A stretch of 47,898 nt of DNA from Candidatus Poseidoniaceae archaeon (GCA_022424925.1 JAKMGM010000007.1:1-47898); one strand, 5' to 3'. Positions 1-47,898 are shown, numbered from the stretch's first letter. A program made the numbers and translations. Notes: generated from the sequence alone by a model not told the origin.

Positions 1-722
1 AGTTGTTTTGACCAGTGCTCCCAGCGTTGTTTATCGTTGTCGGGAAGTGCCGTAAAGGGGGCACAGTGATTGCTGTCAAGGGGTGGTAATTCAATATCCA
101 TCGTTCGCTTCAAGATTTTGACTGGAAGTTTTTCTTTGAAATAATTCCATTCATACGGCCGGCAAGTCCAAACGACAGAAACGCCTAAACTTGATGCTTC
201 GATGAGAAATTTATTCCACTCATCCATCGTGTTTTTCGTTCCAGAAACCTCATCCAAGAGTAAAATATCCAACGTGTCGAGAATAATGAGTGGGGTCTTG
301 TTTTGGTGTTGAGCAGTGCGTGCAAAACCCTCCAGTGATGTTTCGTGTTCGGGTGCAATATCCGACAAGAGGGAACCTGAGTGAATGTTTTCCCACATCG
401 TCTGGTGGAGGGTAGATTCAGCCCTTTGAAATTCTGAAAACATCGGAAAAAAGGTCTCTTTGAACTTTTTACTGCCGCAGAGCATCGACGTAATGTTATG
501 GAGTTCCGTGGTTTTTCCAAGCGATGGATGGCCATGAAGCATAAGATTGAGGCTCTTACCTGGAATGGATTTAGACAGGTCTTTCAGAATTCGTGCGGCG
601 GTATATTTTTGAAAATTCTTGAGAACAATAGAACCGTTCGCTGTGAAACGCTCAATGCGAGGGAGAAGGGTTGTGTTCACAGAAATCCGTTGAGAAATGT
701 GCGCATAGATGTCATCTACCAT
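1..722 (-). CDS. P-loop NTPase, NACHT/STAND-like; N-terminal ~240 aa only, gene runs off the left edge
   Basis: It is absent from the ORF track because it has no stop codon inside the window. Hand translation of the minus strand from the ATG at 722..720 stays open to position 1: MVDDIYAHISQRIS...LMLHGHPSLGKTTELH...NKTPLIILDTLDILLLDE...GVSVVWTCRPYEW.... The Walker A (GxxxxGKT), the hhhhD Walker B followed by acidic residues, and a T-x-RP motif occur in the order typical of NACHT/STAND NTPases. The track ORF 185..535(-) is another frame of the same strand. Confidence 0.6.
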   Translation of the reverse strand, partial: MVDDIYAHISQRISVNTTLLPRIERFTANGSIVLKNFQKYTAARILKDLSKSIPGKSLNLMLHGHPSLGKTTELHNITSMLCGSKKFKETFFPMFSEFQRAESTLHQTMWENIHSGSLLSDIAPEHETSLEGFARTAQHQNKTPLIILDTLDILLLDEVSGTKNTMDEWNKFLIEASSLGVSVVWTCRPYEWNYFKEKLPVKILKRTMDIELPPLDSNHCAPFTALPDNDKQRWEHWSKQ

Positions 723-799
723 ATTCTCACCCCCGCATCACGAATTGACCGCTGAACTGCGTTCGCCTTGACGTTATATAAAAAGAGAAGGAATTGGTA

Positions 800-1735
800 T
801 TAGAAAAGCGAGGCAATTGATTCCAAAAGAGCACTCGGCGACCAAAGACCCAAAGGTACGCATGTCAAAGCGAGAACAGTAAAGACAGAAATCGTCGCAT
901 AAAACGCATTCTCGCTCCAATCCTTCACCTTTAGACCGTCGAGGGGGCCCCATGGAATCATGTTGAACAAACCAAGAGCGAGGTTTGCCCCAATCCAATA
1001 AGCGCCGGCATCAACGAGCATCTTTTGCCAAATCAGCTGCCCACCTACAACATACAACTGCCCAGTTGTGTCAACATCAAAGGCACCTGTCAAACCAAGG
1101 ATGACGCCCCAGAGAGGTATGCCGATGAGAAACAAGCCAAAATTAACCGCAGGCCCTGCCAAAGCAATATGGCCATTCTGTCTGCGAGTTACTAAGCCTG
1201 CCACCATAACCGCTCCTGGCGCCATAAATAAAAATCCGAGGAAAAAAGAAAGAAAAATTCCAAATCGTAGCCCTTTGGGATCTGCTCGAAATTCTGCCCA
1301 ACAACCGTTTTTCTTTGCAACGATCTTATGGCCTATTTCATGGAAAAGAAACGCTGGCCCAATGGCGAGTAAAAGAACCGGCATAGAAAGAAATAATTGA
1401 ACAAACCATGTGGTTGTACCCAAACGATCTGTTCCCCAAATGCCACCGACGGACATGAAACCGAGTGCGAGTGTAAAAGCAGCCATGGCCAAACCAAGAT
1501 GGCGCTTTTCTTCACTGCTAAAATGCCAAATTCCACCTGTATGTAGCGTTGCAGGTTGAGGTTGAGCCATTCCCATGAGCTGGGAAAAAAGTGGATTCAT
1601 CTGGGTGCGATTGTCGGTGTCAAAATGGATCGTACCGTCGGACGAGCGTCGTGCATGAACGCGATGAATACGTGGTTTCTGAGAGCGAAAGGGATCATCA
1701 TCGAGAATGTCGGCTCTCGAATCCCTCGCTGCCAT
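800..1735 (-). CDS. Site-2 protease, peptidase family M50 (intramembrane zinc metalloprotease)
   Basis: It has the HExxH motif (FHEIGHKIV) within a hydrophobic segment and the second S2P signature NMIPWGPLDG (NxxPxxxLDG). There are multiple predicted TM helices, and the start is an ATG. Confidence 0.85.
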   Translation of the reverse strand: MAARDSRADILDDDPFRSQKPRIHRVHARRSSDGTIHFDTDNRTQMNPLFSQLMGMAQPQPATLHTGGIWHFSSEEKRHLGLAMAAFTLALGFMSVGGIWGTDRLGTTTWFVQLFLSMPVLLLAIGPAFLFHEIGHKIVAKKNGCWAEFRADPKGLRFGIFLSFFLGFLFMAPGAVMVAGLVTRRQNGHIALAGPAVNFGLFLIGIPLWGVILGLTGAFDVDTTGQLYVVGGQLIWQKMLVDAGAYWIGANLALGLFNMIPWGPLDGLKVKDWSENAFYATISVFTVLALTCVPLGLWSPSALLESIASLF

Positions 1736-1818
1736 GGTGGTTACTCAAAGGAGATGGATTTGAAGCCTCGTATGCCAAGTTTCATTCCCGTGAGGTACTA
1801 CAGACGGTTGAGTCAGCC

Positions 1819-2508
1819 ATGTCGATGCCGCGTCGAGCAATGAAAGAAATGGGGTTTCAAGCATGCTGCCTCCGCTGCGATGCACCTGATGTCGCTGCTA
1901 CATCACGTTGCAAGAAATGTATATCGCGACATGCAACCATTCGTGATCTACTGGCTGATGTATCGCATGATGATTCCTTTTCACAGTTTGCAAAAGAGAT
2001 GTTATTGATGGCCGCCGAACCGCATCGGCACGATCATGATGGGGTTAATGGCCCGATACTCATCGAACAACAGCGGCTTGCGGCGCAACTTACAACCCAT
2101 GTTGAAAAACGAACGGTTGACGACATGTTTACGGTTTTTGATAACCAAAAGCAACGTCATAAGACCAATATCTTGCGAGATGTTGCGAATAAAAACGAAT
2201 GGAAGGACAAGCCACCCACAAAACAAGAACGGGACGCCATGGTCGAAGTGTTTGAGGAAAATGACCATTCAGATTACGGAGCTCGAACACTACCATCCCG
2301 TACTATTGCGAAGGTTGATCGGAGTGAGAGGGTTGGTGAAGATGTGGTTCTTACCGACCGCATAACAGCCGCTAAAAAGGCGAACGAGAAGCCTGTACAT
2401 ACACAAAAAGAAACGGAGAAGGTTGTGTTTGAAGGCCTCCAAAGTCAACGGAAGGAATGGAAAAAGGTGCTCTCAGAGGTCGATGATTTGTTGGATTTAG
2501 ACGAATAA
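1819..2508 (+). CDS. Hypothetical protein with N-terminal CxxC...CxxC zinc ribbon and a long charged tail
   Basis: The track ORF 1591..2508 overlaps the S2P gene on the other strand, so the first ATG clear of it (1819, MSMPRRAMKEMGFQACCLRCDAPDVAATSRCKKC) was taken as the start. I recognise no family. Confidence 0.45.
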   Translation: MSMPRRAMKEMGFQACCLRCDAPDVAATSRCKKCISRHATIRDLLADVSHDDSFSQFAKEMLLMAAEPHRHDHDGVNGPILIEQQRLAAQLTTHVEKRTVDDMFTVFDNQKQRHKTNILRDVANKNEWKDKPPTKQERDAMVEVFEENDHSDYGARTLPSRTIAKVDRSERVGEDVVLTDRITAAKKANEKPVHTQKETEKVVFEGLQSQRKEWKKVLSEVDDLLDLDE

Positions 2509-2526
2509 TTGTATTCTCGATAAATG

Positions 2527-2532
2527 TTTTTT
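2527..2532 (+). terminator. Oligo-T run in the 59-nt convergent gap; possible archaeal terminator
   Basis: A T6 run (tgttttttgt) lies 19 nt after the stop at 2508, and archaeal RNA polymerase terminates at oligo-T tracts. This is weak, sequence-only evidence. Confidence 0.25.
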
Positions 2533-2567
2533 GTAAGACTTGAATTATAATAGAATTATTATACCAA

Positions 2568-3335
2568 CTAGACTAGTTCATGGAAGGGTTGTGGGGTGAC
2601 ATTAGGTATCTGAAGTTCATAGGTCACCCGTTGTGTCCCCTTGCCTTTGGATTTCTTTCCGATAATGGCAATATGCCCGATTTCAGACAGGTTTTGAACA
2701 TGCGTGCCGGCACACGGACAAAGATCCAAGTCTTCACCGATTTGAACAACCCGAAGTTCAGTGACTGATGCGGGTAAAAGATCCATGTTGGTTCGTTCTG
2801 GAGGCATCCTTCCATTGACTTGTTGACGCGTCATCGTCGAATCAGTGACCTCGTGCTTGGCGTCTATGAGTGAATTAACCTGGTGTGTTACCTCATCAAG
2901 CATGTCTTGCGTGAAGGAAACTGGGGTGAAGTCAATGCGGGAACGGTCATGATGTATTTGGTTGCCTACAGTCCGAACACCATCAAACAGTTCGTACACT
3001 ACGCCCGAGACGAGGTGTTGCGCTGTGTGCATCCGCATGTGAGCATGGCGGCGCTCCCAGTTGATTGAGCCTCGAACCTCATCACCAACAGATAAAGTGT
3101 GATTGGCGTCAACCTTGTGTAAAATTGTACTGCGTCCACGAACCTCATGCACTTCTATGATTCCATTGGGTCCTTCTAGGGTGCCCGTATCCCAATTCTG
3201 TCCACCGCCAAGTGGATAAAACAGTGTCCGGTCAAGTGTGATTACATCGCCTTCTACAGCTTCAACATGAGCGTTGAAATCAGTGTAGTAGCCTGATTGG
3301 ATGCTGTCGAGGTACAAACGTTCGGTTGCCGCCAT
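2568..3335 (-). CDS. alaX: Alanyl-tRNA editing protein AlaX (tRNA synthetase second additional domain)
   Basis: The zinc-binding editing-site motifs HxxxH (MHTAQHLV) and CxxxH (CPCAGTHV) are present. At 255 aa it matches the AlaX-M size class. Confidence 0.85.
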   Translation of the reverse strand: MAATERLYLDSIQSGYYTDFNAHVEAVEGDVITLDRTLFYPLGGGQNWDTGTLEGPNGIIEVHEVRGRSTILHKVDANHTLSVGDEVRGSINWERRHAHMRMHTAQHLVSGVVYELFDGVRTVGNQIHHDRSRIDFTPVSFTQDMLDEVTHQVNSLIDAKHEVTDSTMTRQQVNGRMPPERTNMDLLPASVTELRVVQIGEDLDLCPCAGTHVQNLSEIGHIAIIGKKSKGKGTQRVTYELQIPNVTPQPFHELV

Positions 3336-3366
3336 GGAGATGCCTGTGAGTCATGTGCCATGAGGT

Positions 3367-4428
3367 TCATGCTTCGAGAGGGTCGCGCAGAATACCTTTG
3401 TCATCCATCACCAGTGAGGGTGTTTTCCAAGCATAATGCAGGGCAACTGTTGACTCCCATAGGGCTCGGAAAAAGCCTAATTCTTGGTATTGCCATCCAC
3501 GCTCTTCAGCGTATTCTTTGACAAGAGGTGCTGCTTTTGGCAGATTGAAATGCGAGAGGGCTGGAAGTAAATGGTGTTCTATTTGATAATCGAGACCGAC
3601 GAAGAAAAACGAACCAATAGGTCCGAACTTTATTCTGCGAGCGGTTTCAATTTGAAGGCGCCAATTTTTGTCGTATTCTGATATTATTGGACGTCCAGCA
3701 TGGCCGACAATGAAAATTGCCGTCAGGAAGGTACCGACAAGGCCCCACAAAAGGACGTAGAAACCTACAGTTGCCTGCCATGAAATTCCAAGAAGAATAG
3801 GTAAGGCCAGCCAGAGGAAGAAATGCAAAACAATCAACGAGGTGTCAAGAAGCCATATTTTGGTAAATCGCTTGTTTTTCTTCGATTTGAATGGTTTCGA
3901 TGCAATATATTTCAAGCCGTCAAAACGCATGAGGTGTCCCACAAGGAGCGAGATTGGCCAGAACGTCCAACCCTGAAGGTTGCGTTGGAAAAATCTGCGA
4001 ACTGGACCACTTGTCTTGTACTCCTCTTGGCTGAAGGTGAATGGCCATGAGTGGATGTCTGGATCTTTGTTGTGGACATTTGGATGGGCGTGGTGGTTCA
4101 CGTTGTGTTTTTCTCTCCAATATTCCATCGACAGTCCAGCGAACAGTGGAAAGACAATTGCAGCAAGAGATGTGTTTCCAATTTTTGACTTACAAGCTGA
4201 AGAGTGAACGCCTTCGTGTCCGGTCATGGCGAGTGTTGTTGAGAAGAGTGCAGTAAGTGGAATAAGGAGGAGGCCGAATTTGAGCGGGAGGTAGATATGT
4301 GCACTGTAAAGAGCAAAAACCGCAATAAAAAGTACGATGACTTTAGACCATGACTTCATTGTTGGTTTGTCCAACAAGTCCGCTTCTTTGAGTTTTTTTC
4401 GTAAGTCTGCCATTGGATGTTCAGCCAT
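3367..4428 (-). CDS. Membrane fatty-acid/acyl-lipid desaturase, front-end (DesD-like) type, no cytochrome b5 domain
   Basis: Three histidine boxes are present: HEGVH, HNVNHH, and a third box with Gln (GLDYQIEHHLLP), resembling the QIEHHLFP signature of front-end desaturases. Hydrophobic segments flank the boxes. Confidence 0.85.
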   Translation of the reverse strand: MAEHPMADLRKKLKEADLLDKPTMKSWSKVIVLFIAVFALYSAHIYLPLKFGLLLIPLTALFSTTLAMTGHEGVHSSACKSKIGNTSLAAIVFPLFAGLSMEYWREKHNVNHHAHPNVHNKDPDIHSWPFTFSQEEYKTSGPVRRFFQRNLQGWTFWPISLLVGHLMRFDGLKYIASKPFKSKKNKRFTKIWLLDTSLIVLHFFLWLALPILLGISWQATVGFYVLLWGLVGTFLTAIFIVGHAGRPIISEYDKNWRLQIETARRIKFGPIGSFFFVGLDYQIEHHLLPALSHFNLPKAAPLVKEYAEERGWQYQELGFFRALWESTVALHYAWKTPSLVMDDKGILRDPLEA

Positions 4429-4504
4429 ATCAATACCTCCTCAAGAGTGTTCTATGGTTGAGTGGCGGGGGTGGGGGGCTTTAAGGTGGTGTGTCTACGA
4501 ACAC

Positions 4505-5233
4505 CTAATTATCCAACTTAATCTGTTTTGCAACGCGCCGTCCCTCATTTATTTGTGCATCGATGTCTCTATTGAGGTGTTTTTGGGGCAGTGAACACTG
4601 AACAGTCTCGATCCATCCTCGTTTTGGCAACCAGTCGAAATTTTCTTGCCAAACTTCAGTGAGTCCTTCGTGTCGAGGGAGTGAATATATTTCAGAAGGT
4701 AAATCGAGGCAGTCGCTCTTTAATGCTGTTCCACCGTTCATTGGAATGAAGACGCCAAAACTTGGTACGACCTTCGATTCAAGTGAATCAATGTTGTGAA
4801 CCTTCGAGCCGGGTGCGATGTATGTCCATTGCCTGTCGTCAACCAAATATTTGCCTTCAACTTGTCCTGAACGTGCACGCCCAGCACCAATGAACTCTAT
4901 GAGAAAACCATCGTCTGTTGTGAAACTCTCACAAATTCTAGTTCGCGTTAAGATATCGACACCTTTCTGTGCAGCATGCGTTCCCAGGTGTTTCAAGACC
5001 CATTCAGAACGTAGCGTATAACCTGCTTCGAATGAGAAGGGTTGTAAAAAAGCAAGTTGTTCTGGGGTTAAATACGGTTCTAACACGTCTAAATCCCGTA
5101 TATGTCCTGGTGATACGCACGGAAGGCCGATTTCTGCATTTAATTCTACAACCGTAACATCATGCGTTTGACTAAGTTCAATAGCAGTAATCAGATTTGA
5201 TATTGTCCCACCAACAAGCACAACCGAATCCAA
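4505..5233 (-). CDS. Hypothetical Rossmann-like protein, degenerate geranylgeranyl-reductase/flavoprotein-like N-terminus
   Basis: The N-terminus DSVVLVGGTISNLITAIEL...VTVVELNAEIGLPC follows the beta-alpha-beta layout of FAD-dependent reductases, but the GxGxxG motif is degenerate (GGTISN). It has a TTG start 2 nt after the ferredoxin stop, suggesting translational coupling. At 242 aa it is much shorter than a true GGR. Confidence 0.45.
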   Translation of the reverse strand: MDSVVLVGGTISNLITAIELSQTHDVTVVELNAEIGLPCVSPGHIRDLDVLEPYLTPEQLAFLQPFSFEAGYTLRSEWVLKHLGTHAAQKGVDILTRTRICESFTTDDGFLIEFIGAGRARSGQVEGKYLVDDRQWTYIAPGSKVHNIDSLESKVVPSFGVFIPMNGGTALKSDCLDLPSEIYSLPRHEGLTEVWQENFDWLPKRGWIETVQCSLPQKHLNRDIDAQINEGRRVAKQIKLDN

Positions 5234-5235
5234 GT

Positions 5236-5439
5236 TTAGACCCCCTGGGGAACAATGTCAAGTGCGAACACGGGACATGATGGTATGCAAAGTTGACAGT
5301 GTGTGCAATTATCTTCATCAACAATGGCGAGTCGATCGACAAGCGTTAGTACGTTAACGGGGCATAGAGCAATACATGCTGCACAGCCAAAACAACGGTC
5401 TTCATCAACGATGAAAACATGATTATCTTGTCTTGGCAT
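5236..5439 (-). CDS. 2x[4Fe-4S] ferredoxin
   Basis: Two CxxCxxCxxxCP clusters are present (CFGCAACIALCP and CTHCQLCIPSCP) in a 67-aa protein with an ATG start. Confidence 0.85.
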   Translation of the reverse strand: MPRQDNHVFIVDEDRCFGCAACIALCPVNVLTLVDRLAIVDEDNCTHCQLCIPSCPVFALDIVPQGV

Positions 5440-5670
5440 GCTTGAACGATTCAGCGATGGTTCATTTTACCTTCGCTTGGACACACTGAAAAAAAGAGTT
5501 CCAGTGGTTTTGGTCTGCTTCCGAAAAATTATATTTTGTAGTTCAGCGAATACATTCACAAATGATTCGTCCAAAATTAGTTCTCGATTGGAAGCAATAT
5601 TGTAGATAGGGAATGAAAATAATGACACCAGGAGTAGACCCCTTCTTTTCCATTGGAGTTTTTTTCTCCA

Positions 5671-5715
5671 GTAAACGTAAGTGTGTCGTAGGTAGTGGAG
5701 TAGGTAAACGTAAGT
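5671..5715. repeat. Two copies of the 12-nt direct repeat GTAAACGTAAGT spaced 33 nt apart, with GTAGGTA also duplicated between them
   Basis: Read directly: copy 1 at 5671..5682 and copy 2 at 5704..5715. They lie inside the 430-bp AT-rich gap between the divergent ferredoxin and beta-CASP genes. Confidence 0.6.
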
Positions 5716-5879
5716 ATGCCCCGTAGAATATGGTCGCGACAAGCACTTAACTTCTTACATTCTAATTCAATGAAATCTTTGGATGAACATTCATTTTTCA
5801 TTCCAATGGAAACCATGGGGTGTATGCGCATTGAAGAATCAAGTTCAATACATGTGACAGTGAGCAATGTTTGAGGCAC

Positions 5880-7214
5880 ATGGTATTCTATTCTCCAGGT
5901 CGAACAACAACGTATCCTTCAGAACATCCAGAGAAAGGTATTCGCTACCATTATCTTGGTGGTGGTGATGAAGTAGGCAACGTTGGAATCGTTCTTGAAG
6001 ATGAGAGAAAAACCCGATTACTTCTCGACTATGGCCTCGCTCCGACGACACCACCAAGGTATCCATCAGAAGCTCCAGAAGTTCGAGATGCAGTCATTAC
6101 TCATTCCCATGTTGATCACTTAGGTATGGCTCCGTGGTTATGTGCAAACCACAGAACAAAACTTCACGGTACGGCACTAACTGCAGAAATATCTGAGTTG
6201 ATGTGGTATGATTGTCATAAAGTTAGTTCGATTGAAAAATATCCACTGGCTTGGGATAAACGTGACATCGACACTGCTCTCGACTCATGGAACATTCACG
6301 CCTTCAATGACCCGTGGATGAAAGAAGATTGGAAACTGGAACTCCACAAAGCAGGCCATATCCCAGGTGCAGCTATGCTTCACATTGAGACTCCAGAGAG
6401 AAAAATACTCTTATCAGGAGATTTCGATACTCGAGATTCTCCACTTACTCAGGGCGCAAAACCAGTGAAAACTGATACATTGTTCGTTGAAGGGACTTAC
6501 GGAGGTCGCAACCATCCATCTTTAGAGCAGGAAGAGTTACGATTTATCAACCACGTACAACGAGTCGTTGATCGTGGAGGTAAAGTTTTGATTCCTGCGT
6601 TTGCAAACGGTAGAACTCAGGATGTCGTCATGCGACTCTACAAGCATCTACCGCATCTAGACGTTCATGTAGATGGCATGGGTAAACGGATTGCTCGTAT
6701 GCAAATGAACCACCCAGATACGTTGCGAGACCCAGACGCTCTCAAGACGGCATGGGCATGGTGCCGACGGGTTTCCAGTAAATCGGATCGAAAAAAAGCG
6801 CTCAATGCCGACGTTATAGTTTCGACATCTGGAATGCTTCAAGGTGGTCCGTCCATATGGTATCTTAATCGACTTCGCCAAGATACGAAAAACGCAATAC
6901 TGTTCACAGGGTACCAAGCCTCGAACACCGGGGGTCGAAAATTACAAAATGAAGGAAAAATCAATATTTTCGGTAACGAGACGGACATATCACTTGAATG
7001 GGAATCGTATTCGTTTTCAACACACGCTGGGCAAAAGGAGATTGTAGATTTCGCTGCTGCCTGTGAAGCAGAAGAAGTGGTGGTGTACCACACAGACCCA
7101 TCCCACGCGCGCCCTCCACTTGTTGAAGAACTCGAAAAGAACGGTCATATTGTACACAATCCAGTGAACGGTATTTCCGAATACTTAGGTGAAGAATTTA
7201 GCCGAAGTAATTGA
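5880..7214 (+). CDS. Metallo-beta-lactamase / beta-CASP family ribonuclease (aCPSF2-like, no KH domains)
   Basis: The MBL motif 2 HSHVDHLG is present, with later Asp/His motifs (GHIPGAAM, LLSGDFD, STHAGQ). Its ~445 aa fits the short archaeal beta-CASP class. The track start at 5871 is TTG, so the ATG at 5880 was preferred. Confidence 0.8.
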   Translation: MVFYSPGRTTTYPSEHPEKGIRYHYLGGGDEVGNVGIVLEDERKTRLLLDYGLAPTTPPRYPSEAPEVRDAVITHSHVDHLGMAPWLCANHRTKLHGTALTAEISELMWYDCHKVSSIEKYPLAWDKRDIDTALDSWNIHAFNDPWMKEDWKLELHKAGHIPGAAMLHIETPERKILLSGDFDTRDSPLTQGAKPVKTDTLFVEGTYGGRNHPSLEQEELRFINHVQRVVDRGGKVLIPAFANGRTQDVVMRLYKHLPHLDVHVDGMGKRIARMQMNHPDTLRDPDALKTAWAWCRRVSSKSDRKKALNADVIVSTSGMLQGGPSIWYLNRLRQDTKNAILFTGYQASNTGGRKLQNEGKINIFGNETDISLEWESYSFSTHAGQKEIVDFAAACEAEEVVVYHTDPSHARPPLVEELEKNGHIVHNPVNGISEYLGEEFSRSN

Positions 7215-7245
7215 ATACAACAACACTGAGCGGTCGTTGATACCC

Positions 7246-7539
7246 ATGGCGGCAAAGGCACCAAAAGGCTCACAGCCCAAAAAGAGAAAGCGAAAAATGC
7301 GTCTCTCTTTGAAACAAAAAAAGATGAACGTCAAAGCGGACAAGTACACCGATTCTTTGGGCTGGTCTCAAGATGTTGGACGTACGCTTGGTGATGCGCC
7401 CAAAGCAGCAGCACCTGAAACGCTCAAAGTTCAGTGCGAGATGTGCGGCTCTATGTTGAAAATTCCAAAACCAAAGAAGGCTCGTTACACAGTTACGTGC
7501 GCATACGCCGAATGTGGGCACACAATGAACTTCGATTGA
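7246..7539 (+). CDS. Small basic protein with C-terminal zinc ribbon
   Basis: The sequence is MAAKAPKGSQPKKRKRKMRLSLKQKK...CEMCGSMLKIP...CAYAECGH. The Lys/Arg-rich N-terminus plus a CxxC...CxxxxCxH motif suggests nucleic-acid binding. The start was chosen as the first ATG after the beta-CASP stop. Confidence 0.45.
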   Translation: MAAKAPKGSQPKKRKRKMRLSLKQKKMNVKADKYTDSLGWSQDVGRTLGDAPKAAAPETLKVQCEMCGSMLKIPKPKKARYTVTCAYAECGHTMNFD

Positions 7540-7548
7540 GGTTAAAGA

Positions 7549-8319
7549 ATGGAACAGGGTTTTGCCCTCATTGCAGTGTGCATAGGTCTTTTTTTGATTT
7601 CAACCCTCTATTCAAGCGTCGGACACGGGGGGGCGTCAGGCTATCTTGCGCTCCTATCTCTCACTGCTTTTGGACAGATGGACAGCGCATGGCTTAAGCA
7701 ACATGCGTGGGTTCTCAATCTCGCCGTTGCAGGCCTCGCCTTCGTACATTATTCGAAAAACGGCCACCATGTTTTATCGAAGTCCATTCCTTTTCTTCTC
7801 GCAAGTGTTCCGTTTGCATTTATCGGTGGTTACTTGGAAGTCGACGGTGCAATTTATGACACACTCCTCTCACTAACGCTCATTTATGCAGCTCTACGTT
7901 TGTATTCAGGCCAACACCATACTGTGGAGGCCACGTTTGAACCTGTACGATTACAAGCCTACTCTTTTGGAGCGGGTATTGGTTTTTTCAGTGGAATCAT
8001 AGGGGTTGGTGGTGGGATTTTTCTATCACCAATTTTACTGCTCAAAAAGTGGGCAACTCCCAAAACCGCAGCAGCAACAGCAGCCCTCTTCATCTGGGTG
8101 AATTCAGCGGCAGGCCTCCTAGGCGCAACAGCGTCAGGGCAATTGAATCTCGAAATCAACATCCTGTTTCCGTTTCTTATTGCAGTCGGCATAGGTGGAT
8201 TTATTGGTTCTCGATACGGCTCTCGATATGCAGATCAAAAAACAGTGCAAAACATTCTCATTGTGGTTTTATTACTGGCATCAATAAAGCGGATAATCGA
8301 TATCCTCTTCTTGTTTTAA
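7549..8319 (+). CDS. TauE/SafE (DUF81) family anion exporter
   Basis: It is a 256-aa polytopic membrane protein with two internal repeats, each carrying a Gly-rich motif (VGHGGASGY and GVGGGIFLSP) typical of the family. Confidence 0.75.
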   Translation: MEQGFALIAVCIGLFLISTLYSSVGHGGASGYLALLSLTAFGQMDSAWLKQHAWVLNLAVAGLAFVHYSKNGHHVLSKSIPFLLASVPFAFIGGYLEVDGAIYDTLLSLTLIYAALRLYSGQHHTVEATFEPVRLQAYSFGAGIGFFSGIIGVGGGIFLSPILLLKKWATPKTAAATAALFIWVNSAAGLLGATASGQLNLEINILFPFLIAVGIGGFIGSRYGSRYADQKTVQNILIVVLLLASIKRIIDILFLF

Positions 8320-8358
8320 CACCGTGAAAGTCAAACACATCAACCAACTGGAACGGTT

Positions 8359-9570
8359 ATGTCCGATGTTCCTTACTTCATTTCGTACGATGAAGCAAGA
8401 AGCATTCTTGAAAGACACGCCTTAACTTTAGGCACTGTAACGCTTCCACTGGATGATTTACTCCATCGAGTGCTTGCCTTGGACATCGATTCCAGAGTTG
8501 ATGACCCCCGTTTTGACAATTCAGCAATGGATGGTTTCGCCTTCAATCATAACGACTCGTTGAACCCTCCATCATCACTGTCCATTCAGCAAACGGTTCA
8601 GGCCGGTACTGAACAACAATTGAACACAGTACATCCGGGACATGCTGCCCGAATCATGACAGGCGCTCCAATTCCACCTGGTGCGGATGCAATTCTTCCA
8701 ATTGAGCGATGCAAGGTGAGCGATGACGGCACTTCGGTTGTGTTGCTTGATGAAGGTAAAAAACACTTCATTCGAAAGCAGGGCGAAAATCTAACACGCG
8801 GCCAAACAGCACTTTCCAAAGGCACACTTCTCACCCCCTCTTCCATCGGTCTTTGCGCAACCATGGGTCACGATTCAGCGGTCGTATTCAAACGAGCCGT
8901 CATTGGAATTCTTCCAACAGGTGATGAATTACAGTTACCAGGTACTGAATTGCAGGAGAACGCGATTTACGAATCCAACTCCTTTGGGCTTGGTTCACTG
9001 GTTCAGTTATCAGGCCACACGCCTCGACGGTATACTTCGGTTTGCGATTCTATGGATAAATTGCGAAAACAACTCGATATCGCTGCTGAAGAATGTGATT
9101 TCATTCTCACTTCTGGGGGTGTATCTATGGGTGAATGGGATTTAGTTCGTAGGTTAATGGAAGAAGAGGGAGATATCAAATTCTGGCGGGTAAAAATACG
9201 CCCTGGCTCACCACCACTTTTCGGCTATTGGAAAGGCACTCCTCTGTTCGGATTGCCCGGTAATCCAGCAAGCAGCCATGTCGTTTTCAGGATGCTTGTT
9301 GCACCATTCCTACGCGCTGCTACATACGGCGGCGGGTATATGGAAAAACAAGTACGTGTCCAATTGGCAGAACCACTCAAAACCTCACCGACAGACCTTA
9401 TTCTTCGTCGAATTAAGATTGATACTTCTGGGGAGCATATGCTGGCGTATTCGACAGGATATCAGGGGTCGGGCAATCTCAACAGTCTGGTGTTGGCTGA
9501 CGGACTCACTCTGCTTGAACCCGGCCATTCTGGCGATATAGGGACATGGTGCAATGCCCTCCTCCTGTAG
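8359..9570 (+). CDS. moeA: Molybdopterin molybdenumtransferase MoeA
   Basis: Family-typical motifs are present: FDNSAMDGFAF, LTSGGVSMGEWDLV and GLPGNPASS. The length is 403 aa. Confidence 0.9.
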   Translation: MSDVPYFISYDEARSILERHALTLGTVTLPLDDLLHRVLALDIDSRVDDPRFDNSAMDGFAFNHNDSLNPPSSLSIQQTVQAGTEQQLNTVHPGHAARIMTGAPIPPGADAILPIERCKVSDDGTSVVLLDEGKKHFIRKQGENLTRGQTALSKGTLLTPSSIGLCATMGHDSAVVFKRAVIGILPTGDELQLPGTELQENAIYESNSFGLGSLVQLSGHTPRRYTSVCDSMDKLRKQLDIAAEECDFILTSGGVSMGEWDLVRRLMEEEGDIKFWRVKIRPGSPPLFGYWKGTPLFGLPGNPASSHVVFRMLVAPFLRAATYGGGYMEKQVRVQLAEPLKTSPTDLILRRIKIDTSGEHMLAYSTGYQGSGNLNSLVLADGLTLLEPGHSGDIGTWCNALLL

Positions 9571-10448
9571 GTGATAGTGTGAAATTTACATCGACAACCG
9601 AAGAAAGCCTGCTCGATACCCTCTCAGGCTTCATGAAGCAAACATCGCGTGCCAAACTTCGAAAAATGCTTACAGAAGGCCGAATTCTTGTTGATGGCAC
9701 TGTCGTACATAAAGCAAAACATCAACTTTCACATGGTTCAGAAATCGAACTTCTCAGTCGTCCAAAAGCGCAAGAACTCACCCCACCCCCAATACCAAAA
9801 TACAAGAAAATAGACTTGAATGTTCTTTGGGAGGACGACAGCATCCTGGTTGTTGAGAAACCAGCAGGCCTCCTTTCTATTGCGACCAATAAACTGGAGA
9901 CTGACACCCTTCATTCACGATGTGTCGACTATGTTCGTCTGGATGATGAAAAGAATTGGTGCCATATCGTGCACCGCCTTGACCGTGACACGTCTGGAGT
10001 GATGGTATTCGCTCGCCATGAACGTCACAAAGAATACCTTCAGTCGCAATTTGCGAGTCGTTCTGTACACCGCACATATCATGCATTGGTTGAAGGCCGT
10101 CCAAAGAAGAACGATGGTACGGCTCGGGAATGGCTTGTTGAAGATAAACACCTCCATGTCAAACGAGTAAAATCAAGTTTCCAAGGAGCTAAAGAAGCCA
10201 TTACGCATTGGAGCGTCGATAATACCGATAACATCACTTCTTTCATTCAAGTTACCATTGAGACGGGCCGCCGTCATCAAATTCGGATGGCGATGAAATC
10301 ACTCGGTTGCCCAGTGGTGGGCGATGAACTTCATGGCGCAGAATCCGACCCATTCAATCGAATATGTCTCCATGCTTCTTCATTGGAATTTTTACATCCA
10401 GCTACTGATGAACCAGTTCGATTTGAATCCGAAGTTCCGTTTTCATAA
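9546..10448 (+). CDS. RluA-family pseudouridine synthase with N-terminal S4 domain (RluD-like)
   Basis: It has an S4-like segment (RAKLRKMLTEGRILVDG), the catalytic motif HRLDRDTSGVMVFA, and GRRHQIR. The ATG at 9546 overlaps moeA by 25 nt; a GTG at 9579 is an alternative start. Confidence 0.85.
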   Translation: MVQCPPPVGDSVKFTSTTEESLLDTLSGFMKQTSRAKLRKMLTEGRILVDGTVVHKAKHQLSHGSEIELLSRPKAQELTPPPIPKYKKIDLNVLWEDDSILVVEKPAGLLSIATNKLETDTLHSRCVDYVRLDDEKNWCHIVHRLDRDTSGVMVFARHERHKEYLQSQFASRSVHRTYHALVEGRPKKNDGTAREWLVEDKHLHVKRVKSSFQGAKEAITHWSVDNTDNITSFIQVTIETGRRHQIRMAMKSLGCPVVGDELHGAESDPFNRICLHASSLEFLHPATDEPVRFESEVPFS

Positions 10449-10521
10449 TTCCTTGACGCGTTTCTTGACAAAAGCACGACTTGAAGAACCGTTGACCGTA
10501 GGGTGCATTTGAGGGGAAGGA

Positions 10522-13458
10522 ATGAGTCAACCAGGTGATGAAGGTTGGATTGAAGTTCGCGGCGCCCGAACGCACAATCTCCAAGACGTGACCGTTAAAC
10601 TTCCTCGAGGGCAATTCGTTGTTATTTCTGGCGTTTCTGGTTCAGGTAAATCCAGCCTTGCGTTCGATACATTGTATGCGGAAGGTCAGCGCCGGTATGT
10701 TGAGAGTCTCTCATCGTATGCACGACAATTTATTGGCCAAATGAAAAAAGCGGACTGTGACGGCATTGAAGGCCTTTCACCCGCCATCTCTATCGACCAA
10801 AAACAGGGTTCACATAACCCCCGTTCAACGGTCGCAACCGTAACTGAAATCCAAGATTACCTCCGGCTGTTGTGGGCACGAATTGGAAAACCCCACTGCC
10901 CTACCTGTGGCAGGGAAGTCGCCCGACGAACCGTTCAAGAAATCGTCGACGATATCGTTTGGCATATGGAAGGTCACGCCATTGTTCTCTGGTCACCCGC
11001 TGTTCGAGCCCGTAAAGGCACACATCAAGATTTGTTCCGTCAACTTGTTGAACAAGGTTACCTCCATGGGAAGGTAAACGGCCACGAAGTTGAGTTTGAA
11101 AACCCCCCTGAACTTGATAAAAACTTCCGACACGATATCGATGTTCGAATAGATCGATTGCGCTGCACTCGCGACCGCCGACAACGTCTTACAGAGTCTG
11201 TTGAAGGTGCGCTGAAAATTGGAGGTGGCACCGTTGCTATCGAGAGCCTCGAAGCTCCGCCTGAAGACGCAGAACTTTCAGAAGGCACACGCGCTCATTT
11301 CACTAATCAAGGCGATACTATTGCTTGGTCTGAGGATTTTGCATGCCCGGACCACGGCGCATTCATGCCCGAATTATCCCCGCGTGTATTTTCATTTAAT
11401 TCCCCACTTGGCGCTTGTGGTGTATGTCAAGGCCTTGGTGTGGAGCGTCAATTCAATACGGAATTGATTGTTGATGGCACACTGACTGTTGCCAATGGAT
11501 GCGTCCGTCCGTGGCGTCAGTCCATGTCACCCTCGTGGTACAGGCGTTTACTCGAACAGGTTTGTCAGCACTATGGGATTTCGAGAAACACACCATTCGA
11601 GTTACTGGATGATGACGATAAAGACATCCTTCTCAACGGCTCTGGTTCAACTATCATCAACTTTCATTTTGAATCCGATAACGGTTCTGTGTACAAGATG
11701 AATCGTCCTTGGGAAGGCATCATTGCTCGATTGCAAAAGACATACACAGAGACAACCTCAGAACGCACACGAAGTCGTCTGGTCAGTTGTATGACAGATC
11801 TCGATTGTTCTTCATGCGGTGGTGAAAAACTCAATGCTGCTGCACGTTACGTATCGGTTGGCGGTATACGATTACCTGAAGTTAGCAAGTGCTCAGTCCA
11901 TGATTCATTATCCCTCATTCGTGCCCTACACCCCGACGGAGAGGGCGCTCCGGAAACATTTGCTGATGTGCTTGAACCACTTGACGAACGCAGCCTTTTC
12001 ATCGGAAAAGATATTTTGAAAGAAATTGAGAACCGTCTTGGTTTCCTTGACAGCGTTGGATTGGACTACCTTACACTTGACCGTAAAGCAAACACTCTTT
12101 CTGGAGGGGAAAGCCAGCGTATTCGCCTCGCAACTCAGATTGGCAGTCGTTTGACCGGCGTCATGTACGTGCTCGATGAGCCTTCTATCGGCCTCCATCA
12201 AAGAGATAATTCTCGCCTCTTGTCAACACTGCGTGAATTAAGCGATTTGGGAAACACCCTCATTGTCGTCGAACACGATGAAGACACGCTACGTCAAGCA
12301 GACTGGCTTTGTGACCTCGGCCCAGGGGCAGGTCTCGAGGGTGGCATGGTTGTTGCAAACGGCCCCCCTCAAACGGCAATGGACGCCAAAGATTCAGTCA
12401 CGGGTGCTTTCTTGAGCGGCGCACGCACAATTGAAGTACCAAAAAAGCGTAGAAAACCAAGCAAAAAATGGATTGAAATCAAAGGTGCGCGGCACAACAA
12501 CCTCCAATCGATCAATGCGAAGTTTCCTATCGGATGCATGACTGCCGTAACTGGCGTTTCAGGTTCTGGAAAATCTTCATTGGTATCTGGAATTCTAGCA
12601 CCAGCCCTTCAACGCCATCTTCACAATTCGGACACAGTCGCCGGCAAACACACCTCTCTGAAAGGCCTCGAACATGTCGATAAAGCCATCATCATTGACC
12701 AATCTCCGATTGGCCGAACACCGCGTTCGAATCCTGCGACATACACGAAAGTGTTCGATGAGATTCGAACCCTGTTCTCGAAGACGACCTTAGCAAAAGA
12801 GCGCGGATACAAACCCGGGCACTTTAGTTTCAATGTCAAGGGTGGTCGTTGTGAATCCTGCAAGGGTGCTGGCTCCATTAAACTTGAAATGAATTTCCTA
12901 CCTGATGTTTGGATTACGTGTGATATATGCCAAGGCCTTCGTTACACCCGAGAATGTTTGGAAGTCACGTGGAAAGGCAAGAACATCAACGACATTCTCC
13001 AAATGCCAATTGGAGAAGCGGTCGTATTCTTTGAAAACCATCGCAAAATCTTCAGAACCCTCGATACGTTGCGAGCGGTTGGCCTATCCTATGTTCGTCT
13101 GGGACAGCCTGCAACGACGCTATCTGGGGGAGAAGCGCAACGGGTTAAACTTGCGAGTGAACTTCGACGTCCACCAAACAAACACACTGTGTACATCTTG
13201 GATGAACCGACGACAGGGCTATCGTTTTCCGATGTTGAACTCCTCATCAACGTCCTTCTTGAACTTCGGGAAAAAGGTCATAGCGTCATAGTGATTGAAC
13301 ATCACCTCGATGTTGTCAAATCTTCTGACTGGGTTCTTGACCTCGGTCCAGAGGGCGGCGAACGGGGTGGAATGATTTTAGTTCAAGGAACTCCAGAAGA
13401 TATTGCTGCGCACGAAGAGAGTTTTACGGGGCAATATCTCTCGAAACTTCTCAACTGA
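10522..13458 (+). CDS. uvrA: Excinuclease ABC subunit A
   Basis: It is 978 aa with two ABC modules (GVSGSGKSSL twice, LSGGESQR/LSGGEAQR signatures) and zinc-finger CxxC pairs. The layout is diagnostic of UvrA. Confidence 0.97.
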   Translation: MSQPGDEGWIEVRGARTHNLQDVTVKLPRGQFVVISGVSGSGKSSLAFDTLYAEGQRRYVESLSSYARQFIGQMKKADCDGIEGLSPAISIDQKQGSHNPRSTVATVTEIQDYLRLLWARIGKPHCPTCGREVARRTVQEIVDDIVWHMEGHAIVLWSPAVRARKGTHQDLFRQLVEQGYLHGKVNGHEVEFENPPELDKNFRHDIDVRIDRLRCTRDRRQRLTESVEGALKIGGGTVAIESLEAPPEDAELSEGTRAHFTNQGDTIAWSEDFACPDHGAFMPELSPRVFSFNSPLGACGVCQGLGVERQFNTELIVDGTLTVANGCVRPWRQSMSPSWYRRLLEQVCQHYGISRNTPFELLDDDDKDILLNGSGSTIINFHFESDNGSVYKMNRPWEGIIARLQKTYTETTSERTRSRLVSCMTDLDCSSCGGEKLNAAARYVSVGGIRLPEVSKCSVHDSLSLIRALHPDGEGAPETFADVLEPLDERSLFIGKDILKEIENRLGFLDSVGLDYLTLDRKANTLSGGESQRIRLATQIGSRLTGVMYVLDEPSIGLHQRDNSRLLSTLRELSDLGNTLIVVEHDEDTLRQADWLCDLGPGAGLEGGMVVANGPPQTAMDAKDSVTGAFLSGARTIEVPKKRRKPSKKWIEIKGARHNNLQSINAKFPIGCMTAVTGVSGSGKSSLVSGILAPALQRHLHNSDTVAGKHTSLKGLEHVDKAIIIDQSPIGRTPRSNPATYTKVFDEIRTLFSKTTLAKERGYKPGHFSFNVKGGRCESCKGAGSIKLEMNFLPDVWITCDICQGLRYTRECLEVTWKGKNINDILQMPIGEAVVFFENHRKIFRTLDTLRAVGLSYVRLGQPATTLSGGEAQRVKLASELRRPPNKHTVYILDEPTTGLSFSDVELLINVLLELREKGHSVIVIEHHLDVVKSSDWVLDLGPEGGERGGMILVQGTPEDIAAHEESFTGQYLSKLLN

Positions 13459-13501
13459 GTTCTCCGTATTGTTCAAAGAGCGTAGTCTATGGCATTCATT
13501 A

Positions 13502-13518
13502 CGCCCCCTACGGGGGCG
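13502..13518 (+). other. GC-rich hairpin CGCCCCC-TAC-GGGGGCG, 12 nt upstream of the purSL ATG
   Basis: A 7-bp perfect stem with a 3-nt loop was read directly in the 71-nt gap between uvrA and purSL. Confidence 0.5.
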
Positions 13519-13529
13519 GGTGTAACTCA

Positions 13530-16500
13530 ATGGCAATTACGCGTGTAGAAGTGACGCCAAAGCAGGGAGACGGAATGCGCGATGTCCGCGGGGACGTTGT
13601 ACGTCGACAACTCATGGCTGACCACGGCATAGAAGTTTCAGATGTGCGCTCAATCTCCGGATTTTTGATTAAATCGTCGCGCCTCTCCAGCGACATATCA
13701 CCTCGCGTCGACGATTTGTTTTCAGACCCAATCATCGAAGACGCAGTCACCGACGAACTCCTTCTGTCATCACCTCAATATTTTCCAAACACACCCGATG
13801 CGGCAATAACCATTGGTTTCAAACCCGGAGTTACCGATAACCCGGGGAGTGCTGCATACGATGGTTTTCGTACTCTTTTTCCAAGTGAAGAACCCATATC
13901 CGATGCCTCAATATCGACGTACCAAACCTATGCTTTTTACGGCCTCCCCGATGGCGTATCGGCAGAATGGCTTGCCTCAACATTACACAACAACCTGATT
14001 CAACGCGCAGTAATTGCAGATGCAACCTCGTGTTTAGAAGCGAACTGGCCTGCTATCGATTATCCCGAAAAACCCCCTCAAACCTTTGTCCCCCCTCAGC
14101 CGGTCGACTTGGAAATAGCCGATGATGATCTACTGGAATTGTCTGAAACCGGTCTTCTTGCATTGAATCTAGAAGAAATGCAGACGATTCAAGGCCATTA
14201 TCGCGACGAGGCAGTTCGCACATCAAGAGCAGCTGTTGGTATTGTTGAGAATGCCCCAACCGATGTCGAGCTTGAGTGCTTGGCACAGACATGGAGCGAA
14301 CACTGCAAACACAAGATTTTCGCGTCGAAAATCCACCACATCGACACCGAAACAGGAGAAGATTCGTACATTGATTCGATTTTCAAGACCCACATCATGA
14401 AACCCACTCACGATATGCAAAAAGAAGTCGATTGGCTCCTTTCTGTCTTCCATGACAATTCCGGTGTTATTGCTTGGGATGATAAGTGGAGTGTTTGTAT
14501 GAAGGCGGAGACCCACAATTCACCTTCCGCATTGGACCCATACGGGGGTGCTATGACGGGTATCGTTGGCGTCAATCGAGACATACTTGGTACCGGCCTC
14601 GGAGCGCGGCCAATCGCAAATACAGACGTATTCTGTTTTGGTCCACCGGACTGGGAAGGCGATTTACCAGACAATCTGTTCCACCCATCTCGTGTTTTAC
14701 GGGGGGTACACGCCGGCGTCCGAGTTGGCGGTAACGAGTCAGGTATTCCGACCGTCAATGGGGCGATCGTTTTCGATGACCGATACATCGGGAAGCCGTT
14801 GGTGTACTGTGGCACTGTCGGCATCATGCCACGCCACCTTCCAGATGGCAGAGAATCGCATATCAAGACGCCAACTGCTGGCGACATTGTCTACATGGTT
14901 GGCGGCCGAGTCGGCTACGACGGCATTCACGGTGCAACCTTTTCATCGCTTGAGTTAACTGAAGAATCTCCATCCAGCGCAGTTCAAATTGGTGACCCAA
15001 TTACACAGAAAAAAATGCTTGACATGGTCCTTGAAGCACGAGATGCAGGTCTTATTACATGCATCACTGACAACGGGGCCGGTGGCCTTTCGTCATCTAT
15101 TGGTGAGATGGCAGAATACACCAACGGTTGTGAAATTGATTTGGCCAAAGTACCTCTTAAGCAACCAGGTTTATCCGCCTGGGAAATTCTCGTTTCTGAA
15201 AGTCAAGAGCGAATGACCATCGCTGTCAAAGCATCTGACTGCGATGCTTTTGAGTCCATGGCGAATCTCCATGAGGTCGAAGCTACACCTGTTGCTACAT
15301 TCACCAGTAGCGGCATGTTTCATGTCAAGTACAACGACGATACTGTGGCCTACCTTCCGATTGAGTTCCTACACGATGGCGTCCCCCAATTGCAACTTGA
15401 ATCTGAATGGAGCGCTCCACATCACCCACTGTTTGTCCCTGATGATGTCCAAATGGACAGCGAGACAGGACACTCTTCTCTATTGCTGAGAATGCTTGCC
15501 CGACCCAATATTGCCTCCAAGGAATCATGGGTTCGACAATATGATCACGAAGTCATCGCCCAAACTGCAGTGAAACCATTTGTAGGCGTTGAACGTGATG
15601 GCCCAGGTGATGCGGGTGTTATCGCTCCGATTCATGGCGACCCACACGGACTGGTTATTTCCTGCGGAATTGCGCCTCGTTATTCAGATTTGGATGCGGG
15701 CGCTATGGCTGCCGCATCCATCGACGAAGCGGTCCGTAACGCTGTCTGCGCAGGCGTAGATGTGGACAAGATTGCTGGCTTGGATAATTTCTGCTGGCCA
15801 GACTCCATCGATTCGGTTAAGACTCCAGATGGTAAATTCAAACTCGCACAACTCGTACGTGCAAACCGAGAGCTAGAACGGGTATGTCGTGCGTACAGAT
15901 TGCCCTGCGTGTCGGGTAAGGATTCGATGAAAAACGACTATGGTAGTGGAGAAAATAAAATCTCAATCCCTCCAACGCTTCTCTATTCTGTTTTTGGCGA
16001 CCAGCCAGATGTCCGTTTCACGGCAACAAGTGATTTCAAGAAAGCAGGTGAGCGCATCTACCTCGTTGGTGAATCTAAGGAAGAACTTGGAGCATCCGAA
16101 CTCGCTTTCATGCTTCATGAGAGCGATGAGGCTGCTGGAATTGGGGGCCAAGTCCCATTACTGCCGAACCCCGAGCGCAACATCTCCACGTATCGTGCCC
16201 TATCAACGGCTATTCAAGCGGGACTCATACGAACCGCCCACGATTGTTCTGAAGGCGGCGTTGCTGTGGCGGCAGCAGAGATGTGCATTGGCGGCCGTAT
16301 TGGCGCAGAGCTGGATATTGACGGTACTGGCGACTCAAGCATTTGGTCTCGGCTTTGGGGCGAATCGCTTGGCCGTTTCATTATCGGGGTTCAACCGGAA
16401 CACGAGGCAGACTTTGTCGAATGGATGGCGGGGCACCCTCTCACCTACCTCGGCAAGGTAACAGATGCTCCACAACTAACGATATCAGACGGTTTTGACG

Positions 16501-16577
16501 CACTGGTTGTTGTAGATGTCCCTGCTATGGTAGATGCATGGCAAAACACGCTCGATATGACAGGAGGTGTCTCATAA
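13530..16577 (+). CDS. purL: Phosphoribosylformylglycinamidine synthase, PurS-PurS-linker-PurL fusion without the glutaminase domain
   Basis: Residues ~1-80 and ~90-165 each look PurS-like (V.V.pKqG..D.rG...; GFKPGVTDNPG...). These are followed by a linker, the TDVELECLAQTWSEHCKHKIF motif at about aa 255, and AIR-synthase-like repeats. The total is 1015 aa against ~730 for a stand-alone PurL. Confidence 0.92.
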   Translation: MAITRVEVTPKQGDGMRDVRGDVVRRQLMADHGIEVSDVRSISGFLIKSSRLSSDISPRVDDLFSDPIIEDAVTDELLLSSPQYFPNTPDAAITIGFKPGVTDNPGSAAYDGFRTLFPSEEPISDASISTYQTYAFYGLPDGVSAEWLASTLHNNLIQRAVIADATSCLEANWPAIDYPEKPPQTFVPPQPVDLEIADDDLLELSETGLLALNLEEMQTIQGHYRDEAVRTSRAAVGIVENAPTDVELECLAQTWSEHCKHKIFASKIHHIDTETGEDSYIDSIFKTHIMKPTHDMQKEVDWLLSVFHDNSGVIAWDDKWSVCMKAETHNSPSALDPYGGAMTGIVGVNRDILGTGLGARPIANTDVFCFGPPDWEGDLPDNLFHPSRVLRGVHAGVRVGGNESGIPTVNGAIVFDDRYIGKPLVYCGTVGIMPRHLPDGRESHIKTPTAGDIVYMVGGRVGYDGIHGATFSSLELTEESPSSAVQIGDPITQKKMLDMVLEARDAGLITCITDNGAGGLSSSIGEMAEYTNGCEIDLAKVPLKQPGLSAWEILVSESQERMTIAVKASDCDAFESMANLHEVEATPVATFTSSGMFHVKYNDDTVAYLPIEFLHDGVPQLQLESEWSAPHHPLFVPDDVQMDSETGHSSLLLRMLARPNIASKESWVRQYDHEVIAQTAVKPFVGVERDGPGDAGVIAPIHGDPHGLVISCGIAPRYSDLDAGAMAAASIDEAVRNAVCAGVDVDKIAGLDNFCWPDSIDSVKTPDGKFKLAQLVRANRELERVCRAYRLPCVSGKDSMKNDYGSGENKISIPPTLLYSVFGDQPDVRFTATSDFKKAGERIYLVGESKEELGASELAFMLHESDEAAGIGGQVPLLPNPERNISTYRALSTAIQAGLIRTAHDCSEGGVAVAAAEMCIGGRIGAELDIDGTGDSSIWSRLWGESLGRFIIGVQPEHEADFVEWMAGHPLTYLGKVTDAPQLTISDGFDALVVVDVPAMVDAWQNTLDMTGGVS

Positions 16578-17431
16578 TGTCCGCTCCTCGAGTCGCTGTA
16601 TTATTCGGTTTTGGCATCAATTGTGATCACGAAACCGCCGCTGTTTTCGATATGGTTGGCGGCCGTTCGGAACGAATTCACGTTAACCACTTTGTTGAAG
16701 GCAATCGTGTTCTCGAAGATTTCGACATTTTAGCCGTACCCGGTGGCTTTTCATTCGGCGACCACTTAGGCAGCGGCCGGCTTATGGGTAATCGAATGCG
16801 TTTTGCTCTACGTGAACAATTGCATGCTTTTGTAGCCGCAGGAAAACCAATCATTGGTATTTGCAATGGCTTTCAAGTGCTCGTTAAAACCGGACTTTTA
16901 CCAGGCCCCTCAGCCTCAAACCCCCTTCCTGATTTTGTCCAGCGAGCGAGCCTCACACTCAATGACTCAGGGCGATATGAGGACCGCTGGGTGACGCTTG
17001 AATTTGACCCGAACAGCCCGTGCATTTGGACGAAAGGAATCCAACGTATCGATTGCCCAGTTCGGCATGGCGAGGGCAAGTTTGTCATGCCATCGACCAC
17101 TGATTTTGATGCTTTGGCAGCCAACCACCAACTCGCTGTTCGATATGTTGACCCAGCCACTGAGGTAGGACACGGCATCACCGACGAACCCCTTCAGTTT
17201 CCTCTTTCACCGAATGGAAGCATGCGAAACATAGCTGGGGTTTGTGATTCGACCGGTCTTGTTTTCGGATTAATGCCTCATCCTGAAGCAGTGTATGCCA
17301 AATGGCTGCACCCCGACCATACGCGAGGTTCGGCACCAGGTCCATCATCCAGTGAAGCATTGGGTGAATGGGAAGGTGAAGGGCTGCAAATGTTCCGAAA
17401 TGCCGTTGAATTCGTTCTTTCGAAGCGTTGA
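16577..17431 (+). CDS. purQ: Phosphoribosylformylglycinamidine synthase glutaminase subunit PurQ
   Basis: It is a class I amidotransferase with the nucleophile in ICNGFQVL and a His in MPHPE. The ATG overlaps the purL stop (TAATG). Confidence 0.92.
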   Translation: MSAPRVAVLFGFGINCDHETAAVFDMVGGRSERIHVNHFVEGNRVLEDFDILAVPGGFSFGDHLGSGRLMGNRMRFALREQLHAFVAAGKPIIGICNGFQVLVKTGLLPGPSASNPLPDFVQRASLTLNDSGRYEDRWVTLEFDPNSPCIWTKGIQRIDCPVRHGEGKFVMPSTTDFDALAANHQLAVRYVDPATEVGHGITDEPLQFPLSPNGSMRNIAGVCDSTGLVFGLMPHPEAVYAKWLHPDHTRGSAPGPSSSEALGEWEGEGLQMFRNAVEFVLSKR

Positions 17432-17435
17432 TACA

Positions 17436-18473
17436 ATGTCACAAACCAAGCGAATCTTGTACATCGATTCTTTGCGAGGCTTCGCCGTACTGCTCATGGT
17501 GATGGTACATGCTGCGGCAACTTGGAATCCATTTAGCGACGTCCAAGTTTCTTTGCTTGCCTATGCCGTTTCAGGTTTGGGTGGTTTAGCAGCGCCCCTG
17601 TTTGTCACCTTATTTGGTTGGGGCGTCGTTCGAACGCAATCACGGTTTCGTCAACGAATCGCACAAGCACTGTTTCTTCTGCTTGCACAGGTTGCCGTGA
17701 ATCTTACTTCTCCACATATATTCAATCCTTACACACCTGGCGTTTTATCGCTTATGGCTGTATTGACACTTGTTGTACCTTGGGTTTGTCAACGACTCGA
17801 TTTAAGTCGACCACCTACCTTTTTTGTTTTGACTGGAGCCATCTTTTCCGTTCAATTGCTCGCCACAGATATTCAGGGTACGGGACAATGGTCTGACAGA
17901 ATCGGAGATGAATCGATTACAGTAATCCTCTCCAACCTGTTCTTGACGGGCACATACCCGGTCTTCCCTTGGGTGATTTTTGCCTTTTTAGGTGCAACAA
18001 TTTCTCTTCAGCCAGAACTCGAATCAATGCCCGTGTCTTCCGCCCCATCTGTTCGAATGGGGGTAGGACTTGGTTTGCTGTATTGCACTATTACGTACGC
18101 TTATGCACTGTCCGAGAACCTTCTTTGGGCGCACCCATCTGAAGAGGCCATACTGACGTTTTTCCCAGCTAACTCACCATTCCTTATTGCAGGAATGACA
18201 GGTGTTATGCTGTCTTGGATGTTGATCCAAAGGTTTGGATTCAGTCATCTAGCCAGTGCAGGGAGGCTGTCGTTGTCCGTGTATATCGTTCATTTCATAC
18301 CCCTAACACTGATGCGTGATTTTGAGGCCACGCATCAGTGGGGATTACAAACGTCGATTGCTGCAGTAACCATCTACACGCTCGCCTGGATTCCATTCGC
18401 AGCGATGTGGCTACGGATGTGCCCGAAAGTGAGCGTAGAGACGTTACTCAAGTGGATTCGAAAATCACTCTGA
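17436..18473 (+). CDS. Acyltransferase-3 / DUF1624-like polytopic membrane protein
   Basis: The N-terminus KRILYIDSLRGFAVLLMVMVHAA matches the R..lD.lRG.A...V...H start of that superfamily. About 10 hydrophobic segments are present. Confidence 0.6.
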   Translation: MSQTKRILYIDSLRGFAVLLMVMVHAAATWNPFSDVQVSLLAYAVSGLGGLAAPLFVTLFGWGVVRTQSRFRQRIAQALFLLLAQVAVNLTSPHIFNPYTPGVLSLMAVLTLVVPWVCQRLDLSRPPTFFVLTGAIFSVQLLATDIQGTGQWSDRIGDESITVILSNLFLTGTYPVFPWVIFAFLGATISLQPELESMPVSSAPSVRMGVGLGLLYCTITYAYALSENLLWAHPSEEAILTFFPANSPFLIAGMTGVMLSWMLIQRFGFSHLASAGRLSLSVYIVHFIPLTLMRDFEATHQWGLQTSIAAVTIYTLAWIPFAAMWLRMCPKVSVETLLKWIRKSL

Positions 18474-19355
18474 AGCAGCAAGTACTTCGGTTGCTTTCTT
18501 AGCACCCATCCAAGCAACAACACCGAAACCGATCTTGTTGATGATGTCTGCAATGTTGTAAGCAACAGCCATAATTTCTGCACCGTTGTCAATCGAGACG
18601 AGGTCGACTTCAGGGCTGAAGAGGTAGCCGAGAGGGTAGATGATCCAACCGACGACGATGAACCAGCGGAGTGCGTTTGCACTCCACATGAGTTCTTCAG
18701 AAATCTTGGAGTTGTCGACACCGAGTCCGTCAGTCCATGGAGTTCCAGTTGCGACAACAATCATTGCCCAACCCATTCCACCAAGCAAGAGAGCTGGAAT
18801 AGCGCTCATAAGGCCGGCTTCACCGAGGTATCCGAATCCAATCATGATGAGAGCACCAGTGAAACAAATGCCAGTAAACCCGAGTCCTGCGACTTTCTTG
18901 TCAGTAATTGCGTCCTTACCAACCAGAGATGGGAACTTGAGTGCCATCAATGGAACTGTGATAATCCAGTCCATGTAACGGTATTCAATTGAGACTTCGC
19001 CGAAGTCAGCGTAAACTCCACGCATGTAATAATAGTGGAACGCAGCAATACCAACAATCAATGCCGAGATGGTCATTGTGGTTCGGTATTGAGGTGCAAC
19101 GTTGCTTCGCTCACTCATGAAGAAGACGAAGGCTGCACCCATTGAGATGTAACCAACGAAAAAGAGGAAGAATGTCAACATTGGCAGACCCTTTGCGACA
19201 CCATCAGCATCGTAAAGATGTGCTGGCAATCCAGTGTCTAGGTTCATTTCACCGACGCCAGCGGCGCTTACGGTGGATGCCATTGCAAGGGCAAATGTGG
19301 CAATCAAAAGCAGGCTCGTAGTTTTCGAGAATTTATCTGTAATCATGTTTCTCAT
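18465..19355 (-). CDS. Proteorhodopsin-type microbial rhodopsin (DTK motif, Met at the spectral tuning site)
   Basis: Helix C reads RYMDWIITVPLMALKF, aligning with RYIDWLLTVPLLICEF of green proteorhodopsin. Helix G reads YNIADIINKIGFG and contains the Schiff-base Lys. The His75 equivalent is present in FHYYYMRG. The track start at 19376 is GTG and directly abuts a TATA-like box, so the ATG at 19355 (or 19346) was preferred. Confidence 0.9.
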   Translation of the reverse strand: MRNMITDKFSKTTSLLLIATFALAMASTVSAAGVGEMNLDTGLPAHLYDADGVAKGLPMLTFFLFFVGYISMGAAFVFFMSERSNVAPQYRTTMTISALIVGIAAFHYYYMRGVYADFGEVSIEYRYMDWIITVPLMALKFPSLVGKDAITDKKVAGLGFTGICFTGALIMIGFGYLGEAGLMSAIPALLLGGMGWAMIVVATGTPWTDGLGVDNSKISEELMWSANALRWFIVVGWIIYPLGYLFSPEVDLVSIDNGAEIMAVAYNIADIINKIGFGVVAWMGAKKATEVLAASE

Positions 19356-19378
19356 TTCGAGGGTGGTACGCTCCACCC

Positions 19379-19386
19379 TTATAATA
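19379..19386 (-). promoter_or_regulatory. TATA-box-like element (TATTATAA on the minus strand) about 27 nt upstream of the rhodopsin ATG; implies a leaderless mRNA
   Basis: The sequence was read directly. The spacing matches the archaeal TATA-to-TSS distance (~25-27 nt). Confidence 0.35.
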
Positions 19387-19444
19387 GGATGTAAAATTCC
19401 ATGGAGACTTATAGTGTTTTTCGACGCAATTCAAATGTGCGAAA

Positions 19445-21217
19445 TTATGTTATTTGGCCGGTTTGAACTGCCCACATGCGTGAATAGATGCCGTTTTGTT
19501 GAACCAATTCATCATGCGAACCATCTTCAACAATTTCCCCATGGCTGAGAACGAGAATTCTGTCTGCGTTTCGAACTGTCGAAAGCCTATGTGCGATGAT
19601 TACAGCTGTTCTTCCCTGTGATATTTTTTCAATCGAGCGTTGAAGTGCAGCCTCGGTTTCGTTGTCAACAGCAGAAGTTGCTTCATCCAAGAGCAGCAGC
19701 GGGGCATCTTTGAGCACAGCCCTCGCAATGGCGAGCCTTTGACGTTGTCCGCCTGAGAGACGATGACCTCCTTCACCCACCAGTGTATTCCATTGCTGTG
19801 GGAGCTGTTCTACAAAATCAGCGACCTCAGCGAGCCTTGCAGCCTCGTAGACCGCATCGTCTTCAGCTGTTGGCATTCCGTACCGTATATTCTCAAGAAT
19901 AGTTGTTGGGAACAACGTAATGTGCTGATCGACAAGCGCCATTGACGAACGAAGGCGTTCTAAATTCCAATCTGGCAAATTCTTTCCAGCCCAAGATATT
20001 GTGCCAGAGTTTGGTTCAGCAAAACGTAGAAGCAGCCGAATAAGGGTTGTTTTCCCCGCTCCCGTTGAACCGACAACCCCCACCGTTTGACCCTGCACCA
20101 ATTCGAGGTTCATCTCATCGAAAACAGGGTCTCTTCCAGGATAAGCGAAATGCACATTTTCGAAAACAATTGATGAGCGCAAGATGTCATCTTTTTCCGG
20201 CAAATAGTCACCCTGCTTGACTTCCGTCGGTGAAGTCAGCACATCAAGCACTCGTGTTGAACTTGCCATGGCGCGCTGATAGAGGTCAAACGTTTCCCCA
20301 AGTCGTGTTAGCGGCCAGAGTAAGCGCTGGGTCATAAAAACGAGAACTGAATAAGCACCAACGGCAAGCGTCCCATCCAACGTCATCCAGCCACCGAGTA
20401 AGAGTGTAGCTGTAAATCCGCAGAGGATCGCCATACGAATCAGAGGCGTGAATGCTGCTGATAGCCGAATGGCCTCTCTGTTTGCTTCCCTGTAGACGTT
20501 ACTCAGCGCTTCTACGCGCTCCATTTCCCGTTCTTCAGCGGTGAAGGATTGGATTGTCGACATCCCCGAAAGGTCGTTCTCCAAGAGCGCATTCATCGCG
20601 CCCGCAGATTTTCGTACCTCAGCATATCTTGGCTCAAGACTACGCTGGTACTTGAACGAGCCCCAGATGATGACCGGTATTGGTAAAACGGCAAACAAGG
20701 CCACTTGCCATGAAATGAAAAGGAACACTGCTCCCACAACCAACACAGTCGTACTCACTTGCAGCAAGTCATTGGCGCCCTTGTCAAGAAACCGTTCGAG
20801 TTGATTGATATCGTCGTTGAGGATGGCCAGAATATCACCTTTTTGCCGTTCATCAAACCATCCCATGCCTTGTTTTTGAACATGGTCAAAGGTGTCCAAC
20901 CTCAATTCGTGCTGTACCGTTTGCGCTAAGTTTCGCCATAAAATGCCGTAGAAGTATTCGAATAACGATTCAAGACCCCATATGACAAAGGTTAGTACTG
21001 AAAGGAAAATCAACTGATGCCACGGGTCTTGAAGTCCGTACGAAGCCAAGAAGGAATCTTCTCTCAGCACGACGACATCAACCGCTAAGCCAATCAACAA
21101 TGGTGGTGCAAGGTCCCAGATTTTGTTGGTGATTGAACACGCTGACGCTAAACGAATCGTCGCCTTGTGTGAACTCATGTGCCCGAGCAGGCGTCTGAAT
21201 GGCCCAACTTCAGTCAT
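19445..21217 (-). CDS. ABC exporter, fused permease/ATPase (ABCB/MsbA-like)
   Basis: A six-helix TMD is followed by an NBD with Walker A GSTGAGKTT, signature LSGGQRQR and Walker B LLLLDEATS. Confidence 0.9.
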   Translation of the reverse strand: MTEVGPFRRLLGHMSSHKATIRLASACSITNKIWDLAPPLLIGLAVDVVVLREDSFLASYGLQDPWHQLIFLSVLTFVIWGLESLFEYFYGILWRNLAQTVQHELRLDTFDHVQKQGMGWFDERQKGDILAILNDDINQLERFLDKGANDLLQVSTTVLVVGAVFLFISWQVALFAVLPIPVIIWGSFKYQRSLEPRYAEVRKSAGAMNALLENDLSGMSTIQSFTAEEREMERVEALSNVYREANREAIRLSAAFTPLIRMAILCGFTATLLLGGWMTLDGTLAVGAYSVLVFMTQRLLWPLTRLGETFDLYQRAMASSTRVLDVLTSPTEVKQGDYLPEKDDILRSSIVFENVHFAYPGRDPVFDEMNLELVQGQTVGVVGSTGAGKTTLIRLLLRFAEPNSGTISWAGKNLPDWNLERLRSSMALVDQHITLFPTTILENIRYGMPTAEDDAVYEAARLAEVADFVEQLPQQWNTLVGEGGHRLSGGQRQRLAIARAVLKDAPLLLLDEATSAVDNETEAALQRSIEKISQGRTAVIIAHRLSTVRNADRILVLSHGEIVEDGSHDELVQQNGIYSRMWAVQTGQIT

Positions 21218-21324
21218 AATTCACCCACGTGGAGGGGGTATGAGAACTCTGTGTATGCCAATTTTTTGAACTCGTTATCCGTAATGCCTATGCTGTGGGC
21301 TTCCAACGCCTTGTTGGGGATGAC

Positions 21325-22134
21325 ATGCGAAGGCCAAATTCGACCACGCTGGAATATGTCACTTCCACCAACGGAAGGACACGACACATTACGCTGATTG
21401 ACCCTGCTAAACAAGACGCTCATACTGCTGCCAACCGTGCAATGATTGCCGTTGAATGCGGCAGCAGCATGATTTTTGTTGGAGGTTCTACCGATACCCC
21501 GGACGAGGTTGTACACGCAACCTGTAAGGCGATTCAAGAAGCCTTTGAACTCCGCGCATTCGCATCCAGTCAAGACCCAGAATCTGATGAAGACCAGTGG
21601 CATATCCCCGTGGTCTTGTTCCCGGGGGGCGCACACGCCCTCTCCCCAGCAGCAGATGCCATCACATTCATGATGCTCATGAACTCGAACACACGTCGAT
21701 TTTTGATTGGTGAGCAAATTCGCGGCGCACCGTATTTGGAGAAATTTGGTGTCGAACCATTGCCAACAGGCTATCTCGTATGCGCTCCCGGCGGCAGAGT
21801 GGGTGAAGTCGGCGACGCAGAATTAATTCAGCCAGACGACACTGAACTCGTCCACGCTTATGCGCTTACAGCGCGCATGTTTGGATTCAAACTGCTTTAT
21901 CTTGAAGCGGGCAGTGGTGCTGAAAGCCAAGTTCACCCTACACTTATCGAAAAAGCCCGCACTGTAGCAGGGTTGACATTGGTAGTCGGCGGAGGTATCC
22001 GCAGTTCTGAGCAGGCGGCTCTAGCAGCAGATGCCGGCGCAGATTGGATTGTTACGGGAACGCTCACTGAAGATGCAAACGACCTTGACGAACTCCGTCA
22101 ACGCATCCGTAGCATTGTAGAGGCGATTCAATAG
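21325..22134 (+). CDS. Geranylgeranylglyceryl phosphate synthase (PcrB/GGGPS family)
   Basis: Family motifs are present: HITLIDP, VGGS, VVLFPGG, LYLEAGSGA and GGGIRS...GADWIVTG. The GTG at 21295 is an alternative start. Confidence 0.88.
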   Translation: MRRPNSTTLEYVTSTNGRTRHITLIDPAKQDAHTAANRAMIAVECGSSMIFVGGSTDTPDEVVHATCKAIQEAFELRAFASSQDPESDEDQWHIPVVLFPGGAHALSPAADAITFMMLMNSNTRRFLIGEQIRGAPYLEKFGVEPLPTGYLVCAPGGRVGEVGDAELIQPDDTELVHAYALTARMFGFKLLYLEAGSGAESQVHPTLIEKARTVAGLTLVVGGGIRSSEQAALAADAGADWIVTGTLTEDANDLDELRQRIRSIVEAIQ

Positions 22135-22136
22135 GA

Positions 22137-23402
22137 TTAATCCTCGTCTTCAAAGACAACAGGGTCTCCCGTCCCACCAGGTGAAGGCGGCCGAGCATCC
22201 TCAACTTCCATTCCTGGCTTAATGGGCTGTTCATTCACGTCAAGATTGACGCGACCACCCTCAGCAAGCGTGGCCATGTCGTCTGTATCAGGAGTTGAGA
22301 GTGTGCGCCTCACATCGGGTGCGTTACTGTACGCATCTCGCTTCGCTTCGCGAGCATCATGCGTTCGAACCAAAGACAAGGAATCGGCAAACACTCGACC
22401 GACAACTTCCCGAGTACGCTCGCCTCTGCGAACCGAATCCAGTTCATGGACCATTGTTTCACGCTGACCCTCGAGTTCGCGCAGTTCTGCAGTTCGGTCC
22501 TGTAATGCTGCTTCCATGTCCGTGAGCGTGAGTGTAATCTGCTGAATACGTTCGTCGCGCTCAAAGACATCGTTATGCAATCGCCTCTCTCTCCTGCGTA
22601 GCGAGTCATATTCTCGGTTTCTCTCGAGAAGCCTTCGCTTAAGTTCTTCAATTTGTTCAACGAGGTAGTCGTGCTCTGCAGAAACCGACCGAGGCCCCTG
22701 CATGACACGCTCCAATTGTTCTTCGAGCTCCCCTAGTCGACCATCACGCGCATCAAGGAGGCCTCGTAGCCGATCAGCAATATCCCGCAACCGTTGTCGT
22801 TCTTCTTCAAGAGCTTTGTTTGCTGCTTGCTCCGCTTCGTTTTGTGCAAGGGCGGTGTCGAGCTTCGACTTGAGACTTCGAACTTCCTCAGCGGTGACTG
22901 AAGTGAGTCCAGCATCAGCCGCCCGCTCCAGTGCTTCGACCATTTGTGAAATACGTCCTTCCATCTCACCAATTACTTCGTCCTGCTGTGTGGTTAGGGT
23001 TCGTAGTTGTTCGACCTCATGTGCCGCCGCCGCTCGTTCTTCATGGGATATTGAGGATTGTTGGGATGCCAACTCTTCTCGAACATCTCCGAGCAGCCTT
23101 TCAAGATGGATGACCTTTGCTTCGCTTTCTTGGAGGGCTGAATCCGTTTCAGCCAGGCGCGCCACTTCAGGCGCAACCATGTCTTCACGCTCAGCCAAGT
23201 CAAGTTCCAGAACTCGCAACCGTTGTTTTACTGAAACCATTTCCTCGTTCCGAGCAGCGAGCTCATTCCAAGCGATGAGAACTTCCTCGACAAGTTGTTC
23301 AACCGGGTATCCTTTGAGCATGCCTTCGAGGGCTGCACGCTCATCGCCACTCGCATCACCGATACGGTTGATTCCACTGGTTCCGGAAGAGTCGAGCGTC
23401 AT
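22137..23402 (-). CDS. Coiled-coil protein (~350 aa of heptad-like E/R/L/A/Q sequence) with acidic Pro-rich tail
   Basis: The composition and periodicity fit a coiled coil (e.g. LEEQLERVMQ, IEELKRRLLERNREYDSLRRRERRL). It has no TM segment and no enzymatic motif. It lies on the same strand, 93 nt downstream of the actin-like gene. Confidence 0.7.
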   Translation of the reverse strand: MTLDSSGTSGINRIGDASGDERAALEGMLKGYPVEQLVEEVLIAWNELAARNEEMVSVKQRLRVLELDLAEREDMVAPEVARLAETDSALQESEAKVIHLERLLGDVREELASQQSSISHEERAAAAHEVEQLRTLTTQQDEVIGEMEGRISQMVEALERAADAGLTSVTAEEVRSLKSKLDTALAQNEAEQAANKALEEERQRLRDIADRLRGLLDARDGRLGELEEQLERVMQGPRSVSAEHDYLVEQIEELKRRLLERNREYDSLRRRERRLHNDVFERDERIQQITLTLTDMEAALQDRTAELRELEGQRETMVHELDSVRRGERTREVVGRVFADSLSLVRTHDAREAKRDAYSNAPDVRRTLSTPDTDDMATLAEGGRVNLDVNEQPIKPGMEVEDARPPSPGGTGDPVVFEDED

Positions 23403-23495
23403 ACAAGCGTCTATCGCCGCACAACCACACTTGAACTTTCGCCATCAAAAGGCGTCTTAGATGGCTGGTTTTCCACCCTTGCTTTGCTACCGACA

Positions 23496-24500
23496 TCAGT
23501 TGATTGCGGTGAACATATCGTCTGGCATTTCTCCAGCGAGTTGAAGGGCGCCAGTAGCAACGGCGTTGATTGGGTCGTCAACACACCATACATTGACATC
23601 ACCGATATCTGAGATTTCGTCAGCCATACGGGCGGCAATGCCTTCGATGAGGGAGCCACCACCGGACAAAATGATGTTGTTACGTAGGACTGGTTGGTAT
23701 TCGGGGTCTGCGCCTGCGACGATTCGCTTGATGGCGTTACCGATCTTTGGAATAATGAGTTCACAAGCTTTGTTGACCAGGTCTCCGATATCGACAACCT
23801 GCTTTTTCCCCTCAACTGAGAGTTCAACCATTGCTTCGCGATCATCAGAACCAACATAGGACACTTCTTCTTTCCACTTTCGAACCATGTCTTTTGTGAC
23901 TTGAGCGCCCGTGTACTTCTTTCGAATGAGTTCCATGAGTTCGTTGTCCAACCAGTCTCCTGCTTCTTGGATGGTGACTTGGTCTTCATCGGTTGGGAAT
24001 GTACCGTAAATGCGCGCAATATCGGTTGTTCCTGCGCCAATGTCGACGACGATTGAACTTGCGATTTCTCCGATTCCGAAAGCGGTTGCAAACGGCTCTG
24101 TGACGACCATGATGGCGTTTACCTGACCGCGTAGCGTAGCGACGAGGTTTGACTTGTCAGTGAACGACACGTGACTTGGTGAGCAAATAACGCCAAAAAC
24201 CTCGTCGAATTCTTCAGGGTCTACGGTTTCTAGAAGATGTGAAACGAAGGCCTTCGCAGCCGCAAGGTTCGCTTCGTCATCTTGAGCAACACCTGCAGCC
24301 ATTGGGCGGTAAAGGTTGCAGGCAAGTTTGTTTTTGAGTGCATCGTTTCCGAACAACACATCGCGTCCAAGGAAGTTACGGGCAACCGGGTCTTTCGGTC
24401 GACCGACTACGGTTTCGATTGTGTGGCTGATTCCAGCGCTTGATGCAATTGTAGATTGGTAGGTACCTAGGTCGATTCCAACATATAGACGGTCACTCAT
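23496..24500 (-). CDS. Actin-fold ATPase of the MamK/MreB type
   Basis: The motifs are phosphate-1 YVGIDLGTYQS, phosphate-2 VVDIGAGTTDIA and adenosine NIILSGGGSLIEGIA, plus VVGRPKDP and VVTEPFATAFG. From memory, the DIGAGTTD / GGGS pattern is closer to MamK than to MreB (DIGGGTTE). The ATG at 24500 is preceded by GGAAGGTGAAG (SD-like). Confidence 0.85.
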   Translation of the reverse strand: MSDRLYVGIDLGTYQSTIASSAGISHTIETVVGRPKDPVARNFLGRDVLFGNDALKNKLACNLYRPMAAGVAQDDEANLAAAKAFVSHLLETVDPEEFDEVFGVICSPSHVSFTDKSNLVATLRGQVNAIMVVTEPFATAFGIGEIASSIVVDIGAGTTDIARIYGTFPTDEDQVTIQEAGDWLDNELMELIRKKYTGAQVTKDMVRKWKEEVSYVGSDDREAMVELSVEGKKQVVDIGDLVNKACELIIPKIGNAIKRIVAGADPEYQPVLRNNIILSGGGSLIEGIAARMADEISDIGDVNVWCVDDPINAVATGALQLAGEMPDDMFTAIN

Positions 24501-24614
24501 ATTCTTCACCTTCCGCTTTGCGGATGTATCGGCGAGTATGCCACCACCCTTCAAGGTTCACCTTTGTACATATTGCTTCTTTTACCACTCAATGCACACA
24601 TAATCTATGCGCAA

Positions 24615-27600
24615 TCACTCGTTTTCATCCGCTTCTTGACCGTCGTAACCGGCCGTATCAACGGCGAATGCCGGCACTCGTTTTTGGTTGGGTGATGTAT
24701 GGCGCACATTCCATCCTAATTGATACATCACGAGAATCCCGCCCAGTATTCCAAAAACACCCCACATCAAGGCTCTGGTTTGCGACGCCCGCCCCTGAAC
24801 ACCCTCTCTGACCTCATCTTCGACTTCGAGAAGCGGATTGTTCCACTCGCTGGTGAAAGTCGCCTCATCACGAACAAGAACCGTGTCTCGCTTTGCTTCT
24901 GGTGAACCGTTGCGTGATTGTATAAAGATTTCAATTTGCAGAGGTTGGCCTCGGATATCCCACACAGGCAAGTCATTCGGAATTTCCCACAAACAAGAGA
25001 ATGTACCGTTCTGCACGTTGGTTTTCGCACATGACGCAATTGGATATGCGTTGCTTGTATCGGACAGGTTCACAACTTGAATGGAAGCACCCGTGTCAAA
25101 AGCATCCCCCTCCACATCGTGCGCAACCCATTCCACAACCAATTCATCATACCACACACCACCGTCTTGGGGGGATAAAACAAAGTCAACAACTGGCAAT
25201 GAATCGACCGGCCTACAGCCGTTTGAATCGACGGGCCAAAAAATTGTAACGACTTCAGTGAAACACCGGTCGAGGTTATCGAGGACACCATCACCGTCTG
25301 TATCATCGATGCAGCCGTCATTGTTTGCATCAAAATTGAGCGAATGCTGTTCGGGACATACATCGTTTGCATCGTTAACCGAGTCACCATCCGAATCATC
25401 GATACATCCATCTTCATTCACGTCCCAGTCCCGAGCATTCTCATTTGGGCACCCATCCACCGCATTAGCCACGCCATCCCCATCATCATCACTCCACGCT
25501 TGCGAATCCCGATGGACACCCTTCACTGCGAGTGCAAAACCTTGCCGATCGCCGTCAATCCCTACCGAACCTTGCTGATTTCCTGGAGTGATGTAACGGG
25601 CTCGCACCTCGATATCAACCCATTCTATTCCAGTCAAATCTTCTGGGGAGAGCGATACTGCAACGGTGGTTTCATTCCTGTTTGGAAACGATGTCGTGTT
25701 TGAAAAATCGACAACATTGGAAAAGAACAGCGTTGAATCTCCATCAGATTGGAATTCTCCAGCAAGCGCTTCAGTTCCGTCAGAGAGTCTGACGATGAGC
25801 TGCAAATCTTGTACCAGATACGGTTCAGGCGAAGAAGGCCACGCAAGCCGCACATCAAGGTGTTCACCGTTGAGTTCAAACCGTTTCGTCCACTGCTCAC
25901 CCGTTTTCAGAAACGGACCCGCTGCATCCGTTGCGTTCCACGGCATGGCATGTAAATTTTCCAACGCGTCGTCTGTGCCATTGCGCTGAACCAACCACTC
26001 AGCAGGACTTTTGTCTGCAAGCCGATAGGAATCGTGAATCCACAGGTCGGAGGTCGGAGAAACATTTCCGCGATGCAGTGCATTCTCCACTGCGGCCAAA
26101 TCAATGAGTTCTGAGAGATTTAATTGCCCCCACCCATCGTGTTCATTTTGCAACTGATACCCACCTTCACCCCCGTTTCTTTCTTGCTGGGAAAGCTGTG
26201 TTGTTGAGAGTGCGAGAAGGCTTCGTAGCAATGCGCCTGATGGGGTGAAACCTTCAGCAAGTTCAAGGTTGTTTGAACTGTTCAGCAATGGGTCTGCCCA
26301 AACAGGTCGCAACTGACTGACTGGTGTTGCGGTGCGACTCTCATATCCAGAAATCCAACCGTCTTCGACCAATTGCTGCAGGATTGCAGCAACGCCAGCG
26401 GCTGCTGGCGTCGACATACTTGTACCGGATGAAGAGCGCAATGCATCGTTGTAAGAATCCGGAATGCCGTCTGCACGCGCTGATTGAATCGATGTCCCGG
26501 GTGCAAGTGCAAAAATACCGTTCGTTCCTGCTTCGGTTGGCCCGATTGATGAAGAAGGCCATACCGACATTGACGGCGATTTCACTGAAGCACCGACGGC
26601 CACAACGTTCCTACCATTTGCAGGCTCGAGTAACTGCCCCCCATTGTTACCTGGTGCAACAAACGCAAGCGACCAAGGCATTTCGAGAGCCCATGCGTCG
26701 AAGTCGGCGGTTCGCGCAGTATACTCTGTAGTAGCGTCACCCCAAGAATTCGAATGGATAACTGCTCCGTGCGTACCCGCTTCAACAAACAGTGCATCGA
26801 CATCCGGTGGAACCCACCCCTCATCTGAGACAATATCTTGGAACACGAGCATGCTTTCGTGCGCCAGTGCCGAACCGTTCTTTGGCTCAGTATTTGAGCG
26901 CATATTGTACACATTGTAGCATGAAAGGGTGCCTGCAACATGCGTACCGTGGCGATAATCCGAGTGTCCATTTGTATCTCCTGAATCAATCGTATGGTTG
27001 ACTGCAAGAATTTTCCGATGACTGCCGCCCGGTTCGCCCACGCCATCTGTGCCGTTGGAACCCACCTCTCCAATCGTGGTAGCATTCCGGAAACATGCAT
27101 GGTCGTAATCGATTCCTGAATCTGCAGCCGCTACAACAATACCCGTTCCGTTTAGCCCCAATTCCCATGCAGGATTTGCGGACGTTTTTCCATGCTGAAT
27201 GAGCGACGCGGCAAGTGAGTTACGCCCGACGGTTTCGAGAACCGGTTCAATCCACAAAACACCGTCGAGAGTATGAAGATGGGGATGCCGTGCAAAGGTT
27301 TTCCACTCGATCACCTCGGTATGCGGCATGGGTGTTGAATACGCGTCGATATTTGGATTGATGTTGAAATTTACCGCCTCAAACGCTCGAAGCAGTTGGT
27401 GCACTGCGTCTTCAGGAAGGCGCGGCTCAAAGACTATTTTCACGTGTTCGACACCACTACCGCCAACCAATCCTTTGATCTCAGGCGCTGGCGCATCATG
27501 TGTTTCGAATACCGAAGAAGGCGTATAGGTGCCACTTCGCCAGACAAGAATTTGGTTTGGAGTAACCACCCTCAGTGGAGTGTGGCCTGAACCCTCAAGT

Positions 27601-27746
27601 GAATCCCACATGTTTTGGTCCCAATGGTTTTCTTCGAGTTCCAGAATATATTCTGAACCCAGCATGTTGGACTCTGGAACAGTTGGATTGAAGCCTTGTA
27701 CAAGCGGTATGAGCAGCAACACCGTGAACAACAAGGCGGGTCGCAT
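24615..27746 (-). CDS. Subtilisin-like serine protease (S8) with signal peptide, Ca-binding repeat region and C-terminal TM anchor
   Basis: The catalytic residues are Asp in AAADSGIDYDH, His in HGTHVAGT, Asn in NSWG and Ser in SGTSMSTPAAAG. The signal peptide is MRPALLFTVLLLIPLVQG. The C-terminal helix ALMWGVFGILGGILVMYQLGW is followed by a short acidic tail. Confidence 0.9.
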   Translation of the reverse strand: MRPALLFTVLLLIPLVQGFNPTVPESNMLGSEYILELEENHWDQNMWDSLEGSGHTPLRVVTPNQILVWRSGTYTPSSVFETHDAPAPEIKGLVGGSGVEHVKIVFEPRLPEDAVHQLLRAFEAVNFNINPNIDAYSTPMPHTEVIEWKTFARHPHLHTLDGVLWIEPVLETVGRNSLAASLIQHGKTSANPAWELGLNGTGIVVAAADSGIDYDHACFRNATTIGEVGSNGTDGVGEPGGSHRKILAVNHTIDSGDTNGHSDYRHGTHVAGTLSCYNVYNMRSNTEPKNGSALAHESMLVFQDIVSDEGWVPPDVDALFVEAGTHGAVIHSNSWGDATTEYTARTADFDAWALEMPWSLAFVAPGNNGGQLLEPANGRNVVAVGASVKSPSMSVWPSSSIGPTEAGTNGIFALAPGTSIQSARADGIPDSYNDALRSSSGTSMSTPAAAGVAAILQQLVEDGWISGYESRTATPVSQLRPVWADPLLNSSNNLELAEGFTPSGALLRSLLALSTTQLSQQERNGGEGGYQLQNEHDGWGQLNLSELIDLAAVENALHRGNVSPTSDLWIHDSYRLADKSPAEWLVQRNGTDDALENLHAMPWNATDAAGPFLKTGEQWTKRFELNGEHLDVRLAWPSSPEPYLVQDLQLIVRLSDGTEALAGEFQSDGDSTLFFSNVVDFSNTTSFPNRNETTVAVSLSPEDLTGIEWVDIEVRARYITPGNQQGSVGIDGDRQGFALAVKGVHRDSQAWSDDDGDGVANAVDGCPNENARDWDVNEDGCIDDSDGDSVNDANDVCPEQHSLNFDANNDGCIDDTDGDGVLDNLDRCFTEVVTIFWPVDSNGCRPVDSLPVVDFVLSPQDGGVWYDELVVEWVAHDVEGDAFDTGASIQVVNLSDTSNAYPIASCAKTNVQNGTFSCLWEIPNDLPVWDIRGQPLQIEIFIQSRNGSPEAKRDTVLVRDEATFTSEWNNPLLEVEDEVREGVQGRASQTRALMWGVFGILGGILVMYQLGWNVRHTSPNQKRVPAFAVDTAGYDGQEADENE
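25262..25500 (-). repeat. Tandem thrombospondin-type-3-like Asp/Cys calcium-binding repeats inside the S8 protease
   Basis: The translated repeats are DDDGDGVANAVDGCP, NEDGCIDDSDGDSVNDANDVCP and NNDGCIDDTDGDGVLDNLDRC. Confidence 0.6.
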
Positions 27747-27813
27747 AATTTGGCTTGAACCGTCAAACTTTGTCAATCTCGTGGTCGAAACTACACATTC
27801 CACGCGACGGCGC

Positions 27814-27821
27814 GTTTAAGT
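27814..27821 (+). promoter_or_regulatory. TATA-like GTTTAAGT about 28 nt upstream of the rplX ATG; probable leaderless transcript
   Basis: The call rests on sequence and spacing only. Confidence 0.3.
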
Positions 27822-27845
27822 CGGGTTTGCGATTCGCCCACTTTG

Positions 27846-28118
27846 ATGAAGGCCTACCGAGTTTCAGGAATTGCCCCGTTTGGCAGCATGCGCCAAGAGT
27901 TTTCTTTGGATTTACCAGCAGACGATGCCGCTGATGCGGAACATCGAACCTACTCAATTATGGGTTCCCGTCACAAGGCAAACCGACGTTCTATTGATAT
28001 TCAATCCGTTTCCGAAATTGACCCAAGAATTTCCACTGAACCCCGCATCATGGATTTTTTCCGAGAACAAATCGCTGCTGCCGGCGGCCAAATCGCTGCG
28101 GTTTCAGAAGAAGAGTGA
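27846..28118 (+). CDS. rplX: Ribosomal protein LX / eL20 (L18Ae family)
   Basis: MKAYRVSGIAPFG...FSLDLPADDAADAEHRTYSIMGSRHKANRRSIDIQSVSEI follows the archaeal LX pattern (MK.F.V.G.f.....F.kev.a.s...A.e.vYs..GSrHk..r..I.I..v.Ei). It lies in the conserved LX-pfdA-ftsY order. Confidence 0.8.
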   Translation: MKAYRVSGIAPFGSMRQEFSLDLPADDAADAEHRTYSIMGSRHKANRRSIDIQSVSEIDPRISTEPRIMDFFREQIAAAGGQIAAVSEEE

Positions 28119-28166
28119 ACCGCGGGTAGTTCTTGAAGGACCACCCCTACGGACATCGTGAGTCGT

Positions 28167-28721
28167 ATGGTAGAACGCAGTGAGTTGCAAAAAAAAGCCC
28201 GGACGATTGATGCGCATCGTAAACAGATGGACGACCTTCACGCTCGTATTGAGCAGATAACGGCAATCATCGATGAGCACACCGTTACGGCGAGTATTCT
28301 TGCACGTCTACGACAATCCGTTCAGTCCGGACGGGCTGGCGCTCGACTGTCAATTGGTTCTGGCGTAACTTTACACTACACGCATGATAGTGAGGAAGAA
28401 GGTACCGCATTAATCGATTTAGGAAGCGGTGTTTTTGGTGAAAAACCGTGGGCAGAGGCGCTGGCTATGACCGAAGAGCGCAAGGAAGGAATCACGCTCC
28501 TGCACAAGGATTTGAGCGAACAAGCAACTGTATTAGAAACGAAGATTACCCAACTGGCACAAGAGTTCAATGAAGCGGCCGCTCTTTTACAACCTTCACA
28601 AACCCCACAACCCGCTACTGCATCATCCCCAGAACCCGAGCAAAACTCTTCTGAAGAGAAGACACGCAGGCCAGTACGCCGTGGAAGCCGGTTTGGAAAC
28701 GAGTTGACACTGGACGATTGA
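28167..28721 (+). CDS. pfdA: Prefoldin alpha subunit with extended Pro/Ser-rich C-terminus
   Basis: The layout is an N-terminal coiled coil, two beta hairpins (LSIGSGVTLHY, ALIDLGSGVFGEKPWAEA) and a C-terminal coiled coil. The GTG at 28158 is an alternative start. Confidence 0.8.
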   Translation: MVERSELQKKARTIDAHRKQMDDLHARIEQITAIIDEHTVTASILARLRQSVQSGRAGARLSIGSGVTLHYTHDSEEEGTALIDLGSGVFGEKPWAEALAMTEERKEGITLLHKDLSEQATVLETKITQLAQEFNEAAALLQPSQTPQPATASSPEPEQNSSEEKTRRPVRRGSRFGNELTLDD

Positions 28722-28730
28722 GGTTATTCT

Positions 28731-30155
28731 ATGGGACTTTTTGACCGGTTTAGGAAACGCGTGACAGAAGTTGCTTCCGAAGTTGATACCGACGAACTAT
28801 CCGCTGCAGCAGACTCACCTGAAGCGAGGGAGGCTCTCGATGCTTCGCAGATGCATCATCAACAATCTCAAGAATTGGCGAAAGCAGTCCACGAGACCGA
28901 ACCCGAAGTCGTTGAAGATGAATGGGAGGACCTCGACCAGCTGGATGAAGAATCCGAACCAGTTGTAGAAGACGAGTGGGATGACTTTGACGAGGATGAA
29001 GACATCGCCCTCCCCGTAGAACTTTCCCGAAAAGAAAAGAAACGGCTCCAAAAGAAGCAGAGATCTGATGAAAAAAGACTCGAGAAGCAGCGCAAGGAAA
29101 TGAAAAAGCGTGGCGCAGTAGAAGTGGCGCGTCCCAAAGGCTCCAACGTCGACCTTTCAGTCATGCGAACCACAACCGGGCGGCAACTTGTTCAAGTTCA
29201 AAGCGCCCCAAAAGGTTCAGTTAAAGAAGCAGAAATCGAAACAGAGGTTGGCACGAAGGTCAAAGTTGAACTTGGTGGAGGCGTTGTTTCAGAAGGCGGA
29301 CGCGTCATCAAAGCAGGCGGCGCACTGGACAATCTCATTGAGGAACTTGAATGGGTTTTACTTGAATCCGATATATCAAGTGACGCTGTAACCGCAGTCA
29401 CCAAAGCCCTCCGAGATAATTTGGTTGGTGCTCGACTCCGTAAAGGGGCCGACCTGGCGAAAGTTCTCGAAGCCGCTCTCAAACGTGCTTTACGCAATAT
29501 CCTATCTGCGGGCTACTGGGATTTTGATGCGAGCGTTCAATCGTTTATCGATGCGGGCGATACGCCTGTAGTCGTCATGCTCGTTGGCGTGAACGGAACT
29601 GGGAAAACAACGACAGCAGCCAAGATTGCTCAGCGATTGCTTGATCAAGATATTTCTGTTGTTGCTGCCGCAGGCGATACTTTCAGGGCTGGTGCAATCC
29701 AACAACTGGAAAGCCATTGCGAAAACCTTGGAATCCGCTGTATTTCATCTCAACGGGGCGGGGACACAGCCGCGATTGCACGCGATGCGATAGAATCTGC
29801 AAAAGCCAAGAACATCGATGTCGTCCTCGTCGATACAGCAGGTCGCATGCAAAACAAAGTGAACTTGATGAACGAACTGAACAAAGTCAGGCGGGTTGCA
29901 AATCCCCATTTGACGCTCTTCGTTGGAGATTCTCTTGCCGGAAACGACGCAGTCGAACAGGCAAGGATGTTCCAAGAAATCATGAAATTCGACGGAGCGG
30001 TTCTCACCAAAGTCGATACAGACGCCAAAGGCGGTGCAGGGCTTTCAATTGCTTTTTCAACTGGTCGACCAATTGTTTTCGCCGGCGTAGGGCAGGGCTA
30101 TCATGATTTGAAACAGTTCGATCCCGACTGGCTTCTTGAGCAAATGTTTGACTGA
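28731..30155 (+). CDS. ftsY: Signal recognition particle receptor FtsY with acidic/basic N-terminal A-domain
   Basis: The NG domain motifs GVNGTGKTTT, DTAGR and TKVDTDAKGG are present, and the N-terminal ~150 aa are highly charged. Confidence 0.93.
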   Translation: MGLFDRFRKRVTEVASEVDTDELSAAADSPEAREALDASQMHHQQSQELAKAVHETEPEVVEDEWEDLDQLDEESEPVVEDEWDDFDEDEDIALPVELSRKEKKRLQKKQRSDEKRLEKQRKEMKKRGAVEVARPKGSNVDLSVMRTTTGRQLVQVQSAPKGSVKEAEIETEVGTKVKVELGGGVVSEGGRVIKAGGALDNLIEELEWVLLESDISSDAVTAVTKALRDNLVGARLRKGADLAKVLEAALKRALRNILSAGYWDFDASVQSFIDAGDTPVVVMLVGVNGTGKTTTAAKIAQRLLDQDISVVAAAGDTFRAGAIQQLESHCENLGIRCISSQRGGDTAAIARDAIESAKAKNIDVVLVDTAGRMQNKVNLMNELNKVRRVANPHLTLFVGDSLAGNDAVEQARMFQEIMKFDGAVLTKVDTDAKGGAGLSIAFSTGRPIVFAGVGQGYHDLKQFDPDWLLEQMFD

Positions 30156-30577
30156 TGTTGAGCGATGAGGACATAGGCATCCACCGTCTAGGGATGACCA
30201 TGGCGGACACCTTCAAAGACGAAGAGACTGAGCAGTTTTTCCAGTTAATACACATGTTTCAACGCTCATCGCTGTTGCATATGGGGTTGCTTCCCGACCA
30301 AGAAGGAAACATGATGTTCAATTTAGGTGAAGCCAAAGCCGGAATCGACCTGCTTCGCATGCTGCAAAGTAAGACCAAAGGCAACCTTGCCGACCAAGAA
30401 GAACGCATGCTCAAAGGAATTGTGAGCGAACTTCAACTCCAATTTCTGAAAGCACCAACCCGTCGACGCCAGATGGAAAGCGACGCTGCCCAATCCGAAA
30501 CAATTCGTGAAGCATTCGCCAACCCCCAATCTGGTCCCGTCGAAGATTTATCTTCCCCTGTAGACAGCGAGGAATAA
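30155..30577 (+). CDS. DUF1844-like small protein
   Basis: FFQLIHMFQRSSLLHMGLLPD...NLGEAKAGIDLLRMLQSKTKGNLADQEERML resembles the DUF1844 pattern (...AK..IDlL..L..KTKGNL..eE..lL) as I recall it. The ATG overlaps the ftsY stop (TGATG). Confidence 0.5.
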   Translation: MLSDEDIGIHRLGMTMADTFKDEETEQFFQLIHMFQRSSLLHMGLLPDQEGNMMFNLGEAKAGIDLLRMLQSKTKGNLADQEERMLKGIVSELQLQFLKAPTRRRQMESDAAQSETIREAFANPQSGPVEDLSSPVDSEE

Positions 30578-30631
30578 TCGATTTCAAGCGGTTGTTTGAT
30601 GTGCAATGGCTTCAACAGCGGATTGATTCAC

Positions 30632-31306
30632 ATGGCGTATGTCACGGAGACTGCGGAAGAAACGGCACCGACCGTTCTTCTTGTAGACAACAATCCGATG
30701 TCACTCATGCGATTGCGTGAAGTATTCAAAATTCGGGATTTCAACATCGAGGAGTGCCAAGACGGCGACCAAGCGGTTGATGAGTACATTCGCCTTGACC
30801 CTGAATTGGTTGTTATCGCTTTGGACATACCTTCGCTCGACGGCCACCTCGCAGCTCTTGAAATGCGGGAGCATGGAGGAGAAAGCCGCATTGTCTTCAT
30901 CGCCTCAAAACGCAATGCTCAACTGGCCGAGGATGCAAGCCATTCTGCAGGCGCTGTTGCATGGTTAGAAAAGCCGGTATCCTCGACTGCAGTGAACGAA
31001 TTATGGGCGCAAATCCTCGGGCCGATTCCAGATGCACCAGGTCTCGAAGATCTCGACCAATTGTATCCAGAAGACAGGATAAAACCACAGCCAGATGAAG
31101 GACTCATGCCACTCCCACCACTACCGGGAATGCCTGCCTTACCTTTGCCCGGTGAGGTAATCACTCCACTGCCAGAACTCACGCTTGTGGCTGACATTGT
31201 CTCGCCCGAAGTTGTCAAACCGAAACGGAGGGTGTTCAAACTGCTCTTGTTGCTTACGTTCTTAGGTGCTTCAGGCTATGCCGCATATACGCTTGGTTAT
31301 CTTTGA
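30632..31306 (+). CDS. CheY-like receiver domain protein with Pro-rich linker and C-terminal TM anchor
   Basis: REC features are present: VLLVDNN (acidic pocket), VVIALDIPSLDG (phospho-acceptor Asp) and VFIASK. These are followed by PLPPLPGMPALPLPG and the terminal helix FKLLLLLTFLGASGYAAYTLGYL. Alternative starts are 30596 and 30599. Confidence 0.7.
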   Translation: MAYVTETAEETAPTVLLVDNNPMSLMRLREVFKIRDFNIEECQDGDQAVDEYIRLDPELVVIALDIPSLDGHLAALEMREHGGESRIVFIASKRNAQLAEDASHSAGAVAWLEKPVSSTAVNELWAQILGPIPDAPGLEDLDQLYPEDRIKPQPDEGLMPLPPLPGMPALPLPGEVITPLPELTLVADIVSPEVVKPKRRVFKLLLLLTFLGASGYAAYTLGYL

Positions 31307-31530
31307 GGTTCGCTTTCAGGCGCCATTACCACATGAGCATTCGGTGTTATCTGCGTTCCCGCAGGCACGGCTGTCATTTGGGTGATAATTACACCGTCTT
31401 CTTCCAACAGAAGACTGTCGTTTTGTGCAATCCGGAAATCTAAATTGTTCGCTTTTCTACCGGCCCGCCACAGTATCCAAATCGGCACGAAACTTGCAGC
31501 AAATGCCAATGTCCAGAGCAGTTCATCCAC
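31297..31530 (-). CDS. Hypothetical small membrane protein (one TM helix)
   Basis: It is a 77-aa ORF with a GTG start 9 nt after the pyrF stop and one hydrophobic helix (LWTLAFAASFVPIWILW). I recognise no family, and it may not be real. Confidence 0.3.
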   Translation of the reverse strand: MDELLWTLAFAASFVPIWILWRAGRKANNLDFRIAQNDSLLLEEDGVIITQMTAVPAGTQITPNAHVVMAPESEPQR

Positions 31531-31539
31531 AATGAAACC

Positions 31540-32340
31540 TCACAACATACGTTCTTTTAGCGCATTCCATGAGGCCTTTGCATAGGCTTCCGCTTGTTGA
31601 GCAGGATGCTCCGCCTTGTGAATGCCGGAGCCAACGATGATGCAATCAGAACCGGCTAAAACCGCCTCTCGTGGGTCGCCGTAGCGTTGGCCCATTTCCC
31701 CGTCGCCAACGGCTAAGTTTACTCCTGGCGTCCATATGAGTTTATTTTGCCCTACCTTGGCACGTAGAAGTGCGAGCTCCTCGGGGCGAGAACCGTTCCC
31801 GATGAACCCAAATACGCCTGCGTGAGCCTTTCCTTTCGCAACTACCTTGTCAGTATATTCTGGTTCGAGAAGGTTACCTCGGCTGGACATTTGTGCGAGC
31901 AAGAGAACGCCACCTTCGCGCCCAACATCATGCCAGCCCGCTTGGAGACCATCGACGATGTCTGGTCCGGAAATGAGGTGCGCCGTAACCAAGTCCGACC
32001 AAGAACGAATGTCGTAAACACCCGCCATCTGCTTACGACTGATGCCACCAATGTCTGCAAATTTCCGGTCTTCGAAAATCAATAAATCTGCTGCAGCCGC
32101 TTTAGCGCAAAACGCTTTCCATGAATCAGCAGTCCAATCATCCACCAAATCCACATGTGTTTTTAGCGCAGCAATATGGGGGCCAACTTGGTCGATTAAC
32201 TGGTTCAATCCATCCATTGTCGAACGGTCAGCAGCAAGGCATACGAGGCTCTGTTTTCGGCAGGCGACTTCCATGTATTTCCGAGCCATTGGTAGCGTAT
32301 TTTCACTCCAACGTTGACCCCAGATGCTTTCAGCCTGCAT
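31540..32340 (-). CDS. pyrF: Orotidine 5'-phosphate decarboxylase (URA3-like type)
   Basis: The motifs LVCLAADRS, ALKTHVDLVDDW and LIFEDRKFADIGG match the eukaryote-like OMP decarboxylase signature FEDRKFADIG. The ATG at 32340 was preferred over the GTG at 32364. Confidence 0.88.
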   Translation of the reverse strand: MQAESIWGQRWSENTLPMARKYMEVACRKQSLVCLAADRSTMDGLNQLIDQVGPHIAALKTHVDLVDDWTADSWKAFCAKAAAADLLIFEDRKFADIGGISRKQMAGVYDIRSWSDLVTAHLISGPDIVDGLQAGWHDVGREGGVLLLAQMSSRGNLLEPEYTDKVVAKGKAHAGVFGFIGNGSRPEELALLRAKVGQNKLIWTPGVNLAVGDGEMGQRYGDPREAVLAGSDCIIVGSGIHKAEHPAQQAEAYAKASWNALKERML

Positions 32341-32379
32341 GGATGTTCCAAAGCGTCTCGCCACTCATACCTTACGGCT

Positions 32380-33381
32380 TCAATCGCTAAGCGATTTCAC
32401 GGCATCAACAAGTGTTTGTTCGACACTCCGCATTGCCAATCCTAATTTTTCTTCAGCATCGCCTGTATCATAATCGACGTGTCGCCCTACGGTTGAACGC
32501 ACTTGTTGAATTGTTAGTTTGGGATGAAAGGCAGCCATGAGAACCGCAAGCGGGGTTGGCAAGTGTAGAGTCGCCCATTTCTTCCCCGGTATATCTTGTC
32601 GTAACTTCATACCAATCTCGCTCATCCAAAGTCCTGTTTTGTGGAGTATGTATCGTCCACCGTCATCACCGCGTTCAAGAGCATTCACGTGAGCATCCGC
32701 CACATCCCGTACATCAACAAAATTTAGATGTGTGCGTATAACGAACGGTAATTTTCCAGTGAAATGTTTGAGGTAGGCCATTGATCCACGCGTGTGGCGT
32801 TGATGAAACACTGGGCCGAATACAATTGACGGGTGAATCGTAACCAGTCGAACGGCCCGTGAATGACCGTTGCACACATCTACAAAGTCACGCATTTTCC
32901 GTTCTGCTTGCGCTTTCGCCAATCCGTACGCATTTGACTGAAGCGTGGCATCGTCACACCAATCACTGGCGTTGAACACCTGCCCATTGGCATACTTCGT
33001 TTTCCTAATGGCAGCAACCGACGACGTATGAATGACAGTTTGTACCGATGGATTTTGTTGTATCGCATCGCAGAGGTTTTGGGTGCCAACAACCGAAGGG
33101 TCGACAACATCTCGTTGTGCGTCTTTGACATTGATCATGAGACTTGCAGCACAGTGTATGATTGCATCACAACCCTGTACTGCATCGGTGACTGAAGGTG
33201 CGTCGAGTAAATCCATCTCAACAATTTCCAAACTTGAATGTTCCGTGGTTGGAAACGAGTCGAGAAATCGAGCGTTCTCGGCTTTTCGCACGGTTGCTCG
33301 GACGGCGTAGCCTTTCGAAAGCAAGAGGTGAACCACGTGCGAACCGATGAATCCAGCAGCACCGGTGACCAAGACGACCAT
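32380..33381 (-). CDS. NAD(P)-dependent epimerase/dehydratase family (extended SDR, aldehyde/flavonol-reductase-like)
   Basis: The N-terminal VLVTGAAGFIGSHVV Rossmann motif and a YxxxK-type motif (YGLAKAQAE) are present. The length is 333 aa. Confidence 0.85.
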   Translation of the reverse strand: MVVLVTGAAGFIGSHVVHLLLSKGYAVRATVRKAENARFLDSFPTTEHSSLEIVEMDLLDAPSVTDAVQGCDAIIHCAASLMINVKDAQRDVVDPSVVGTQNLCDAIQQNPSVQTVIHTSSVAAIRKTKYANGQVFNASDWCDDATLQSNAYGLAKAQAERKMRDFVDVCNGHSRAVRLVTIHPSIVFGPVFHQRHTRGSMAYLKHFTGKLPFVIRTHLNFVDVRDVADAHVNALERGDDGGRYILHKTGLWMSEIGMKLRQDIPGKKWATLHLPTPLAVLMAAFHPKLTIQQVRSTVGRHVDYDTGDAEEKLGLAMRSVEQTLVDAVKSLSD

Positions 33382-33461
33382 GCTTGGCGATACGCCACCC
33401 CCACTTCTTGATGCCGCCTTGAAACATCACCTTCATGATAACCACCCACGTCGCATAGGTA

Positions 33462-35243
33462 ATGCGAAACGCTCTCTTCCTGTCTTTGTTGGTTCTTTTA
33501 GGGCCTCTTTCAGGATGTTTCGGTGCCTCTACAGCAAACGAGGACGGCATGTCAGAACCTTCCATGTATCCAGAGGTATGGAACCGGCACACCCTTGATT
33601 GGAATTGGACGGACAGCTATTCGTACGTGCTTGAACCGGGACCTTATACCGCACTTGAAGTCCAAGAGGCCACCTTCGAAGTAGATACCTCAGAGGTGTG
33701 GGAAACAGGCCCTGCGACTTCGACCGTACATCTTTCTTACTGGCTCCCCTCGAATACGGAACTTGGAGAGAAAGTCCCCGTTATTGCAGTTGTAAGCCCA
33801 TACTTTTCGTTTGGACAGCCCGGCGATGAATCCGGTGCAACGTACGTTGTTGGAGCCGGGCGCGGCGAGTTCATTTATGACAACTACATCCCTCACGGCT
33901 ATGCTTTCGCCCAAGTTTCCGTGTTTGGCACGGAGGAATCTTCTGGCTGCTTTGACTATCGCGGTGAAGGCGAAGGATGGGGCATTCATCAAGCGGTCGA
34001 ATGGCTCGGTGATCAAAACTGGTCGAATGGAAAAGTCGGCCTGTACGGGAAATCGTATGAAGGAGCCACACAATGGGAGGCGGCAGCTATCGGCAGTGAA
34101 CACCTCGCAACCATTGTTCCAATTTCTGGAACAACCGGGCTGCATCCACTTCTTTACAAGAATGGGAGCGCAGAAGCGCGTAGTCAAGTCATGCACATGA
34201 ATTACTTCAGTAGCACAGTCGATTACAATGAGGATGATTTCGACAACATCTGTCCTGACATTATTGAAGGCTTCTTTGCTGGTCCTGTGACGTACGGTGC
34301 CGGCGAACTCGACCCTTACATGTCAAATTAGTACGATGAGAGAGAACACCTTACTAAGGCGTTTGAGAATTACAACGGCAGCGTTTACTGGGTTCAAGGA
34401 ATGCAAGACTGGAACGTTGACCCGCACCAAGTTTTCCCAGGGTATCAGATGTTTATCGATGGGGGTTTCGAAGTGCGCGGCATGCTTGGCCAGTGGGAGC
34501 ACAACTATCCAGACCAATGGTCGAAGCACAATGCACAGGACAGCGGCTATGGCGGTGAAGCCATCCACAACATGACGCGTTGGGATTGGGCTCAAGATTT
34601 ATTTGAATGGTTTGAATACTATCTCAAAGGAATCGGTGAAAAACCGGACCTTCATGCTCAAATTCAGCGGAACGATGGAGAGTGGCGAATTGAATCAACA
34701 TGGCCGCCGCTTGATGCTGAACCGATAGCCCAACCATTAGCGGACTGTTCGCAAACCGGCCAGCAAGTTGCCGGGGCAAGTGTAGCAGGAGGGGGTCTTG
34801 CCAGCGTCACTTTCGATTGCCCAGCACTGTTTGACGACATGGACGCTCACCTCACCGGCCTGTTTACGTTGCACTTGGACGTCACTGCAGCAATGGACGG
34901 GGGGCAAGTTTTCGCTGAAATGCAAGATGCTGAAACCGGCTTGAGACTTGGGCACGCTACAATGGATATCCGTTACTATCGCGGCGGAAGCGACCCAACA
35001 ACTGTTCTTCCCGGACAAAGCCTCACAATGCTGATGGAATTTCAGGCGATTGATGCCCTACTCCCCGCAGGCCACGGCATACGCCTCGTACTTACGGAGA
35101 CCGGAGAGGATTACTTGGCACCTGCTTGCGGCATCGCATGCCCCGTGACCGTTAACGGCGGCACGCTCACCGTACACCACATTGTTCGAGACGGTAGCAT
35201 GATGCTTATCACACCTCAAGGCGAAGATGCAGCGAACGCCTAG
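33462..35243 (+). pseudogene. CocE/NonD (S15, X-Pro dipeptidyl-peptidase-like) hydrolase with lipobox signal peptide, interrupted by one in-frame TAG
   Basis: Track ORFs 33462..34331 and 34401..35243 are in the same frame. Translating through the TAG at 34329 gives ...GELDPYMSN*YDEREHLTKAFENYNGSVYWVQGMQDWNVDP.... The nucleophile motif GKSYEG lies upstream of the stop, while the Asp (QDWNV) and His (GQWEH) motifs lie downstream. The signal peptide is MRNALFLSLLVLLGPLSGC. Confidence 0.75.
34329..34331 (+). other. In-frame amber codon inside the S15 peptidase reading frame
   Basis: The local reading is tac atg tca aat TAG tac gat gag aga, with the frame continuous on both sides. Confidence 0.9.
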
Positions 35244-35875
35244 TCTTGGATGTCACCGTGACGCAAGGCTCGAATCATATCTATTCTGCCGATGAGCCCA
35301 ACCAATTCTCCGCGTTGGCTCACAAGTAAAATTTCTGATTCGTCGAGCAATCTTCGCGCTTCACCAATTGAGTTATCGACGTCTATGAGCGTGAAATCAA
35401 CACGCATAACCGCCTCGACAAGGGCGGCTTTCGCTACATTTTCTTTGAGCAGACTGGACTCCGATACCAAGCCTACGACCGAACCGTCGGTATTGAGCAC
35501 CGGGAGGTGACTAATTCCACCTAACACCATCTTGTCAATCGCCGATTGAACGGTATCGTTTTGCACCAATGTCGTGATTTCACTCACCATGATATCACCG
35601 ACGGTATGCGCAAGGTCTGGACTTTCTTCACGTTTCAGAGCGCGAACCATTTTCCTAAGCGTCGATGCGCGAGGGTCAACGACTTCGTTTTCGACCTTGG
35701 CGATAACCGATTGAGTGAGTCCAGACCTGTCGGCTAACATCGTCTGCGTTAATCCCAATGATTTGCGCCACTGACGCAGATACCCACCGGTCGGGATTTC
35801 CATATTCTTGCCCCGAGCGTTCAAGGACAAGAGTCCACCGGTCGGCGGCTTAATTGAATACATTCTTGCAACCAT
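35240..35875 (-). CDS. Transcriptional regulator, XRE-type HTH plus tandem CBS domains
   Basis: The HTH is LRQWRKSLGLTQTMLADRSGLTQSVIAKVENE, followed by two CBS-like modules (VGDIMVSEITTL...GISHLPVL; VEAVMRVDFTLID...ILLVSQRGELVGLIGRIDMIRAL). An internal ATG at 35803 is an alternative start. Confidence 0.8.
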   Translation of the reverse strand: MVARMYSIKPPTGGLLSLNARGKNMEIPTGGYLRQWRKSLGLTQTMLADRSGLTQSVIAKVENEVVDPRASTLRKMVRALKREESPDLAHTVGDIMVSEITTLVQNDTVQSAIDKMVLGGISHLPVLNTDGSVVGLVSESSLLKENVAKAALVEAVMRVDFTLIDVDNSIGEARRLLDESEILLVSQRGELVGLIGRIDMIRALRHGDIQD

Positions 35876-36029
35876 TTCACGGCTTGTTCAATTGCCAATC
35901 GAACTGTTCTTTCGGCAAACATTTGAACAGCGAGCGACGCGCTATGATGCAGTATTATTGAGCAAATGAAAGAATAATGCCTACTTAGTGAATCATTTAC
36001 TAAAAAAAAAGTAGTATTTAGTGGGCGTA

Positions 36030-36055
36030 TGGTTGATATACCGTCTCTTCAACCA
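36030..36055 (+). promoter_or_regulatory. Inverted repeat TGGTTGA-N12-TCAACCA spanning a TATA-like ATATA, 15-40 nt upstream of the glutamine synthetase ATG
   Basis: The 7-bp arms at 36030..36036 and 36049..36055 were read directly. It lies in the 194-nt divergent gap shared with the HTH-CBS regulator. Confidence 0.3.
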
Positions 36056-36069
36056 TCGCTGCGAGACCT

Positions 36070-37083
36070 ATGATGGATAAAGCAAAACTCGAATACATTT
36101 GGCTTGACGGATACAACCCTACACAGAACATGCGCAGTAAAACCCTCGTGAAGAAAGATTTCACCGGTACACTTGAAGAATGCCCTATGTGGAACTTCGA
36201 TGGTTCTTCTACCAAGCAAGCGGAAGGAAACTCGTCAGATTGCCTTCTCAAGCCTGTTGCCATCTATCCAGACCCACAACGGTTCAACGGATTCCTTGTC
36301 ATGTGCGAAGTTTTGAACGCTGATGGAACTCCACACGCCAGCAATGGTCGTGCCACCATTGAGGATGATGATGAGGATTTTTGGTTTGGATTTGAGCAAG
36401 AATATTTCATCATGGATACCGAAACTCAACTTCCTTTGGGCTTCCCAGTTGGTGGATTCCCAGGCCCTCAAGGCATGTACTACTGTTCGGTTGGAGGCAA
36501 GAATACTCACGGCCGTTCCCTTGTCGAGGAGCACGCTGATTTGTGCCTTGATGCAGGCATTAACTTCGAAGGTATCAACCAAGAAGTCGCCTGCGGCCAA
36601 TGGGAGTTCCAAATTTTCGCTAAGGGCGCCAAGAAAGCTGGAGACGAACTGTGGGTCGCAAGGTATCTCCTAGATCGCCTAACAGAAAGCTATGGTTGCT
36701 ACATTGAGTACCACCCGAAACCAGTCAAGGGCGACTGGAACGGCTCAGGAATGCACGCTAATTTCTCGGACAGCCGAATGCGCGAGCAGGGTGGAGAAGA
36801 AATGTTCACTAAGATTTGTGAAGAATTTGGTAAGAACGTCAAGAAGCACATGGAAGTTTATGGAGAATTCAACGAACAGCGCTTAACCGGCCTTCACGAA
36901 ACACAATCGATTGACCAATTTTCGTACGGTGTTTCTGATCGCGGCGCATCTATTCGTATCCCAGTAACCATTCCAGAAGACGGTTGGATTGGTCGATTGG
37001 AGGACCGTCGACCTGCTTCGAACGGCGACCCTTACAAGATTGGTGCGGTGATTATTTCAACCACCAAAGCGTCTTACAACTGA
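36070..37083 (+). CDS. glnA: Glutamine synthetase, type II (short, eukaryote-like form)
   Basis: LEYIWLDGYNPTQNMRSKT, PMWNFDGSSTKQAEGNSSDCLLKPV, FGFEQEYF and GSGMHANFS follow the GSII pattern. At 337 aa it is far shorter than GSI (~450-470). Confidence 0.9.
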   Translation: MMDKAKLEYIWLDGYNPTQNMRSKTLVKKDFTGTLEECPMWNFDGSSTKQAEGNSSDCLLKPVAIYPDPQRFNGFLVMCEVLNADGTPHASNGRATIEDDDEDFWFGFEQEYFIMDTETQLPLGFPVGGFPGPQGMYYCSVGGKNTHGRSLVEEHADLCLDAGINFEGINQEVACGQWEFQIFAKGAKKAGDELWVARYLLDRLTESYGCYIEYHPKPVKGDWNGSGMHANFSDSRMREQGGEEMFTKICEEFGKNVKKHMEVYGEFNEQRLTGLHETQSIDQFSYGVSDRGASIRIPVTIPEDGWIGRLEDRRPASNGDPYKIGAVIISTTKASYN

Positions 37084-37358
37084 TGCTCGGCTTCGTGTTT
37101 ACGGACTCGATAAACGCCAATCATGACTGCGCCGATAACGGCTAATGTCATGATGTTCGCAACGATCATTGCGAACGATTCGACCAGCACACCGTAGAGT
37201 AGCCATAGCCCTAAGGCGAACGAAACAACGCCGAATGTGGCCAGTGAAATCCCGTCATGGCGTTTGTGAACCCAAACTTGAATGATTTGGGGAATCCAAG
37301 CAAAGATACCTATGACGCCAGCAAGTAGCCCAATTGCTTCAATCCACGCCTCGGCCAT
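37074..37358 (-). CDS. SemiSWEET / PQ-loop three-helix transporter
   Basis: MAEAWIEAIGLLAGVIGIFAWIPQIIQVWVHKRHDGISLATFGVVSFALGLWLLYGVL...ANIMTL aligns position by position with bacterial SemiSWEETs (IG..A....A..PQ.I.V.......ISL......L.LWL.YG.L). The start was set at the ATG at 37358; 37385 is an alternative. Confidence 0.75.
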   Translation of the reverse strand: MAEAWIEAIGLLAGVIGIFAWIPQIIQVWVHKRHDGISLATFGVVSFALGLWLLYGVLVESFAMIVANIMTLAVIGAVMIGVYRVRKHEAEHQL

Positions 37359-37399
37359 AGACACTGCCGTAGAAACAACCCTCATCAAACCTCGTAACG

Positions 37400-38326
37400 C
37401 TATCTGATGTTCTTTGCCCAATCTGCAGGTGGTTTTGAGATGTTGAGGCTGTGGATGCTGGCCCAATCCACTTTACGGGGGGATTTCTCTCCAACAACGT
37501 GCATTTCAAGCGATAGGCCATAAGGGATTTTGGCAACGATATTTTTCCCACCCGTCTTGATGGTGACTTCGCTCGGATTGTTTGAAAACAAAGAAAAAAG
37601 GGAACGCTTGTGAACAGTCAGGGCTTCGACTTTTTCTGTTCGGGTAGCAAACCAAGAGCGTAATTTTTCATTAAGGCCCAATGCGAAAACATCGCCTTTC
37701 AGCATCAGTCCACCGTGCAAATGAACTTCGTCCCAAGTGTTGAATCCCTCCAAAGTTTCGACAAGGTCTGGGTTTATCTCACCGGGCGAGGTTGATTCAA
37801 GCATGCTGATGAATCCAGCCTCATCAACCATTTTCGCTGCCAGTGTATCGGGTATTTTAGGCCAGTCAAGCCGCTGATGGGTCATAGCAACGATGACATC
37901 GACTTCGAGTGCTTCTTCGGTGTGCGGTTCAGCTAGTTTGCCGACTCGCTCACGATGCAATTCGGAAAGGATGCGTGATTTGCGAGCGATTCGATCCGCT
38001 ACCCCATCATGGTTGTGTTGAGTGCCGTTGTTTCGATTTTGAACAAAATGGTGCTCTTTCGTGATGATAAATGAACCCGCCCAATGCTTTTGTTCAACGA
38101 CTAACATGGTGTTTCCTCCAACAACGACCATGTCGATTTCACGTCGACCTCCGTCGGGGTCCGGTATTCGTACCGACTCGAAAATTTCCCAGCCGTTGTC
38201 TCGTCCAGCCGCCCTCGATAATTTACAGAGCCGCATTTCAGCGAGCTCACCCGCACGATGAATGTCGTCTGGCGGATGCTTCATTCGTCGTGAACGCCAC
38301 CAGTTCCACCGTACTTTGAACGACAT
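37400..38326 (-). CDS. NERD (nuclease-related) domain protein with uncharacterised C-terminal half
   Basis: GELAEMRLCKL...WEIFESVRIPD...REIDMVVVGGNTMLVVEQKHWAGS fits the NERD core (E..v...L....v...v.....EIDhvvv...gi.viE.K.w.G). The track start is TTG at 38338; the ATG at 38326 was preferred. Confidence 0.65.
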   Translation of the reverse strand: MSFKVRWNWWRSRRMKHPPDDIHRAGELAEMRLCKLSRAAGRDNGWEIFESVRIPDPDGGRREIDMVVVGGNTMLVVEQKHWAGSFIITKEHHFVQNRNNGTQHNHDGVADRIARKSRILSELHRERVGKLAEPHTEEALEVDVIVAMTHQRLDWPKIPDTLAAKMVDEAGFISMLESTSPGEINPDLVETLEGFNTWDEVHLHGGLMLKGDVFALGLNEKLRSWFATRTEKVEALTVHKRSLFSLFSNNPSEVTIKTGGKNIVAKIPYGLSLEMHVVGEKSPRKVDWASIHSLNISKPPADWAKNIR

Positions 38327-38334
38327 AGAACACC

Positions 38335-39123
38335 TCAACGTAACAGTTCATCCACACTACCGACAATAACTGTCGGCTGCTGTTCTGCATCTTCACCCAG
38401 TGCTTCAACATCCGACATCGTTGCTTCTCCTGAAAGCACCAAGACACCGACACAACCTGCACGACTCGCCATAGCCAAATCCGTGTACAAGCGGTCACCT
38501 ACCATTGCGCAGCGCGCAGGGTCAAGCCCTAACGCTTCGATTTTGTGCAGTATCATGCCAGCGTTTGGTTTTCCGCTGATGTGTTCGGGGTCAACCCCAG
38601 TTGTTGTTTTGAGCATAGCGAGATAGGCACCAACATCTGGTAGGCCTCCATCTGGTGACGGACATACCATATCAGGATGGCTCGCTACGAGCGGCACGCC
38701 TGCATGCATGAAGATACTGGCTTGGGCGATTTTATCGTATGTGATTTCGGTGTCATAACCAAGGACCACATATTCTGGTTGGCTGCTCTTGGTCTCGATA
38801 CCTTTCTCCTCGAGCATTTCCCTCATGCCCTCGGTACCAATGAGCCATGTCTTCGTGATGTTTTTTGATGCGAGCCATGAAAGTAAGTCATGGGTCGAGA
38901 GCAAAACATCCTCTTCAACTGCTGGAATCCCAAAAGCGTGTAGTTTTTTCACATATTGCTTAACCGAGCGGCTTGAATTGTTTGATAAGAAGTAGCGCTG
39001 CACCCCTTTTTCATCGCAACGTTTGAGGAAATCGAGTGCCCCATCAATCAATTCACCCCCAAGGTAAATCGTTCCGTCGAGGTCGAGGAAAACCGCATCG
39101 ATTTGTTCAAGTCGTGCATCCAT
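38335..39123 (-). CDS. HAD-superfamily hydrolase, subfamily IIA (NagD-like phosphatase)
   Basis: Motif I is FLDLDGTIY, the SNNS motif is present, motif III is GKPN and motif IV is VGDRLYTDL. Confidence 0.85.
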   Translation of the reverse strand: MDARLEQIDAVFLDLDGTIYLGGELIDGALDFLKRCDEKGVQRYFLSNNSSRSVKQYVKKLHAFGIPAVEEDVLLSTHDLLSWLASKNITKTWLIGTEGMREMLEEKGIETKSSQPEYVVLGYDTEITYDKIAQASIFMHAGVPLVASHPDMVCPSPDGGLPDVGAYLAMLKTTTGVDPEHISGKPNAGMILHKIEALGLDPARCAMVGDRLYTDLAMASRAGCVGVLVLSGEATMSDVEALGEDAEQQPTVIVGSVDELLR

Positions 39124-39132
39124 CGTATCATC

Positions 39133-40530
39133 CTAAAACAGTAGCGTCTTCATCATAAACCATGGCGAGTGCAGGTTTTCTTGCGCTTCTTTACTGGCGA
39201 TCATTTCTGTCATCATCTCTTGCAGGGCCGGTTTCTTCTCTGCTTTTCCAACAAACCAGTTGAGTAGCCAAGAACGTCGGCTCAATTTCTGCATTCGATA
39301 TGAGTTGATGAGTTCGGGGCCGAGAACGCTCCAAACTTCTTCTTGGTATTCAAGAGGAGATAATTTTTCTTGAATGTGTCGTGCAGCAATTTCGCCCGTA
39401 ACCAGTGCGTTTCCAACGCCTTCGCCCGAGAACGGGTCAACCAGTGAAGCCGCATCGCCCACCAGTCGAATGCCGTTCATGCTTGAACGACGTGGTTGTT
39501 TGTCTGCCTTCTTACGTGGAGAGCCAAAAGGAAGTTGCCAACCTTTGGCTGAGCCAGGAACCAGTTCTGCTTCAGCAAATCTGTCTTTGAACATTGGATG
39601 ATTCGCTATAACATCCGCTTGGAGTGCTTTGAGTTTCTTTTTTTGTTTATCCAGTAAACCCATCACCATTCCAATGCCTACGTTGACAACGTTTTCAGAC
39701 ACAGGGAACAGCCAAAAGTAACCTGGTATAACCGAATCTACGAAGTGGATTTCAATATCGCCAACGCTGTGTTCACATCCTTTGACGTTTCTCCAGTATT
39801 CTCTGTAGCCACCGCAGTAGTGGTTACGATCCATCATTGGTTCATTGTATGAGGATTCGACGACTGAACGAGCCACAGGGCACCTGTAACCGCCAGCACC
39901 GACCAACTCGCGCGAATGGAATGTGAGTTCCTCGCCTTTCCGACCTCCAATTCGTACAACTAGTCCAGAAGCATGACGTGCATCACCACTGCCTTCTCCA
40001 GGGTCGTCGCCACCGTTTCCATCATCGAATAAGACCGAACGAACCTCTCCGCCTTGAATGACAGAACCCCCTGCATCGCGTACAAGTTTTTGACATCGGT
40101 TGAACAAAAGTGAATCAAATTGTTCACGCGGCAAGGCATAACCAGCTTCGAGTCGCTCCACATCTTCTTCAGGCAATGGAACCCTCACGGTATTTCCTTT
40201 TGGTGATGAGAAGACGATGCCGGTTACTCGAAAGTGAGGTGTCGATTCAAGGTCGGCTTTGACACCGAGTTCTTTGACGTGCGAGAGAGATTTGCCACCT
40301 ACCGCATCACCACAGACTTTGTCTCGGGGCCACACGTCTTTTTCGATGAGCAAAACGCGTTTGCCAGATTTAGCCAAATAGCCTGCTGCTGAAGCCCCAC
40401 CAGGGCCGCCACCAACGACAATTACATCGAATACTGTACCACTTTCTGGTACTTCCCCGGTTTCAATCGGTTGTTCCCACGAGCGTACATCCTGTACAGC
40501 CTGCCCCGTCATGGTGGGTACACAGCGCAT
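39133..40530 (-). CDS. Geranylgeranyl reductase family flavoprotein (digeranylgeranylglycerophospholipid reductase-like)
   Basis: FDVIVVGGGPGGASAAGYLA, KVCGDAV and RLVGDAASLVDPFSGEGVGNAL are present. A strong SD-like AAGGAGGGA lies directly upstream of the ATG. Confidence 0.88.
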   Translation of the reverse strand: MRCVPTMTGQAVQDVRSWEQPIETGEVPESGTVFDVIVVGGGPGGASAAGYLAKSGKRVLLIEKDVWPRDKVCGDAVGGKSLSHVKELGVKADLESTPHFRVTGIVFSSPKGNTVRVPLPEEDVERLEAGYALPREQFDSLLFNRCQKLVRDAGGSVIQGGEVRSVLFDDGNGGDDPGEGSGDARHASGLVVRIGGRKGEELTFHSRELVGAGGYRCPVARSVVESSYNEPMMDRNHYCGGYREYWRNVKGCEHSVGDIEIHFVDSVIPGYFWLFPVSENVVNVGIGMVMGLLDKQKKKLKALQADVIANHPMFKDRFAEAELVPGSAKGWQLPFGSPRKKADKQPRRSSMNGIRLVGDAASLVDPFSGEGVGNALVTGEIAARHIQEKLSPLEYQEEVWSVLGPELINSYRMQKLSRRSWLLNWFVGKAEKKPALQEMMTEMIASKEAQENLHSPWFMMKTLLF

Positions 40531-40616
40531 TCCCTCCTTGAGTCTTAGCGTTCAAGCGTTTGTAAATCATCCATCTCTACCGTTATGCTCATTCGGCGCT
40601 ACCGCTACCGCTGTGT

Positions 40617-41591
40617 ATGGAAGGGCAGGCAGAATCGCTGACGATTCAGTTTGATGCCGGCGCCATTTCTTTGCCGCAACGCCGTAAGGCGTTGGTTGCC
40701 CTTCTCGCTGTAACCTCGGTATGGGGTGCTACTTTTATTTGGATGAAACAGGCGCTCAATACCCTTGAACCGGAGATTCAATCACAAGGGCGTTTCCAAG
40801 TGATTGCCGTTCTAGTTGCAGCGCGGTTTATCGTAGCAGCACTCGTGATGTTTCTTGTTTTTTCTAAAGCTCGCGCAGCACTTCTTCAATCTGAACACTG
40901 GAAAGGCGGCTTCCTTCTTGGCAGCATCATGCTGGTAGGGTTCGTTACCCAGATGATTGGACTTGAAGAAATAAGTCCGTCTGTTTCTGCATTTCTAACC
41001 TCTTTGTACGTCGTCTTTACCGCTTTGATTACCGTTGGTTTAACCAAATCTAAACCTTCGAAATCCCTCATTGCAGGCGTACTTCTCGCTACATTTGGCG
41101 CTGGCTTCATTCAAGGCCCTCCACATTTAACGTGGGGAACTGGTGAAATTCTAACGGTGGTATGCGCAGTTTTTTTCGCCCTTCACATCATCTATACGCA
41201 GAAAGTCACACAACAAATCGACCCAATAGGCGTTACCCTCACTTCGTTTTTGGTCATCGCTGTTGGTTCACTGTTGTTGCTTGTTGTGTTTGGAGGCGGG
41301 CGAAGTTTGGAACAATGGCGTATGGTGTTCCAGGACGGCGTCTTCTTGCAGGTACTGTGTCTTGGGATAGGCGGATCATTCTTCTGTCTACTTGTGCTTA
41401 ACATGTATCAGCGGTATTTGAATCCCATCCAGGCGGCCATAATCTATGCACTTGAGCCAGTTTGGGCCACCGTTTACGGACTCAGCTTGGGTCTTGACGA
41501 ATGGACTGCTTGGATTCTTGTCGGTGGTGGAGCGCTTTTCGTAGGAAACATTGTCGTTGAAGTTTTCACAACTGCCGATAAGGAAGAGTAA
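40617..41591 (+). CDS. EamA/DMT-superfamily transporter
   Basis: It has about 10 TM segments arranged as two similar halves. The assignment rests on topology and size, since no sharp motif is present. Confidence 0.7.
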   Translation: MEGQAESLTIQFDAGAISLPQRRKALVALLAVTSVWGATFIWMKQALNTLEPEIQSQGRFQVIAVLVAARFIVAALVMFLVFSKARAALLQSEHWKGGFLLGSIMLVGFVTQMIGLEEISPSVSAFLTSLYVVFTALITVGLTKSKPSKSLIAGVLLATFGAGFIQGPPHLTWGTGEILTVVCAVFFALHIIYTQKVTQQIDPIGVTLTSFLVIAVGSLLLLVVFGGGRSLEQWRMVFQDGVFLQVLCLGIGGSFFCLLVLNMYQRYLNPIQAAIIYALEPVWATVYGLSLGLDEWTAWILVGGGALFVGNIVVEVFTTADKEE

Positions 41592-42812
41592 ATGAGAGGC
41601 AGTGATAGGCTCAACCTGAGGGGTACCATGACCGGCGACAAAAAGGACAGGCTCAATGGATTTGGAAGCAAAGCTGTTCACAGCGGAACCAATCATATTG
41701 GGGATGCAGTGAACACGCCAATTTTCCAATCTTCAACTTACAAATTGACGGATGAACGGTATGCTGGTTGGGCGGCAGGCGCTCAACACACACTCCTCTA
41801 TGCCCGTCTTTCTTCGGTTAACTCTGACGCGGTAGCCCAGAAACTCACTGCAATGGAAGGCGGCGAGGATGCCGAGGTTTTCGCATCAGGAATGGCCGCA
41901 ATTTCAACGACGCTCATGACGTTTCTTTCATCCGGCGACCACATTGTAGCATCGTCGGACGTGTACGGTGGCACCTACGGTTTGCTAACAGAAGAATTCC
42001 CTCGATTTGGTATTGAAGTGACCATGACCGATATGCGAGACCCTGCGGCGTATGAAGCCGCCATTCAACCGAACACAAAAATTCTCTACATTGAAACCCT
42101 CACCAATCCGGTTCTCAAGGTGTGCGATATTCCAGCGATGGTAGACGTTGCGCGCCGTCACAACCTCATGTGCATTATCGACAATACCTTCGCCTCACCT
42201 TGGGCGTGCCAACCGCTTTCGATGGGTGTGGATTTGGTGATTCATTCCACGACCAAATACCTCGGAGGCCATTCCGATATTATTGGTGGAGCCGTCGTTG
42301 GAAGCAGGGAGCATATCTCCGAAATCTTCGCACGCAAGGTACACTTTGGTGGCAGTGCTGATCCGCACAACTGCTATCTCCTTGAACGAGGTATGCGAAC
42401 ACTGCATGTTCGAATGCCAATGCTGAGTGAAAGTGCGCTTGAAATTTCCAAGCGACTCGAAAGCCATCCACGCATCGAGAAGGCGATTTATCCCGGTCTT
42501 GAGTCTCATGAAGACTACGAAGTAGCCCAGCGTGTCATGCCACGAGGTTCAGGCATGGTTGCTTTTGTCGTCAAAGGCGGCGATGATGCAGCCTTGAAAT
42601 TCATGCGTGGACTGGACATGATTTACGAAGCCACGAGTCTAGGCGGGGTTGAATCGCTCATTGAATGCCCGTTTAATTCGAGCCACATGATGATTCCAGA
42701 AGATGTTCGACACGCTGCAGGCCTCGTTCCAGGCTTCGTTCGCTTGAGCATTGGAATTGAAGATGTTGAAGATTTGTGGGACGACATTAACAACGCTCTT
42801 GCAAAACTTTGA
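41592..42812 (+). CDS. Cys/Met-metabolism PLP-dependent enzyme (cystathionine gamma-synthase / methionine gamma-lyase family)
   Basis: The PLP-lysine motif HSTTKYLGGHSD is present along with FASGMAAIS and YGGTY. The ATG abuts the preceding stop (TAAATG). Confidence 0.88.
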   Translation: MRGSDRLNLRGTMTGDKKDRLNGFGSKAVHSGTNHIGDAVNTPIFQSSTYKLTDERYAGWAAGAQHTLLYARLSSVNSDAVAQKLTAMEGGEDAEVFASGMAAISTTLMTFLSSGDHIVASSDVYGGTYGLLTEEFPRFGIEVTMTDMRDPAAYEAAIQPNTKILYIETLTNPVLKVCDIPAMVDVARRHNLMCIIDNTFASPWACQPLSMGVDLVIHSTTKYLGGHSDIIGGAVVGSREHISEIFARKVHFGGSADPHNCYLLERGMRTLHVRMPMLSESALEISKRLESHPRIEKAIYPGLESHEDYEVAQRVMPRGSGMVAFVVKGGDDAALKFMRGLDMIYEATSLGGVESLIECPFNSSHMMIPEDVRHAAGLVPGFVRLSIGIEDVEDLWDDINNALAKL

Positions 42813-42834
42813 ACCCGACAATGGCGGTAGACCA

Positions 42835-43437
42835 ATGGACCAAGGCGCTTTGATAGCACTGCTCGTCTTTCTCGTGCCAATGTGTTTCTCGCCAGGGCCC
42901 AACAATCTCTTGTGTGCTGCGCACGGGGCCCAACATGGTTTTCGCGCAACGATTCCACTCACACTCGGAATGCTGGTAGGCTGGTCCGTTCTCGGTGTAG
43001 CGGTTGGCTCTGCAGCTCTCACGATTGAATCCAATATTGAAGTGTTCGAAGCACTCACATATGCGGGTGCAGCATATATTGGATATCTCGGCATTACTTT
43101 GGCACGAAGTCCGGTCAAACAGGCTGGCACCGCCTCCGAAACCGAACATCTTGGCTTTTCTACAGGTGCGGCACTCCAACTTGTCAATGGAAAGGCGTGG
43201 GTACATTTCCTTGCGCTGATCGCAACATGGGGTACACTGTTTGGTACAGGCTTCATGAGCAAGGTTTTGCTCGTTGCAGTCAATGCACTTGCGGGCTATC
43301 CAGCCGTTTTGCTTTGGTCTCTTTTTGGCTCACGTTTGAGCCAGTTGATGACTTCACCAGCCCACGGAAAGCGGTTGAATGTTGCACTGGGGGCGTCGCT
43401 GGTTGCGGTTGCGGTATGGGTGGCAATGCCGCACTGA
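42835..43437 (+). CDS. LysE/RhtB-family amino-acid exporter
   Basis: The N-terminal FSPGPNN signature is present with about 6 TM segments. The track start at 42751 is a TTG inside the upstream gene; the ATG at 42835 was preferred. Confidence 0.8.
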   Translation: MDQGALIALLVFLVPMCFSPGPNNLLCAAHGAQHGFRATIPLTLGMLVGWSVLGVAVGSAALTIESNIEVFEALTYAGAAYIGYLGITLARSPVKQAGTASETEHLGFSTGAALQLVNGKAWVHFLALIATWGTLFGTGFMSKVLLVAVNALAGYPAVLLWSLFGSRLSQLMTSPAHGKRLNVALGASLVAVAVWVAMPH

Positions 43438-45270
43438 TCAGTTTGCTTCACCGGTGACGGTTTTTAGGGCCGAAAACGCTTCTAACCACTCTTTTTGATG
43501 CGCATCAACATCATTTTGTTCACAATCAAACAAGGCTTTTCCAGCGTCCAAGAGGGTTTTTGTTGCAGAGAGCCACGCTCCACCTCGGTCTCGAGCATTG
43601 ATCTCGAAGTGCCATTCCTGCCCCGTTGACCGGTTTGCTGCGAGCAACCATGCCCATGCAGCGGCTGCAGAATCAATCGTCTCGTGTCGTTGAGTTGCGG
43701 TACGCTCTGCTTTCCCCGCTCCTTCGAGCAATCCTTGCAGAATGAGGTCGTGAACGGCTCCAGTAGCCCCTTGCACGCCACTGTTGCGTGTTGGGAACCG
43801 AGCCACTTTTTGCGCAGTTTCTCTTGCTGCATCCAGTCCTTTGAGGAAGGTGCCGAACGGTTGAGGCTTCTTGACTTGTTTTTTCCAAATCTCATCCGCT
43901 TCAACACCCGTGATCCCGAGCCCAGCCAATCCTTCCATGCCCCACTTTTCCCAAAGCGCACCGAGCACGTTACCACAACTTGTTCCCGTCATGACTTCGA
44001 GAGCAGGGGCTTTGCGTTCTGAAACGTCGCCTTTGGCTGTTATGCGTAACCCTTCTCCGTCCTCAGACCCCTCTCGCATTGAGGCAAAGAGCATGAGAGC
44101 AGCGAGGTGGCGCTCGTCATTGGAGCCAGAATGTGCTTGCAGAGCGTTCTCAATGGCATCCAGATTGTCTCCTGCAACCCACGCATCACCAACCACGAGC
44201 CCAGTGCCAATAGAATCGAGCACGGCTCTTTGAAGTGCCAAAGCGATGACGCCTTCGTTCATTGTGAGTCCTTGCCACGCATCGAGGATTTTGTCCATCC
44301 CTTCAAGTGCGGCGTCAGGCAGAGGTTCGTCCTCATTCCAGCCCTCAGGCGTCCAATTGGCATCGATGGTGAGGATTGACGGCAGGAACGGTGGAAGCAT
44401 TGACAAGGCCATGTGATGGATAAACGACGATTCCTTTTTCCCAGTTTTCGAGAGCACATCAAAACCGATGGCAAAAACGGGCCCGTGTTTGAGCGTGAAA
44501 CGCAGGTAACCATCACCGCTTGGTTTGAAATCCAAAACGGATTGAGGGTTGATGCCTTCAGTTGCCCACACAGTCTTCGATAGATCGCTTGATTTGGTGA
44601 AGGAGAAACGTGAGCGGTCAAGCACATCGTCAAGCCATTCATCCGGTGGACTTGGTTTCGGTCCGGTACAGACAAAACCACCCTTCCATGTGAAGAAGTA
44701 CATGCCTCGCTTTGCGTGGTCTTCCCATGGCAGCATTCGCAATGTTAGGTTCGAATAATTCTGCAAACCTGCCAAATAGCCCTGCTTACCGTCACCCCTT
44801 CGTATGAAGGAAGCCGTTCCAAAAGAATTGGATGTAAAACTCCCAACCAAGGATATCTCTTCATCATGTGCTGCGTGCAGTGAACCAGCAAATGCTTTTG
44901 CCACAGGGTCGCCGCGCTTCGACATCATACGTTTGCCAAGCCATGTGAGGTTGTCTTTCTTGCGAATAATGGTTTCAAGTTGTCTCATTGTTTTGGTAAC
45001 CGGATCGGTTCTTCCCCACCGTAACTTACCCTTCCATGTCATGGTCGGGAGGTGGGCTCTTGGATTCTCAAGCAAGTTTGCCAATTCCTTCTTGAGTTTA
45101 TTTGCAGTCGCTTCATTGGCGTGTTTAGTTCCACGCATACGCACTCTCTGCTTTTTTTGGCCGGGGAATTCAACTTTGGACGGTCCAGCCATTGATTCCC
45201 CTCGAGAGTATCCACGAACCTCTCTCGTTTGAGTCCTTCGCGCCTTCATATACTCTTGAATTGTTAACAT
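43438..45270 (-). CDS. Orphan 610-aa protein: basic N-terminus, Trp-rich beta-looking middle, Ala/Gly/Leu-rich helical C-terminal half
   Basis: It is a long ATG-initiated ORF with protein-like composition and no competing frame. It has no signal peptide or TM segment, and I recognise no catalytic motif. It is divergently arranged with the AAA+ gene across a 62-nt gap. Confidence 0.6.
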   Translation of the reverse strand: MLTIQEYMKARRTQTREVRGYSRGESMAGPSKVEFPGQKKQRVRMRGTKHANEATANKLKKELANLLENPRAHLPTMTWKGKLRWGRTDPVTKTMRQLETIIRKKDNLTWLGKRMMSKRGDPVAKAFAGSLHAAHDEEISLVGSFTSNSFGTASFIRRGDGKQGYLAGLQNYSNLTLRMLPWEDHAKRGMYFFTWKGGFVCTGPKPSPPDEWLDDVLDRSRFSFTKSSDLSKTVWATEGINPQSVLDFKPSGDGYLRFTLKHGPVFAIGFDVLSKTGKKESSFIHHMALSMLPPFLPSILTIDANWTPEGWNEDEPLPDAALEGMDKILDAWQGLTMNEGVIALALQRAVLDSIGTGLVVGDAWVAGDNLDAIENALQAHSGSNDERHLAALMLFASMREGSEDGEGLRITAKGDVSERKAPALEVMTGTSCGNVLGALWEKWGMEGLAGLGITGVEADEIWKKQVKKPQPFGTFLKGLDAARETAQKVARFPTRNSGVQGATGAVHDLILQGLLEGAGKAERTATQRHETIDSAAAAWAWLLAANRSTGQEWHFEINARDRGGAWLSATKTLLDAGKALFDCEQNDVDAHQKEWLEAFSALKTVTGEAN

Positions 45271-45332
45271 TGTGCGGCGGAAGTTACCCCATTGAGAACA
45301 CTTTGGGCCTTTCGTTTAACTGAGGATTAACT

Positions 45333-46790
45333 ATGTCAGACGATTACCACTACGATGAAGAATTTACGATGGAACCACACTACGAACAGGAACTTGAATC
45401 AACTGGTCCAGATTCTGCAAGCATGCTGGTCAATATCGAAACTCCAATGGGCCAAGTGACCGTTGATTTGAAGCAAATTGATGATGCTAAGAAAGCCGTC
45501 GCCGCTACACGAGCAAAGGATTCTCAACTTCCACTTAGCGACCAAATGATGAACGGTTTTATCGGTTCAAAACACAAGCGAGACTCACGGTATTGGAGCG
45601 GTAAACTCGGTATTTTGATGAAGATTCACTTCGATACATACCTTGGCGAGGAGTATGAAGTGGTTGAAGAGTTCATGGTCGACCACGGTAAAATCCGTGC
45701 AGCAATCCATGAAAGCGTAGAATTGCATGAAGGCAAGCGGCAACGGTTTTTGGTAGCAGGTACTCGTTTTTATCAATCCAAAAAGATTCCCGAACATCAC
45801 CTCGCCATCGTTTCAGGCGTTGACCATGATGGCGACCATCGACTTTCCGTTTACACTCCGTCGGATTCAACCGTCTACGTAAACGGCAAGAGCGCTGATG
45901 AACTCATCAGCAATGTGGAGAATGATTTTTATCAAAACGGTATACTGAAAAACGCCTTTTTCGACTTGAAATACAATTTCATTGCTCGCGACAAGCAGAT
46001 TGACGACTTGATTGCTTGGGACGAGAACATTAAGGAGACATTGTGGAGGGACATTATTGGTTTCCAAAAGGCCATGCCAAAGTTGCGCGAATCTGGCGTT
46101 CCAAACTCACGAGGCGTCATCCTTGCAGGGCCTCCTGGGACTGGAAAAACCATGATAGCCAAATGGCTCGCAGCCCATTCAGATATCACCTGCATTCTTA
46201 TTTCAGCCGAAATGATAACCGGTCGCAACGACATTAAGTCCTGCTTTGAAATGGCTCGGAAACTTTCCCCAACCCTGCTCATCATCGAAGATATCGATAC
46301 TGCAGGGGCTCTTGACCGTCGAGCCTCAGACCATCCATTACTTGGCGAGTTTTTGCAATCCATGGACGGCGTGGTTCCAAACCACGGCGTAATCACCCTT
46401 GCAACAACAAACCACTCAAACAAGATTGACCCTGCTATTGCAGACCGTCCAGGCCGATTTGACCGCATCATCGAAGTTGGCCTCCCAGGCAAGGAGCAAC
46501 GCTTCCACATCTTCCACCATTTGCTCAAGAAGCTCGATATATCCAGGAATGTTACCATTGAAGTCAAGGAAAAGTTAGCCAAGATGACTGAAGGTTTGAC
46601 TGGTGCATGGATTCGAGCAGTCGTTCAAGACAGCCTCATTCTTGCACTGAGCCAAGACAAAGCCAAGATTGGCAAAGAACAACTATTCGCTTCTCTGAAA
46701 GACGTCATGGAACGGCGAGGTATGGCCTATCGAGTCGCACCTTACGCTCCACCACAAGCCAAAGCCAAAGCAGATGTCTACGTCCAGTAA
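45333..46790 (+). CDS. AAA+ ATPase (classical clade, BCS1-like layout) with ~250-aa uncharacterised N-domain
   Basis: Walker A GVILAGPPGTGKTM, Walker B TLLIIEDID, sensor-1 LATTN and Arg fingers in DPAIADRPGRFDR are present. The preceding segment WDENIKETLWRDIIGFQKAMPKLRESGVPNSRG resembles the BCS1-type junction. Confidence 0.88.
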   Translation: MSDDYHYDEEFTMEPHYEQELESTGPDSASMLVNIETPMGQVTVDLKQIDDAKKAVAATRAKDSQLPLSDQMMNGFIGSKHKRDSRYWSGKLGILMKIHFDTYLGEEYEVVEEFMVDHGKIRAAIHESVELHEGKRQRFLVAGTRFYQSKKIPEHHLAIVSGVDHDGDHRLSVYTPSDSTVYVNGKSADELISNVENDFYQNGILKNAFFDLKYNFIARDKQIDDLIAWDENIKETLWRDIIGFQKAMPKLRESGVPNSRGVILAGPPGTGKTMIAKWLAAHSDITCILISAEMITGRNDIKSCFEMARKLSPTLLIIEDIDTAGALDRRASDHPLLGEFLQSMDGVVPNHGVITLATTNHSNKIDPAIADRPGRFDRIIEVGLPGKEQRFHIFHHLLKKLDISRNVTIEVKEKLAKMTEGLTGAWIRAVVQDSLILALSQDKAKIGKEQLFASLKDVMERRGMAYRVAPYAPPQAKAKADVYVQ

Positions 46791-46832
46791 TCCAACTGAT
46801 GGATTGATGATGCTCGCCGTTTTGGGACAACC

Positions 46833-47678
46833 ATGGTCGAGGTCATGGTGCTCGGTGTTGCCCAAGACGGCGGCCACCCCCAGCCGGGCTGTTTGAGGCC
46901 GTGCTGCGCCAATGTCGCCGACCAACATTACCCGGTCTCGTTGGGCGTTCGCAGTGACGAAGGTTCCAACCTTCTCATCGAAGCCACACGGCATTTGGGC
47001 GACCAATTCACCCTCTGGGGGCAAACCGAAGTCAACCATTTGCTGCTTACACACGCTCATTTTGGCCACATCGATGGCCTCGGTTTGTTTGGCAGAGAGA
47101 CACTGGCTTCTCGCGGCATCCAACTCCATGTTTCGGCATCGATGAAGCAGCTTGTGAATCAAACGCCACAATGGAACCTTATGGTTCAGCAAGGCGTATT
47201 TCAGGTTCAGACGTTTGCATCCGGCACCTCGGTTTTCAATGATGGTTCACTGTCCGTTGAAACCATTCAAGTTCCTCATCGAGACGAACTGTCAGATATG
47301 CATGCCTTCATTCTTCGTGGGCCGAATAAATCTCTCCTGTTCTTGCCCGATCATGACACGTGGGAAGAGACCTTATCGCTCCATGACGTTGCTTCGATAC
47401 GCGCATGGCTTTCCAAATTGGAAGTTGATTTCGCCCTACTCGATGGAACGTTTTGGTCTGCAGATGAACTCGGGGGGCGAGACCAGTCGAAGGTACCACA
47501 CCCACCGGTGCTTCAAACGCTGGACATGCTTGGAAACCGTGAACAGGGTGACCCCGAAGTGTACTTTACTCACCTCAACCACACCAATCCGCTGTACAAT
47601 TACGATGGTGAACAGATGGCACACGTTACTTCGCTTGGCTGGAAAGTAGCGTTCCAAGGTCAACGGTTCACGCTGTAA
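46833..47678 (+). CDS. MBL-fold hydrolase, PqqB-like
   Basis: The N-terminal VLGVAQDGGHPQPGCLRPCC resembles the PqqB start (LGsaaGGG.PQwnC.C..C). LLLTHAHFGHIDG is the MBL motif, with later HRDE and PDHD motifs. Confidence 0.7.
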   Translation: MVEVMVLGVAQDGGHPQPGCLRPCCANVADQHYPVSLGVRSDEGSNLLIEATRHLGDQFTLWGQTEVNHLLLTHAHFGHIDGLGLFGRETLASRGIQLHVSASMKQLVNQTPQWNLMVQQGVFQVQTFASGTSVFNDGSLSVETIQVPHRDELSDMHAFILRGPNKSLLFLPDHDTWEETLSLHDVASIRAWLSKLEVDFALLDGTFWSADELGGRDQSKVPHPPVLQTLDMLGNREQGDPEVYFTHLNHTNPLYNYDGEQMAHVTSLGWKVAFQGQRFTL

Positions 47679-47898
47679 TTTCAGTGACAGTGTAGTCGCT
47701 GAGAACGATAACTTCAACGATATACTCGACGTTTTCACCGTTGTCTTCATGCGTACAACCGGCAGCGCCACCGACCGTTGCATCCACTGAGATTTCAACA
47801 GAATATGCGCCAAGTCCAGCGCCGTCTGCATTGAGCCCCGCCTCTATGTCTGCCATAGAAACCCCGCTTACGTTTCCAATGAGCGATGCATCGTACCA
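47668..47898 (-). CDS. C-terminal fragment of an unidentified protein entering from the right edge
   Basis: The minus-strand frame is open from the window edge: WYDASLIGNVSGVSMADIEAGLNADGAGLGAYSVEISVDATVGG...TEITA*. Only 76 codons are visible, and I recognise no family. Confidence 0.3.
   Translation of the reverse strand, partial: WYDASLIGNVSGVSMADIEAGLNADGAGLGAYSVEISVDATVGGAAGCTHEDNGENVEYIVEVIVLSDYTVTEITA

Follow-up and report, generated by a model that had tools for sequence, protein, structure and literature searches.

Among the characterised actins, MamK (PDB 5jyg, 5ljv) is the family closest to the protein studied here, whether compared by profile, sequence or fold. Its partners include MamJ and McaA/B. 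Crenactin, which belongs to the eukaryote-like actin branch, is encoded alongside its arcadins and ParM alongside ParR, i.e., in both systems an actin-like filament is paired with a small or coiled-coil protein dedicated to it. In deep-branching magnetotactic bacteria, MamK works with the coiled-coil Mad proteins Mad20/23/25/26 (PMC12748827). BeeR from Verrucomicrobiota (PDB 8r2n) is a MamK-related actin of non-magnetotactic organisms for which no partner is described (PMC11929497). Finally, salactin of the Haloarchaea/Methanotecta is an archaeal actin reported to be sister to MamK (PMC10746226), which demonstrates a function of MamK-like actins in archaea that have no magnetosomes; no coiled-coil partner has been reported for it.

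Here, we analyse a stretch of 47,898 nt (in the following, the window) from Candidatus Poseidoniaceae archaeon (MAG contig, GCA_022424925.1, JAKMGM010000007.1). A preliminary description of the window had proposed a MamK/MreB-type actin gene paired with a gene for a long coiled-coil protein (cc421) in an archaeal genome context. The archaeal context is confirmed by the neighbours, i.e., GGGP synthase (PcrB), ribosomal L18Ae, prefoldin and rhodopsin. Poseidoniaceae (MGIIa) are uncultured and among the most abundant archaea of the surface ocean. The arrangement follows the same logic as crenactin-arcadin and ParM-ParR, while it shows no sequence relationship to either and its locus lacks centromere repeats. 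For each gene, hundreds of homologs of nearly full length exist, so that neither is a chance ORF. The pair is a real, undescribed variant of actin-plus-partner systems.

Family assignment of the actin gene

The actin ORF spans 23496-24554 on the minus strand and would encode 352 aa if started at an upstream TTG. Judged from the sequence, the true start is the ATG at 24500, since the stretch between TTG and ATG shows 1-nt indels in other species, which rules out the longer variant, and since the alignment of the N-terminus to MamK starts with residue 3. The resulting MamK-like actin-fold ATPase (23496..24500, minus strand) has 334 aa, 35.9 kDa and a pI of 4.4. Its nucleotide-binding motifs read YVGIDLGTYQS (residues 6-16), VVDIGAGTTDIA (150-162) and IILSGGGSLIEGI (276-288). 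The phosphate-1, phosphate-2 and adenosine motifs are intact as initially described, and so is the catalytic-loop Glu, found in VVTEPF. GIDLGT, VVTEPF, DIGAGTTD and SGGGS form invariant columns of the family alignment.

In HMM searches, the filament family MamK is on top, with 339.4 bits for the NCBIfam model NF040964 (E 2e-101, alignment 5-332 / 1-329). This is below the curated cutoff of 400 bits, while MamK is still the best family by far. The MreB subfamily models TIGR00904 / PRK13927 yield 87.3 bits (cutoff 293) and 76.8 bits (cutoff 365.75), respectively. The broad Pfam model MreB_Mbl is passed (93.9 vs 27 bits), which is not specific for MreB since the model covers all MamK-like proteins as well. 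Further profiles remain under their cutoffs, i.e., ParM with 21.2 of 417 bits, BeeR with 214.7 of 530 bits and the NCBIfam salactin model with 34.1 of 400 bits; the Pfam salactin model is borderline (27.1 bits, gathering threshold 27.1). Sequence searches of the PDB (phmmer) give the same order, with MamK (5jyg/5ljv) at 1e-63, BeeR at 2e-39 and MreB at 5e-14.

The AF2 model of the actin (pLDDT 90.1) places the begin of strand 1 at residue 4. Its top Foldseek match is the MamK filament 5ljv (E 5e-36, TM 0.94/0.96, rmsd 1.4 A); eukaryotic actin and MreB trail it by about 12 orders of magnitude in E-value. At the position equivalent to MamK A278, where the A278D mutant of MamK does not polymerise, the uncharged Pro270 is found. 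By profiles and predicted fold, the actin is thus MamK-like and not MreB; that is, of the initial label 'MamK/MreB-type' the first half stands (339 bits) and the second does not (87 bits). In published work, the gene appears only as "mreB" in a supplementary table, and annotation pipelines call it 'rod shape-determining protein MreB'.

For an alternative reading of the protein as an enzyme or chaperone with actin fold that forms no filaments (Hsp70, sugar kinase, FtsA-like, EutJ), weak sub-threshold hits are observed for HSP70 (16.5 bits), FtsA (21.3 bits) and EutJ (20.9 bits), with Hsp70, sugar kinase and FtsA all in the range of 16-21 bits. All of them are, however, under their curated cutoffs, HSP70, FtsA and EutJ more than 300 bits below MamK, and the fold fits the MamK filament conformer with the rmsd given above, such that we regard the probability of this reading as practically negligible.

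With about 35% identity to MamK and a score below the NCBIfam MamK cutoff, the MGIIa actin is nevertheless distinct from its closest characterised family. From BeeR, its second-best PDB match (TM 0.90), it differs by the absence of the disordered N-terminal extension of 30-50 aa that is BeeR's hallmark, since only 4 residues precede strand 1. Salactin is from a different lineage and a weak profile match only. NCBI also assigns many proteins of non-magnetotactic taxa to the MamK family. We know of no magnetosome genes in the lineage, and Pfam scans of the window (ORFs up to 38.3 kb) revealed none of the mam/mad genes. The same part of the window contains no MreC/D, RodA, PBP2 or RodZ genes.

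The coiled-coil partner

The lineage-specific partner cc421 (22137..23402, minus strand; 421 aa, 47.5 kDa), for which we know of no homolog elsewhere, is encoded on the same strand 93 nt downstream of the actin, as was described before. Following the secondary structure of its AF2 model (pTM 0.25), a head (1-33) is followed by the helices 34-117, 120-163, 171-235 and 241-357, and the tail region (358-421) comprises a small element (364-393) and a disordered tail (398-421). About 320 residues are predicted as alpha-helix. Each of the four helices shows a significant 3.5-residue hydrophobic periodicity (Fourier, p 0.003-0.012), i.e., the heptad-like character noticed initially is found in all of them, and the acidic Pro-rich tail is recovered as well. 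No TM segment (maximum Kyte-Doolittle 19-residue mean 0.51) and no enzymatic motif was detected, also in accordance with the first description, and we found neither a Pfam family at E<=0.01 nor a PDB match with E<0.03.

The possibility that cc421 is a piece of SMC/Rad50, raised in the preliminary description as a counter-hypothesis, was tested and rejected: the SMC models reach 31 and 26 bits (cutoffs 729 and 567) via coiled-coil arms only, and no SMC_N or hinge domain (Pfam) was found. In its layout of head, segmented heptad rod and tail, cc421 agrees with intermediate-filament-like coiled-coil-rich proteins, which are an architectural class and not a homology family. The bacterial representatives crescentin, FilP and Scy share this layout as well as the lack of an enzymatic domain, while no homology to cc421 is detectable (best match Rod_CreS, 12.8 bits for one ortholog vs a cutoff of 100). 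Likewise, known MamK partners are non-enzymatic acidic or coiled-coil proteins (PMC12748827), as is cc421, while none of our tests indicates homology of cc421 to MamJ or the Mad proteins.

The tail ends with a conserved C-terminal peptide (residues 404-421, RPPSPGGTGDPVVFEDED; encoded at 22140..22193, minus strand), which is a candidate docking motif. For arcadin-2, and also for ParR, it is the C-terminal peptide that docks on the actin, which we take as a model for the cc421 tail. The peptide has pLDDT values <50, and the pattern RP[PAS][SA]PGG[ST]GDP[VA][VLI][FY] with an acidic end is present in 70/70 full-length orthologs (consensus RPPSPGG[ST]GDPV[VLI][FY][ED][DE]ED).

An actin with an adaptor is also the logic of ParMRC, and salactin affects chromosome partitioning in Halobacterium (PMC10746226). 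Both observations would fit a DNA-segregation system of the ParM/AlfA/salactin type, in which the actin moves chromosomes and cc421 serves as adaptor. Yet cc421 has a net charge of -37 and no recognisable DNA-binding domain, no iterons and no direct or tandem repeat arrays are found near the pair, the ParM profile scores 21 bits only, and the locus is part of the core chromosome with ordinary GC content. We thus consider a segregation system quite improbable.

Conservation of the gene pair

We compared the locus among 80 MGIIa species. cc421 is located directly 3' of the actin in 80/80 species loci, and their gap is 91-102 nt in 79/79 loci. That is, the two genes are strictly adjacent in every MGIIa genome examined, which is the co-conservation expected for the proposed pair. 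The actin is 87-99% identical over the 80 species and cc421 73-94%, with a nearly invariant core (198-345). In terms of mean pairwise distance, the actin (0.10) is the slowest-evolving gene of the neighbourhood, followed by cc421 (0.21), which evolves slower than FtsY (0.25) and L18Ae (0.29); S8 shows the highest value (0.51). Both actin and cc421 are under strong purifying selection.

Adjacency alone is weak evidence for pairing, since the whole MGIIa neighbourhood (FtsY-prefoldin-L18Ae / S8-actin-cc421 / GGGPS / ABC-rhodopsin) is collinear. The two genes could therefore be neighbours by descent only, with actin filaments acting alone or with unlinked partners and cc421 being an unrelated coiled-coil protein, e.g., for division, chromosome organisation or envelope scaffolding. 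This would be in accordance with the covariation of evolutionary rates, which is not specific (r=0.53 for actin-cc421, also 0.53 for cc421-prefoldin), and with the broad MamK-like family, where coiled-coil neighbours are not enriched (see below). It would also fit the published gene table, which lists 'mreB' for 30/158 MGIIb genomes and candidate coiled-coil clusters annotated as TCHH, SPTA and NIN, which may include cc421, for 0-3. On the other hand, insertions have repeatedly disrupted both flanks (S8->actin gap 49-1525 nt, cc421->GGGPS gap 3-1758 nt), but never the gap within the pair. Furthermore, both genes carry a pair-specific extended box, and independent pairs of an actin and a long helical protein exist in ANME-2 and the L087 clade (both detailed below). 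Neighbourhood by descent only is therefore in our view a serious but overall unlikely explanation.

Concerning synteny across the Poseidoniales, the expectation holds for MGIIa and is not uniform beyond, i.e., the published table reports 'mreB' for 96% of the MGIIa and 19% of the MGIIb genomes. Representatives at 60-70% identity, considered as a divergent (MGIIb) lineage, turned out to be frameshifted, low-coverage MGIIa contigs.

The membrane-anchored S8 protease (24615-27803, minus strand) directly upstream of the actin had been discussed as a possible member of the module. A three-gene unit, e.g., with filaments that position a surface protease, would be consistent with the shared strand, the gap of 114 nt and the fact that S8 precedes the actin in almost every MGIIa locus. 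This gap is, however, the variable one (with a 1.5-kb insertion in one species), S8 is only 43-70% identical across species, actin and S8 show a residual rate correlation of 0.01, and the actin is preceded by a conserved box and a Shine-Dalgarno site of its own. In addition, both MGII families have S8-family proteases in their core gene set (aprX 158/158, 92/92). The protease is thus probably outside the actin-cc421 module, and we rate a joint unit as very improbable.

Promoter-like elements

The 93-nt intergenic region (23403..23495, minus strand) consists of a T-run, i.e., a possible archaeal terminator, and a subsequent conserved promoter-like block, which is given by GGGAARGTTCAAG[TA]GTGGT in the alignment. 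Here, the cc421 box GAAAGTTCAAGTGTGGT (23424..23440, minus strand) is located 21 nt upstream of the cc421 ATG and is not followed by a Shine-Dalgarno site. It is probably a BRE/TATA-like promoter from which a leaderless or near-leaderless mRNA starts. The actin box GAACCTTGAAGGGTGGT (24543..24559, minus strand) precedes the actin ATG by 42 nt; a small hairpin and a Shine-Dalgarno-like site (GGTGA) come after it. The 17-nt box GAANNTTSAAGNGTGGT has only two matches in the window, namely upstream of actin and cc421. Its relaxed form precedes cc421 in 80/80 loci and the actin in 52/79, while 0 matches are found elsewhere in 1.06 Mb of related loci. The GGTGAACCTTGAAG core of the actin box is near-invariant. 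Since many other genes are preceded by motifs similar to the core of the shared box (TTCAAG/TTGAAG), the resemblance may in part reflect a generic promoter.

The actin leader (24501..24565, minus strand) is conserved with near-invariant blocks and is non-coding, given 1-nt indels in three species (L040, L047, L054). RNAalifold predicts essentially no consensus structure for both leaders, and no Rfam match was found therein; a hand-drawn 5-bp hairpin before the actin's Shine-Dalgarno site (columns 48-60) shows one covarying pair only. As actin and cc421 both seem to be transcribed from a promoter of their own, with the same unusual extended box, they are probably co-regulated and not co-transcribed.

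Related pairs and origin of the actin

ANME-2 archaea encode a MamK-like actin (38% identity), followed after 26 nt by coiled-coil proteins of 1940 aa and 1752 aa. This partner carries an N-terminal Arch_fla_DE domain (39.9 bits vs a gathering threshold of 21, E 4e-10), and we found no description of such a pair of an actin and a giant coiled-coil protein with ArlD/E domain in the literature. As in MGIIa, an archaeal MamK-like actin thus directly precedes a long coiled-coil protein. The partners themselves differ, i.e., cc421 is not homologous to the 1752-1940 aa proteins and shows no match to the archaellum ArlD/E model Arch_fla_DE (Pfam) even at E<=10. In the archaeal L087 clade, a 610-aa protein that includes a charged helical region of about 290 residues is encoded directly downstream of the actin. 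Comparing cc421 with the partners of other lineages and with the N-terminal extensions of KSB1 actins (hhalign, Rosetta-stone test) resulted in probabilities <1%, and a 14-residue resemblance of its tail to the L081 partner is not significant (E 0.23).

The combination of MamK-like actin and coiled coil is no general rule: for 80 loci of the broad family, coiled-coil proteins are encoded by 3/104 adjacent ORFs as compared with 6/380 background ORFs (p=0.41). This family is mainly bacterial, where the dominant context is amidase plus response-regulator/SPOR genes; besides MGIIa, archaeal members are found in ANME-2 and the L087 clade, with salactin as sister family. The sequences most similar to the MGIIa actin are bacterial and of KSB1 type (43-47% identity). 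In the NJ tree, MGIIa actins form their own long-branch clade, while the backbone is without resolution: grouping of MGIIa with the KSB1-type sequences has a support of 24 on a scale topping at 84 (numerical problem in some replicates). The MGIIa actin may have been acquired from bacteria, as initially suggested, or may be of archaeal ancestry.

Discussion

We propose that actin and cc421 together make up a two-gene cytoskeletal module that is conserved in MGIIa (Poseidoniaceae), an interpretation for which we see somewhat better than even chances. Given its family membership, the actin most likely forms filaments in an ATP-dependent manner, like MamK and BeeR. cc421 would be a dedicated, lineage-specific and soluble partner that most likely dimerises via its four heptad segments and then either acts on the actin filaments as a bundler or scaffold or tethers cargo to them. 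For the physical contact of both proteins that we infer, the disordered C-terminal peptide (…GDPVVFEDED) of cc421 is the most likely docking site.

To our knowledge, archaea lack murein. MGII cells are described as cocci of ~0.7 um (PMC6864105). For cocci without peptidoglycan and without magnetosomes, neither rod-shape determination nor magnetosome alignment is a suitable role, and the module likely serves intracellular positioning or organisation. Our leading guess for the cargo is the organisation of the cell pole or the archaellum.

Several leads point to motility. Beside the ArlD/E domain of the ANME-2 partner, one relative is found inside a CheA-CheC-CheD-actin-x-CheC operon, and the closest relatives share an operon with Roadblock and small-GTPase genes of polarity type. 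Furthermore, the MGIIa/MGIIb frequencies of 'mreB' in the published table (96%/19%) go along with those of the archaellum genes (86-90%/16-29%). More generally, MamK-like actins and lineage-specific long coiled-coil proteins might constitute a cytoskeletal system of archaellated Euryarchaeota that organises cell pole and motility apparatus, with the MGIIa pair as its local version; we put this forward tentatively and consider it rather doubtful. Such a system could belong to the 'polar cap' that underlies archaella. The ANME-2 pair is a candidate link from archaellum motors to a cytoplasmic scaffold.

The MGIIa actin is among the most strongly conserved genes of Poseidoniaceae. If it cooperates with cc421, the two would represent a new actin-plus-adaptor system in Archaea and the functional range of the MamK family would reach beyond magnetosomes. 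The pair would then also provide a simple two-protein entry into the cell organisation of MGII.

Gene arrangement and start codon

According to the ORF list, the S8 protease gene (24615-27803, 1062 aa), the actin gene and the gene of the 421-aa coiled-coil protein (cc421; 22137-23402) follow each other on the minus strand with intervals of 114 and 93 nt, which matches exactly the order and gaps of the preliminary description. The other features it had read from the sequence are found as well, i.e., the nucleotide-binding motifs in the 334-aa actin, the acidic, Pro-rich C-terminal end of cc421 and its lack of a transmembrane segment (maximum 19-residue Kyte-Doolittle mean 0.51, no hydrophobic segment), and an archaeal context. 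Genes for GGGP synthase (GGGPS), L18Ae, prefoldin, FtsY and a rhodopsin lie nearby.

The actin ORF spans 23496-24554 when read from a TTG; with the ATG at position 24500 as start, it encodes 334 aa. Sequence comparison identifies this ATG as the correct start, since other species carry 1-nt indels in the TTG-to-ATG stretch and the MamK alignment begins at residue 3. The upstream-TTG extension, which crosses the conserved non-coding leader, is probably an error. Public gene calls are inconsistent here (334-376 aa), with longer starts in the database entries P0001, P0002, P0042 (352 aa), P0003 (343 aa) and P0023 (340 aa). At the other end of the pair, GGGPS (plus strand, ending at 22134) and cc421 (stop codon at 22137-22139) are convergent and only 2 nt apart, such that any terminators have to sit within the coding sequence of the opposite gene. 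Insertions of up to 1.7 kb occupy this junction in other species.

The remaining scanned window holds ordinary housekeeping genes. Two adjacent same-strand ORFs (33462-34331, Peptidase_S15, 289 aa; 34401-35243, PepX_C, 280 aa) form an apparently split X-Pro dipeptidyl-peptidase (33462-35243), which may be a pseudogene or stem from a frameshift or an assembly error. The glutamine-synthetase-like ORF at 36070-37083 (337 aa, Gln-synt_N and partial Gln-synt_C) is shorter than a typical GS I.

Family and fold of the actin

The actin scores best against the NCBIfam MamK profile (339.4 bits, E 2e-101, below the curated cutoff of 400), followed by BeeR (214.7 bits), MreB models (77-87), salactin (34) and ParM (21), while EutJ, HscA and butyrate kinase profiles stay below 21 bits. 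In Pfam, the broad MreB_Mbl and Actin models are the only ones matched, with FtsA and HSP70 sub-threshold. Among PDB sequences the E-values are 1e-63 for MamK, 2e-39 for BeeR, 5e-14 for MreB and 5e-9 for actin. An AlphaFold2 model from a 54-sequence alignment (pLDDT 90.1, pTM 0.88) superposes best on filament-state MamK 5ljv (TM 0.94/0.96, rmsd 1.4 Å, E 5e-36); BeeR ranks next, and eukaryotic actins and MreB lie near 1e-23. That is, the top matches are to MamK and not to the non-filament actin-fold families that, by the preliminary description, would have refuted its reading. Family and fold are thereby established and place the protein in the known MamK-like family as a new, divergent member. 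Two of the compared systems are themselves related to MamK: BeeR is a MamK-related actin of non-magnetotactic bacteria with unknown function (PMC11929497), and salactin forms an archaeal sister family (PMC10746226).

Distribution and relatives

All of the 120 best database matches are at least 84% identical to the actin and stem, where named, from Poseidoniales, Poseidoniaceae or 'Euryarchaeota' MAGs; their usual automatic annotation is 'rod shape-determining protein MreB'. A role in rod shape is implausible since MGII cells are cocci of ~0.7 µm (PMC6864105). Among GTDB contigs (one genome per species), 295 stretches encode a relative, and the best 80 of these are all records of the Marine Group IIa (MGIIa) type. 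Clustering of a library at 50% identity merges the MGIIa actins into one full-length cluster, whose next relatives are just 40-47% identical. Two loci of that library with 60-70% identity (L090, L091), tried as a divergent lineage, turned out to be frameshifted fragments of ordinary MGIIa genomes from low-coverage or long-read contigs. The 4.1-kb contig L044 (DLTU01000102.1) also carries the actin-cc421 pair (89% and 79% identity); it is filed under the MAG 'Candidatus Microthrix sp. UBA7828' and is almost certainly a mis-binned archaeal contig.

The relatives fall into four groups: (i) long forms of 523-1232 aa in which a short helical domain plus a long low-complexity linker precede a C-terminal actin domain, one of them from a candidate division KSB1 bacterium; (ii) the protein P0257 (42% identity); (iii) ANME-2/Methanosarcinales proteins (38% identity); and (iv) many bacterial proteins named 'MamK family actin-like protein' by NCBI, from Nitrospirota, Methylomirabilales, Thermodesulfobacteriota, Planctomycetota, Gammaproteobacteria and a Clostridium-group isolate. 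In a neighbour-joining tree, canonical MamK and BeeR lie within the same radiation as the MGIIa actins, which cluster tightly at the end of a long branch. The tree's backbone lacks resolution, and support for joining MGIIa with the KSB1-type forms is weak; the gene may therefore have come by transfer from bacteria or by archaeal descent.

In the searchable MGII literature we found no discussion of this gene, and its only prior record is an 'mreB' entry in a supplementary table, with 88/92 MGIIa and 30/158 MGIIb genomes. The proposed actin-cc421 module would be restricted to MGIIa, perhaps with basal MGIIb. Archaellum genes of the same sheet show similar MGIIa/MGIIb counts (flaB 79/41, flaH 79/46, flaK 83/26); this parallel is suggestive and not specific, since many unrelated functions, e.g., kaiC, lysC, natA and purP, distribute alike. 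The sheet also lists MGIIa-only clusters under names that are typical mis-annotations of coiled coils (trichohyalin 80/0, spectrin 78/0, ninein 67/3), and cc421 may be among these.

Architecture of the partner protein

The architecture of cc421 is established from an AlphaFold2 prediction (pLDDT 74). Residues 1-17 are a disordered head and 19-29 a short conserved helix; four long helices with short breaks between them follow (34-117, 120-163, 171-235, 241-357), then a small structured element (364-393) and a disordered tail (398-421). The hydrophobicity periodicity of each helix peaks at 3.45-3.55 residues, above shuffles (p 0.003-0.012; whole rod p<0.0005), which corresponds to the coiled-coil value and not to the 3.6 of a plain amphipathic helix. 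A fragment of an SMC/Rad50-type protein, the concern raised beforehand, is not what we find: SMC models reach 26-31 bits against cutoffs of 567-729, over coiled-coil arms only, and domain searches returned no SMC head or hinge. No Pfam family was found and no PDB sequence match is better than E 0.04. By these searches, cc421 is a new protein family without detectable homologs.

Across 70 full-length orthologs, residues 198-345 are nearly invariant, and the tail RP[PAS][SA]PGG[ST]GDP[VA][VLI][FY] with its acidic end is kept in all species. Conserved peptides within disordered regions typically mark docking motifs, which makes the tail peptide a candidate for one. ParR and arcadin-2 bind their actins through C-terminal peptides, and by analogy we propose that the cc421 tail would bind the actin directly.

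A ParM-like role of the pair in DNA segregation is unlikely. No repeats were found near the pair, and cc421 has a net charge of -37, an argument of moderate weight only because the whole proteome is acidic.

Actin and cc421 as a unit

Co-conservation of the two genes, on which the preliminary description had made its reading depend, is complete among the MGIIa species loci (best 80 of 295 GTDB stretches): cc421 directly follows actin in 80/80, and in 79/79 loci the two genes are 91-102 nt apart. This strict adjacency has to be read with the caveat that the entire neighbourhood is collinear across MGIIa. The flanking distances vary widely, with 49-1525 nt between S8 and actin and 3-1758 nt between cc421 and GGGPS (>100 nt in 33/65 loci). 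The S8 protease, which has an N-terminal signal/anchor-like segment, a C-terminal hydrophobic anchor and a weak thrombospondin type-3 repeat match, evolves fast (43-70% identity across MGIIa) and is best regarded as an unrelated neighbour.

Strongly conserved non-coding blocks precede both genes and share a common cis box, GAANNTTSAAGNGTGGT. Within the window the 17-nt box occurs exactly twice, upstream of actin (24559-24543, minus strand) and of cc421 (23440-23424, minus strand), a rarity that is no independent test because the box was derived from these two sites. Independent evidence comes from its cross-species conservation at both positions and its absence elsewhere, i.e., within 1.06 Mb of related loci a relaxed box occurs upstream of cc421 (80/80), upstream of actin (52/79) and nowhere else. 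Motifs similar to its core TTCAAG/TTGAAG also precede many other genes of the window by 20-55 nt; the box is thus probably a local TATA-like element with pair-specific flanks, and such cores may show the general look of MGII promoters. It lies at -38..-22 of cc421, without a Shine-Dalgarno site, and at -59..-43 of actin, followed by GGTGA, a spacing that would fit a leaderless cc421 mRNA and a leadered actin mRNA.

Purifying selection is evident from the mean pairwise distances: actin is the slowest-evolving gene of the neighbourhood (0.10), and cc421 (0.21) is under stronger constraint than GGGPS and FtsY (both 0.25) or L18Ae (0.29). Rate covariation does not discriminate (actin-cc421 r=0.53; cc421-prefoldin also 0.53).

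MamK-like actins and their neighbours in other lineages

In ANME-2 (loci L084, 7001-13925, and L086, 8001-14373), coiled-coil proteins of 1940 and 1752 aa with repeated 'EGYENFDELxSFF' motifs start 26 nt after the actin. Their N-terminal domain matches Pfam Arch_fla_DE (ArlD/E; E 4e-10, 39.9 bits vs. a gathering score of 21), which makes these proteins candidates for connecting an actin cytoskeleton to the archaellum or polar cap. An archaeal clade with Rpb5 and diphthamide synthase neighbours (L087, L092, L093) encodes after the actin a protein of 610 aa, of which ~290 residues are a charged helical region. In a planctomycete (L089), a helical protein of 316 aa, rich in E/R/L and with a Pro-rich tail, is encoded just upstream of the actin. 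At locus L081 (1-4507) the actin is part of a chemotaxis operon, CheA-CheC-CheD-actin-291 aa-CheC; it is 42% identical to ours, and the 291-aa protein ends in …DPSLIFDEDGEE, resembling the cc421 tail GDPVVFEDED. The KSB1-type long forms (523-1232 aa, long disordered N-terminal extension) are the closest relatives of the MGIIa actin. In one subclade (L082, 7001-13791; L083; L173, 7001-16157) they belong to a conserved operon, an MglA/MglB-like polarity set that also encodes a second short actin, a Ras/Arf-like GTPase and three or four Roadblock/LC7 proteins; another long form (L172) stands alone. No homology of cc421 to the partners in these lineages was detectable.

In the broad family (80 metagenomic loci, L092-L171), long coiled-coil ORFs are not enriched next to actins (3/104 vs. 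6/380, p=0.41). Their dominant setting has a peptidoglycan amidase on the upstream side (69/80) and, on the downstream side, a response-regulator/SPOR protein (40/80); the Amidase_3 hydrolase precedes the actin in the main bacterial clade (Nitrospirota, Methylomirabilales, others; L088 and 69 of L092-L171), where this conserved context hints at a function in the cell wall or in division. Long helical proteins thus pair with the actin in the three archaeal clades inspected and in a few bacteria, which is no family-wide rule.

Interpretation

The best-supported reading is that actin and cc421 form a two-component module, co-regulated and strongly constrained. The MamK-family ATPase would polymerise into filaments, with cc421 as its dedicated coiled-coil scaffold or adaptor, each gene probably expressed from its own promoter, and the module may serve a positioning role. 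The preliminary observation of the pair is confirmed, and its interpretation as a two-component module is supported in part. A comparable arrangement is known from deep-branching magnetotactic bacteria, in which MamK cooperates with coiled-coil Mad proteins (PMC12748827).

For the cargo, organisation of the pole or the archaellum is our leading guess, to which we give a low probability, because relatives sit in motility and polarity contexts and the ANME-2 partner has an ArlD/E domain. All Poseidoniaceae genera have an archaellum operon and lack known chemotaxis genes (PMC6461757), and the euryarchaeal polar cap is proteinaceous, of unknown composition and thought to contact ArlC/D/E (PMC8978795). 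The pair is a new instance of the known theme of an actin-like filament with a dedicated partner, and its host is an ecologically dominant, uncultured archaeal lineage.
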